This document shows positions 1 to 41,784 of a DNA stretch of 41,784 bases, piece after piece. The stretch lies in NCBI GenBank assembly GCA_000388065.2, contig KB932203.1. The stretch is one strand, 5' to 3'. Within the stretch, counting starts at the first letter, position 1; the number at the start of each line of letters is the position of its first letter. The position numbers and the translations under genes were made by a program. The notes under the pieces were generated by a model. The model was not told the DNA's origin. It saw only the letters and a list, made by a program, of their open reading frames with translations, and did no database searches. Origin of the DNA: Fonticula alba ATCC 38817 (Eukaryota > Protista > Nucleariida).

Positions 1-325
1 CCCCCCCCCTACCCCTCGCCCCCGCGCCCTTCCGGCCCACTGGCAGGGCAGGCCGTGGCACCCTCGGATGGGAGTCTGACGCCGGAGAACTGGGTCTGGT
101 GGAGCGCCCGCGATCGGTGGCACTTGGGCCCCCAACTAAAGCCGGCCCTCGAACAGCCCACGACTCGCCCCAAGAGCCGGGACACCAAGACCGGACTGGC
201 CCGTGTTGGCGGGCATCAGCCTCCATGCACGCCTGGTCCTCCTGCCTGTCCCTCCTCCCCCTCCCTCCCGCCCCGTTTCCTCCCCTCCCCCCCCCGCTTT
301 CCCCTTCTTTCCCAGCTCGTCCACA

Positions 326-1132
326 ATGAGTGCCCCTCCGGTAGATCCCCCCGGAGGGGGTGGCCAAGGCACTGGTGGCGGAGGCTCGGACCCGACGGAT
401 CCCCGCTTCCGGGAGTACTACTGGCAGCAGTACCACCTCTTTCACTTTGGTTGTCCCCCGTCGAGCCCGGCGCCGGCCTTCCTGCCCGGGCTCGATGGGC
501 CGCCCTCGGCGGCGCCAATGGCCACGGCGGCCTTCCCATCGGAGCCTGAGGGCCATGGGCCTGCACCGCACTGGCACCACCAGCCTCACCCGCATCATCA
601 CCACCACCCACAGTACGATCCGTATGCCGGCTCCTGGCAAAGCCATCATCCTGGCTTCCCGCAGGGATCGCACGCGGCCCATGATGCCCCGGGCCTTCAT
701 CCTGGCTATTGGCCGAATGTCCACCCCGGCCACTGGCAGGATTTCCACCATATCCCCCAGTATGACCGTCAGCATGGCCCATCATACGGCTCTCGTCCGG
801 AGCTTCGGCCCCACACCCCAGGCTGGCCAGGCTCATGGGACCTGCCGCCGGGCCGGGGGATACCTCCACACCGGCAGGCAGCCCCGTCGGCAGCCGCCGA
901 TCTCCCGGATCCCGACTTGGAGCCCTGTGGCAAAACCTTCCCCTCGACAGTGCAACTTCAGTGCCGCATTGCCCGAGCCCACCGCGGCCCCATCAACTCC
1001 ATCACCTGGTCGGGTGCGTGCACCATGTCTGTCTCCATGGCGTCGATGTTCCGCTCTCCCCTTGAGACATCCAAGCACGCACGCGCCTTTCCCTTCCATC
1101 CCTCTTTCTCTAACACACACACGCACACACAC

Positions 1133-1170
<38 letters not shown>

Positions 1171-3000
1171 GCACGCACACACACACGCACACGCACGCAC
1201 GCACGCACACACACACACACACATACACACGCACACACGCACGCACGCACACGTACATGTGGTCTTCGCGACAAAAACACTGGCAGGCGATGGTGCATAT
1301 CTCTTCACGGCCGGCACTGACGAGATCATCCGGCTGTGGAACCCCTCACGCTTTACCGACAGTGACCCCGCCCACGGGCCACTCCCCATCAAGGAGTACA
1401 AAGGCCATAGTGGGTCCATTTCGGCCGTTGCCCTGTGCGTTCAGCAACATGTGAGATGTGGCCCGGTCGCGGCAATGCCCTGACCCCATGACCGCGATCT
1501 GTTCCCCTTTCGCCGCCCCTCCCGCTCCACAGCACCCCCTCGGACAACCTCCTGGCCAGTGCAGGCCAAGGCCGGCAAATCTACCTGTGGGACCTGGCCA
1601 CCGGGACATCGATCCGCCGCCTGCCTGGCCACCAACGGGTACGAGCTCTGTTTGGCACATGCGTGCGCACGCCGCGCGGTGTATGCTGACCCGCGTGCAT
1701 CGGCCTCCGGCCTGCCCCTCTTGACCATAGGCAACCAATTGCCTGGCCTTCCACCCGGCGATCCCCACATCGGTCTTGCTCTCCGGTGGCGCTGATAATG
1801 CCGTCTGTGCGTGGGACCTCCGCGTGGGGGGCGCCGCGCGGCCCGCGCAATCCTTCGGCGCGACGGCCAACAGCGCCTCGCCGCGCCTGCCACGCTTGGT
1901 CCGTCAGATTCAGTCCCTGCGGGAAGCGCGCGACGGCGTGTCGGGCCTCGGGGTCCTGGAGCACGCGGTTGTGGTCGGCAGCGTCGACCATTCGGTACGA
2001 GTATATGACCTGCGCACTGGCCAGTGTCTGGAGGATGACCTTGGAGGTGCGTATGCAGGCGCGCAGGCGCACCGGCGCACACGAGCATCTTGTCGGCTGC
2101 TCGTGCGCCACACGCGTCTTTCGCCCTCCTGCAGCTAACACCCTGTCCATGGCTGCCGGGGGACATGCGCGCGCGCGTGCATGCGCACACCCACACCCAC
2201 ACACGATCAAACACACAAACATGCCCGTCCCCCCTCCCTCTCTGCCTGCGTAGATGCGGTCACTAGCTTGACAGTCTCCAGCGACCCGGATGCCGCCCAG
2301 GGCGGCACAGCCTACCTGGCCAGTTGCCTGGATGGAACCGTGCGCCTGGTTGACTATGACACTGGTACCGAATTAAACCGGTATGTGCTGTTCCCTTTGG
2401 CATATGGCCTGTTTTGCCCCCCCCCCCCCCGCTCCCGCCCGCCCGAGCCCGCCCCGTCTCTCCCCTTCTACTTGAACACCTGGCCTGACGCCCCTCGCCC
2501 AACTGGCTGCCAGCTTCGCCGGCCATCGCCACACCAAGTACCGCCTGCAGTCGGCCATCGCCAGCGATGACGCACGAGTGTGGAGCGCCAGCGAATGCGG
2601 TGCCGTGTATGTCTGGCCAGTGGGGTTCCCCTTTGATGCGGACGTCCCGGAGTCCGCGTCCGCCAGCGGCCGGACCCCGATGATTTCGGCACGGCATGGG
2701 TTCCACCGGTCGCGCCGCCTGGCCACGGCCCCGGTGGTGTCGGTGGCCGCACATCCGTCTATCGCCTGCCCGGCGGGCGGACCTGCCGGGCCTCCCCGGG
2801 GCTCGAGGTCCGCCCACAGTGCTGTCCCCCTGGCCGGGGCCGATGGCGAGACCGATGATGTCCTGCGACCGGACGGATATGTCGGCGGATCGGCCAGCAC
2901 CGGCGCGGACTCCGCGACACCGATCTTTTCCGGGCCGCGGGTCGCCGCATCCGGCACCTCGGCCGGGGATCTGTGCTTCTGGCTCAGCACCCAGGTGTGA
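326..3000 (+). CDS. WDR83: WD40-repeat protein, WDR83/MORG1 homolog (6 exons), with a long His/Pro/Gly-rich N-terminal extension
   Basis: Exons splice in frame with GT-AG introns (e.g. intron 1 is 1014-1286). The product reads [129 protein letters not shown]. The EARDGVS and GSVD..VR.YDLR.G motifs match WDR83 as recalled. Confidence 0.88.
1093..1253 (+). repeat. Compound (CA)n/(CACG)n microsatellite in WDR83 intron 1
   Basis: Directly visible. It produces the spurious (HT)n/(CV)n peptides in the ORF track. Confidence 0.95.
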
Positions 3001-3435
3001 ACCTCGAGCTTGGCGAAATGCCTCGCGCGGTCCCCGCCACGGTCGGCCCTTTCTTCGCTCCCCGGGCTAATATACACATAGACAAGAGCATGGCACAGTG
3101 AAAAGGAAAGCGGGCCTGAAAGAGGAAAACGGGGCCACACCGGACCCCGAGTGGGGTGCCAACGCATCACACGATCGCCAGCCATTCATCGGTGGCCTGT
3201 GTGCGTGTGTTCGAGCCAGGGGGGAGAAGGGCAAACCAGACTGCCCCCCCCTCCATTGCCCCTGCGCTCCGTCCCCCCCCCCCCCCCCCCCTGGCGCTCT
3301 CCCCCCGACGCGGGCCTTCTCCTCTCCCGCGCTCGATCCACTAACCCCGGCCCCGAGATAGCTCGCATACACACACCCACACCCACACACATCCACACGT
3401 GCCGGAACACACGGGCCTCCCTTCATTCGTCCAAC

Positions 3436-3900
3436 ATGGCCGACCATTCGGATAAGGAACTTTCCTCGGTGAACGAGCGTCTGCGCGAGTTGACTGGCCT
3501 CAGCGTCGATGAGATGGTGTCCGACTCTCTTGGAGCTCTGCTCGGTCGGGATGCCGACCTCAATGACCCGGATGCCGTTCCGAATGCCCTGGTCAGCGCC
3601 GGGGCTGGCTCCCTGCTGACCCAGTTCCTCTCCTCGATCGAGGGCGACGGCTCGCAACTGCCCGAGGGCGACGAGGAGGATGCCTCGCTCGGGGCCCTGA
3701 ACGAGACCCTGGATCTGGCGCTGCTCCTGGCCGATCAGCTGGAGAAGAAGGCCGACCTCTTTCAAGAGCGACTGCTCGCGGTCCTGGCCCAGATCCAGAC
3801 GGTCGATGGCGACGACGACGACGACGTCGCCGCCGCCGAGCAGCAGGATGCCCAGCAGCTGGAGGAGATCGAGGACGAGCAGCCCCCGCAGCAGGAGTAG
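3436..3900 (+). CDS. 154-aa acidic coiled-coil protein, probable bublin/C9orf16 (UPF0184)-like
   Basis: Intronless ORF with strong C/G-ending codon bias and an ACAATG/AACATG-like start context. The segment ALNETLDLALLLADQLEKKADLFQERLLAVL aligns without gaps to the recalled human BBLN core AINSMLDQINSCLDHLEEKNDHLHARLQELL. Confidence 0.7.
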   Translation: MADHSDKELSSVNERLRELTGLSVDEMVSDSLGALLGRDADLNDPDAVPNALVSAGAGSLLTQFLSSIEGDGSQLPEGDEEDASLGALNETLDLALLLADQLEKKADLFQERLLAVLAQIQTVDGDDDDDVAAAEQQDAQQLEEIEDEQPPQQE

Positions 3901-4738
3901 CTAGACTGTTCCCCCTTCTCGCCCCCCCCCCCTGACAGGGACACTCCCGCACCTACATACATATTTACCTTTGTACACAAATATATCACTGCCTCTCTGG
4001 TGGCCATCTGCGGGGAGAGATCCCGCCATTCCCCTGGTCTTGTCAAACTGTCCGGCGCTCTCTGGATTTACGGCGGGCAAGGCTCCCCCCTGCCCGAAGG
4101 ACGATGGCACTGGGCGGGGGCGTGGCTATTCCCCCTCCGAGGGGATGGGGAAAAGAAGGTCAATTGTGTGAGGGGGGGGGGTCAAAAACCGAGCAACTGC
4201 CAGCGCGCGCCCAGCTCCGACTGAAGCTCGCTGGACCGGTTCCGGCCAAAGGGAGAGAGAGAGAGAGACGGCCCCCGCCCCCCGGGGCGGCCGGGCGGAC
4301 ACCATACGTCAGGCCCGCCATCCTCATCCTTTGTTTGGAGTGCCCGCTCGCGATCCCAACATGGATGGTTCTCTCGGCCTTCCGGGCCTGGGGAGCCCAA
4401 TAGCCGAGCCTGAGTTGACACTTTCCAGACACCGGTTCCTCCTCCGACCGATGATCGGCGAGAAGCATACCCCCTCCCCTTCGCACGCAGACAGACACCC
4501 ACACGCACAGCCTGCGCCCTGCGCCCCACACCCTTCCCTGTCCTTCTTGGCCCCTCGGCGCTCCTCCCTCATCCCTCCTCCCCGCCTGCCCGTTCTTTGC
4601 AAGTACACACACATACATACACATACACGCACACGCAAACATACGCGCAATCGCGCATACGCGGATACAAACATCGACTTGGCCCCCCCCTGCTGAAGCC
4701 ATCGGCCCACGCTCCCCACCAGCGGGGATCGATGTGCG

Positions 4739-5497
4739 ATGTCGGCAAATCGACCACCCCCACCGCCGGCCGACCGCCGCGCTAGCCCACGAGCCCCGGC
4801 TGCCAATGTCGGCTCGGCTACCCAGCCGCCGGCCTCCCGGCCCGGAGCCCGGCCAGCCGCTGCCCCGGCCAATGTCGCCATTGCTGCTGGCAGCCCAGCT
4901 GATGCTGCGGCCGGCCCAGCCAACAACACTCCAGCCGATCCCGAGGCCGGCAGCCTCCCCCTGCAGCTGCTGAACACCGTCGGGCTCCTGTCCTTGGCCA
5001 ACCTGCCGGACAATTCCCCGGGGACCCTTTTTTGCGGGGACTTCGCCGCCAACACCCGGGCCGTCATCCAAATCCTTAGCATCTACAGCTTCACCCTCGG
5101 CGGGCCGATCGCCCTGTGGCTCTTCATCCTGCGGATTATTTTCACAACGGTGCGCTCGACCCCGGCGACCGGGCTTCTCCCGGGGCTTCTCCCCTCCCTC
5201 GGCTTGACCTGACCTGCTCCCCCCCCCCTCCCTCGTCCCCCCATGCCCCTCCTTCTATCTGCTCCCTTCCCACCCCCCCACTTTCCCTGGTCCGATAGAT
5301 TATCAGCTTCTCCCATTCGACCGTCCTGCTGCAAGCGCGGGACGGCGTGCCCCCAATCTACTCCCTCCTGCTGGGGATCATCTTCCTGCTGTATGCCTCC
5401 TCGCGAGCGACCCTGCTCCTGGTCTCGCAAGCGGCTCGGAGCCCGTGGGATGTCAGTGGCACGCGCATCTGGTTTCTTTCCTTCCTGGCGCGTGCGT

Positions 5498-5558
<61 letters not shown>

Positions 5559-6029
5559 GCCTCCCGTCCCCCGTCCCCCCTGCTACTCGCCGCCGCACGC
5601 GCATGCACGCGCGCACGCGCGCGCGCGCACCTGACCCCCTGGTGATCCCCACTGCTGACTGCCTCGCTCCCAGCCCCCCAATACAACCCCAGCGCATCGC
5701 TCCTGCTGGCGGTGGACTTCTGCTTTTTCTTTCTCTCATGGCTGGAGCTGCGCCTGCCCTTCCAAGCCATCCGCAAGGAGTACCCCCAGGCGGGGTTCCC
5801 GTTTGGCCCGGACGCTGGTCGCCCTGGCGCATCCTCTCAGCCGGATGGCCGTGGCTCGCCTGCCGCCCAGGCCCCCAGTGCATCGGCCTCCACCCCATCG
5901 GAGCCGGTCGGCCATGTCTCCATCCAAATTGAGGCCAGCCCTTCCGGGGACGCGCCCTCCAATGAGGATGATCCCAACAACGGGGCCATGTTCGACCCAG
6001 ATGGGGCAATCGCCTTCGTCCAGTATTAA
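4739..6029 (+). CDS. Hypothetical multi-pass membrane protein (3 exons, about 4 TM segments); weak Dsc4/DUF1746-like resemblance
   Basis: Exons 4739-5149, ~5299-5491 and 5674-6029 join in frame, with a CTGAC branch point before the CAG at 5671-5673. Hydrophobic stretches include AVIQILSIYSFTLGGPIALWLFILRIIFTT, IYSLLLGIIFLLYA and SLLLAVDFCFFFLSWL. Confidence 0.7.
5499..5556 (+). repeat. 58-nt poly-C homopolymer in an intron
   Basis: Directly visible immediately after the GTGCGT donor at 5492. Confidence 0.9.
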
Positions 6030-6113
6030 TCCACACACATGCGACCCAGGGCGGCCGAGAGGGAAAGAAAGAACAGAGGCGCATGCGCGGGCTCGGGCCG
6101 GCCCTCGGCGGTA

Positions 6114-6341
6114 CCCAGCCCCCAGTACAATGCCCACCCTCTCTCTCTCTCTCCCCCCCCCCCCCCCGTCCCCCCCGCCCGGGCCCCCCATGCAACGCCT
6201 CCACGCCGCACCCAAGCACCAGNNNNNNNNNNCCCAGCCCCCAGTACAATGCCCACCCTCTCTCTCTCCCCCCCCCCCCCCCCCCCGTGCCCCCAGACAG
6301 GGCCCCACATGCAACGCCTCCACGCCGCACCCAAGCACCAG
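6114..6341. repeat. Apparent ~108-nt direct duplication flanking a 10-N gap (likely overlapping contig ends)
   Basis: 6114-6222 and 6233-6341 are near-identical and differ mainly just after the poly-C run. Confidence 0.8.
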
Positions 6342-6639
6342 AATATAATAGACGCAGCGCGTGCCGCGCCGCCGGCAGTGGGATGTCTATGTGGTATATT
6401 TCGGGAAGCACAAACGAGGCTCCAAGAAGGGGTAATATAAAAAGGGAAGGAAAGGGAAGAGGGGCGGAGGAAAAAAAAGAGCCAGAAGGGAGGCCAGAAT
6501 AAGGTGCACGCTGGGAGGTGAGAAACCAAACGGAGTCACAGCCGGGAAGAGCGGAGGGGACGAGGGGAGGCTGGCAAGATGCATGGCCTCCCGCTCCCGC
6601 CCCCCCCCCCCCTCACGCGTGCCACTTCCGTCTCCTCTC

Positions 6640-9600
6640 TCAGAAGTAACCCTCGGTCCGGAAGACCCGGTTGTAGTCCAGATCGCCGCCCGACTCGTCG
6701 GTCGACTCGGCAAACTGGAAGCGGTTGAGCACCGCATGATCCGGGCTCTCGACCATCGGCACATGCGAGCTGTCCATGGCATTGAAGGGCAGCGGGTTGA
6801 TGTCGACCTCGCCGGTGACCGCCTCGCGGATGTAATCCACGGTGTTGCTGGACTCCAGGAGGTCCATGAGCTCCGGCACCTGCTGCTGGAGGATGTGCTC
6901 GTGCTCGGCCGACAGGGTGGAGAAGCTGCTCCGGCGCAGGTAGTCCGCCGACACGGAGGCCGTCTCCTGGTTGCTCACAGACCAGGCATGGGCCGACCCG
7001 AGGCTGGCCAAAGCACGCAGGATGTTCTGGTCCCGGGGGTTCAGCATGCGAGCCTCCGGCGACAGGGCGCTGACCGCCGGCGCAGAGTAGAAGGCCTCCG
7101 CCTCCGGGGAGAAGAGAGCCTGATCGCTGGCATGGGGGAGCGACGTGTCCGAGGAGCTGGGACGACGGCTCACCTCCTCGATGAAGCGCCGGCGCACGGC
7201 CAGCTGGGTCTGGGCACAGGCGTAACCCTGGCGCTCGCGCTCCATGCGGAAGAACAGCGTCGACTCGGCCTCATCAAACTCACTGCGCTGCAGCATCTTG
7301 GTCGAGGCGAAGGGAGCCATGATCAGATCCACCGAGGTGGTCGGGCGCAAGCCAAGCTCAAGGATGCGGTCCTCCTGCGCGGCGGTCTCGTTGGTGGGGA
7401 AGTGCGACCGGAAGAGATCCGCCGCGGCGGTCAGGTTGTTCAGGGACGAGGCCTCATGCGCGGCCTTGGCGAAGCGCGACGTCCGAGAGTAGGTGCTCAG
7501 CGAGGCGCGCAGATTGGCGAAGTTGTGCGGCGAGGTCTTCAGGGCCAGGTTGAAGTCCTGCAGGAAGGGCGACGCCTCGAGGGCCGGGCTGCCGGTGGCC
7601 GGCCACTCCGGCATCGGGATCTCCTTGGTGACCGGGGCATTGACAATGCCATCGGCCGAGGCGCCCGAGCCAGCCAGCCCGCCATCGGGGCTGGTGACCC
7701 CATTCGCCGTGTTCAGGGCCACGGTCAGCTGCTCCGGATCCAGCAGCCCACCAGGGAAGGCCGCGGCATCCAGCCCAGTCGCATGGGTGGCATACTGCAT
7801 CAGGTGCAGCACACTCGGGGCCGCGGCGCCGGCCGAGGCAGCCTCAACACCGGCATCGGTCGAGAAGAGGGACATCTGCTCGTCGGTCGGGCAGCCAAGG
7901 GACCGGTGCAGCTGGAACATCTCGGCCGTGGAGTAGGCCAGACGCCGGTCGGTGGCCGAGGCAAAGCCCGGGAACCGGTGGTCCTCCTCGCGCAGGAACG
8001 GACGATGCTGCACCAGCACATCGAGGATGTCCTCCGCCAGGAACCCATACAAAGCATCAACCAGGCTGACCGGCAGGGCCGCCATGGAGGGAGCCTCATT
8101 CACCCGGGCCGACAGGGCCTCCAGCTGCTCGACGCTGGTCAGCGGCATGCCATCCAGCGACAGGACATTGCCGGCGCCGACACGCTGCAGGACCATCTTC
8201 AGCACCTGCTGCGGGGTCACCAGCGAGGAGATCTGCCGAGACACCCGCGGGTCCGACAGGAGACCGGAGTGGGCCACAAAGTGCAGAGCACTGTACCGGA
8301 GCCCGGCATCGATGGCCACGGCCGAGGCCATGGCCGGATGCTCGGTCATGACCATGAGCGCGGCGCGAAGCTGCTCCGGCAGCGAGCCGGTGGCCAGGAG
8401 CGGCCCATCGGGACCCAGGGCCACCGGGCCCAGCCCCGGCAGGGTAGCCTGCGAGTCGCCGATCGAGTCGCGGAAGCGCTTGACAAAGTCGAAGTGCTGC
8501 GGGAAGAGCCCCAGCAGGGCCGACATGGCGTACGCCCCGCCGGCCGGCAGGGAGCTCGGCATGGCCAGGTGGTGGAAGGGCACCACCTGGGAAATGACGC
8601 TGCTGTTGATGAGCCCCGGGTGCAGGTCGGCCGAAGTGGCCTCCACACCATCCTCGGCCGCGGTCTGCAGGAACTTGTTGCGCACGAAGTCCGGGAACTC
8701 CTGGATCGAGCAGGAGGCCGTGTCCTGGGCAAAGGCCAGGGCGAAGTCGTGCACAAAGTTCACCGCACTCGGGCGATAGGACCCGGCCATCAGGACCGCC
8801 GTGCTCGGGGCCTGGCCCAGCAGCGGCGAACGCAGGGAGGTCCCCTGCAGGCTGGCCAGACCGGACAGCGGGCCGAAGGAGGCATACCGAGCAGCCGGAT
8901 CGGCTGCAACGCCGGCCGGCATCTGCCGGATCAGATCCTGCACCAGGCCCGAAAGCGAAGCCTTGGTATTGAGCTGGCGCATGCGGGTCTCCACGTCATC
9001 GAGCTTGCACCCGGCCAGCAGGGCCAGCATGGCGCCCGAAGCCTTGGGAGCCGGCCGGCCGATCAGCGACTCGAAGGCCGTCGGCGTGTTGATGCCGGAG
9101 GAACCGTGGACACTGTCCCAAGTGCTGTCGGCCTCGGACTCGCTGGAGTCGAAGAGCGCCAGCCCGGTGTAGCGACTGCCCGAGGCACCGGCGGGCGCAT
9201 CGCCCGGCGTGGAGAACGACTTGAGGGCACGCCCGCTCGGGACACCCCACGAGCCATGCGAGGCGCCATCCGACGCGAAGGAATCCTCGCCGGACGACGA
9301 GGAGGACAGGAAGAAGGCGGAAGTGGCCTCGTGATCGAAGTCAAGCTCCCCGGCCGGGTTGGCCGAGAGGGAGGCCGTGGCGCGCTTGAGCTCCTCCTCC
9401 TCCTTCGAAGGGAACTTCCGATCGACGAAGTTCCGGGGGTTGACATCCGGCGGGGGGATGACCGGCAGGGACTCCGAATCCGGGGTCAGGACATCCAGCG
9501 CGTAGCCGGTGCTGGTGAGCAGCCGGCGCGCCGTGCCAGCCGGCGCCGAGAACATCGGCTCGCCATTCGGCATCTTCGGAATGATCGGGCCAAACACATC

Positions 9601-12600
9601 GGAGTCCATGTCATCATCGATATCCCGCTGGATGGGGGGCGGCAGCGGGTCCGTATCGTTGAAGGTCGGATCGGCATAGTCATCGGCCGTCGAGTAGTCC
9701 AGACGGTCCAGCAGCGAGAAGAACTGCTGCATCAGGCGGGCATTGCTCAGCTGGTTGGCCGGGACATGGGGATCCGCCTCGTACTCCTTGAGCGAAGCCG
9801 ACACCGACCCCGGCAGCCGGGGGAAGTCCAGCACCGAGTGCAGGCCGGCCGTGTCGCGGAAGGGGCTGATGGTGGCCGCATCGGTCGGGGCATTGGCCTG
9901 AGACAGGCGCCGGGCCACCTCCATCGGGTGCATGCTGCTCTCCTCCAGCAGGGCACGGAACTCCTCGGTCGGGGCGAGCCCCTGGGCGAAGATGTCCGCC
10001 ACCAGCTGGTTGAAGTTGACGGCAAAGAGGTCGGCCACGGAGTGGCGGTCCGAGGAGCTCAGCTCCCCGCCCAGGGGGTAGTTCTCCGGCAGGCCGGGCA
10101 GCAGCTCCGCCAGGCTGAAGGTGTCCGTGGGCTTGGCATGCGCGGCCAGGTGCGCCAGCACCCGGAGCCAGTGCGTGAAGAGGGCCGTGTTCTCCAGGTA
10201 CAGAGGAGCGGTGAAGTTCAGCTCCGCACCGGGGAAGGGGCACCCCTCGCCCAGGGCCAGGCTCGATGGCAGACCGGAGGCCGGGGTGCCGGCCGCGGCG
10301 CCAGGCGCCACATCGGTCACCGGGTTGAAGCGAGTCATCTCCAGCGGGGAGGCATTGTCAAAGGCCAGGAACGGAGCGAAGGGGGTTCCCAGGCGCGGCT
10401 GCGCCGTGAAGAGGGTCCGGTTGACCGGGCCGGCGGCACCGGCCCAGCCATTCTGCTGGATGTCCACCAGGTGGCCAAGTCCGGCCACATAGGCAATCAT
10501 GTCGCTGACCGACTGGCGGAATTCCTCGGCCAGCAGCAGGGCCGCCCGGCTGTTGGAGAAATCGCCGAAGGAAGCCAACAGAGCCTCATACGTGTGCAGG
10601 AAGGTCAGGTCCGGATCGAAGGCCGGGCGCCGGCTGGGCTCCGGCAGGACCAGCTCCCCGGCCTGGCGCAGGGACTCCATCTCCAGGTACAGGGCACCGG
10701 TCAGGGGGAAGGCCTCCACCAGCTTGGCCAGGGAGGCGGGCATGGCCGGCGAGGGCCGGCCACCGGTCGGCGTGACGGCCGTCGGGTCCAGCACCTGCCC
10801 CTGGGGGGTCTCGGTGGCCGAGGTGGGGCTGATGATCAGCTGCAGAGCCTGGCGCTGGGTGGCGGTCAGCTCCAGGGCATCACGCGCATCGTGGTCCCGG
10901 AAGAGGGGGCTATAATGCCCGGGGTCCGTGAGCCCGGCCAGCCAGGTGAAGGAGGACTGCTCGGAGGCCGACTGAGGGCCATCCTCGTCAGACTCGCCGG
11001 CCGTGACCAGGGGCGAGGTGGCGGCGAAGCGCGCATCGAAGGCAGCCAACGAGCCGGGAACCGTGCGGAAACCGCGAGGGGCCAGCCCGGCCCCGGTCTC
11101 GGCCGCCGCCGCGCCGGTCAGCATGCCACAATGCTCGGGCAGGGACTCGGCGGCGGTGGTCAGCTCGGCGGCGGCTCCGGTCAGCGGGGAGCTGGCGGTC
11201 GGACGCTTGGCGGTGATGACGGTGGTCAGGGCACGGACGCGCTCGGCCACAATGGCATCAGCCGGGCCACTGGGCAGCTGGACCAGGAAGGAAGCCGGGC
11301 CATCCTGGCGGAAGACCTCCGGGAACCGAGGGTAGAAGGCAGCAGCCCCATTGGCGGACACCAGCGAGGCGGCCGGCTGGCCCGAGTGCACGGCCAGGGC
11401 CGGGCCAACGAGCGACTGGTCCAGGCGCTGGATCAGCGACCGGGCAAGATGCCCGGAAATGGCCGCCGGGGCCCGGTGCAGGAAGGGATGCCCCTCCACC
11501 GAGTGAACCACATGCGCGAAGAGCAAGTCCCGGAGGAGCTCGGCGCTGGTGGCCTGGCCGCTGGAAGCCACCGGCTGGTTGAGGACCTTGGCGTACTTGG
11601 AGTTGAACAGGAACTCCAGAGGGCGGTAGGACAGGGGGTCGGTCGGCAGGACCACCGGACGCTTGAACAGGTCAAAGAGCACGCTGTCGGCCACCGGGGC
11701 CAGGGACTGCTCGGTGGCAGACGCACCGGCCTCCGAGGCCGGGGCCTTGCCGGCAGCCAGCTGCTTGAACTCCGGCCGGGCCAGCAGCCCGGTCAAGGGC
11801 TCCAGCATGGCCGCCGATGAGAGGGCCGGCGACTTGGCCAGCATCATGTTGGTCAGGATGTCAGACACCACGGCCGCCTGGGCGCCAGCCGGCAGGGCAG
11901 CCACCCGATTCAGGGTCGGCAGCATGACACCATCGAACACCTGGGCAACACGCTCCAGGCCGGTGGCGCTGTGGGCCAGGTGCCGGGCATGGGGCTTCAT
12001 CGGGCTGTAGCCGTACTCCAGCAGATCAGGCCGAATGGTGCCGGGGTTGCGCAGCGAATAGCCGAGGGCCGTAGAGGCGAAGGTGTCCAGACCGCTGGCC
12101 AGCACGGAATTGACGAAAGCCACCTGGTACTGGAGCGGCGGCAGCGAGGTGTTGTAGGACACCCGGTGGTTGAAGGCCAGCTCCAGGACGTTGTCGATGT
12201 TCTCGCGGGTGATGGGCTTGAAGTCCTCGGCGAACCAGCGCAGGAGCATGGTGCTGGCGGCGGCGCGCGAGCGCTCCACCTCGAGGGCACGCTCAAGGCG
12301 CATGGCCCGGCGAGTGGCCGTGTGCACGCGCCTGGAGGGGAGAGGGGGGAGGGCATCGGGAGGGACAAGGGGAGGGTGAATGACCAGCAGGGGGAGGAGG
12401 GAGGAGGGCATCGGGAGGGCAGACGTACTGCTGGGCAAGCAGGGCCTTGTGCTTGGAGGCCCGGACACTGACCTCGGCCTGGCGGCGGGCCTTGCGCTCC
12501 AGGGCCTCAGGAGAGGTCTTGGCACGCTCCAGCTGCCGGGCCTCGCGGACCAGGCGCTTCTCGTGCATCTCCACGAGGTACTTGCGCCGCATGCGCGAGG

Positions 12601-13104
12601 CCTCCAGCGAGTACGACTGGTCCATGACATTGGGGTTGCCACTGGGCTGCAGGGGGGAAACCTCGTCCTGGTGGTCCGAAGAGGCGGAGGAAAGTGGAGG
12701 CAGGGGGGAGGAGGGGGGAGGGGGGAAAGAGAGGAAGAGACGTGAGCGGGCGGCGGCCTGGGTGCAATCCCGGGGAGGAGGCAGGAAGGAGGGACAGAGG
12801 AATGGGTGGAGACGGCGGCAGCCGCAACAGCAGCAACAGCAAAGACGGAGAGCAGGCCGGGGTGAAAGAGGCGGGACCGGGGCAAGAGGGGGTGGAGGAA
12901 GAAGGCACGCACACGCTTGATGTTCTCGCGAGTGCGCTGGATCAGGGTGTTGCGAGTGGCGAGCTTGCGCTCCTTCTCGGCCAGGCGCTTCTCGGCGAAC
13001 TGGGCGATCGACACCGACAACGGAACACGGGCATACTGGCGGGCGTGCTCCATGGGAGCGGCGGAGGCCAGCTGGCCGGCGCGGAAAATGTTGGAGGAGA
13101 GCAT
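6640..13104 (-). CDS. ~2033-aa protein: mitochondrial presequence, mitoribosomal mS26 (MRPS26)-like region (~aa 1-200), then a ~1830-aa uncharacterised extension
   Basis: Exons 13104-12913, 12646-12429 and 12331-6640 total 6102 nt, in frame, with GTGCGT/GTACGT donors. The N-terminus MLSSNIFRAGQLASAAPMEHARQYA is presequence-like. A charged helical segment is followed by KPITRENIDNVLELAFNHRVSYN, matching the recalled mS26 C-terminal motif [22 protein letters not shown]. Confidence 0.8.
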   Translation of the reverse strand: MLSSNIFRAGQLASAAPMEHARQYARVPLSVSIAQFAEKRLAEKERKLATRNTLIQRTRENIKRVRAFFLHPLLPRSRLFHPGLLSVFAVAAVAAAAVSTHSSVPPSCLLPGIAPRPPPAHVSSSLSPLPPPPPCLHFPPPLRTTRTRFPPCSPVATPMSWTSRTRWRPRACGASTSWRCTRSAWSARPGSWSVPRPLLRPWSARPAARPRSVSGPPSTRPCLPSSTSALPMPSSLLPLLVIHPPLVPPDALPPLPSRRVHTATRRAMRLERALEVERSRAAASTMLLRWFAEDFKPITRENIDNVLELAFNHRVSYNTSLPPLQYQVAFVNSVLASGLDTFASTALGYSLRNPGTIRPDLLEYGYSPMKPHARHLAHSATGLERVAQVFDGVMLPTLNRVAALPAGAQAAVVSDILTNMMLAKSPALSSAAMLEPLTGLLARPEFKQLAAGKAPASEAGASATEQSLAPVADSVLFDLFKRPVVLPTDPLSYRPLEFLFNSKYAKVLNQPVASSGQATSAELLRDLLFAHVVHSVEGHPFLHRAPAAISGHLARSLIQRLDQSLVGPALAVHSGQPAASLVSANGAAAFYPRFPEVFRQDGPASFLVQLPSGPADAIVAERVRALTTVITAKRPTASSPLTGAAAELTTAAESLPEHCGMLTGAAAAETGAGLAPRGFRTVPGSLAAFDARFAATSPLVTAGESDEDGPQSASEQSSFTWLAGLTDPGHYSPLFRDHDARDALELTATQRQALQLIISPTSATETPQGQVLDPTAVTPTGGRPSPAMPASLAKLVEAFPLTGALYLEMESLRQAGELVLPEPSRRPAFDPDLTFLHTYEALLASFGDFSNSRAALLLAEEFRQSVSDMIAYVAGLGHLVDIQQNGWAGAAGPVNRTLFTAQPRLGTPFAPFLAFDNASPLEMTRFNPVTDVAPGAAAGTPASGLPSSLALGEGCPFPGAELNFTAPLYLENTALFTHWLRVLAHLAAHAKPTDTFSLAELLPGLPENYPLGGELSSSDRHSVADLFAVNFNQLVADIFAQGLAPTEEFRALLEESSMHPMEVARRLSQANAPTDAATISPFRDTAGLHSVLDFPRLPGSVSASLKEYEADPHVPANQLSNARLMQQFFSLLDRLDYSTADDYADPTFNDTDPLPPPIQRDIDDDMDSDVFGPIIPKMPNGEPMFSAPAGTARRLLTSTGYALDVLTPDSESLPVIPPPDVNPRNFVDRKFPSKEEEELKRATASLSANPAGELDFDHEATSAFFLSSSSSGEDSFASDGASHGSWGVPSGRALKSFSTPGDAPAGASGSRYTGLALFDSSESEADSTWDSVHGSSGINTPTAFESLIGRPAPKASGAMLALLAGCKLDDVETRMRQLNTKASLSGLVQDLIRQMPAGVAADPAARYASFGPLSGLASLQGTSLRSPLLGQAPSTAVLMAGSYRPSAVNFVHDFALAFAQDTASCSIQEFPDFVRNKFLQTAAEDGVEATSADLHPGLINSSVISQVVPFHHLAMPSSLPAGGAYAMSALLGLFPQHFDFVKRFRDSIGDSQATLPGLGPVALGPDGPLLATGSLPEQLRAALMVMTEHPAMASAVAIDAGLRYSALHFVAHSGLLSDPRVSRQISSLVTPQQVLKMVLQRVGAGNVLSLDGMPLTSVEQLEALSARVNEAPSMAALPVSLVDALYGFLAEDILDVLVQHRPFLREEDHRFPGFASATDRRLAYSTAEMFQLHRSLGCPTDEQMSLFSTDAGVEAASAGAAAPSVLHLMQYATHATGLDAAAFPGGLLDPEQLTVALNTANGVTSPDGGLAGSGASADGIVNAPVTKEIPMPEWPATGSPALEASPFLQDFNLALKTSPHNFANLRASLSTYSRTSRFAKAAHEASSLNNLTAAADLFRSHFPTNETAAQEDRILELGLRPTTSVDLIMAPFASTKMLQRSEFDEAESTLFFRMERERQGYACAQTQLAVRRRFIEEVSRRPSSSDTSLPHASDQALFSPEAEAFYSAPAVSALSPEARMLNPRDQNILRALASLGSAHAWSVSNQETASVSADYLRRSSFSTLSAEHEHILQQQVPELMDLLESSNTVDYIREAVTGEVDINPLPFNAMDSSHVPMVESPDHAVLNRFQFAESTDESGGDLDYNRVFRTEGYF

Positions 13105-14288
13105 TTCCGACGGAGGGGGAGAGGGGGGAGGGGGGGGGACGCGGGATCGGGCGAACAGGCGGGGGCGGGAGGGGGAGTGAGGGAAAGGGGGGCCCTCAAA
13201 GGGGGAAGGGATCACACGGGGTCACCGGGGTGTGGAACCTCGCGCGGAGACTGACAACCGGCGGCGGCCGAACCGGAGGCAGGGCGGAGCAAGGCAGAGG
13301 GAGATGTGTGGGGCACGAGGTGGTCAGCAGGTGACGGTGACAGCGCGGCGGCGGCGGCGACGCAAGATCGGGCAGGGTACCGGGGGCCAGATGAAGGACA
13401 CCGAGGCTGGGGGCTCTCGCGTCTCGCCTTTCTCAGAGAAGGGTCAGAGGAGGGAGGGNNNNNNNNNNNNNNNNNNNNNNNNNNNNNNNNNNNNNNNNNN
13501 NNNNNNNNNNNNNNNNNNNNNNNNNNNNNNNNNNNNNNNNNNNNNNNNNNNNNNNNNNNNNNNNNNNNNNNNNNNNNNNNNNNNNNNNNNNNNNNNNNNN
13601 NNNNNNNNNNNNNNNNNNNNNNNGTGCGCTTCCACACACACAGGGGAGGACAGCGAAGACAGCGGCTAGGTCTGTCAGGCACGCAACAGAAGGAGGGGAG
13701 GAAGGGGGAGGGGGGCGAGGCGAGGAGGGAGGTAGCCTGTTGGAGCGCGGCTGCCCGGGGACGCCAGGGGCGCGCGGCATCGTCCGAAAAAGGCCAGCAA
13801 AAGCCCTCGCGTCCTTGGCGCGCGGTCCGGCGATGAGAGGCAGGCTTCGGGGATGGGCAGGCGGGGGGGGGGGGCATGGCAGGCCACCGTGCGCCAGGTC
13901 CGTGCGGACTGGCTGCCGCCCGCGCGGGTCGGGCGTGGGCTCGCGCCAGACTCCCCCGGGCAGGGCGGGCCGGGCGGAGGCGGGCCCTGCCCGCGCGCGC
14001 GCGGCGGGGGGGGGGGGGGGGGGGGCAATGCTGACCTCGCTCCGGCAACCGCTTGCCCCGTACCAGGCTCCGCGGTGACGAAACCTAAAGCCCACGCCGT
14101 TGAGGCCCGGTGTGTGGCCCGAGCACGCGCGTGCGCGTGCGATCTCTCAGCATTGTTCGATCCCCCACAAGCCAGACTAGCGCCCGCCCTGGAGACCCCC
14201 CGCCTCCTGCGCGCCCGGGAACCGGACGACGGTGTCGGCCCCACGCACATGCCCGGCCGGCGCGAGGGGGGCCAAATGCGTGGGGCAC

Positions 14289-14290
<2 letters not shown>

Positions 14291-14348
<58 letters not shown>
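14291..14348. repeat. (CA)n microsatellite
   Basis: Directly visible. Confidence 0.95.
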
Positions 14349-14350
<2 letters not shown>

Positions 14351-14673
14351 CCGGCTCTCGCACGGCGGCGTAGCCACCGCAAGGTGCGGCACAACACCAC
14401 GCAGAGCAGCGGCCCAGCCGAAGAGACCAGGGGGCAGAGCCACAGGCGCCGGCCCAAAGCCACAAACAGAGCGGCAACACGCCGGCGCGCTTGAGAATAG
14501 AAAGACCGAAGGTCCACGGCCAAGATGCTAATCTAACCCTGGTGGCCTCGGTTAATACAGCAACATTACGAGACAACGGCATTCCCGGATGCCAACTCAT
14601 TGGGTGTGTGGTGCTTTGGCCATGACTCTCCGCGCGTCGGAAGGGCATTTGGCAATGATGTTTATTCGCGTGA

Positions 14674-17480
14674 TCAGAGGAAGCGATAAACTGCCGACGG
14701 ACCGTACTCCAGGTACTGTTCGTAGGAAAGTCCCGCCGTTTGGGCGGCTTCCTCGGCGCTGCCGGCCCCGGTGGAGGTGGCGGCCCCGGCGGATGTGGCC
14801 GCGGCTCCGGCCGCGGCGGGGCCGCCGGCAGACGGCCACACGAAGCGCGCCACCGTGGCCAGACCCGACCAGGGGGCGTTCGGCGTGGCAGCCGATGCGG
14901 CGGCCGCCGCATCCAGCAGGGTGTTCCCTCCGTCACTGGTGGCTGTGTGATTGTCGCCCAGGCCGCCAGGAGGGGTGGCGACAGATCCGCGTGCCGGATC
15001 GACTGTGGGTGACCCGGGCGTGAGGCCGAGCTCGGCAAGTGCGGCCGCCCGGCCCGGCAGTCCGGAGGACTCCAGATAGCGCGGTGGGCAAATCAGTCGC
15101 AAGGAAAAGCCCCCACTGCCGGGCTCGCCGCCGGCCAGGGAACCGATCGCGCCATCTAGATCCATGCTTGAGGAGGACCCGGTCAAGGGGCTGGATGCCG
15201 AGACACCGGGGTCTTCGGGCGACAGAACGGCCGCATGCTTGACGTATGGCAGCAGGTGCGAGACATCGTGGATGACCCGCTGGGCGAGGCCTGTGGACAA
15301 TGGCAGAGGCGGGGGAGGGGGGGGGGGGCACGGGCAAAGAAGACCGGCGGAGGGGACGAGATAGAGGGGCCATCAGGATGAGACTGCGGGGGGGGAGGGG
15401 GACAGAGAGAACGCGGGGGCATGCGCATGCGCAAGGGACACGGCGGCATGAGCGGACAAGCGGACACGCACCCGGAATGAGTGACCCGCCGCCAGTAAGG
15501 AATATCCCGCCGAGGACACGCTCCTTCTGGTCCATGGTCGGCAGGGCGTCCACGGCATTTTGGATAAGCTGCGGCAGGGAGGGGAACTCCGCGCACGTGG
15601 GGCCCGACGCGTAGTCAGCAAAGAGGCCGGCCATGATGGCGGCAAATTGCGGGGATGCGCCCTCGGTCGCCGGGGCCGGGGCCCCAGTCGCGCCACTGCC
15701 GGCGCTGCCACCAATGCCGCCTCGGCTGCCGGTAGCCTCATGACCGATGGATCCCGGGGGGATGCGGATGTCCGCGGGGACTGTCTCCGGGTGGAAGAGA
15801 AGCTCAACTACCCGGTGTGCGGCCGCCGGGGGGATGGCCACGCGCTGATGAGTGGGGGGGGGGGAGGGGGGTAGGCATGGCACGGAGGAAGAAGGGGGCG
15901 AGGAGTCGATGTAAATACCTGAGTAGACAGGGAGAGGGAGAGGGGGAAAGAGGGGGGGAGAGAGAGAGAGAGAGGCCCAAATAGGGCACCAGGGAGGCCC
16001 ACCACGCACATAGCCCGAGGACAGGGACACATCGGCGACCGACATGCGCTGGAGCTGCTGCTGAACCTGCTGGTACGTGAGGCCACCGACCGGCGGCGAC
16101 AGGACCGGAGTGGCCTGGGCCCCGACCAGCGGCTGCCCGGCCGGCGACACGCCACCATACCCGTGTCCGCTGTAGGCGAAGGTGATCGACCCGAAGCCGA
16201 TGGGGCCAATGTTGACGGCCAGCTGCCGGCCCGGCCCCGATGTGCGAGACACGGTCGGCGGCAGGAGCTGCGACGTGGGCAGGCCCCCAGTGAAGGCTCG
16301 AATGACCTGCTCTTTGGCCCGGCGCGCGTCGCCCAAAGAGGGAGTCCACTCGGCCCGGCGGGCGGCAGACAGTGGCACATCAGATCCACTGGCGGATTCA
16401 CTGCCGGCCTGGGTGACTTCAACCGCGCGATCGCCTCGCCGGAACACCTGGATCGCGCTATCATGCATCAGATGCTGCGGCGGTGTAGATGGCGTAGACG
16501 GTTAGCGGTGAGGGGAGGAGGAGGAGCACACGAATGACGGGGGAGGCCATAGCAGCCGGGGGGGGGGGGGGGGGGAGAGAGAGAAAGGAACACGACAGGC
16601 AAGGGACGGGATGAGAGGCGGAGAGACGGCGGAGCAGCGGCAATGGCAGTAGCAATTCCTGCTGCCGCCGCTGTTGCCGCAGCTGCTGCACATGCGCACC
16701 CAAAGCATGTACTGGTCAAGGAGATTGCCGGCCAGCGGGGAGCGACGTGTTGCATGGCGAACTGGCTCGCTATCCAACACCGGGGTCACCTCTATAAAAA
16801 CGGTGGGGCATGGGGCGTATCAATATCGACAGCAGCCGAGGGGGAAGAAGAGAAGGCGAGGGAGCCGGAGCCGACGCACCAACACACTCGGCTCCAATGT
16901 CAATGACCAGGCCATCGGTCAGACCACAGCCCCAGAGAGCGGCCACGGGCCGTGGGACTCCCATGAGCGCGGCCACCGGGACGTCCAGCCCTTCGAAGGC
17001 GATCTGCGCCAGATATTCCAGATCCCGGCGAGGCTGCAGCGAGGGCAGAGCCACCGTGTGCGCCGGCAGGAGCGCCTGCGTCCGGAGAAACGGGGCCGCA
17101 GATGCCAGGGCCGTGGCGCAGTGTTGCCTACCCCAAGTGAGGGGAGGTGATGGTGGTGGTGGTGGTGGGGGTGGTTAGAGGTTGGGGCCAGTGAATCAAG
17201 AGGGTGGAGGGAAGGAGAGAGAGAGAGGGGGGGGGGACAAGATCTGACGCGCGCGTACCAGGTAGCCGCATATGCTTCCCAGTTAGTGACAATCCCCGCG
17301 GAGAAGGGTGACACGTCAAGGCCCGCCGGCGGAGGGGCCAAATCAAACGGCCCGTCACCGGAGCCCGGGAACCCCCGCCCACCCAGGGCCTCGGTTGAGG
17401 TACAGAAATGCAGCAGCGGTGGGGCCAGCGGATTGGCTGGGCCATAGCGCGTGGAGAACCCACCCACATCCAGGGCGGCC

Positions 17481-17512
<32 letters not shown>

Positions 17513-17536
17513 TGCTGCTGCTGCTGCGGACGACAT
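14674..17536 (-). CDS. Divergent actin-related protein, nuclear type (Arp4/Arp9-like), multi-exon with large insertions
   Basis: Actin-fold motifs occur in the expected order: ALDVGGFSTRYG, GIVTNWEAYAATW, LAQIAFEGLDVP, LWGCGLTDGLVIDIG, TPVLD..SPLAG, VVELLFHPE, IFLTGGGSLIPGLAQRV, PWSGLATVARF, LSYEQYLEYGPSAVYR. There is an N-terminal poly-Ala. Confidence 0.85.
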
Positions 17537-18093
17537 ACTTCAACGGCCCCACGAAACGGGGAGGGGGGAGGCTACCCAGAGGCGAGTGAGGGGAGGACAG
17601 AGGAAGAAGAGAGTGGGTGTAGGTACGTGGAGGTGCGTGCGTGTGTGTGTGTGTGTGTATGGGTATGCGTGCGTGTGCAACCGGGCCGAGGAGTGCAGTG
17701 TGGTGGGTGGGGAGGGGTAAAAAGGGGAGGCGGCGCTGCCACACTGATAGGGCCCGTATGATGGCGGAGCACTCCCATTTTTCGGGCGATCCTGAGATTC
17801 CCCCCTCCCCTCGCCCTGCCCCCTGACCGAGGAGCCGGCGCGGCGCGTACACGCACCAGCGCGTCCCGATGAACGGCCAGCGATCAACTAGCCAACAGCC
17901 AACGCATTCGCGTAACGATGGCACATATCATGCCTGTGGTGGGCGTGATCATACTCGCCGCTGGTGAGGTGACCTGCCCCTTTCCCTCCCCGAACCAGGG
18001 AGAAGAAGGACAAGGAACACACCACAGGCAAGGGGAGAGGCCGACGACGCATCGGCTCTAGATCTTCCGGGCTGCGACAGGGGGAATCGCACT

Positions 18094-18134
<41 letters not shown>
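18094..18134. repeat. 41-nt poly-G homopolymer next to an assembly gap
   Basis: Directly visible. Confidence 0.9.
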
Positions 18135-18135
<1 letters not shown>

Positions 18136-18804
18136 GTGGGGCAAGAGCAGCNNNNNNNNNNNNNNNNNNNNNNNNNNNNNNNNNNNNNNNNNNNNNNNNN
18201 NNNNNNNNNNNNNNNNNNNNNNNNNNNNNNNNNNNNNNNNNNNNNNNNNNNNNNNNNNNNNNNNNNNNNNNNNNNNNNNNNNNNNNNNNNNNNNNNNCCC
18301 CCCCCCCCCGCGCGGTGTGTACGTGAAAAAAAGAACCGACAAAGGCCGGGGTGTTTCGTATTGCTTTATTGGTTTTGGGGTTGGTGTGTGCGTGCGTGCG
18401 TGCGTGCGTACATGTGTGCAGGGGGGGGGGGGGGCATACGCACGCATGGGCGCATCTGCACCACAAGAGGGGACATGGCCTCGAGTGATGGTGGCTCTCC
18501 ATCGCGGGTGTTGGGCTGAGCGTGTGCGTTTTCCCTCTCTTCCTCGTCTGTGAGGTGAGGGGAGAGAAGGAATAATCGGAGAGGAGGGACAGCGGAAGGG
18601 AGGGGGGGGGGTGCTAGAGAGCTGGGGGCCAGTCGGGGAGAGGAGGATGTGTACTGTGAGGGGGAGGGGGGAGGGGGGAGGGGGCGCCCTCTGAGGCCCC
18701 CGCAATCCCTGGAGGGGGTGGTGCGCGCGCGCGACCGAAGGGGAGAGAGGGATCACACGCTGTCCGCATGACGGCACACGGGGGGGGGGGGGGCGGATAC
18801 ATGC

Positions 18805-20181
18805 TTACAGACCGAGAGCAAGAGACTTCTTAATCTCAGCAATGGCCTTGGCGGGGTTGAGACCCTATGTTGGCGGCGGATGCGAGGAGAGGGACGGAGG
18901 GAGGAGGGGTGCATATGTGTAAGTACGCCATCGGTGCCGAGGGAGGGAGAAAGTAGCGCAAAAGAGGGGAGAGAGAGAGGGGGGGGGAGAGAGGGATCTC
19001 AAAGGAGGGGCGCGCACCTTCGGGCAAGTACGAGTGCAGTTGAGAATGGTGTGGCAGCGGTAGAGGGAGAACGGGTCCTTCAGGGCGGCGCGGCGCTCGG
19101 TACCGAAGTCGTCACGGCTGTCGATCNNNNNNNNNNNNNNNNNNNNNNNNNNNNNNNNNNNNNNNNNNNNNNNNNNNNNNNNNNNNNNNNNNNNNNNNNN
19201 NNNNNNNNNNNNNNNNNNNNNNNNNNNNNNNNNGAGACCATCGAGCTTGGCACGGTCCTCACGCGACTGGAGGTTCTCCTGCTTCAGGTCGGTGGGGGGG
19301 TTCTTCTGCTTGAGCCAGGGCTCGATCTTGCTGTACTGCTCGTAGAAGTGGGTCATGTCCTGGGAGGGGAGGGAGCGGGAGCGGGAGGGGGAGCCGGAGC
19401 GGTGGGGGGGGGGGAGAGGAAGGGCAAGTACATATGTGAGTGGGAGGGGGAGGAGAGCAGGCGTGCCCAGAGGGCGTGTGCTGGAAGAAAGAGCAGGCAC
19501 ACAGAAGCAGGAGAGGGAAGGGGGCAGGGAGGAAGTGACATCTACGCACCGGGACCAGATCCTTGATCACATACATGTGGGGGAGGGGGTAGATGGTGAC
19601 CGGCTTGCTGGTGTCGATCTTGCACAGGCAGGCCAGGGTGTTGGTGCCGTTGATGTTCATGGCACAGGAGCCGCAAATGCCCTCGCGGCAGGAGCGACGG
19701 AAGGACAGGGTGGAGTCCATCTCGTCCTTGACCTGGATCAGGGCATCGAGGACCATCGGGCCGCAGGTGTCCATGTCGACCTTGTACTCCTGGAGGCGGG
19801 GCTTATCACCGGCGACCTCGGGGTTCTGGACACAGGGTCGAGGGGAGGAGGAGGCAGAGGGAATGGGTGAGATTGCGATGCAGGGGGTATGGGGGAGGGG
19901 GAGAGGAGCCAATGCAATCGAGCGAGAGGCACAAAGGCACGTGTGGGGGGGGGGAGGAAAGCAAAAGAGGGAGACAGAGGGAGGTGGGGCGATGGAGGAT
20001 GCACGCGCGAAGACAAACGCACCCAGCGGTAGATGTTGAAGGAGTGGGTGTTCTTCTTCGGGGCCTCCGGGGTGGCGGCGGCCTGAGAAGCGGCGGCCGA
20101 GGTGTGGAAGGCGCGGGCAGCGACGGCACCGAAGCCGGGACGGAAGGTGCCAAAGGCAGAGCGGGCGAGGGTGGGGAGCAT
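18805..20181 (-). CDS. SDHB: Succinate dehydrogenase iron-sulfur subunit, mitochondrial
   Basis: Presequence [16 protein letters not shown] is followed by [84 protein letters not shown]. The second Cys cluster falls inside the 107-N gap at 19127-19233. Confidence 0.97.
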
Positions 20182-20538
20182 CTCGTAGATTCAGCCTACG
20201 GAAGACACACGAAGGGAGAGGACACGAAGGAGGGGGTAAGTGGGTGGCGATCAGGCTGACGCTGAGAGAGGTGGGGGTGGGGGGAGGGCGGGATCCGTCG
20301 GGGAGCAACAAGGATCAACGCGGGGTGCGACCACGAAGATCCGGAGAAGGCAAGGGAGGCGCTCAAGAGCGTGGGCAAGAGAGAGGCAACCAATGTCGCC
20401 GCTAAAGGCCAGACACGTTTTGGCCCCCTCTGTCCCCCTCCCTCCTCCCTGTGGGAGGGCACGTGCAGAAAGCCGGGCCAGGTGCGCCGAGGGAGAGAGG
20501 GAGAGAAAGGGAATATGCGAGGAGGAAGGGGGGAGGGG

Positions 20539-20581
<43 letters not shown>

Positions 20582-21903
20582 CGGAGGAGGGGAGAGGGGC
20601 GAACCAGAGGTGCAAATGGGAAGGGGCATCAAACACGTCAGGGCAGAAGATGGGTGGGGAATCTCCCCCCTCGGGGGCAGAGGGGGTGACAGAGCACCAC
20701 TTAACCTCCGGTGCCGCGAACACAGGGCGGGCGGGGGGGGGGGGCAAGCACAAGTGCGCTGTCCTGGAAGGGGGCCACCGTCTGGGGAAGGAGCACGGCC
20801 TGGTCCAGTGTGCACGGGCTCGCCCTCTGTCGCTCCCCATCCCCCGAAGGGGATGGGCGGGGGGCGTCCTGCACGAGCGCCTAGCGCGTCCCCAATCGAA
20901 GCACGTTGTGTGTGGGGTGGCCCAGCCATCGGCGGGCGGGGGGAGGGAGAGAGAGCGCGCGCGCGCGGCCCGCTAGTCAAGCAGGTGGTCAATGTCAGTG
21001 TGCATGTTGGCCCCCGGCCCGGAAGACCAGGCTCGGATCTCGGAAAAATGGCCCAGCCCCAGGCAGGAGAGGGGGCAGCAGGGACCCGTCGGCCGTTGCG
21101 GGCGGACGCCCCCCCCCCCTCCCTCCCCCCACTCCAGGACCAGCACGGGCACACGTCTGGAACATGTGTACGGCGGGTGTGTACATGCATACATGTATGG
21201 GGGGTACAAAGTCTTCACGGGCCATGTGAGGCCTTCCGACCATCCACCCGCCTCTTGCCCTTGCCCGCTGCCCGCCGCACGCGCGCCAGCGTCCATCCCC
21301 GACGTAGCGATCGGGATGGCCCCCCTCTCGCGGACCGTCAGCGCCAGGGACCCCTCTATCTTGCCTAACTGGAGGACCGGGAGATCGAGACGACGGCTCT
21401 CTCCCGCTCTGGCAGGCTGATTCCTCCCCCACTTAGGGCCACCCCTCCGGCGTGAGGGGGGGGGTGGGGGGCCAGGAGAGTGAGCGCCCCGGCTCCGGGG
21501 AGGTACCACGCCCCGCGGAGCCGGGGCCCGGCGGGCACGCTGGCCCCGGAGCGGAGATCAGCGCGCGGGCGCACGTCCAAATACAAAGCCCAGCGCGATG
21601 AGCGAGGCCCCAACAGGGAGGGGACGCCGAAACCGGAACGCAAGAAAGGACAGGCCAGTGGCGGCGGGCTGGCGGTTCCCCCCCCCCCTCTCCCTGGCGC
21701 TTGTCCTTCCACCGGCCAGGTCCGCCGCCGAAAAACACGCCCCCGCGACCTGCCGGCCTGAAGACAATGTTGGGGTATTTCCTCAATGGATGATGCGAGG
21801 GTCGTGGCGCGCGCGTTTTAGGGTAGAAAAGGCCGAGCTTCCTTGCTCCCCGGAGATACGCTGCGGTCGGGATGGATGATCCCGGATGCCTCGGAGTGTC
21901 TCC

Positions 21904-21941
<38 letters not shown>

Positions 21942-22625
21942 TGTGGGCGTGTCGACTCGGAATATTCCAATCATTATCAAAGCCTCAATTTCTCGGAGCT
22001 CTGATCAACCTTGGCCGGCCCCCACGAAGGTTCACCAGATCCGCTGGGCTTCTGTGCCCATGGATTCTGATCACAAAGATCACAACAACACTCCATTCTT
22101 AAACAGAGAATCATCACGCGACCCCGGGCGGATCCCCTCCACCGCGCACGCATTTCCCCTGGTCCTATTTCGGGGCCTTTTTTTTTTATCCTCCGTTGCC
22201 CCGCGTACATGCAGCGCACCTTGTTTGTCCGCTCCNNNNNNNNNNNNNNNCCCCCCCCCGTGCCTCCATTGTGCGGCCACTCTCCATCGAGGCGCTGGGA
22301 ACCGGCGCTTGGCCAGCCTTTCTGCTGCCCGGTTTTCTCGCCCGCTAAGAGACAGTCCAGGAGCCTGGGATCTACGATCGGTCGCCAGCCAATACCCCTC
22401 TCTCCCCCTCCCTGTCGCCCCTTTGATGTGAGTCCTGTTACTGCTTCTTGCCCCTCCCCCTCCTCCTCCCTCCCCCCTCCCCCCCCGTGTCGCCCCGCCT
22501 AACACCCCTACCCATTCTCGTGCTGGTGCCTGCCCCATCTCGTCCCTTCTATTTGTGGCATTCCCATCTCTCTGCCCTCGCGCTCAGAGAGCTGCGGTGT
22601 TTTTGCGTCAAACGGCAAGCGTACC

Positions 22626-23856
22626 ATGTTCAGCCACGTGCGTGTCCCCCCTCCTCCTGCCTATCTGTCCCTGCCCTGCCTCCTTTCGCCGTCTCCGCCG
22701 CCGACACCGCCATCTCACTCGATTTTCGCGCTCTTTCCCCAACATGCACACATGTATGCATGTGCGTGTGTGTCCGTGTGCGCTCATGCATGGTCGCCCT
22801 CTCTCCCCCACGCTTCCAGGTCAACCGTTGCGCCTCGGCGCTCTTCCGTGCTGGCCAGCCTCTGGCCATGGCCAGCCCCATGTCGGCCTCGTTGCTGGCC
22901 TCGGTCGCTGCCCGCCCGGCCGTTGCCTCGGTCGCGGTGGCCACCCAGCCGGCTTGCCACTACTCGTCCAAGCGCAAGAAGCGCGGCATGCGCGTCTTCC
23001 GCCAGCCGGCCGCCACCTACTCCATCGACGAGGCCGTGCGCATCCTCAAGGCCCTGTCTTTCACTCGCAGCACCCAGAAGCTGGATATTGTCTTCCAGTG
23101 TAAGCTCGAGAAGAAGTGCGTTCCTCCTCTTCCTCCTCCTCCTCCTCCTCCTCCTCCTCCCCTGTTGTGTCTTCCCCTCGGCTCTGCCCGGCCTATGATC
23201 CTGGCTCCACTCCTCCTGCCGCGCGGATTGCTGGCTGAGCTGACCTTCCGTGCCCTCTCCCCTCCCTCCCCCTCCCTATCGCAAACCTCTGCGCGCATTC
23301 GCATACACGCACACACAGCGAGACCATCCGTGGTCTCTGCAACCTGCCGGTCAGCTCGTCGGCCCCCCTGCGCGTGGCGGTCTTCGCCACGGGCACCGCG
23401 GCCGTCGATGCCAAGAACGCTGGCGCCGACATCGTCGGTGCCGAGGACCTGGTCGCGCGCATCCAGGCCGGCGAGGTGGACTTCGACCGGTGCTATGCCA
23501 CCCCGGACATGATGCCGCTGGTGGTGCGCGTGGCGCGTATCCTCGGCCCGCGTGGTCTCATGCCCAACCCCAAGTCCGGCACGATCACCGACAACATTGC
23601 CACCAGTCTGCGCACTGCCCAGTCTTCGGTGGAGTACCGTGCTGACCGCCGCGGCGACGTCCGTGTCTCCCTCGGGACCATGGACTTCTCCGGCCGCGAC
23701 CTCCAGCGCAACATCCATGCCCTCTACTCGACCATCCTGGCTGCGCGCCCTGACAACAAGAACCGCCTTGTGCGTGTGGCGTACATCTCGTCCACCTTCG
23801 GCCCGGCTATCGGCCTGAATGTGGCCGAGATCGATGCCCTGGCGTCGGTTGTCTAA
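22626..23856 (+). CDS. MRPL1: Mitochondrial ribosomal protein uL1m (3 exons; 12-nt first coding exon)
   Basis: Exons 22626-22637, 22820-23115 and 23319-23856 join in frame. L1 motifs include RG..NLP, RVAVFA, GADIVGAEDL, DFDRCYATPDMMPLV..VARILGPRGLMPNPKSGT and YISSTFGP. The N-terminus is an Ala/Ser/Arg-rich presequence. Confidence 0.93.
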
Positions 23857-24915
23857 GTGTGGGAGAAAGGAAAGAAGAAGAAGAAGAAGAAGAAAAAGCG
23901 AGAGCGAGAGTTCTCCTTTCAATGCACGACGCCCATGTGGCGCCTGTGACGCTGTGTACCGCGCGTGGCCGCGAGCGTATGCATGTGTGCATCTTCGTCA
24001 CTTCCGACAGCCCTGCTACTCCCCTTCCTGCCTCCTCCGCCCCCCTCCTGCCCTTGTTCCCTCTCCATTCCGTTTCCCACAGGGGAGCCTGCCGCCGAGG
24101 TGGTTTCCCCCCGCCCTCCCCTCCGCCGCCGTCTCCACCTCCTGCTCCCTCTGCGCGGCTCCGATGCCCATCCCTTTCTTCCCCCTCCCCCCCTCCCCTC
24201 TCTCCTCCCTTGTGTCGCGTGCACGTCCTTCAGTGCTTCTTCCCGTGGGGAAGTGTACGACACCGCGTACAGCCTCTTTTTTTAACATAGATGATAAACC
24301 ACAGACATTTTGCTCCCAGCCTTTCTTCCTCCCCCGCGCCCTCTCATTCCTCTGGCCCGCTACTCCGGGGAGAGTCGGGGAAGGGACCGGGGCATATCTT
24401 CAGGTGACGAGTGTGGATGCCGGTTGTCTCGCGCGGCGAGAGAGGGCCAGGGCGCAGGCATGCATGGCTCGGGGCATTGGGACCTCATCTCCGGGCGCTG
24501 GTGCCGACGCACCCGTGCGCCAACGGCCATGCGACTAACCGCCCCCTGGCGTCTGTTGGGCGGGGTCCGGATCTCGGCTCCCCCCCTCCGCCGGCCCCCC
24601 GGTCCAATGGGCTGAGGGGGAGGGGAGGGGGGGCGGGGGCGGCGGCAATGGAGGGCCGCGACGAGGCCGAGTGTGCAAGGCAACCCCCGGCGGGTGGTAA
24701 ACATCAGCCCACTTCTCCGGGCCGGTTGGCGGGGCAAGGAAGGCCAGGGGCTGCCCTGGCAGTCGGGAATGCACGCACCAGACGCCTGGCCTTCTGCCTG
24801 GGGGCGATGCGGCAGGCTGGCCTTGATATGCGGCCGCTGATCGGGGGCACGCCCGGCCGCAAGCCAAGCCAAGCCCGCCTTGGCACATCTTCCTCCTCCC
24901 CCCCCCCACGGCACG

Positions 24916-24916
<1 letters not shown>

Positions 24917-24958
<42 letters not shown>

Positions 24959-25026
24959 CCCCTCCCCCCCCCCCCCCCCCTCCCCCCCCCTTCCCCTCCT
25001 CCCCCCCCCCCCCCCCCCCCCCCCCG
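24917..25026 (+). repeat. Interrupted poly-C tract (~110 nt) upstream of mevalonate kinase
   Basis: Directly visible. Confidence 0.9.
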
Positions 25027-25189
25027 CCGTCCTCTCGAGGGCTCTTTCTTGTACCTCTTTTGTGTGCTTCCCGCTCTTGTAGCCCCCTCCATCGTGTCGC
25101 TCTCCCCTCACCTCCCGCCCTGCGTGTGCTCAGCTCCGCCCCCGCCCCCGCTCCCCGCCCCTCTCTTCCCCGCTCTCCCCGTCAGCGCC

Positions 25190-26879
25190 ATGTGTGCCGA
25201 GCCCATCTATCCGGAGGTTGTCCTCTCCAGCGCACCTGGCAAGGTGATCCTCAGTGGCGAGCATGCGGTGGTCCACTTCAAGGTGCGCTATCCCTTCCCG
25301 CCTTCTTTTGAGGGTGGATGCCCCCATCACATCGCTCCTCACACTTCCTCCCCCTCCGGCGTGCATTTGCACGCGCACGCGCACTCGCGCACACGCACGC
25401 ACATGCATGCACGTGCAGACGGCGATTGCCGTGTCGGTCGACCTGCGCACCTTCGTGTCCATTCATGTTGAGCCCTTCGCGGGCCTCGGTGAGGCAACCA
25501 TTGCCCTGGATATGCCAGATGTCCGGCTGGATTCGGCCCTGCTGTCCTGTGCCAAGATCGCTGCCCTGGGGCCTGGCTTGCCGTCTGACGCCGAGGCGGC
25601 CTGCTCGCCGCTCGAGATGACCGATCATACGCGCGAGGCCTTTGACGCCGCGTCAAAGGCCTTCGTCGAGAACCCGGCCTCATTGAGCCTGGCTTCAGTG
25701 GACGCCAAGCAGTCGTCCACTCCCCTGCCACAATCGGCCCTGGCTCTGACCGGCTTCCTTTTCCTCGTGCGGCACCTGTTGGTCGATAAGCTGTATGTGT
25801 CTCCTTGTGGCCCGTTCTGTGCCTGTCGTTTGTCACCACTCGCCGCAATGCCCCCCCGACACACACACGTATATCATCTGACCAAGAGCCTCCCCCCCCT
25901 CTTCCCTCCTCCAAACCACCTGGCCCGGCTGTCATCATTCGCCAGGACCGAGCTGGGCCTCCTGGCCAATGTGTCCGTCCACTCGACCCTGCCCATCGGG
26001 GCCGGCCTCGGGTCATCGGCCTCCTACGCCACGGCTCTCTCGGCGGCCCTGCTCAAGTGGCGCGTGCTGCTGGCGGCCCCGGACACCCCGGCCAAATGGT
26101 TCCACTCGGCGGCCTTCCGGGATCTGGTGAACCAGTGGTCCTTCCGAGCGGAGCAGCTCATCCATGGGACCCCGTCCGGGGTGGACAACTTCGTGTCGAC
26201 CTTCGGCGGGACGGTGGCCTTCCGTCGCGGCGAGGCCCCGGTGTCGATGCCCCCGCTGCCGGCCTTCCTGCGGTTCATTGTCACCAACACCCGGGTGCCG
26301 CGCAGCACGCGTGCCTTGGTGGAGAAGGTGGCCTCGAACTTGGCGGAATTCCCGACCGTCGTGGGCCCGGTGCTGGACGCCATCCAGGGCATCAGCGATG
26401 CGTATGTGGAGCTCCTGGCGCCGCTGGGCCCGACCGGCGGGGCTGACCTGGACCATCCGGCCATGTGTGCCTTCCTGGCCAAGTTCGCCAAGCTGATGAC
26501 CATCAACAATCACCTCCTGTCATCGGTCGGAGTGGGGCATGCCTCCATCGACCGGGTGGCTGACATCGCCGGCAGTCTGGGCCAATGTGCTACCAAGCTC
26601 ACTGGTGCCGGGGGCGGTGGGTGCGTCATCAGCCTGGTCCCGGAGCCGGTGGCCCCCGATACCCAGGCCCAGGTGGCGGCCGTGGTTGACGCCGTGTCGA
26701 CCGGCTTGCGTGAGGCCGGCTTCGCGCCCTTCGAGACGCGCCTCGGTGGCCCGGGGGTTCTCTTCTACGACCTGGCTGATGATCTGCCCGGCGCCGGGCC
26801 GGAGGATGATCCCCATGCCCTGCGCAGTGCCATGCATGCGGCGTGCTCAGATCACAAGTTCTGGGTGGAGATCGAGTAG
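25190..26879 (+). CDS. MVK: Mevalonate kinase (GHMP family), 3 exons
   Basis: Exons 25190-25282, 25419-25792 and 25946-26879. Motifs are SAPGKVILSGEHAVVH, AIAVSVDLRT, STLPIGAGLGSSAS, AEQLIHGTPSGVDN.VSTFGG, NT.VPRST, L...GVGH..ID and KLTGAGGGGC. Confidence 0.95.
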
Positions 26880-27182
26880 GCCTCTGCACCTGGCACCTGG
26901 TTTCGGTGGGGGTCTTGACGTTTCAATGTGCCTGTCGGCAAAATATATCTTTTGCGCGTGCGCGCACACATTTATTGCCCATACACACACACACACATAC
27001 ACACACAAACACGCGCGCGCACGCGCAATCACAGATACACACACGTGTAAAAGCATATACACGCTTGTGTGGGGGCTCTCACAAAGGCAGGAGGTTTCTG
27101 CAGATGGGCCAGGATGAATGATAAAAAAAGATGGATCTATTGGTTTGGACTGGCTGGATGCGTTTGCTTGCGTGGACGCCTG

Positions 27183-29262
27183 CTAGGGTGGCGAGGCATC
27201 CCAAAACCCGAGAGACTCATTGAGTTCCCGCACCAAACGCGCCTCGGCCGCCGGCCGGATGTACTGTTCGGCCTCCCGATCAAGTCGCTGGTCATCCTCC
27301 AGATCGTAGCCCCGAGCCGAGGGCATGGGATCGGGACTGGAGGCCGGGCCATGCGCGATGGTCCCCGGGTCCGAGAGACATGGGCCCAGGAGGTACACCA
27401 TGCGCGCTAGGTCTGCCAACAGGGGAGCCACCAGCGGCAAGAGGGCGTCCACTTCGCGTGGCCGGGGGTGTGATTCGATCGAGGCCCGGTGGGACAAGTC
27501 CGGGAAGAGGTACGGCATGTGCGTGGCGGCCAGGCGCAAGAGGAGGGCAGCTCCCCGTCGGGCCAGCCGGGCCAATGTCGCTGACGAGTAGGTCGTCGGG
27601 ATGCCGGCCAGCCCGACGGAGGCATCGCGAGGGGTGTTGGCTGAAGGGCCCGCCACCGCCTCGGCGGATTGGCCAGGCCCAGGGGGGTCACATGGGAAAT
27701 CGATGCCAAGCGGGCCGTAGGAGATTTCCAGCTCGCGAGACACCAGGGACGAGGCGGCCGCAAGACACCCCGTGGCCTGGCGACAGACAAGGGGCCAGGA
27801 TTGTGCCAGGGCGAAGGGGGTCGTCGGGTCCGGGGGATCCGGTCCCAGCGGCAGGAGGGCCAAGATCAACGAGGCAATGGCCAGGCCCCGATTGGCCAGG
27901 AACTGCGGCTGGCGTCCGGATGCCGCGCCGAGTGAGGGACGTGTCCAATCGGCCGATTGCCCAGGCTCCATCGGCAAACGCCCGGCGGCAGTGGCATCGG
28001 CATCGAACGCCGCGCGCAGAAGCCCCGCAAATGATTGGGCACGCCGCATAAGTCCGGCTCGCAGTATGCGCGGGTTTCGCTCGAGGACCGGGGGCCGCGG
28101 CGCCCGGCTTGAGGGCGTTTGGCTCGGCACGGATGGCGGCGGGAAGAATGTCTCCCCTTGCAGGATGGCCATGTGGCTGGCTGGCAAGTGGTGCACGAAG
28201 AAGTCATCCTCCAGTCGCGCGACAATGCGCTCCAGGTAGGCTGGGGCCTCGGGCACCGAGCCATGCAGGAGAGACGATGTCCCGGGGGGCGCTTGCACAG
28301 CTGGGGAGGGGGGACCCCCGGGAGAAGGTCCCATGGCTACGGGGGCCTGCTGCTCCCGGAGGAAATAGAGTCGCACACGGGTGGCCATCTGACGAAGACG
28401 CTTGACAGGCACTCGGGCAATGGTCTGGGGAAAATACGGGCGTCAGACGGGCATCGGGATGGGCATGCGGCCACAGGACCAGGCAGCGGGCAGATCGCAC
28501 GGGCAAGAAAAGAAAAAAGAAAAAAAAAGGCGAAGCGAAGCCACCCACCGCAAGTTCTTCGTGTGTGATGGCACGGCCCACTTTCAGGCACATGACATGC
28601 AGACAGGCCGCGGCGAGCAGAGCGCGTGGACGGACCCCGGCCCAGGTGGACGATCGCCCAGGCGGACCGACCGCCTGCCGACCGGCCTGATCCTTGGGCG
28701 GGTCCTCGAGCAGGTTGACCAGGAGAAATTGCGCCGACTCCGATTGCTCCACCGGCAGGCCAAGTGAGTGTGCCCACTCCTCGATCTTCCGGCAGGCGGC
28801 TAGCGGGTCGGCTCGCAGGGTTCGGACACCCGCCGACCGGCCGGCCTCCCCACTGCCCGGGGCGGCCATGCTATCGGGGGCCCGGTGGCCGGGCGTGCGG
28901 TCACTCGCCGCCCGGCTGCCGAAGCGCCGTTCGGCATACAGACTGCCGATGACCGTCTCGGAGTCGATGCGATTCTGCACCGAGAGACTTGAAGTGGAGG
29001 TTGCCTGGGCCGAGGGCGGTGGCGGGGCGAAGGACAGAATGGAAGACTCGATCACCAGGCCACAAACAACACACACCATCTGTCCATTGGCGGCGTCCTC
29101 CCTGCCTCGAGGGGGTTAGTGACGAGCTGGTGGCTGCAGTTGCGAGTGGGGGCGGCCAACAGACGCGAGTGTGACTTGGCAGCGGGAAACGCACGCGATT
29201 TCGCCATCTTCCAGACACTGGGGACAGCCCCCAAGTCGGGGGCCTGCAGCCGGGCCGGCCAT
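27183..29262 (-). CDS. Divergent TFIIB/BRF-family transcription initiation factor (~620 aa, 3 exons): Zn ribbon plus two cyclin-fold repeats
   Basis: Exons 29262-29195, 29101-28549 and 28424-27183 join in frame; intron 1 has a CACTAAC branch point. Splicing gives the Zn ribbon CPQCLEDGEIAEDAANGQMVCVVCGLVIE. Cyclin repeat 1 ends LLAAACLHVMCLKVGRAITHEELA and is followed by PAYLERIVARL; repeat 2 has SGRQP...LAIASLILAL. Confidence 0.78.
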
Positions 29263-30352
29263 CAGACCGGCAAGCAAGCAGCAGGGTGAGATCTAAGACC
29301 AAAGAGCAAGTTACAGGGGGGGGGGGGGCACAGTGAGAGGGGGCCCAAGGATGGCAGGAGGAGGAGGAGGAGGGAGAAGGGAAGGAGGAGAAGGGGGAGG
29401 GCGCGATGCGGGGCGCCAGGCGTGGAGCACCTGGCTGTGGTCCGCCCCCTTTTGGAGGAGGCACGGGGCGAGCGGCGTCCCGTAGGAAAGGGTGGCGGCT
29501 GGTTGCATGCTTGATCGGGCTGCGAGCCGGATGCCAAGGGTAGCACCGGGGGTCTGTCCTGCCCGAGATCCGGGCCTCCTTCCCCCCCCCCCCCCCGCCC
29601 CCGCCTAGCCCGAGGGGATTCCCGTGCCCCATCCATCGCACGATCGTGAAGAGCATCCCGTGGGGGGGGGGGGGGGGGGCGATCCCCAATCATGGGCACC
29701 TCGTTTTATGTCCCACAGACACTCACACACACGCACGTACACACCGACGCAGGCGCACAATGGGGGACATGCGCACGCAGACGCGGACGTGCCCCATCCG
29801 GGATGGATTCCTCTACCCGCCCGCACTCCCGCCAGTGTTCCCTGCGAACCTGGCGCCCAGATCGTTACCCATCCATCGGTCGGCGCGAGGGCGCTCCGAC
29901 CCTGTGCTGCCAAACGGGAGTCCCCTGCGGCCTGGGAACGCCCGGGACCAAGCGGCATCGATCTTCTCCCTCTCCTCCCTCCCCCTCTGCCTCCACCCGA
30001 ATTTCACCCTGCTCCCCCCCCCCTCAAACGGCAGGGCCCGCCGGCCGGACGACCGGCCGATGGGACAAGGGCATGCACATCTCCGGATGCGCAGCCGGGC
30101 GGGCGGGGGGGGGGGGGGGCGATCCCTGGCCTGCTTGNNNNNNNNNNNNNNNNNNNNNNNNNNNNNNNNNNNNNNNNNNNNNNNNGTACCTCCGTCGAGT
30201 GGTTCCGCCACGCCAGGCGCACGCGCCTCTTCTCACCAAGGGCCACGACGGCTTGAGAGGGAGGAGAACACACGCGACCGCTTCGCACCTTGCACGGTGT
30301 CGACTCTCGCCTTCTCACTCTCCTTTTGTCGCCTTCTGCCGGTGTGAACGCC

Positions 30353-31515
30353 ATGCCGAAGCCGAAAAACACCCCCGGCTCGCCGACACTGGCCTTTTTT
30401 GGCGCCCGACCACGGTCGGAGTCACTCTCTCCCCTGTCGGAGCAGCAGCAGCAGCACCCACAACAGCAGCAGCAGCAGCAGCAGCAACAGCAACCGCGAC
30501 AGCAACAGTCAGCCCCAGCAGCTGCACCACCGTTGCTAACATCGCCGCAAAATGCCCCCCCCTCCGCCAAGATGACCCTGGCACCGGGTATGGCTGCAGC
30601 GGGAGATACGGCCAGGCCGCGGTCCACTTCGCTCCTGTCGACTTCCTCGATGGCCTCATCGGTGGGCGAGCAGGCGGATCTGTCTTTCGGCGGGGACTCC
30701 ACAGGAGATCCGACCACTCCGGTGTCCGCGACCGCTCTCTCCCCGCCAGCCACGCCCCAGGCAGCGGGTAGCTCGGGCTCTGTGCCGACTTCCTCTGCCG
30801 CCTCCTCCTCCTCCTCCTCCACGCGCAAGGGGTGGAAGCGCTTGCGTGAGGCCTGGATGCTGGTGTCTGGCAGTCCGGGATCCGGGTCCACCAGCGGTCG
30901 AAGCACCCCGGCAGGCCCGGGGTCGTCAGCCTCCGGCGGCCAGGGCACCGTGTCTGGTACCGGGCCTGTGGCCTGGCCTCCGGGCGAGGGGGGGGACATG
31001 TCCCACCCGGCTCCCGGGGCTTCCGGGGCTGGCATGGCCAATGTGCCCGGCATCTTCACTCCGCATGCCGGCCTGCCCGGGGCGGGGGGGCTGTTGTCGG
31101 CCACCTCCTCGCAGGCTGGGCTGATCATCAGTCCGTCCGAGCTGAACAGCATGGATATGAACTTCCGCCAGCGCTTGGCCGAATACTTCCAGCACTGCTT
31201 GGCAGACCGGCTGCTGGGCCAGGCGGCCCCGGCTGATGGGGCCGGCTTCGGATCACTTCCCATCATGCTCCTGGCCCCGACGATTCCCGGGCAGCCGGGC
31301 CCGAGTGATCCTCCAGATCATCCCTTCATTGAGGGAGGGCTCAGTCTGGGCGATGGGCACCTGACCGTCGAGTGCGTAGCTTCTCCAGGGCTCTTCCTGC
31401 GGTTCTTCCTCTGCGTTGTCTGCTTTCCCATCTTCCTGGTCTTGCGCCACACACGCACTTACACATGCACATACGTCCATGTACATTTGGGCATCTATGC
31501 ATACGTACACATTCA

Positions 31516-31554
<39 letters not shown>

Positions 31555-34500
31555 GCACGCCTGCAGTCGGATTCTCCGTGGTATTCAAGCCTCTCACTAC
31601 CCGGGGATGGCCTCGCGCATTGGCGTGTCAGATTCCGCCTCCATTCGGTCCGGCATGTCCGGTAATCCGATTGCCATGTCCCACTCGGCGGCCACCCTGC
31701 CGGCACAGCTCTCCTCTCCCGGGGCCTCCCTCCGGTCCAGTCCCTCTGGAGACAACATTTCCATCCATTCCGGCATGTCGGCACCGCTGTTGGCCGGTGG
31801 CTTGGCCGGCCAACTTGAATCCACCCAGGCCGGGCTTGGGCTCTACTTTGCCTTGTCGTCGGTGAATTTGGCGCACCCGGGCGTGCGGCGGTCCTCGTGC
31901 ACCCCCACTGGCGGCGCCCAGGTCGCTGTCCGGGGCCCGGCTGCCCCCCAATCGGACCCGCTCTGCCCGCCTTCGCCCAGCGTCCGAACAATGCGATCTG
32001 TGTCGTCAGCCGGGTCCGCACCGGTGGGCAGCAAGATGCGCCTGTCGGCCGGGCATCCGGACGGCTTTGTGGCGGCGGCCGCTGCCGCGGCGGCCGTCAC
32101 CAGCAGCGCTAGCATCACCAGCAATGGCAGCAATGAGGCCGGCCCGGCAGGGGGCGCACCGCCTGCCGCCGTCGCCGCCGCGGCCACGGCCGCCACCACC
32201 GGTTCGGTGTTCCCCTCGGTCGATGTGCCCGGGTCCCTGGCGGTGGCGGCGCCGCGGCGTTTGTCCCGCAGCTCGACCGATGTTCCCGGCTCGCCGGGCC
32301 TCGGCCCGAGCGATCTTCACGGGGACCTGGTCGGCGCCGTGCGCAACCTGTCCGGTTGGCCCGAGCCGCGTCTTTTTGCGGTCGACGCGTCGCTCACCCT
32401 GAACCAGGCTCTGGCCTCGGTGATTCAGTTCCTGGTCACCGATGCCACTGGGGTCTTGACGCCCGTCGGTGCGGGCAGCGGCGCCGGGGCCAGCTGCCTG
32501 TTGGTCATTGCCCCGCTGGCCTCGGCCACTCTGACCAGCCCTGGCCAGGCGCCGATCTTGCGGCTGCCCTCCATGAGCGGCTTCTACCTGCCGCCGCATG
32601 TGGCTGACAGCAGTGGATTCAACGGCCCGGATGCTGGGAGTCTGCCGGCCGGCGAGCCGCGCAAGACCCCGGCCGCCGTGATGGCCGACCTGCTGTCCTC
32701 GCCTGCTCTGGAGTTCGACTTCTCGCCGGCCAACTTCTGGACATTCATCGAGGCATCCCTGGAGGAGGCGGGGCCCCCTTCGCGACGTCTGGTCCACCTG
32801 TTTGTGCGTCCTCCTCCACGGGTTGGGGGAGGGACATGGCTCCGCGTCGCCTCGCTCCCCCCCCTCTGCCCCTTGATGCCTCTGCCGCCCGGCCCCACTA
32901 CACCCCGCCGCCGCCGCACCTCCACCGCCGCCATCCACTTGCTGCCTCCTGGCAGGGCATGAACTAATCTGGCTCCACTTCCTGTCAGGCCACTCCGTAC
33001 CAGGTGTACATCGGTAGCGGCTTTGAGGAGGCCTCGGACCCCTCGGGCTCGGGGCCCGGCGCAACCACGGCGTCGATCCAGTTTTTCCCCCTTTGCGCAC
33101 CGGGACGCATCCGTTTTACGCTGGTCAATGCCTCAGCCACCAATGGCCTGTCCTTCGGCTTTGAGATGCATGTGCGGGATACGGTCAACGCCACTGGTCC
33201 CGAGCATCAGGCCGGCGATCTGACGGCGGATGCCGCGGACGCTGCCGCCACCGAAACGACGATCTCCCTTTGGGCCTTCTCCCAGCAGGAGTGCGAGAGC
33301 TGGCTGCTCCACCTCTCGACATGTCAATTCTTTTCACATCGCCTGAGTGCGTGCCACCTTCACCTCGGGCGCCGGTCCTGTCTCCTGTTGTCCTGCTTCT
33401 CCCTTTCCTTTCCCGTGTCCCTCTTTCTTTCTTTCGCTCCATCTCCACCCCTTCCGTACACATGCCATGGCTGGCCAGCTGTCCTTCCTTTATTTCCCTC
33501 TTGCCCTTGCGTTTGCTTCGGAAGCACTGACCGGTCCATCCGCCGTGGCATGCTTGTCTCCAGCTTCCGGGGTCATGCCCGTCGAGTACGTGACCGCTGC
33601 CCGCCCGCATGGGGCTGTTCCCTCCTTTGAGTTCCTTGTATGTGCACCCTATGGCCCCCTCCGCCTGCGACTCACCCGTGTAGTGGTGCTTTTGAGCGTA
33701 GGTCCGACCCGCACACTCCGTTGGCGGTTTTCAGCCAGCTCTACGAGGGGGCGCTCTCCCTTTCGCCAAAGGGCCCCTTCCCTTCGGATGGTGGGCACCT
33801 TTTCGATCAGCCGGAGAGCACCTGCTTTTCGGAGATCTTTCCCTCGGCGGGTCGCTCACACTGGATCAACACCTACTCCATTGAGCGATCGCATGCGGCC
33901 AAACTCCGTGCTGCCTCACTGGCAGAGCAAATTGCCGGGCGTCACTCCCAAATCCAGCACTGTAGCCAAAAGCTCGATAGTTTGGCACAGGAGCGCACCG
34001 TGCGTCTCCTGCCTCAGGGTAGCTGTTCTTCTCCTTTTCTCCCTCTCTTTCTCTGTCTCTCTCTTTCTGTCTCTCTGTCTCTCTCTCCCTCTCCCTCTCC
34101 CTCTCCCTCTCCTTCTCCCTCTCTTTCTCCCTCTCTTTCTCCCTCTCTTTCTCCCTCTCTTTCTCTCTCTTTGCCCCTTCTCTTCCTCGTTCCCTCTCTC
34201 CTCCCTTCTTGAGTTCTTGCATTTGAATTGCTAACCGCTTACATGTGCATGCACTTCGTGGCTTGCCTTTTCAACCATACGAGTAGCGTTTCCTCGAGCG
34301 CACTCTCCGTCCGTTGATGATCCGCCTCAAGGAGGCCGAGGCGGTGGTGGCCAACTATGCCATCGCGAATGACGCTCGCTTTGGCAGTCTCTCCCACTTG
34401 TCTTCGCTGCTGGAATTGCCCGAGAGCAAGGGTGCCCTGTCGATTGGGCCGGCTTCTTTGGTGGCCCTTGTCAACAGCAAGGTGCGTACTCCATTTCCAT

Positions 34501-34975
34501 CGTCCTAACAGCCCTGCCCACCGGATCAGGTTGCGAATGGGCGAATAATCACCATTTGTCCGACTGCACACTGACATGCACGATGGGGTGCCATCACCTC
34601 GACCCGCCCTGCGGACCGTCTCGCGTTTGGAAACTGCCCGCAGATCGAGACCCTCGAGCGGGATGCCTTGCACGCTGTTGAGGTGGATCGAGCCATGACC
34701 ACCACGCGCATGGTCATTTTGTGTGCGTTTGGGGGGGGGGGGGGGCGGATTCTCGCGGGCCAGCTCATGGTGGGGGTGGTATTCTCCCTTTCTCCTGTTC
34801 TTTTGGGGGGCACCCGCTGACACTATCGACCTCTTTGTGGCCGCCTCTCGCGTCCCGCCCCTTGACCCTCTTCCGCCCTTCCTCCTTGAAAGATGCCATC
34901 CTCGGGCCGTTTGTGTACTGGGTGATTCAGCGAATTGGCAGCGCTGTCACCGGCCTGCTGGCTGGGCACTTGTAG
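30353..34975 (+). CDS. Large multi-exon hypothetical protein: disordered Ser/Ala/Gln-rich N-half, PH-like domain, helical region, C-terminal hydrophobic (tail-anchor-like) segment
   Basis: Exons can be joined in frame with canonical donors and acceptors. ISLWAFSQQECESWLLHL resembles the C-terminal strand-helix of a PH domain. The last exons give TRMVILYAILGPFVYWVIQRIGSAVTGLLAGHL*. The start is uncertain because a gap lies at 30138-30185. Confidence 0.65.
34085..34162 (+). repeat. Intronic pyrimidine minisatellite: (CTCCCT)n then (CTCCCTCTCTTT)x4
   Basis: Directly visible; the 12-mer units start at 34115, 34127, 34139 and 34151. Confidence 0.85.
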
Positions 34976-35439
34976 CTGGTTTTAGGACCATGCACATTGC
35001 GCCTTCTTCCTGCATGCGCCGGAGTCACATTTGCGGCAGGCAGTGCGCCGGTCATTGGACTTGCACTTGATGGATATGTAAACATATTATACCCATTCAT
35101 CCATCCATCCATACGAGAGACCACAAGCGGTACAGCAACAGGGACAGCAGGGCTTTGTGTGTGTGTATTCGGGCGTGTCATGGGGCATCATTGCCGATCT
35201 ATGTGATTGGGCTGCTGTGAGGAAGAGCGCTGGCAGGGGCGGCGCACCATCCTCTTGCTTTATGTGCTGTTGTCAGGAGGGGGGGGGGGGGGAAGGGGGG
35301 CAGCATGTGCAGCCGGCACCCAAGGCGGTCGCCGGGCTGCGCACATGCGCAACGGGGCAGGGGGAGACGGGGGGGGGATCAGATGCGGGCAGACACGGCC
35401 GCGATGAAGAGGGGGGGGGGGACACAGCGCGCCAGGCTA

Positions 35440-36443
35440 TCAGTTGGACTTCTTGGCAGCGGCGGCGGCGGTGGTGGTGGCCTCGCCGGAGGCAACGGCC
35501 GAGGACTTGGCCTGCTCGGCAGCCAGCTGGCGCTGCTTCTCCAGGCGCTTCTTCTCCAGGGGAGGAAGGTCGTTCGGGTGGAGGTGAGTGCCGCAGAGGC
35601 GATCCCAGAAGGTGAAGAACTGGCCGTAGTTGTAGACGAAGCGCAGGTGATGGTGGGTGTGGTGGGCCTGTGTGTCGAGCAGAGGGCATGCATGTGCGTG
35701 TGCGTGTGCGTTTGTCAGTAGTCCGGGTAGCGTCATGCGGGGGGGAAGGGGGGGGGAACAAAAGAAAGGGAAGAGGAGCCGCGAGGAGGACAGGACGCAC
35801 GGAGCCGTTGATGAAGTCGAAGGGGCTGAAGTCAACACCATCATGGATCATGATGGTCCAGAGCTGGACAAAGACGAAGAGGCCCAGGTACACATGCTTG
35901 TGCACAGGGAACAGGAAGACCGCAATGTGGTAGGGGGTGGACTGGAGCCAGCCGTCGACCGGGTGGAAAGCCAGCGCGGCGAAGGGGGTCGGCACCTTCC
36001 AGATGTGGTGGGGCTTGTGCACATACTTGTAGAGGAAGGGGATGTCATGCTCCAGGCGGTGGATCCAGTAGATGCCGGTGTCGGTGAAGAAGATGAAGAG
36101 GATGATCTGCACCGGGATATACCAGAGCGGGTAGTCAGAGAGGTTCTCATACAGCCGGGAGTAGCCCCACACCTCGAGGAAGACGAAGGGGGCGGTCAGG
36201 ACACCGATCCACGGGCACGACCAGAGGGCCATCTGAATCTCGCTGTGGGTGCATCAGTGCATGGGTGCATGGGTGCCGGGGGCGGGGGGGGNNNNNNNNN
36301 NNNNNNNNNNNNNNNNNNNNNNNNNNNNNNNNNNNNNNNNNNNNNNNNNNNNNNNNNNNNNNNNNNNNNNNNTTGCGCCACACACGCACTTACACATGCA
36401 CATACGGGGGGGGGGGGCACAGTGAGAGGGGGCCCAAGGATGG

Positions 36444-36476
<33 letters not shown>

Positions 36477-36788
36477 CGGAGGAGGAGCGCGACCGAGGGC
36501 AAGAGCGAGGGCGAGGACGTACAGCTTCTCCTGGCCCGGGAAGGGCTGCTCGGCCGTTTCCGGGTAGTACTTGTCTCGGAGCCAGACAAAGAAGATCAGA
36601 TACGAGATTGTGGAGGTGATCAGGTACATGACGATGGCGCCGAGGGTGAGCAGCAGCCAGGTGGAGAAGGCCAGCCGGGGGAAGTAAAGCTGGTCCGCCA
36701 GCGGCGTGAAGCCGGTCAGCTCAATGAGCGGCTCATAGAGGAGAGGACGCAGGAGGTACTCGTCGCCGAGCAACACGACAATGTCCAT
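35440..36788 (-). CDS. ERG3: Sterol C5-desaturase (ERG3/SC5D, lathosterol oxidase family), 3 exons
   Basis: The three His boxes are present: IYWIHRLEH, YKYVHKPHHIWKVPTPFAALAFHPVDGWLQS, and MIHD...[31 protein letters not shown]. The N-terminal segments are hydrophobic. Confidence 0.93.
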
Positions 36789-37444
36789 GTTGGCAGGGGG
36801 GGGGGGCGGGAGTGGGTGGGGACGAGTAGCACGGAGATGTGCGACTCGACGGAGGGGAGGAAAACACCGGGCGGGGAGGAGAAGGGAGGTAGGGGGTGAG
36901 GGCGGCGGTGTGGTCTGGAGGTGGGGGAAGATCTCTTCCCTGCGCGGCGTCGCGGTTCGCCTTGTTCCCTCGGTCCATGTCCCCTGCATGTGTGGGAGGG
37001 TGGGAGCACCACCGTGGCCGGGGGACCTCACGCAATCCTCGCGAGGCCACACGGGCGGGTGTGCCCGTTCAGCCTGCGAAGAAAGTCGGACGGGCCCAGA
37101 TGCTGGGAGACCGGGATGGCCCGGGTTACGGGGAATTGTGCAGGTGGCTGCGCCGTTTACGATGGCAGTGGCGGCGGCGGTGGCGGCGCAACGGCAGCAG
37201 CGCAGCGGCGTCGGCGCGTCAGCCGCGGCCCGGCCGCGGCCCACCCGTGCTCACACACAAGGGGCATCCAGCTGGCAGATCCCGCGATGGCGGTCCGGCC
37301 TGATGGCAAGCCGTGCGGGCCCGGCCCTGGTGGGCACGCTCGACCCCACCCGCCAGCGCAGGGGACCGCTGGGACACCGAGGTCCGGCCTCCAAAGGCGC
37401 GGGCATGCTTGCACGCTCGGCGGGCGGCCAACGGAGGGGGGGGG

Positions 37445-37914
37445 NNNNNNNNNNNNNNNNNNNNNNNNNNNNNNNNNNNNNNNNNNNNNNNNNNNNNNNN
37501 NNNNNNNNNNNNNNNNNNNNNNNNNNNNNNNNNNNNNNNNNNNNNNNNNNNNNNNNNNNNNNNNNNNNNNNNNNNNNNNNNNNNNNNNNNNNNNNNNNNN
37601 NNNNNNNNNNNNNNNNNNNNNNNNNNNNNNNNNNNNNNNNNNNNNNNNNNNNNNNNNNNNNNNNNNNNNNNNNNNNNNNNNNNNNNNNNNNNNNNNNNNN
37701 NNNNNNNNNNNNNNNNNNNNNNNNNNNNNNNNNNNNNNNNNNNNNNNNNNNNNNNNNNNNNNNNNNNNNNNNNNNNNNNNNNNNNNNNNNNNNNNNNNNN
37801 NNNNNNNNNNNNNNNNNNNNNNNNNNNNNNNNNNNNNNNNNNNNNNNNNNNNNNNNNNNNNNNNNNNNNNNNNNNNNNNNNNNNNNNNNNNNNNNNNNNN
37901 NNNNNNNNNNNNNN
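37445..37914. other. Largest assembly gap (470 N). Other gaps: 6223-6232, 13459-13623, 18152-18297, 19127-19233, 22236-22250, 30138-30185, 36292-36372
   Basis: N runs, mostly bordered by poly-G/C or (CA)n tracts. Confidence 0.99.
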
Positions 37915-39118
37915 ACACACACACACACACACACACACAGACACACACAGACACACACACACACACACACACGTTGCCCGACCCTTGCGGCTGGCTCCCC
38001 CCTTTGGATTCCTCCATTTCTGGCCCTGCCACTCCCCGCGGGGACCGGACGGGCGCCGGCGCATCACCCGCACACGCGGCGCCCAGGTGGCGGAGAATGC
38101 ACGCCATCGCCTGGCGCATGCACCGGGGCCGGTGCGCGTCAGAGCGTTGGGCGCACCCAGGCGATGGCCTGATGCTGGGCCCCCTCGGTGGTACGGTTGG
38201 CGGGGGGGGGGGGGCCAGGCGGTGCCTGCTCTCCGGCCCGCATCCCCGCCAGGACCAATCAGCTGGTTTTCCCGGCTCCGGCGCATGCCCGAACACACGG
38301 GCCCCTTAAAAACGGCCAGGTAAACCACACCCACCCACGCACCCTCACATACCCTGCTGGTGTCCAGGCTCCCGGCCTGGGGGCGGCTAGGGCGCACTGT
38401 TGCTGTGAACGCCCCCGGGGCTCCCTCCCCCCATGCAGGGCCAGCCCCGGCAGCTCCTGGTTGCCCCGCCCTCGCGCAGAGGCATGTTGCTCAAGCCGGG
38501 TGTATGCCGCGCGACCCTGGGGCCGTGGTCCTCCTAGCTCCCCTCCGGAAAGCGTGTGTATGCCGCGCGCATCGCGCCGCGTCTTCCACACGGGCGGCGC
38601 ATGCGAGGTCGGTGCCCGCGCGGCGGCCTCGAGGGGCCCCCCCCCGTCGGCAGGAGTCCCTGGTCGGAGACGGCCCGCGAGGGCGGGGGAGGATGCATCG
38701 ACGCTTTCCCCGCCCGTGTGCCCGGACACGACCGACACGCAGGAACACCCCCACCATGGTAAACCCTGCCACGGCCCTCGGAGCCGGCCGGGGACGCGCC
38801 GACATCGATCGGACGGAGCTGCCTCGGCCGACAGGGGCCGGCACGGGTCCGAGCCCGGTCGACCCCTTCTCTTCGCGCCGACACGCGTGTGGCTGGCCCC
38901 GACGACAGACGGCCTGGCCGGGCCGGGCCGAGCCGCGGCACGGTGCCCCCTTGCTGCCCCTTTTTCAGGGAAGGCCGGAGGGCCGGCTTCTTCGGCATGC
39001 GGTGGGCGGCCGAAAAAAATCGGCCTCCACACATGCGTCCCCCTGCCGGAAATTTTTGGCAGGGTTCCTTCTTCAGCGAGAATATATGGCCTTATGGAAC
39101 CCTGATTTCCATGAATCC

Positions 39119-39191
39119 GGGGGCGTAGCTCAAATGGTAGAGCGGCCGCTTAGCATGCGGCAGGCAGGGGGATCGATACCCTCCGCCTCCA
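39119..39191 (+). tRNA. tRNA-Ala(AGC), intronless
   Basis: 73-nt cloverleaf. The acceptor stem GGGGGCG/CGCCTCC has the G3:U70 alanine identity pair and discriminator A73. The anticodon arm is GCCGC-TT-AGC-AT-GCGGC. The T-loop ATCGATA has A54, as is usual for eukaryotic Ala-AGC. Confidence 0.97.
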
Positions 39192-39201
39192 TTTATTTTT
39201 T
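39192..39201 (+). terminator. RNA polymerase III terminator (T-run)
   Basis: TTTATTTTTT directly follows the tRNA 3' end. Confidence 0.85.
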
Positions 39202-39662
39202 AACTTGGCTCCGATCAGCCTCGGGGAGGGGGCGCGGCAACACTTCCTTCCCATCTCCCAACGTGGCCGATCAAAAATCCGATGATGCGGAGGGGCTGCC
39301 TGCCAAGTGGGCTCCACGCGCAGTGGCACTTTGCTTCCGATGGTTTGAGCATGTCCCCCCCCCCCCAGATAATTTGATATATATGAGAGCCAGAGGCACC
39401 CCCCCTCCTCCCCCCGGAGACCCATTCTGGGCAGAAATCATCCGTCCCCCTCTCACCCCCCCCCCTCCCTTTTTGGCTCTCCCCAACCCATCTACTTTGC
39501 CTCCTCCACATCCGGCTGCTGGTTCGTGCGTCCCGAAAGGAGCCCTGCCTGCCGGAGCCCAGCTTCCTTGCCCGTTCCGTTCCCCTGGCCCATCGTCGAG
39601 TGTGGGCCACACTTTTCCGGGCGTCCCCCCCCCCTCCTCGATAAAGGCTCGCCCTCCAGCTC

Positions 39663-41549
39663 ATGCAATCCATGTTGGCGGCTGGCAGGCTGGCCCTGCG
39701 CCGGATGGCGATGCCGCCGGGCCGGAGCCTCTCACAAGTCGCATCCTCATCTCGTGGGACCCTCTCGGCCGGGGAGCGTCTCTGTCGTGACATCGAGAAC
39801 GGAGTGGTCCCCTTGCCACGGGGCTTCGACACGGTGACGGACTTTCACTTTTTTTTGCGCCTGGCCGGGGCGCGGTCACCTCCGGACACCGACGAAAGCA
39901 TCTTGGCCAGTGAGGTCCGGCGAACTGGCCGACTGATTGGGATGGACGAGGTTTCGACCAGGATGCTGCTGGAGAAGTTTGGCGAGGCGTTTGGAATTCC
40001 CCCCCCCGATCCCTCGTCGGAGGGTGTATTCCATGAGCCCCGGTCAAGGGATTCGGTTTTCAAGGACGTGATGATGCTGTTCGGGCGCGATCCGCCGGTT
40101 CCTGCATCCACCATCTCGCGCTTGACAGGCGTGGCCCTTGCCAGGACGAAATACCTGCTGCATGCTCGCTCACCCTTGAAGCCTTTGACATCCCGAAGCC
40201 AGCCAAGCATCAGTCGGCTGCGGGATTTGTGTTTCATTTGGCCGCCGATCTTGTTGCACCAAGCGGCACGACTGCTATCGTCCTCCGAAGAACAAATCAC
40301 TCAGACCATCGTGCGACACCTGCCCGAGTGCCCTTACCTCTTGTCCCAGCCCCTGTCCCCCCGGGAGGAGGAACACATGCGAGCGAAAATGAGAGCCGCA
40401 CTGGACATCGACCCGCTGCCGGAGCCGAGGAGCCTTTGCGTGCAATTGGGGATGTTCTGGCGGACATTCCACATCCATGGGCCGAACATCTGCCCGGAGT
40501 ATGTCATCCGGTTGCGGGGGGAATTGCCCGCGCAGCAGGTTGCGCGGATGCGCGAACTGCTGGCCATGCAGACATTGACCATCTTTGAAATGGCCTCCGG
40601 TTTGGGGATCCGGCCAAACGACCTCCGGTGGTACATCAAGTACTATGAGCCGATGGTGGAGCTGCCGCCGTCCAACCAGCTGCCGGTCCGGGCCTTGGCC
40701 CCGGTCGGCGGCCGGGGCAAACTCACTCGTCAGCAGTATGCCGAAGCTCGGCTGCCGGTGGGTTCGCCGATTCTCAAGGAATTCGAGCCTGGAGGGATGC
40801 TGGCCGAGCCGGCGGATTGGCAAGCAGCCGCTCCCTTGCCTGCGGCGGCTCATGTGAAGGTGCAGCCTCCTCCGCACGACCTGGTGTGGGTCTCATTCAT
40901 GGGTTTGGCCATGAGACCGCCGCTGATGAAACGCGAAATGTGCACTCAATTGGGGACAACGTGGCGGGTAGTCGACAAGTACACGGAGGCCGCACCGCCG
41001 GACCTTTTCCAACCATATCCCGAGATGTTGAATCTCTCGGTGACGGAAGTTCGCCGCTTGCGGGCGTTCGGCCGCGAGGTGCACCCGGAGGGCGGGCGCA
41101 TGCGCTTTACAGTGCGGGACTTGGCCCGAAAGATGGCCATCCCCGAGGACTTGGTGTATTCGATGCTTCATCGCTATTGTCCGGAGTACTTCTTCTTGGC
41201 TCTTCCGCCCGAGGCACGATCCGGCCTTGGGGGGATGTATGTGCCGGAGGAGAAGTTGGATGCCCTTTTGGCGGCGTACAGCCACAATCCGAAAGAGATC
41301 CCCCAGAAGCTGGCCGCGGATTTGGGCTGTACCCTGCCGCAGGTGGTGAACTCCCTTCGAGCCCATGTCACCGGGCAGGGCAAGCGGTACATGGCGCCCA
41401 TGTTTGCTCGGCACGGGGCCAATCGTGCCTTTGAGATTGAGCAGATGCTGGCAGCACATCCGGACAAAGCCATCAGCACTGTGGGCCTCCGCTGTGGGTT
41501 GAATTTGCGGGTCATGCGGTCTGCCTATCCATATTTGCTCGAGCAATAG
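39663..41549 (+). CDS. Intronless 628-aa hypothetical protein with a predicted mitochondrial presequence and ~9 tandem helix-turn-helix-like repeats
   Basis: Long ORF with no microsatellites or C-runs. The N-terminus MQSMLAAGRLALRRMAMPPGRSLSQVASSSR is Arg/Ser-rich and lacks acidic residues. A recurring hxxhAxxhGh motif appears every 50-63 aa. Confidence 0.75.
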   Translation: MQSMLAAGRLALRRMAMPPGRSLSQVASSSRGTLSAGERLCRDIENGVVPLPRGFDTVTDFHFFLRLAGARSPPDTDESILASEVRRTGRLIGMDEVSTRMLLEKFGEAFGIPPPDPSSEGVFHEPRSRDSVFKDVMMLFGRDPPVPASTISRLTGVALARTKYLLHARSPLKPLTSRSQPSISRLRDLCFIWPPILLHQAARLLSSSEEQITQTIVRHLPECPYLLSQPLSPREEEHMRAKMRAALDIDPLPEPRSLCVQLGMFWRTFHIHGPNICPEYVIRLRGELPAQQVARMRELLAMQTLTIFEMASGLGIRPNDLRWYIKYYEPMVELPPSNQLPVRALAPVGGRGKLTRQQYAEARLPVGSPILKEFEPGGMLAEPADWQAAAPLPAAAHVKVQPPPHDLVWVSFMGLAMRPPLMKREMCTQLGTTWRVVDKYTEAAPPDLFQPYPEMLNLSVTEVRRLRAFGREVHPEGGRMRFTVRDLARKMAIPEDLVYSMLHRYCPEYFFLALPPEARSGLGGMYVPEEKLDALLAAYSHNPKEIPQKLAADLGCTLPQVVNSLRAHVTGQGKRYMAPMFARHGANRAFEIEQMLAAHPDKAISTVGLRCGLNLRVMRSAYPYLLEQ

Positions 41550-41784
41550 ACGGCCCTGATGGGCAAAGATATTTATGTGGAATTTCGGCATCAACCCAAG
41601 CGGCTGTGATTTCCGCCGTGGAGGTCTTCCAAAAGCAAAGCCAATTTGGGATCGTCCTGATCGCCCTCCGGTGTAATGTGGTATCACGTGCCATCTAGGA
41701 ACTTGTGGCAGGGTTCACACGGGTTAAGCCTGAGTCAAGTGAGTGAGGCTTGACGAAGGGTACCAGTGTGATCTGCCACCTGGT

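Follow-up and report, generated by a model that had tools for sequence, protein, structure and literature searches.

The window analysed here is a 41,784-nt stretch of the genome of the amoeba Fonticula alba ATCC 38817 (GCA_000388065.2 KB932203.1), to which all coordinates refer. On its minus strand, one three-exon gene runs from 13104 to 6640 and encodes a product of 2040 aa, letter-identical to the public F. alba protein H696_02514 (2040 aa, annotated as "hypothetical protein"), of which we found no mention in the literature. The stop-free frame extends from 13215 to 6640, with the ATG at 13104..13102. Exon 1 (12913..13104, aa 1–64) encodes a presequence-like start and the beginning of a basic helix, and is followed by intron 1 (12668..12912, 245 nt, GTGCGT...CAG), exon 2 (12429..12667, 239 nt from one joint to the next, covering aa 65–143 and two bases of codon 144, an R/K/E-rich helix), intron 2 (12332..12428, 97 nt, GTACGT...CAG) and exon 3 (6640..12331, aa 144–2040, 5692 nt including the stop at 6642..6640). 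The minimum 5′ UTR is 13105..13121, where RNA contigs from three runs (X1–X3) start at 13115–13123, and 663 contig letters beyond 7250 suggest a minimum 3′ UTR of 6587..6639.

This gene model is supported by contigs assembled from four RNA runs, all belonging to one study. Both introns (GT..AG) are skipped in contigs of all four, with the exon 1/exon 2 joint (12912/12666) present in each, and since the skipped introns read CT..AC on the plus strand, the RNA is assigned to the minus strand. Runs X1–X3 yielded 6.19-kb spliced contigs that lead from the 5′ UTR, with both introns removed, through the 5.7-kb exon and past the stop (13121..~6587); no joints beyond the two GT..AG ones were found in these contigs. 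Over 7250..12330, RNA contigs and genome are collinear, with 0 gaps and 0 differing letters. GC content at the three codon positions is 0.68, 0.50 and 0.88, and GC3 stays at 0.84–0.90 in each 200-codon block (intron 1 has 0.68 GC), indicating that the whole long frame is coding rather than a chance open frame of GC-rich DNA. The frame, the contigs of X1–X3 and the GC3 values bear out two claims of an earlier note made from the sequence, which had described a single 5.7-kb exon without stop or intron down to 6640 and a C/G-ending codon bias throughout. A plus-strand open frame (6583..11820, 1745 aa) was rejected as a gene: it mirrors the GC3-rich frame, and the RNA lies on the minus strand. T-initial stops are rare in it because its codons begin opposite the GC-rich third positions of the real gene.

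The N-terminal part of the product resembles the mitoribosomal protein mS26 and the remainder forms a long tail; it is confirmed that one real, expressed gene spans both. A contig, being assembled, is no proof of a single RNA molecule, and the X4 assembly is interrupted at 11817–11833, with a depth of 13.8 for the 5′ piece against 24 for the 3′ piece, as might be expected if assembler and annotator had merged a short mS26 mRNA ending near 12100 with a separate long-ORF gene. However, the X4 break adjoins short words that also occur in other contigs, as is typical where an assembly graph branches, and each of the three other runs has one contig here, so that no break separates the mS26-like part from the extension in three of four runs, as the earlier note's reading requires. 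From the mS26 motif on, the frame also stays open without a change of phase, with no stop for a short product, and codon usage is constant along it. We consider a merger of two genes highly improbable.

mS26 is known as MRPS26 in animals and Pet123 in yeast, and the human precursor is ~205 aa long. The Fonticula protein shares with mS26 a presequence-like start, a long basic helix rich in R/K/E and a C-terminal ITREN...YN. The mS26-like module (aa 1–~210; 12133..13104, minus strand) is split by both introns and has a pI of 10.9 and a net charge of +17; its first 18 residues include no acidic residue, and three R/K occur in the first 30. Single-sequence AlphaFold2 predicted long helices at aa 30–179 (pLDDT 60–79). 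The C-terminal signature, ITRENIDNVLELAFNHRVSYN (aa 184–204; 12151..12213, minus strand), sits at the domain end, collinear with the preceding long basic helix, and aligns to the human mS26 chain 6nu2_AU and to positions 138–161 of the mS26 profile. Its genomic place is that given in the earlier note, but the residue count there (an end at aa ~197) fell about 7 aa short of the true end at aa 204, because the true exon 2 acceptor lies 21 nt upstream of the one apparently used.

In a Pfam search over 24,736 models, PF14943 (MRP-S26; curated gathering cut-off 27 bits) was the top family for seven different cuts of the protein, the only others being chance-level Amidase and V_ATPase_I (E about 1 or more). 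With 20.3 bits (E 5.4e-4), aa 140–215 scored best, and of these aa 143–206 fell on profile positions 100–161. A longer cut (aa 60–215) scored 17.5 bits, with aa 92–206 collinear with positions 44–161 of 168. The match stops at aa 206, 7 positions short of the profile's end. In a comparison that the earlier note had named as able to refute it, the mS26 profile thus came consistently first, yet below its cut-off. mS26 chains (human and related) were the sole PDB sequence matches (E about 7), and the alignment to the human chain covers its stretch 111–165, including the aa 184–204 signature.

It could be argued that the N-terminus is not mS26: the protein would then be a large orphan of unrelated role whose basic, R/E/A-rich helical start matches the low-information MRP-S26 profile fortuitously. 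Every score lies below the gathering cut-off, and the match drops to 10.5 bits (E 0.58) when more of the N-terminus is included (aa 1–215). Exons 1 and 2 alone had no match in Pfam or among PDB sequences, phmmer against PDB had none with aa 1–215 or aa 160–215, and a word search with aa 1–215 and an ESM atlas search with the N-terminus were likewise empty. VIA-align of the first AlphaFold model against 48,161 chains returned generic helical hairpins only (Z 8–9.5), and long helices do not discriminate families. Chance would nevertheless have to place PF14943 first among all models for seven cuts, with E down to 5e-4, and to give the five-residue ITREN core and the YN the expected spacing from the end of the profile, as well as a spacing from the N-terminus equal to that in human mS26 (205 aa). 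It would also leave the genome with no other candidate for the near-universal mS26. In the 31.3-Mb genome, a six-frame search with PF14943 yielded a single scored candidate and nothing at E ≤ 0.001; since the profile is weak on exon-split genes, the lack of a better candidate is soft evidence. mS26 has been described as highly divergent and hard to detect (10.64898/2026.10.06.756942). We consider a chance resemblance improbable, and judging from profile and motif, the N-terminal ~210 residues are probably the mS26 of F. alba, with a profile score below threshold. Of the earlier note's proposal that mS26 is fused to a ~1830-aa extension, the single gene and the single assembled transcript stand, and the mS26 identity (10.5–20.3 bits vs 27) is less firm.

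What sets the Fonticula protein apart from mS26 is a 193-kDa acidic tail directly after the motif. This orphan tail (aa 211–2040; 6643..12132, minus strand) has a mass of about 193 kDa, a pI of 4.9 and a net charge of −80, and is A/L/S/P-rich, with helices and coil. Its 1,830 residues make the protein ~ten times the usual mS26 size: 2040 aa, compared with 173–176 aa for the human mS26 chain in solved structures and 168 aa for the mS26 of Andalucia (PMC7947838). The acidity of the tail is unlike typical ribosomal protein extensions.

Searches for relatives of the tail were uniformly negative. With aa 841–2040, an exhaustive phmmer search against 1.84 billion representatives found only the query itself; for aa 216–840, word and pattern searches only were run and found none. 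A word search with exon 3 again returned the query alone. No match to the tail was found among JGI metagenome contigs, in the ESM atlas, or in Pfam, PHROGs or PDB sequences, and its own genome holds no paralog. The earlier note had recognised no domain in the extension, and the lack of any Pfam, PHROG or PDB match agrees with this; as to its suggestion of a fusion with a mitochondrial RNA-processing or assembly factor, no known factor was found in the tail. Self-BLAST detected no internal repeats at E ≤ 10. A helical-repeat mitochondrial RNA-binding factor (PPR, HEAT-like or mTERF) is not supported, given the lack of repeats, the lack of any Pfam family besides MRP-S26 at E ≤ 1 over the whole protein, and the pI of 4.9. 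A membrane anchor was rejected, with a maximum Kyte-Doolittle mean over 19 residues of 1.37 and no hydrophobic segment. Single-sequence AlphaFold2 gave no usable model (mean pLDDT 38.5 for aa 1–1200 and 36.9 for aa 1201–2040), and pLDDT in the tail lay below 50.

Other mitoribosomal proteins of F. alba provide context for this architecture. A DAP3 P-loop exon, identifying mS29, lies 0.9 kb upstream of a 2196-aa ORF on the same strand (ORF-level check); this ORF has no Pfam match, a pI of 5.2 and a residue make-up like that of the mS26 tail. For uS2m, the C-terminal motif and a ~870-aa tail lie within one 967-aa ORF (ORF-level check). Like mS26, both proteins carry, after a conserved module, orphan sequence of hundreds to about 2,100 residues, and the mS29 tail shares the acidic, A/L/S/P-rich character of the mS26 tail. 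These tails are nonetheless unrelated to that of mS26 in sequence (two proteins compared, at ORF level), and homology between the mS26 and mS29 tails was rejected by sequence comparison. By contrast, the frames of mS35, bL19m and bL17m are ordinary in size. At 1609 nt, the mitochondrial SSU rRNA is full size and covers the bacterial model from 1 to 1533; the idea that the tail compensates for a reduced rRNA was therefore rejected.

Between the two parts of the protein, the shift at aa ~210 is sharp (from pI 10.9 to pI 4.9) and the mS26 profile ends at aa 206, which would suit a precursor cut near aa 210 after import, releasing an ordinary-sized mS26 for the ribosome and a separate acidic matrix protein of 190 kDa that has a function of its own. 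There is precedent in yeast, where cleavage of the Atp25 precursor gives one half that serves ribosome assembly and another that stabilises mRNA, and where Arg5,6 is a further example of a precursor cut after import. The ribosome-bound part of Atp25 has been seen (10.1101/2020.01.31.929331). As with Atp25, one precursor (with import predicted here) joins a ribosome-associated module to a long second part that evolves fast, although the two share no sequence similarity and Atp25 acts on the large subunit. However, the tail has no relative, and hence no free-standing counterpart anywhere searched, and a single fusion event cannot explain the same architecture on other small-subunit proteins. We regard cleavage as unlikely, though worth weighing. 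The giant tails on mS29 and uS2m of the same genome favour lineage-specific expansion over either a fusion or a cleaved polyprotein.

The best explanation, in which we place about even confidence, is that the gene encodes mS26 with a lineage-specific tail expansion that is retained on the mitochondrial small subunit. One nuclear gene would give rise to a 218-kDa precursor of 2040 residues imported into mitochondria, where the mS26 module would dock on the 1.6-kb SSU rRNA as in other eukaryotes. The acidic, soluble tail would stay attached, adding ~190 kDa of peripheral mass at the mRNA-exit side, and may be a scaffold on which mRNA-handling or assembly partners dock, or else neutrally accreted ballast. 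PET122 and PET123 interact genetically in yeast (an interaction for which we found no open-text statement). mS26 follows the mRNA channel to its exit and contacts mRNA there, with its N-terminus near h14 (10.1101/2020.01.31.929331), and in plants it delimits the exit cleft (10.1101/777342). More tentatively, and as a possibility that we hold to be well short of probable, F. alba may have a protein-hypertrophied mitochondrial small subunit that arose independently of those in kinetoplastids and ciliates. Core proteins including mS26, mS29 and uS2m would carry giant, mutually unrelated, acidic orphan tails, several thousand residues in all, that are kept on a mature ribosome with full-size rRNA, and the mS26 tail would serve as an mRNA-recruitment platform at the exit.

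Kinetoplastids, ciliates and apicomplexans supply most known cases of lineage-specific mitoribosome growth, which is usually explained as the patching of lost rRNA. Giant mitoribosomal proteins include kinetoplastid mS48 (1788 aa) and mS49 (1181 aa) and ciliate mS78 (PMC8998825). Those proteins are very large and without homologs outside their lineage; the Fonticula protein is likewise very large, and no relative of its tail was detected. They add peripheral mass to the small subunit, whereas here incorporation is predicted. They are also new proteins in their own right, from ribosomes whose rRNA is reduced or rearranged, while in Fonticula, an opisthokont with mitochondrial SSU rRNA of full size, the extra mass is joined to a conserved core protein.

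In a close relative of fungi, with its full-size mitochondrial SSU rRNA, ~190 kDa of new protein thus appears to be fused to a core protein that lines the mRNA exit. Should the tails be retained on the ribosome, mS26 (2040 aa) would exceed mS48 (1788 aa) as the largest mitoribosomal protein on record, and Fonticula would become a case in which to test protein accretion that occurs with no loss of rRNA, setting constructive neutral evolution against function. If the tail is instead cleaved off, the gene would be a new example of a mitochondrial polyprotein. Since the public record reads "hypothetical", the mS26 assignment adds annotation whether the tail is retained or cleaved.

The gene under study is genuine, is expressed and already has a public annotation, in which its product is listed as uncharacterised. 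A stop-free frame runs from 13215 to 6640 on the minus strand, and a word search matched exon 3 at 100% identity to H696_02514 of Fonticula alba (P0001). This 2040-aa protein is labelled "hypothetical", and no Pfam domains had been precomputed for it. Three minus-strand exons make up the gene: exon 1 at 13104..12913 (64 codons), exon 2 at 12667..12429, lying between the two joints seen in RNA contigs, and exon 3 at 12331..6640, placed by the RNA contigs and the public model. Concatenated, they yield 2040 aa letter-identical to P0001 (length, frame and identity checked by script). The stop-free frame, the spliced RNA contigs and the identity with P0001 together confirm the giant mS26-like frame described in the earlier note.

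Transcript evidence came from four RNA runs (X1–X4), all from one 2012 study and used as assembled contigs, which are no proof of a single RNA molecule. They contained 92% of sampled words of 6640–13215, a share expected of a spliced mRNA without its two introns and without the 111 nt upstream. Aligned over 7250–13249, the X1–X3 contigs (6187–6195 nt) start at 13115–13123, reach 7250 and continue for 663 letters more, to ~6587. Exactly two joints interrupt them: 12912/12666, which skips 245 nt, and 12428/12330, which skips 97 nt. Each reads CT..AC on the plus strand, hence GT..AG on the minus strand, indicating that the runs are cDNA of a minus-strand RNA. From 12330 down to 7250 there was no further joint, gap or differing letter, bearing out the proposed continuity of the frame through a 5.7-kb exon. 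In X4 the same RNA is broken at 11817–11833, adjoining short words common to other contigs, which we read as an assembly-graph break.

Codon composition agrees with the claimed C/G-ending bias throughout. GC at codon positions 1/2/3 was 0.68/0.50/0.88 (intron 1 GC, 0.68), and GC3 was 0.84–0.90 in each of ten 200-codon blocks, so the tail shares the three-base periodicity of the N-terminus. A plus-strand ORF antisense to the gene (6583..11820, 1745 aa) was rejected as a mirror of the GC3-rich frame, expected because its codon position 1 coincides with the GC-rich position 3 of the real gene. The genome as a whole comprises 214 contigs (31.3 Mb, ~67% GC). Within the window, GC falls sharply to 0.38 at 37001–38000, a partly N-masked stretch, versus 0.56–0.73 elsewhere, and the sole Rfam match was a nuclear tRNA gene at 39119–39191 (plus strand, RF00005, 57 bits). 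Because an N run at 13459–13623 precedes the transcript start by ~340 nt, the promoter region is only partly readable; other N runs, likewise withheld or unassembled sequence, lie at 6223–6232, 18152–18297, 19127–19233, 22236–22250, 30138–30185, 36292–36372 and 37445–37914.

The N-terminus (aa 1–~210) is probably mS26. Pfam and PDB searches used individual exons, with whole-protein work on P0001, and PF14943 (MRP-S26) was the best Pfam match for every cut tried. Scores were 12.6 bits for the whole frame, 17.1 bits (E 0.005) for the first 100 aa of exon 3, 20.3 bits (E 5.4e-4) for aa 140–215, 17.5 bits for aa 60–215 (aa 92–206 on profile positions 44–161 of 168) and only 10.5 bits for aa 1–215. 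Other Pfam matches of N-terminal cuts were at chance level only (Amidase, E 0.97 and 3.2; V_ATPase_I, E 7.2). The sole PDB sequence matches of the gene were mS26 chains, 6nu2_AU and 9ojm_U (E ~7), with ITRENIDNVLELAFNHRVSYN aligned to the C-terminal end of these 173–176-residue chains. No cut reached the curated 27 bits of PF14943. Nothing specific for the N-terminus came from exons 1 and 2 searched on their own, nor from the word, atlas and fold searches, and the genome contains no other PF14943 candidate. A recent pan-eukaryotic survey lists mS26 as near-universal and fast-diverging, hence hard to detect (10.64898/2026.10.06.756942). The assignment of H696_02514 to mS26, which draws on profile matches below threshold, is new and probable. 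In six-frame genome searches, PF10484 (mS23) went unmatched and DAP3 was matched only at scores under its cut-off; supernumerary mitoribosomal proteins of Fonticula alba are generally hard to detect.

The tail (aa ~211–2040; 193 kDa) is rich in A, L, S and P and has a pI of 4.9 and a net charge of −80, versus 10.9 and +17 for the N-terminal module. It contains no hydrophobic segment (maximum KD19 1.37) and no internal repeat. Searches of Pfam, PHROG and PDB were all empty for the tail, in keeping with the earlier note, which recognised no domain there. No paralog was found within the genome, and no relatives in the word index or JGI metagenome contigs. For aa 841–2040, exhaustive phmmer against 1.84 billion representatives returned only the protein itself; aa 216–840 were covered by word-based searches only. 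Single-sequence AlphaFold2 gave helices with coil between and zero strands, at pLDDT <50. By sequence comparison, the tail is without detectable relative in all searches made here.

Added protein is not substituting for lost rRNA here, since the mitochondrial SSU rRNA (L017:1501–3109 = G000:C214:4584–6192 of the whole genome, minus strand, 772.7 bits) is full size, not reduced: its 1609 nt span bacterial model positions 1–1533, on an AT-rich contig with six flanking tRNA genes. Two further small-subunit proteins appear to have long unmatched frames at ORF level. For mS29, the region L006:1620–9382 (= G000:C4:2715619–2723381, plus strand) contains DAP3 exons, and 0.9 kb downstream of the P-loop exon (GPVGSGKS, 20.6 bits) there follows a 2196-aa ORF on the same strand; this ORF has no Pfam match, a pI of 5.2, GC3 of 0.80 and a residue make-up nearly that of the mS26 tail, to which it shows no sequence relationship. 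For uS2m, one 967-aa ORF (L013:1343–4246 = G000:C11:276842–279745, minus strand) opens with the C-terminal uS2 motif and continues for ~870 unmatched residues, with upstream uS2 exons at L013 4346–4892. Frames of mS35, bL19m and bL17m were of ordinary size, in a small sample where the length of an open frame only crudely reflects that of the protein. A 1012-aa open frame (L011 = G000:C1:2119792–2123040) contains a uS10 domain (72 bits); its excess length may be a real extension or read-through into flanking GC-rich DNA.

In the Neurospora mitoribosome, mS26 follows the mRNA channel to the exit and touches mRNA there, with its N-terminus near h14 (10.1101/2020.01.31.929331); in plants it forms a boundary of the exit cleft (10.1101/777342), and in Tetrahymena it lies within a protein-rich body extension (PMC8998825). 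In human, loss of mS26 is one of the knockouts that most strongly impair small-subunit abundance (PMC11251090). From the published placements in Neurospora, plants and Tetrahymena, the C-terminus, and with it the tail, would emerge on the mRNA-exit side of the small subunit. That the tail is acidic speaks against direct binding to RNA and favours protein scaffolding or neutral accretion. In yeast, PET123 (mS26) shows a genetic interaction with PET122, a COX3 translational activator, which would fit a docking role. Cleavage after import, in the manner of Atp25, is a live rival, under which the tail may be released from the mS26-like module. We class the gene as a probable case of lineage-specific mitoribosomal expansion, itself already known; kinetoplastid mS48 reaches 1788 aa (PMC8998825), whereas the Fonticula alba protein is larger, at 2040 aa. 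What is unusual in Fonticula alba is a size exceeding that of mS48, the fusion to a core protein, and the occurrence in an opisthokont with full-size rRNA.

What the first reader, a model, noticed from the sequence alone, without database searches (positions are those of the whole stretch)
39663..41549. Predicted mitochondrial protein made of ~9 tandem tri-helical HTH-like repeats, a candidate new organellar nucleic-acid-binding repeat family
Seen: the units are VRRTGRLIGMDEVSTRMLL, ASTISRLTGVALARTKYLL, LHQAARLLSSSEEQITQTI, PRSLCVQLGMFWRTFHIH, IFEMASGLGIRPNDLRWYI, KREMCTQLGTTWRVVDKY, VRDLARKMAIPEDLVYSML, PQKLAADLGCTLPQVVNSL and ISTVGLRCGLNLRVMRSAY. Turn residues fall at aa 93, 156, 206, 263, 315, 431, 492, 555 and 612, giving spacings of 50-63 with one double spacing of 116. 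Most units are preceded by another helix. The N-terminus is presequence-like, and the gene is intronless and repeat-free unlike its neighbours. Known: organellar gene expression often uses helical-repeat proteins (PPR, OPR, mTERF, HPR), but this pattern follows the HTH consensus instead. Inference: this may be an undescribed mtDNA nucleoid, transcription or RNA factor, possibly of retro- or lateral origin.
Basis: partly seen in the sequence, partly recalled or inferred. Interest (0 to 1): 0.75.

Follow-up and report, generated by a model that had tools for sequence, protein, structure and literature searches.

The report
Fonticula tandem HTH-array protein, mitochondrial-type leader
This expressed gene of the amoeba Fonticula alba encodes a basic protein made of eight to nine classic DNA-gripping helix-turn-helix modules behind a leader that looks like this organism's mitochondrial import signals. 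It belongs to an undescribed, fast-evolving family seen only in this species, and its target and location are untested.

Summary
The repeat is more than chance: 25 of 36 unit-to-unit profile comparisons exceed the 95th percentile of column-shuffled controls. HMMs that leave one unit out recognise units 1-8 in 6-10 of 10 paralogs; in this protein itself, units 2-8. AlphaFold2 gives nine tri-helical units.

The unit is a generic HTH-clan module. It is not mTERF or PPR, there is no transposase or TniQ domain, and no terminal inverted repeats flank the gene.

The gene is transcribed (about 39443-41571). It is not strictly intronless: a 142-nt GTATGT..AG intron (40499-40640) is removed in part of the transcripts and shifts the frame.

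It is one of the two most divergent members (35-40% identity) of a Fonticula-only family. The family has at least 13 near-full-length copies plus fragments, mostly near contig ends, with dN/dS of 0.6-1.2.

The leaders are acid-poor and carry an R-x-[F/L]-S-S motif like those I read for Fonticula Hsp60 and F1-beta. Import into mitochondria is therefore plausible but unproven, and a retro or lateral origin is unsupported.

Eight earlier notes in this scan describe HTH-array proteins at other loci of this genome; at least some are this family.

The parts
39443..39662 (+). 5' untranslated region. Transcript contigs begin at 39443-39467 and there is no upstream ATG.
   Evidence: contig pieces; zero coverage over 38400-39442; no ATG in 39443-39662.
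39663..41549 (+). Coding sequence, 628 aa, pI 9.3, including the stop codon.
39663..39773 (+). Presequence-like leader, aa 1-37. It has 5 basic (R+K) and no acidic residues in the first 35 aa, and R21-S-L-S at the column where paralogs have R-A/G-F/L-S-S.
   Evidence: compared with the Fonticula Hsp60 and F1-beta N-termini.
39834..39992 (+). HTH unit 1 (aa 58-110; long helices). It is recognised by the leave-one-out HMM in 8 of 10 paralogs but not in this copy.
40053..40169 (+). HTH unit 2 (aa 131-169).
40209..40319 (+). HTH unit 3 (aa 183-219).
40359..40490 (+). HTH unit 4 (aa 233-276).
40530..40646 (+). HTH unit 5 (aa 290-328), containing the invariant W323-Y-I.
40499..40640 (+). Facultative 142-nt intron (GTATGT...AG). 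Its removal deletes most of unit 5 and shifts the frame, giving the annotated 350-aa 'variant 2'. The unspliced form is present in the same runs.
   Evidence: joint 40498->40641 in 4 of 4 runs, plus contigs spanning 40469-40670; P0001.
40647..40874 (+). Spacer, aa 329-404. It is partly conserved (Y359, L364-P365, S368) but mostly poorly modelled, and no HTH unit was detected in it.
40875..40991 (+). HTH unit 6 (aa 405-443).
41040..41177 (+). HTH unit 7 (aa 460-505). At this position several paralogs pass Pfam HTH_23's gathering score; this copy reaches only HTH_17 at 17.3 bits.
41181..41255 (+). Near-invariant linker, aa 507-531 (P-E-Y-F-F-L-A ... S-G-x-G-G-x-x-V-P-x-x-K). It is the most conserved block of the family and its role is unknown.
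41247..41375 (+). HTH unit 8 (aa 529-571), the best-conserved unit. It superposes on Lrp/AsnC, resolvase, homeodomain and Myb HTH domains.
41415..41534 (+). Unit 9 (aa 585-624). It is tri-helical in the model but not recognised at the sequence level.
41550..41571 (+). Short 3' end of the transcript contigs.

Best explanation
The gene encodes a nuclear-encoded, basic, roughly 70-kDa protein. It has a cleavable-looking mitochondrial presequence followed by eight sequence-supported (nine model-supported) canonical tri-helical helix-turn-helix modules.

Most likely (inferred) it is imported into mitochondria and binds a long, asymmetric site on mitochondrial DNA or on a structured mitochondrial RNA. 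It would do so as a monomer, with successive HTH modules reading successive stretches, as the HTH array of bacterial TnsD does on DNA.

Within the family, units 3, 4, 6 and 9 are the most variable and would set paralog-specific targets. The near-invariant block (units 7-8 and the Gly-rich linker between them) would carry a function common to all members, such as contact with a shared partner.

Shown: the ORF, its transcription, the repeats, the HTH fold class, the family and its fast evolution, and the leader's likeness to Fonticula matrix presequences. Inferred: import, nucleic-acid binding, the target, and the division of labour between modules.
For: Repeats and fold:
- Unit-to-unit profile similarity in register, above shuffled controls, and recognition by leave-one-unit-out HMMs.
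- AF2 models with nine three-helix units; the C-terminal three-unit module has pLDDT 87.9 and pTM 0.83.
- Unit 8 superposes on DNA-binding HTH domains at Z 5.2-6.2, rmsd 2.1-2.6 A over 47-49 residues.
- The unit consensus passes Pfam HTH_IclR's cut-off (24.4 vs 22 bits).
- Paralogs hit only HTH-clan families, some above the gathering score.
- Profile hits at 1e-13 to 1e-4 are bacterial HTH arrays.

Basic protein: pI is 9.2-10.0 in all 10 members.

Leader:
- 3.3% acidic residues, against 10.1% in the protein bodies (P = 5e-13) and 6.4% in six-frame background (P = 9e-5).
- 7 of 10 leaders have no acidic and at least 5 basic residues in the first 35 aa, against 11% of 62 background ORFs.
- R-x-[F/L]-S at one alignment column in 6 of 10 members. 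My readings of Fonticula Hsp60 (R-T-Y-S-T) and F1-beta (R-Y-N-S-S-A-A) show the same kind of junction.
- The first AUG of the transcript is the ORF's start.

Expression: contigs cover only 39443-41571 and include a spliced junction.

Context: six-frame scans of the genome found no mTERF and no PPR above cut-off. This is weak evidence because no positive control was possible.
Against: - There is no experimental localisation and no binding data.
- The window protein's own Pfam scores are sub-threshold (best is HTH_17 at 17.3 bits vs 27).
- The whole-chain model is only moderate (pTM 0.49), and no whole-chain structural match was found.
- Leader-likeness is partly a composition effect in a 65-70% GC genome.
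- dN/dS of 0.55-1.06, and 0.86-1.2 in young copies, could mean weak constraint rather than diversification.
- A distant HTH-array relative (H696_00212) has an acidic start followed by a K-R-P-R stretch that looks more nuclear.
- Clustering near contig ends is typical of many fast-evolving nuclear families.
- I chose the start codons of several paralogs myself; some annotated models start later.
Confidence: 0.45

Rival explanations
1. It is a nuclear (or dual-located) DNA-binding family. It was amplified from a transposase-type or homeodomain-like HTH and acts on nuclear DNA, for example at repeat-rich chromosome-end regions or as lineage-specific transcription regulators. On this reading the basic N-terminus is not an import signal.
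For: - The best Pfam families in paralogs are HTH_23, HTH_28, HTH_29 and HTH_32, types common in IS630/Tc1-like transposases.
- 27 of 36 genomic matches lie within 50 kb of a contig end, and contig-end sequence is shared between C4 and C15.
- The distant relative H696_00212 has an NLS-like K-R-P-R stretch at its N-terminus.
Against: - Leaders are significantly depleted of acidic residues and carry a conserved R-x-F/L-S-S junction, like my readings of Fonticula Hsp60 and F1-beta.
- No DDE domain, no inverted repeats and no tRNA association were found in paralogs.
- No telomere repeats were seen at the contig ends examined.
Confidence: 0.25
2. It is a fast-drifting, lineage-specific family with little or no sequence-specific nucleic-acid function. 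The HTH modules would serve as a protein scaffold or be decaying, and the frameshifting splice would reflect weak selection on this copy.
For: - dN/dS is close to 1 between young copies, and there are many fragments and decayed copies.
- Part of the transcripts of this gene are spliced into a frameshifted form.
- Recognition helices are no more conserved than the rest.
Against: - At least 13 long copies have no stop or frameshift despite dS up to about 1, and young copies have none over 440-610 codons.
- About 66 columns are invariant across 10 members at 35-63% identity, including a near-invariant C-terminal block.
- The gene is transcribed.
- Basic pI is retained in all members.
Confidence: 0.15
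3. It is the protein of a mobile element (a transposon-encoded DNA-binding or target-selector protein), or a recent lateral or retro acquisition.
For: - It is multi-copy.
- The nearest non-Fonticula sequence hits are bacterial TniQ/TnsD-like and IS630-type HTH arrays.
- A tRNA-Ala gene lies 470 bp upstream in this window.
Against: - DNA similarity between copies ends at the ORF for the old copies.
- There are no terminal inverted repeats and no neighbouring transposase within 1.5 kb.
- No tRNA gene lies next to 12 other family loci scanned.
- Copies differ by about 60% at the protein level.
- Bacterial hits are weak and generic. GC3 is high (74-92%) and a spliceosomal intron is present.
Confidence: 0.05

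Closest known systems
TnsD / TniQ-family target selectors of Tn7-like transposons (bacteria)
   Same: A single polypeptide carries several tandem HTH modules that together read a long DNA site. TniQ-plus-HTH-array proteins are the best non-Fonticula hits of the family profile (E 5e-14 to 3e-7).
   Different: This protein has no TniQ zinc-ribbon domain and no transposon context. It is eukaryotic, spliced, and has a presequence-like leader. The similarity is generic to HTH arrays, and the TnsD structure 8v32 scored only E 1.6 in Foldseek.
mTERF proteins (organellar DNA/RNA-binding helical repeats)
   Same: This would be the functional analogue: a nuclear-encoded, organelle-targeted, all-helical modular nucleic-acid binder, expanded into paralog families in some lineages.
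   Different: The mTERF motif is about 30 aa and forms a superhelix. Here the period is 50-63 aa and each unit is a globular HTH. There is no PF02536 match in this protein at E<=10 or in the six-frame scan of the genome at E<=0.001.
PPR proteins, especially restorer-of-fertility-like PPR clusters; OPR and HPR families
   Same: Expanded, clustered, fast-evolving families of organelle-targeted modular binders with variable specificity-setting modules. The high dN/dS and the genomic clustering resemble Rf-like PPR genes (this comparison rests on my own knowledge).
   Different: PPR, OPR and HPR units are 35-38-aa helical hairpins that bind single-stranded RNA. These units are three-helix HTH domains of the DNA-binding clan. 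No PPR match was found.
Paired-like bipartite HTH of Tc1/mariner and IS630 transposases; Pax paired domain; DUX4 and Myb tandem domains
   Same: Tandem homeodomain-like HTH modules. Pfam HTH_23, HTH_28, HTH_29 and HTH_32 are the best families in paralogs. Two-unit structural matches were found to the Cdc5 Myb pair, tandem engrailed and DUX4, and single-unit matches to SETMAR and Mos1.
   Different: Those proteins have two or three modules, and transposases add a catalytic domain. This protein has eight or nine modules and no other domain.
SelB C-terminal array of four winged-helix domains
   Same: It was the top (non-significant) whole-chain Foldseek match (E 0.098). It shows that a tandem HTH-type array can bind structured RNA.
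   Different: SelB's domains are winged and attached to a GTPase. No wings (beta-hairpins) are modelled in most units here.

Membership tests
Helix-turn-helix clan (Pfam CL0123) | Three-helix unit with a tight turn between helix 2 and the recognition helix. | tested here: met
   AF2 secondary structure shows nine such units. Unit 8 superposes on Lrp/AsnC, resolvase, homeodomain and Myb HTHs at Z 5.2-6.2, rmsd 2.1-2.6 A. By the tool's own note, Z in this range is middling.
Helix-turn-helix clan (Pfam CL0123) | Sequence match to an HTH family above its curated cut-off. | tested here: inconclusive
   The window protein is sub-threshold (HTH_17 at 17.3 vs 27 bits). Some paralogs pass (HTH_23 at 35.3, 28.4 and 25.5 vs 24.6), and the unit consensus passes HTH_IclR (24.4 vs 22).
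mTERF | Repeated ~30-aa mTERF motifs (PF02536). | tested here: not met
   No PF02536 hit at E<=10. The period is 50-63 aa with globular three-helix units.
PPR / OPR / HPR | 35-38-aa helical-hairpin repeats. | tested here: not met
   No Pfam match. Units have three helices and a longer period.
Transposase remnant (IS630 / Tc1-mariner type) | DDE/D catalytic domain or its relic; terminal inverted repeats. | tested here: not met
   Only HTH families are hit in 10 + 10 family proteins. No inverted repeats flank the ORF. An origin of the HTH unit from such a domain is not excluded.
TnsD / TniQ | N-terminal TniQ domain (PF06527). | tested here: not met
   Absent from the window protein and from paralogs, but present in the bacterial hits P0021, P0023 and P0024.
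Mitochondrial matrix-targeted protein | N-terminal basic, acid-poor leader. | tested here: met
   In the window protein, 0 acidic and 5 basic residues in the first 35 aa, with the first acidic residue at aa 38. Family leaders have 3.3% acidic residues vs 10.1% in bodies (P = 5e-13).
Mitochondrial matrix-targeted protein | Arginine at -2/-3 of a processing site (R-x-[F/Y/L]-[S/A] type motif; from the literature on MPP/Icp55, cited from my own knowledge). | tested here: met
   R21-S-L-S in the window protein, and R-A/G-F/L-S-S in five paralogs at the same column. The N-termini I read for Fonticula Hsp60 and F1-beta show R-T-Y-S-T and R-Y-N-S-S. This is a motif match only; cleavage is not shown.
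Mitochondrial matrix-targeted protein | Actual import into mitochondria. | not testable with these tools
   Needs tagging, an import assay or organelle proteomics. No TargetP or MitoFates was available.
Subtelomeric multigene family | Copies adjacent to telomeres. | tested here: inconclusive
   27 of 36 matches lie within 50 kb of a contig end (contig lengths). No TTAGGG-type repeats were found in any of the 30 loci fetched, including the contig ends examined, and several contigs break inside a copy. The window's copy is 139 kb from its contig's end.

The most novel reading that the evidence does not exclude
Fonticula has evolved its own class of organellar gene-expression factors. This would be a rapidly diversifying family of some 15-30 mitochondrially imported HTH-array proteins, each reading a different long site on the AT-rich mtDNA or its transcripts through its variable modules. 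All would share one invariant C-terminal module that docks a common machine. In a genome with no detectable mTERF or PPR expansion, such a family would fill the role that PPR, OPR, HPR and mTERF proteins, or yeast's mRNA-specific activators, play elsewhere. It might also be driven by conflict with the mitochondrial genome.
Probability: 0.3. Interest if true: 0.8.

Novelty: new variant of a known kind. Interest (0 to 1): 0.55.

Why it matters
Organelle gene expression in eukaryotes is run by a few kinds of modular helical-repeat proteins (PPR, OPR, HPR, mTERF). All of these are solenoids of helical hairpins.

If this family really works in mitochondria, it would show that the classic globular HTH DNA-binding domain was amplified head to tail and recruited for the same job in a lineage next to fungi. 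That would give a new, possibly programmable, modular nucleic-acid reader.

It would also add a case of fast, clustered, birth-and-death evolution of organelle-targeted factors outside plants. If the family is nuclear instead, it is still an unusual, species-restricted expansion of 8-9-module HTH arrays in a eukaryote.

Tried and rejected
Led nowhere:
- PDB sequence searches with the protein and with the family profile found nothing meaningful.
- Foldseek against the PDB gave nothing at E<=1e-3, for the whole chain or the C-terminal module.
- The ESM Atlas gave TM<=0.2 by structure and no usable hit by features.
I therefore could not read flanks beyond 1.5 kb, whole contig ends or the whole mtDNA contig C211. 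Only one 3.6-kb piece of C211 was fetched.
- Citrate synthase loci did not show an N-terminal exon. The F1-beta leader is split by an intron, so only its junction was read.
- Literature searches found no description of the family.

Considered and rejected:
- Transposon or tRNA-targeted element: no inverted repeats and no tRNA gene next to paralogs.
- mTERF, PPR or TniQ membership.
- Selection for the splice donor through the rare-looking TAT codon: TAT makes up 47% of Tyr codons in the family, so the 9-of-10 conservation proves nothing.
- A hidden tenth unit in aa 329-404: none was detected.

Procedure notes:
The spliced form was translated only inside a script, to check that it equals the database protein P0001.
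- A 49-aa unit consensus produced by hmmemit was typed into one Pfam scan.
Full report
**What is there.** The window comes from Fonticula alba: the only strong protein matches are F. alba proteins. It is contig C3, bases 3,440,179-3,481,962, of a 31.3-Mb assembly. ORF 39663-41549 (+) is open for 628 codons. The protein is basic, with pI 9.3 and 77 K+R against 64 D+E.

**Is the repeat real?** I aligned the protein with nine full-length paralogs taken from the same genome (A1). I cut the alignment into nine unit profiles and compared them pairwise with hhalign.
- The units align in register.
- 25 of 36 pairs score above the 95th percentile of 108 column-shuffled controls, and 12 score above the control maximum.
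- In a stricter test, an HMM built from eight units had to find the ninth. Units 1-8 were recognised in 6-10 of 10 paralogs, but unit 9 in only 3 of 10.
- In the window's own protein, units 2-8 pass and units 1 and 9 fail.
- An HMM of all eight units places eight domains in the window protein: 61-107, 126-171, 178-222, 231-279, 285-330, 402-445, 461-508 and 523-568. It finds none in the gap 330-402.

**Fold.**
- AlphaFold2 on A1 gives pLDDT 72 and pTM 0.49. It shows nine helix / helix-turn-helix units, with poor confidence for residues 1-32 and 375-407.
- The C-terminal 184 residues alone give pLDDT 87.9 and pTM 0.83, so units 7-9 form one compact module.
- No whole-chain or whole-module match reached significance in Foldseek or the Atlas. 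The weak top rows are other tandem DNA/RNA-binding arrays: SelB winged helices, topoisomerase V, TAL effectors, Reb1, DUX4 and TnsD.
- The exhaustive aligner superposes unit 8 on DNA-binding HTH domains of Lrp/AsnC regulators, Tn3 resolvase, homeodomains, Myb, SETMAR and Mos1. Scores are Z 5.2-6.2 with rmsd 2.1-2.6 A over 47-49 residues.
- It superposes two adjacent units on the Cdc5 Myb pair, tandem engrailed and DUX4. Z in this range is middling by the tool's own note.

**HTH class at the sequence level.**
- The window protein reaches only HTH_17 at 17.3 bits against a cut-off of 27.
- Paralogs hit nothing but HTH-clan families, several above the gathering score at the position of unit 7: HTH_23 at 35.3, 28.4 and 25.5 bits against 24.6.
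- The unit consensus passes HTH_IclR (24.4 against 22 bits), with thirteen further HTH-type families below their cut-offs.
- No mTERF, PPR, TniQ or transposase catalytic domain appears in any of the family proteins scanned.

**Expression and gene structure.** Four public runs from one study hold the locus. Their assembled contigs cover 39443-41571 only. There is no coverage of the 1 kb upstream, which includes a tRNA gene, and none of 41572-41703. They also contain a GT..AG junction, so they behave as RNA, although the record does not say so.
- The 5' UTR (39443-39662) has no ATG, so the ORF's ATG is the first in the transcript.
- In all four runs one contig joins 40498 to 40641, while another runs unspliced through 40469-40670.
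- The skipped 142 nt begin with GTATGT and end with AG. Their removal deletes most of unit 5 and shifts the frame. The product is exactly the 350-aa 'variant 2' protein of the public annotation (P0001).
- The unspliced reading is the one conserved in the family, with invariant W323-Y-I.
- 'Intronless' is therefore only half right. Contigs cannot give ratios.
- Several paralogs share the donor (GTATG) and acceptor (CAAG) letters, but this proves nothing about their splicing.

**The family.**
- A six-frame search of the genome finds 36 matches. Thirteen cover most of the protein, all but one without any stop.
- A HMMER profile search of 1.84 billion representative proteins finds 19 hits below 1e-10. 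All 16 that I looked up, including the window's own product, are F. alba.
- Below that come a 900-aa F. alba HTH-array protein (H696_00212) and bacterial HTH arrays, among them TniQ/TnsD-like proteins, a ten-fold IS630-type HTH repeat and an HNH-HTH protein, at E 1e-13 to 1e-4.
- The window's copy and one other (L009) are the most divergent. The window's copy is 35-40% identical to every other member, whereas the others average 44% and reach 63%.
- A young subfamily at 85-92% nucleotide identity sits at contig starts, and several contigs break inside a copy.
- 27 of the 36 matches lie within 50 kb of a contig end (with contig lengths). Contig-end sequence is shared between C4 and C15.
- No telomere repeats were seen in any locus fetched, so 'subtelomeric' is unproven.
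- The window's copy is solitary, 139 kb from its contig's end.
- DNA similarity between old copies stops at the ORF. No inverted repeats flank the gene, and no other copy has a tRNA gene beside it. I therefore reject a transposon.
- dN/dS (NG86) is 0.55-1.06 among the ten members, and 0.86-1.2 among young copies with dS of about 0.09 and no stop in 440-610 codons. It is a little higher in helices 2-3 than in helix 1 and linkers (0.83-0.87 against 0.68-0.70) and lowest in units 7-8 (0.57-0.58).
- GC3 of 74-92% probably depresses dS, so these ratios are upper estimates.
- The most conserved block is the linker between units 7 and 8 with its Gly-rich loop. I have no explanation for it.

**Mitochondrial or not?** No predictor was available, so I tested the leader directly.
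- The window protein has no acidic and five basic residues in its first 35 aa. The same holds (zero acidic, at least five basic) for 7 of 10 members, against 11% of 62 background ORFs from the same GC-rich window.
- Over all ten leaders, acidic residues make up 3.3%. This compares with 10.1% in the protein bodies (P = 5e-13) and 6.4% in six-frame open frames of the window (P = 9e-5).
- Inside the otherwise unalignable leaders, one column keeps R-x-[F/L]-S. It reads R-S-L-S in the window's protein and R-A-F-S-S, R-G-F-S-S or R-G-L-S-S in five paralogs. By my own knowledge of the MPP/Icp55 literature, this is the textbook arginine -3 processing motif.
- As controls from the same organism I read two N-termini from the genome. 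The Hsp60 locus gives a leader with its first acidic residue about 44 residues in, ending ...A-S-R-T-Y-S-T-G. The F1-ATPase beta locus has R-Y-N-S-S-A-A-A just before the conserved mature start.
- The family's leaders thus look like this organism's matrix presequences.
- Against this, I chose several paralog start codons myself, some annotated models start later, and the distant relative H696_00212 has a more nuclear-looking start.
- I put mitochondrial location at roughly two in three.

**Context.** The mtDNA is in the assembly as contig C211, with cox1 and cob on it and 25-34% GC against about 65% for nuclear DNA. No family match lies on it. Six-frame scans found no mTERF and no PPR above cut-off. 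These scans had no positive control and are weak for short motifs, so this is only a hint that the usual organellar repeat families are not expanded here.

**Most likely mechanism.** An array of eight or nine HTH modules on one chain most plausibly reads one long, asymmetric nucleic-acid site, as TnsD does on DNA; SelB's winged-helix array shows that structured RNA is also possible. Units 3, 4, 6 and 9 are the most variable and would give each paralog its own target. The invariant units 7-8 and their linker would carry a shared function. Together with the leader, this points to a family of mitochondrial DNA or RNA factors. The rivals are:
- a nuclear DNA-binding family grown from a transposase-type HTH;
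- a weakly constrained, drifting family;
- a mobile-element protein (least likely).

**Novelty and verdict.** Nothing on this family was found in the literature searches. Eight earlier notes in this scan describe HTH-array proteins at other loci of the same genome, and their follow-ups place them in an undescribed Fonticula-only family; at least some are this family. All leave the mitochondrial question open. This locus is therefore a further, divergent member rather than a new discovery.

- the statistical tests of the repeat;
- the facultative frameshifting intron;
- the dN/dS and contig-end patterns;
- the invariant C-terminal module;
- the comparison of the leader with Fonticula's own Hsp60 and F1-beta junctions.

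I rate it a new variant of known kinds (HTH arrays; organelle-targeted modular binders), of moderate to good interest, pending a localisation experiment.

Noticed in passing
window 39119-39191 (+): A tRNA-Ala(AGC) gene lies 470 bp upstream of the ORF and about 250 bp upstream of the transcript's start. None of 12 other family loci scanned has a tRNA gene nearby, so the adjacency looks incidental.
   Followed up: yes
window 40499-40640: A 142-nt GTATGT..AG intron lies inside a conserved coding region. It is removed in part of the transcripts and shifts the frame. The donor and acceptor letters recur at the same codons in several paralogs (L002, L004, L005, L011). This could be unproductive splicing used for regulation, or it could be noise.
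   Followed up: partly
window 41181-41255 (aa 507-531): A near-invariant P-E-Y-F-F-L-A ... S-G-x-G-G-x-x-V-P-x-x-K linker sits between units 7 and 8. It is the most conserved block of an otherwise fast-evolving family, and no known motif was recognised in it.
   Followed up: no
window 41704-41784: Contigs of much higher word depth (about 360-550) start here, after a gap without coverage. They probably mark the start of a strongly expressed neighbouring gene.
   Followed up: no
window 37001-38000: An AT-rich island (GC 0.38 against about 0.65 around it) ends in an (AC)29 microsatellite at 37915-37972. A G32 run lies at 36445-36476.
   Followed up: partly
L013:46-520 (contig C4 start) and L024:2598-3064 (contig C15 end): The two contig ends share 94.5% identical sequence in opposite orientation, as chromosome-end homology blocks would. 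No telomere repeats were seen.
   Followed up: partly
G000 contig C211 (L031 = C211:6297-9857): This is the mitochondrial DNA contig of the assembly, with cob at 7797-8357 and cox1 at 11396-12739, both on the minus strand. GC is 25-34%. It has no match to the HTH family.
   Followed up: partly
whole genome G000: Six-frame scans found no mTERF (PF02536), no PPR (PF01535), and only one sub-threshold PPR_2 match (C9:947354-947458). No positive control was possible.
   Followed up: partly
P0020 (H696_00212, 900 aa, another contig): A distant Fonticula HTH-array protein has six matched stretches and Pfam-significant HTH modules. Its N-terminus has early acidic residues and a K-R-P-R stretch, which looks more nuclear than mitochondrial.
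   Followed up: no
L004, L015, L017 (C17:240712-245287) and L009, L019, L025 (C14:529076-533970): Two tandem clusters each hold three family copies or fragments side by side, some with a stop or truncated. This is a birth-and-death pattern.
   Followed up: partly
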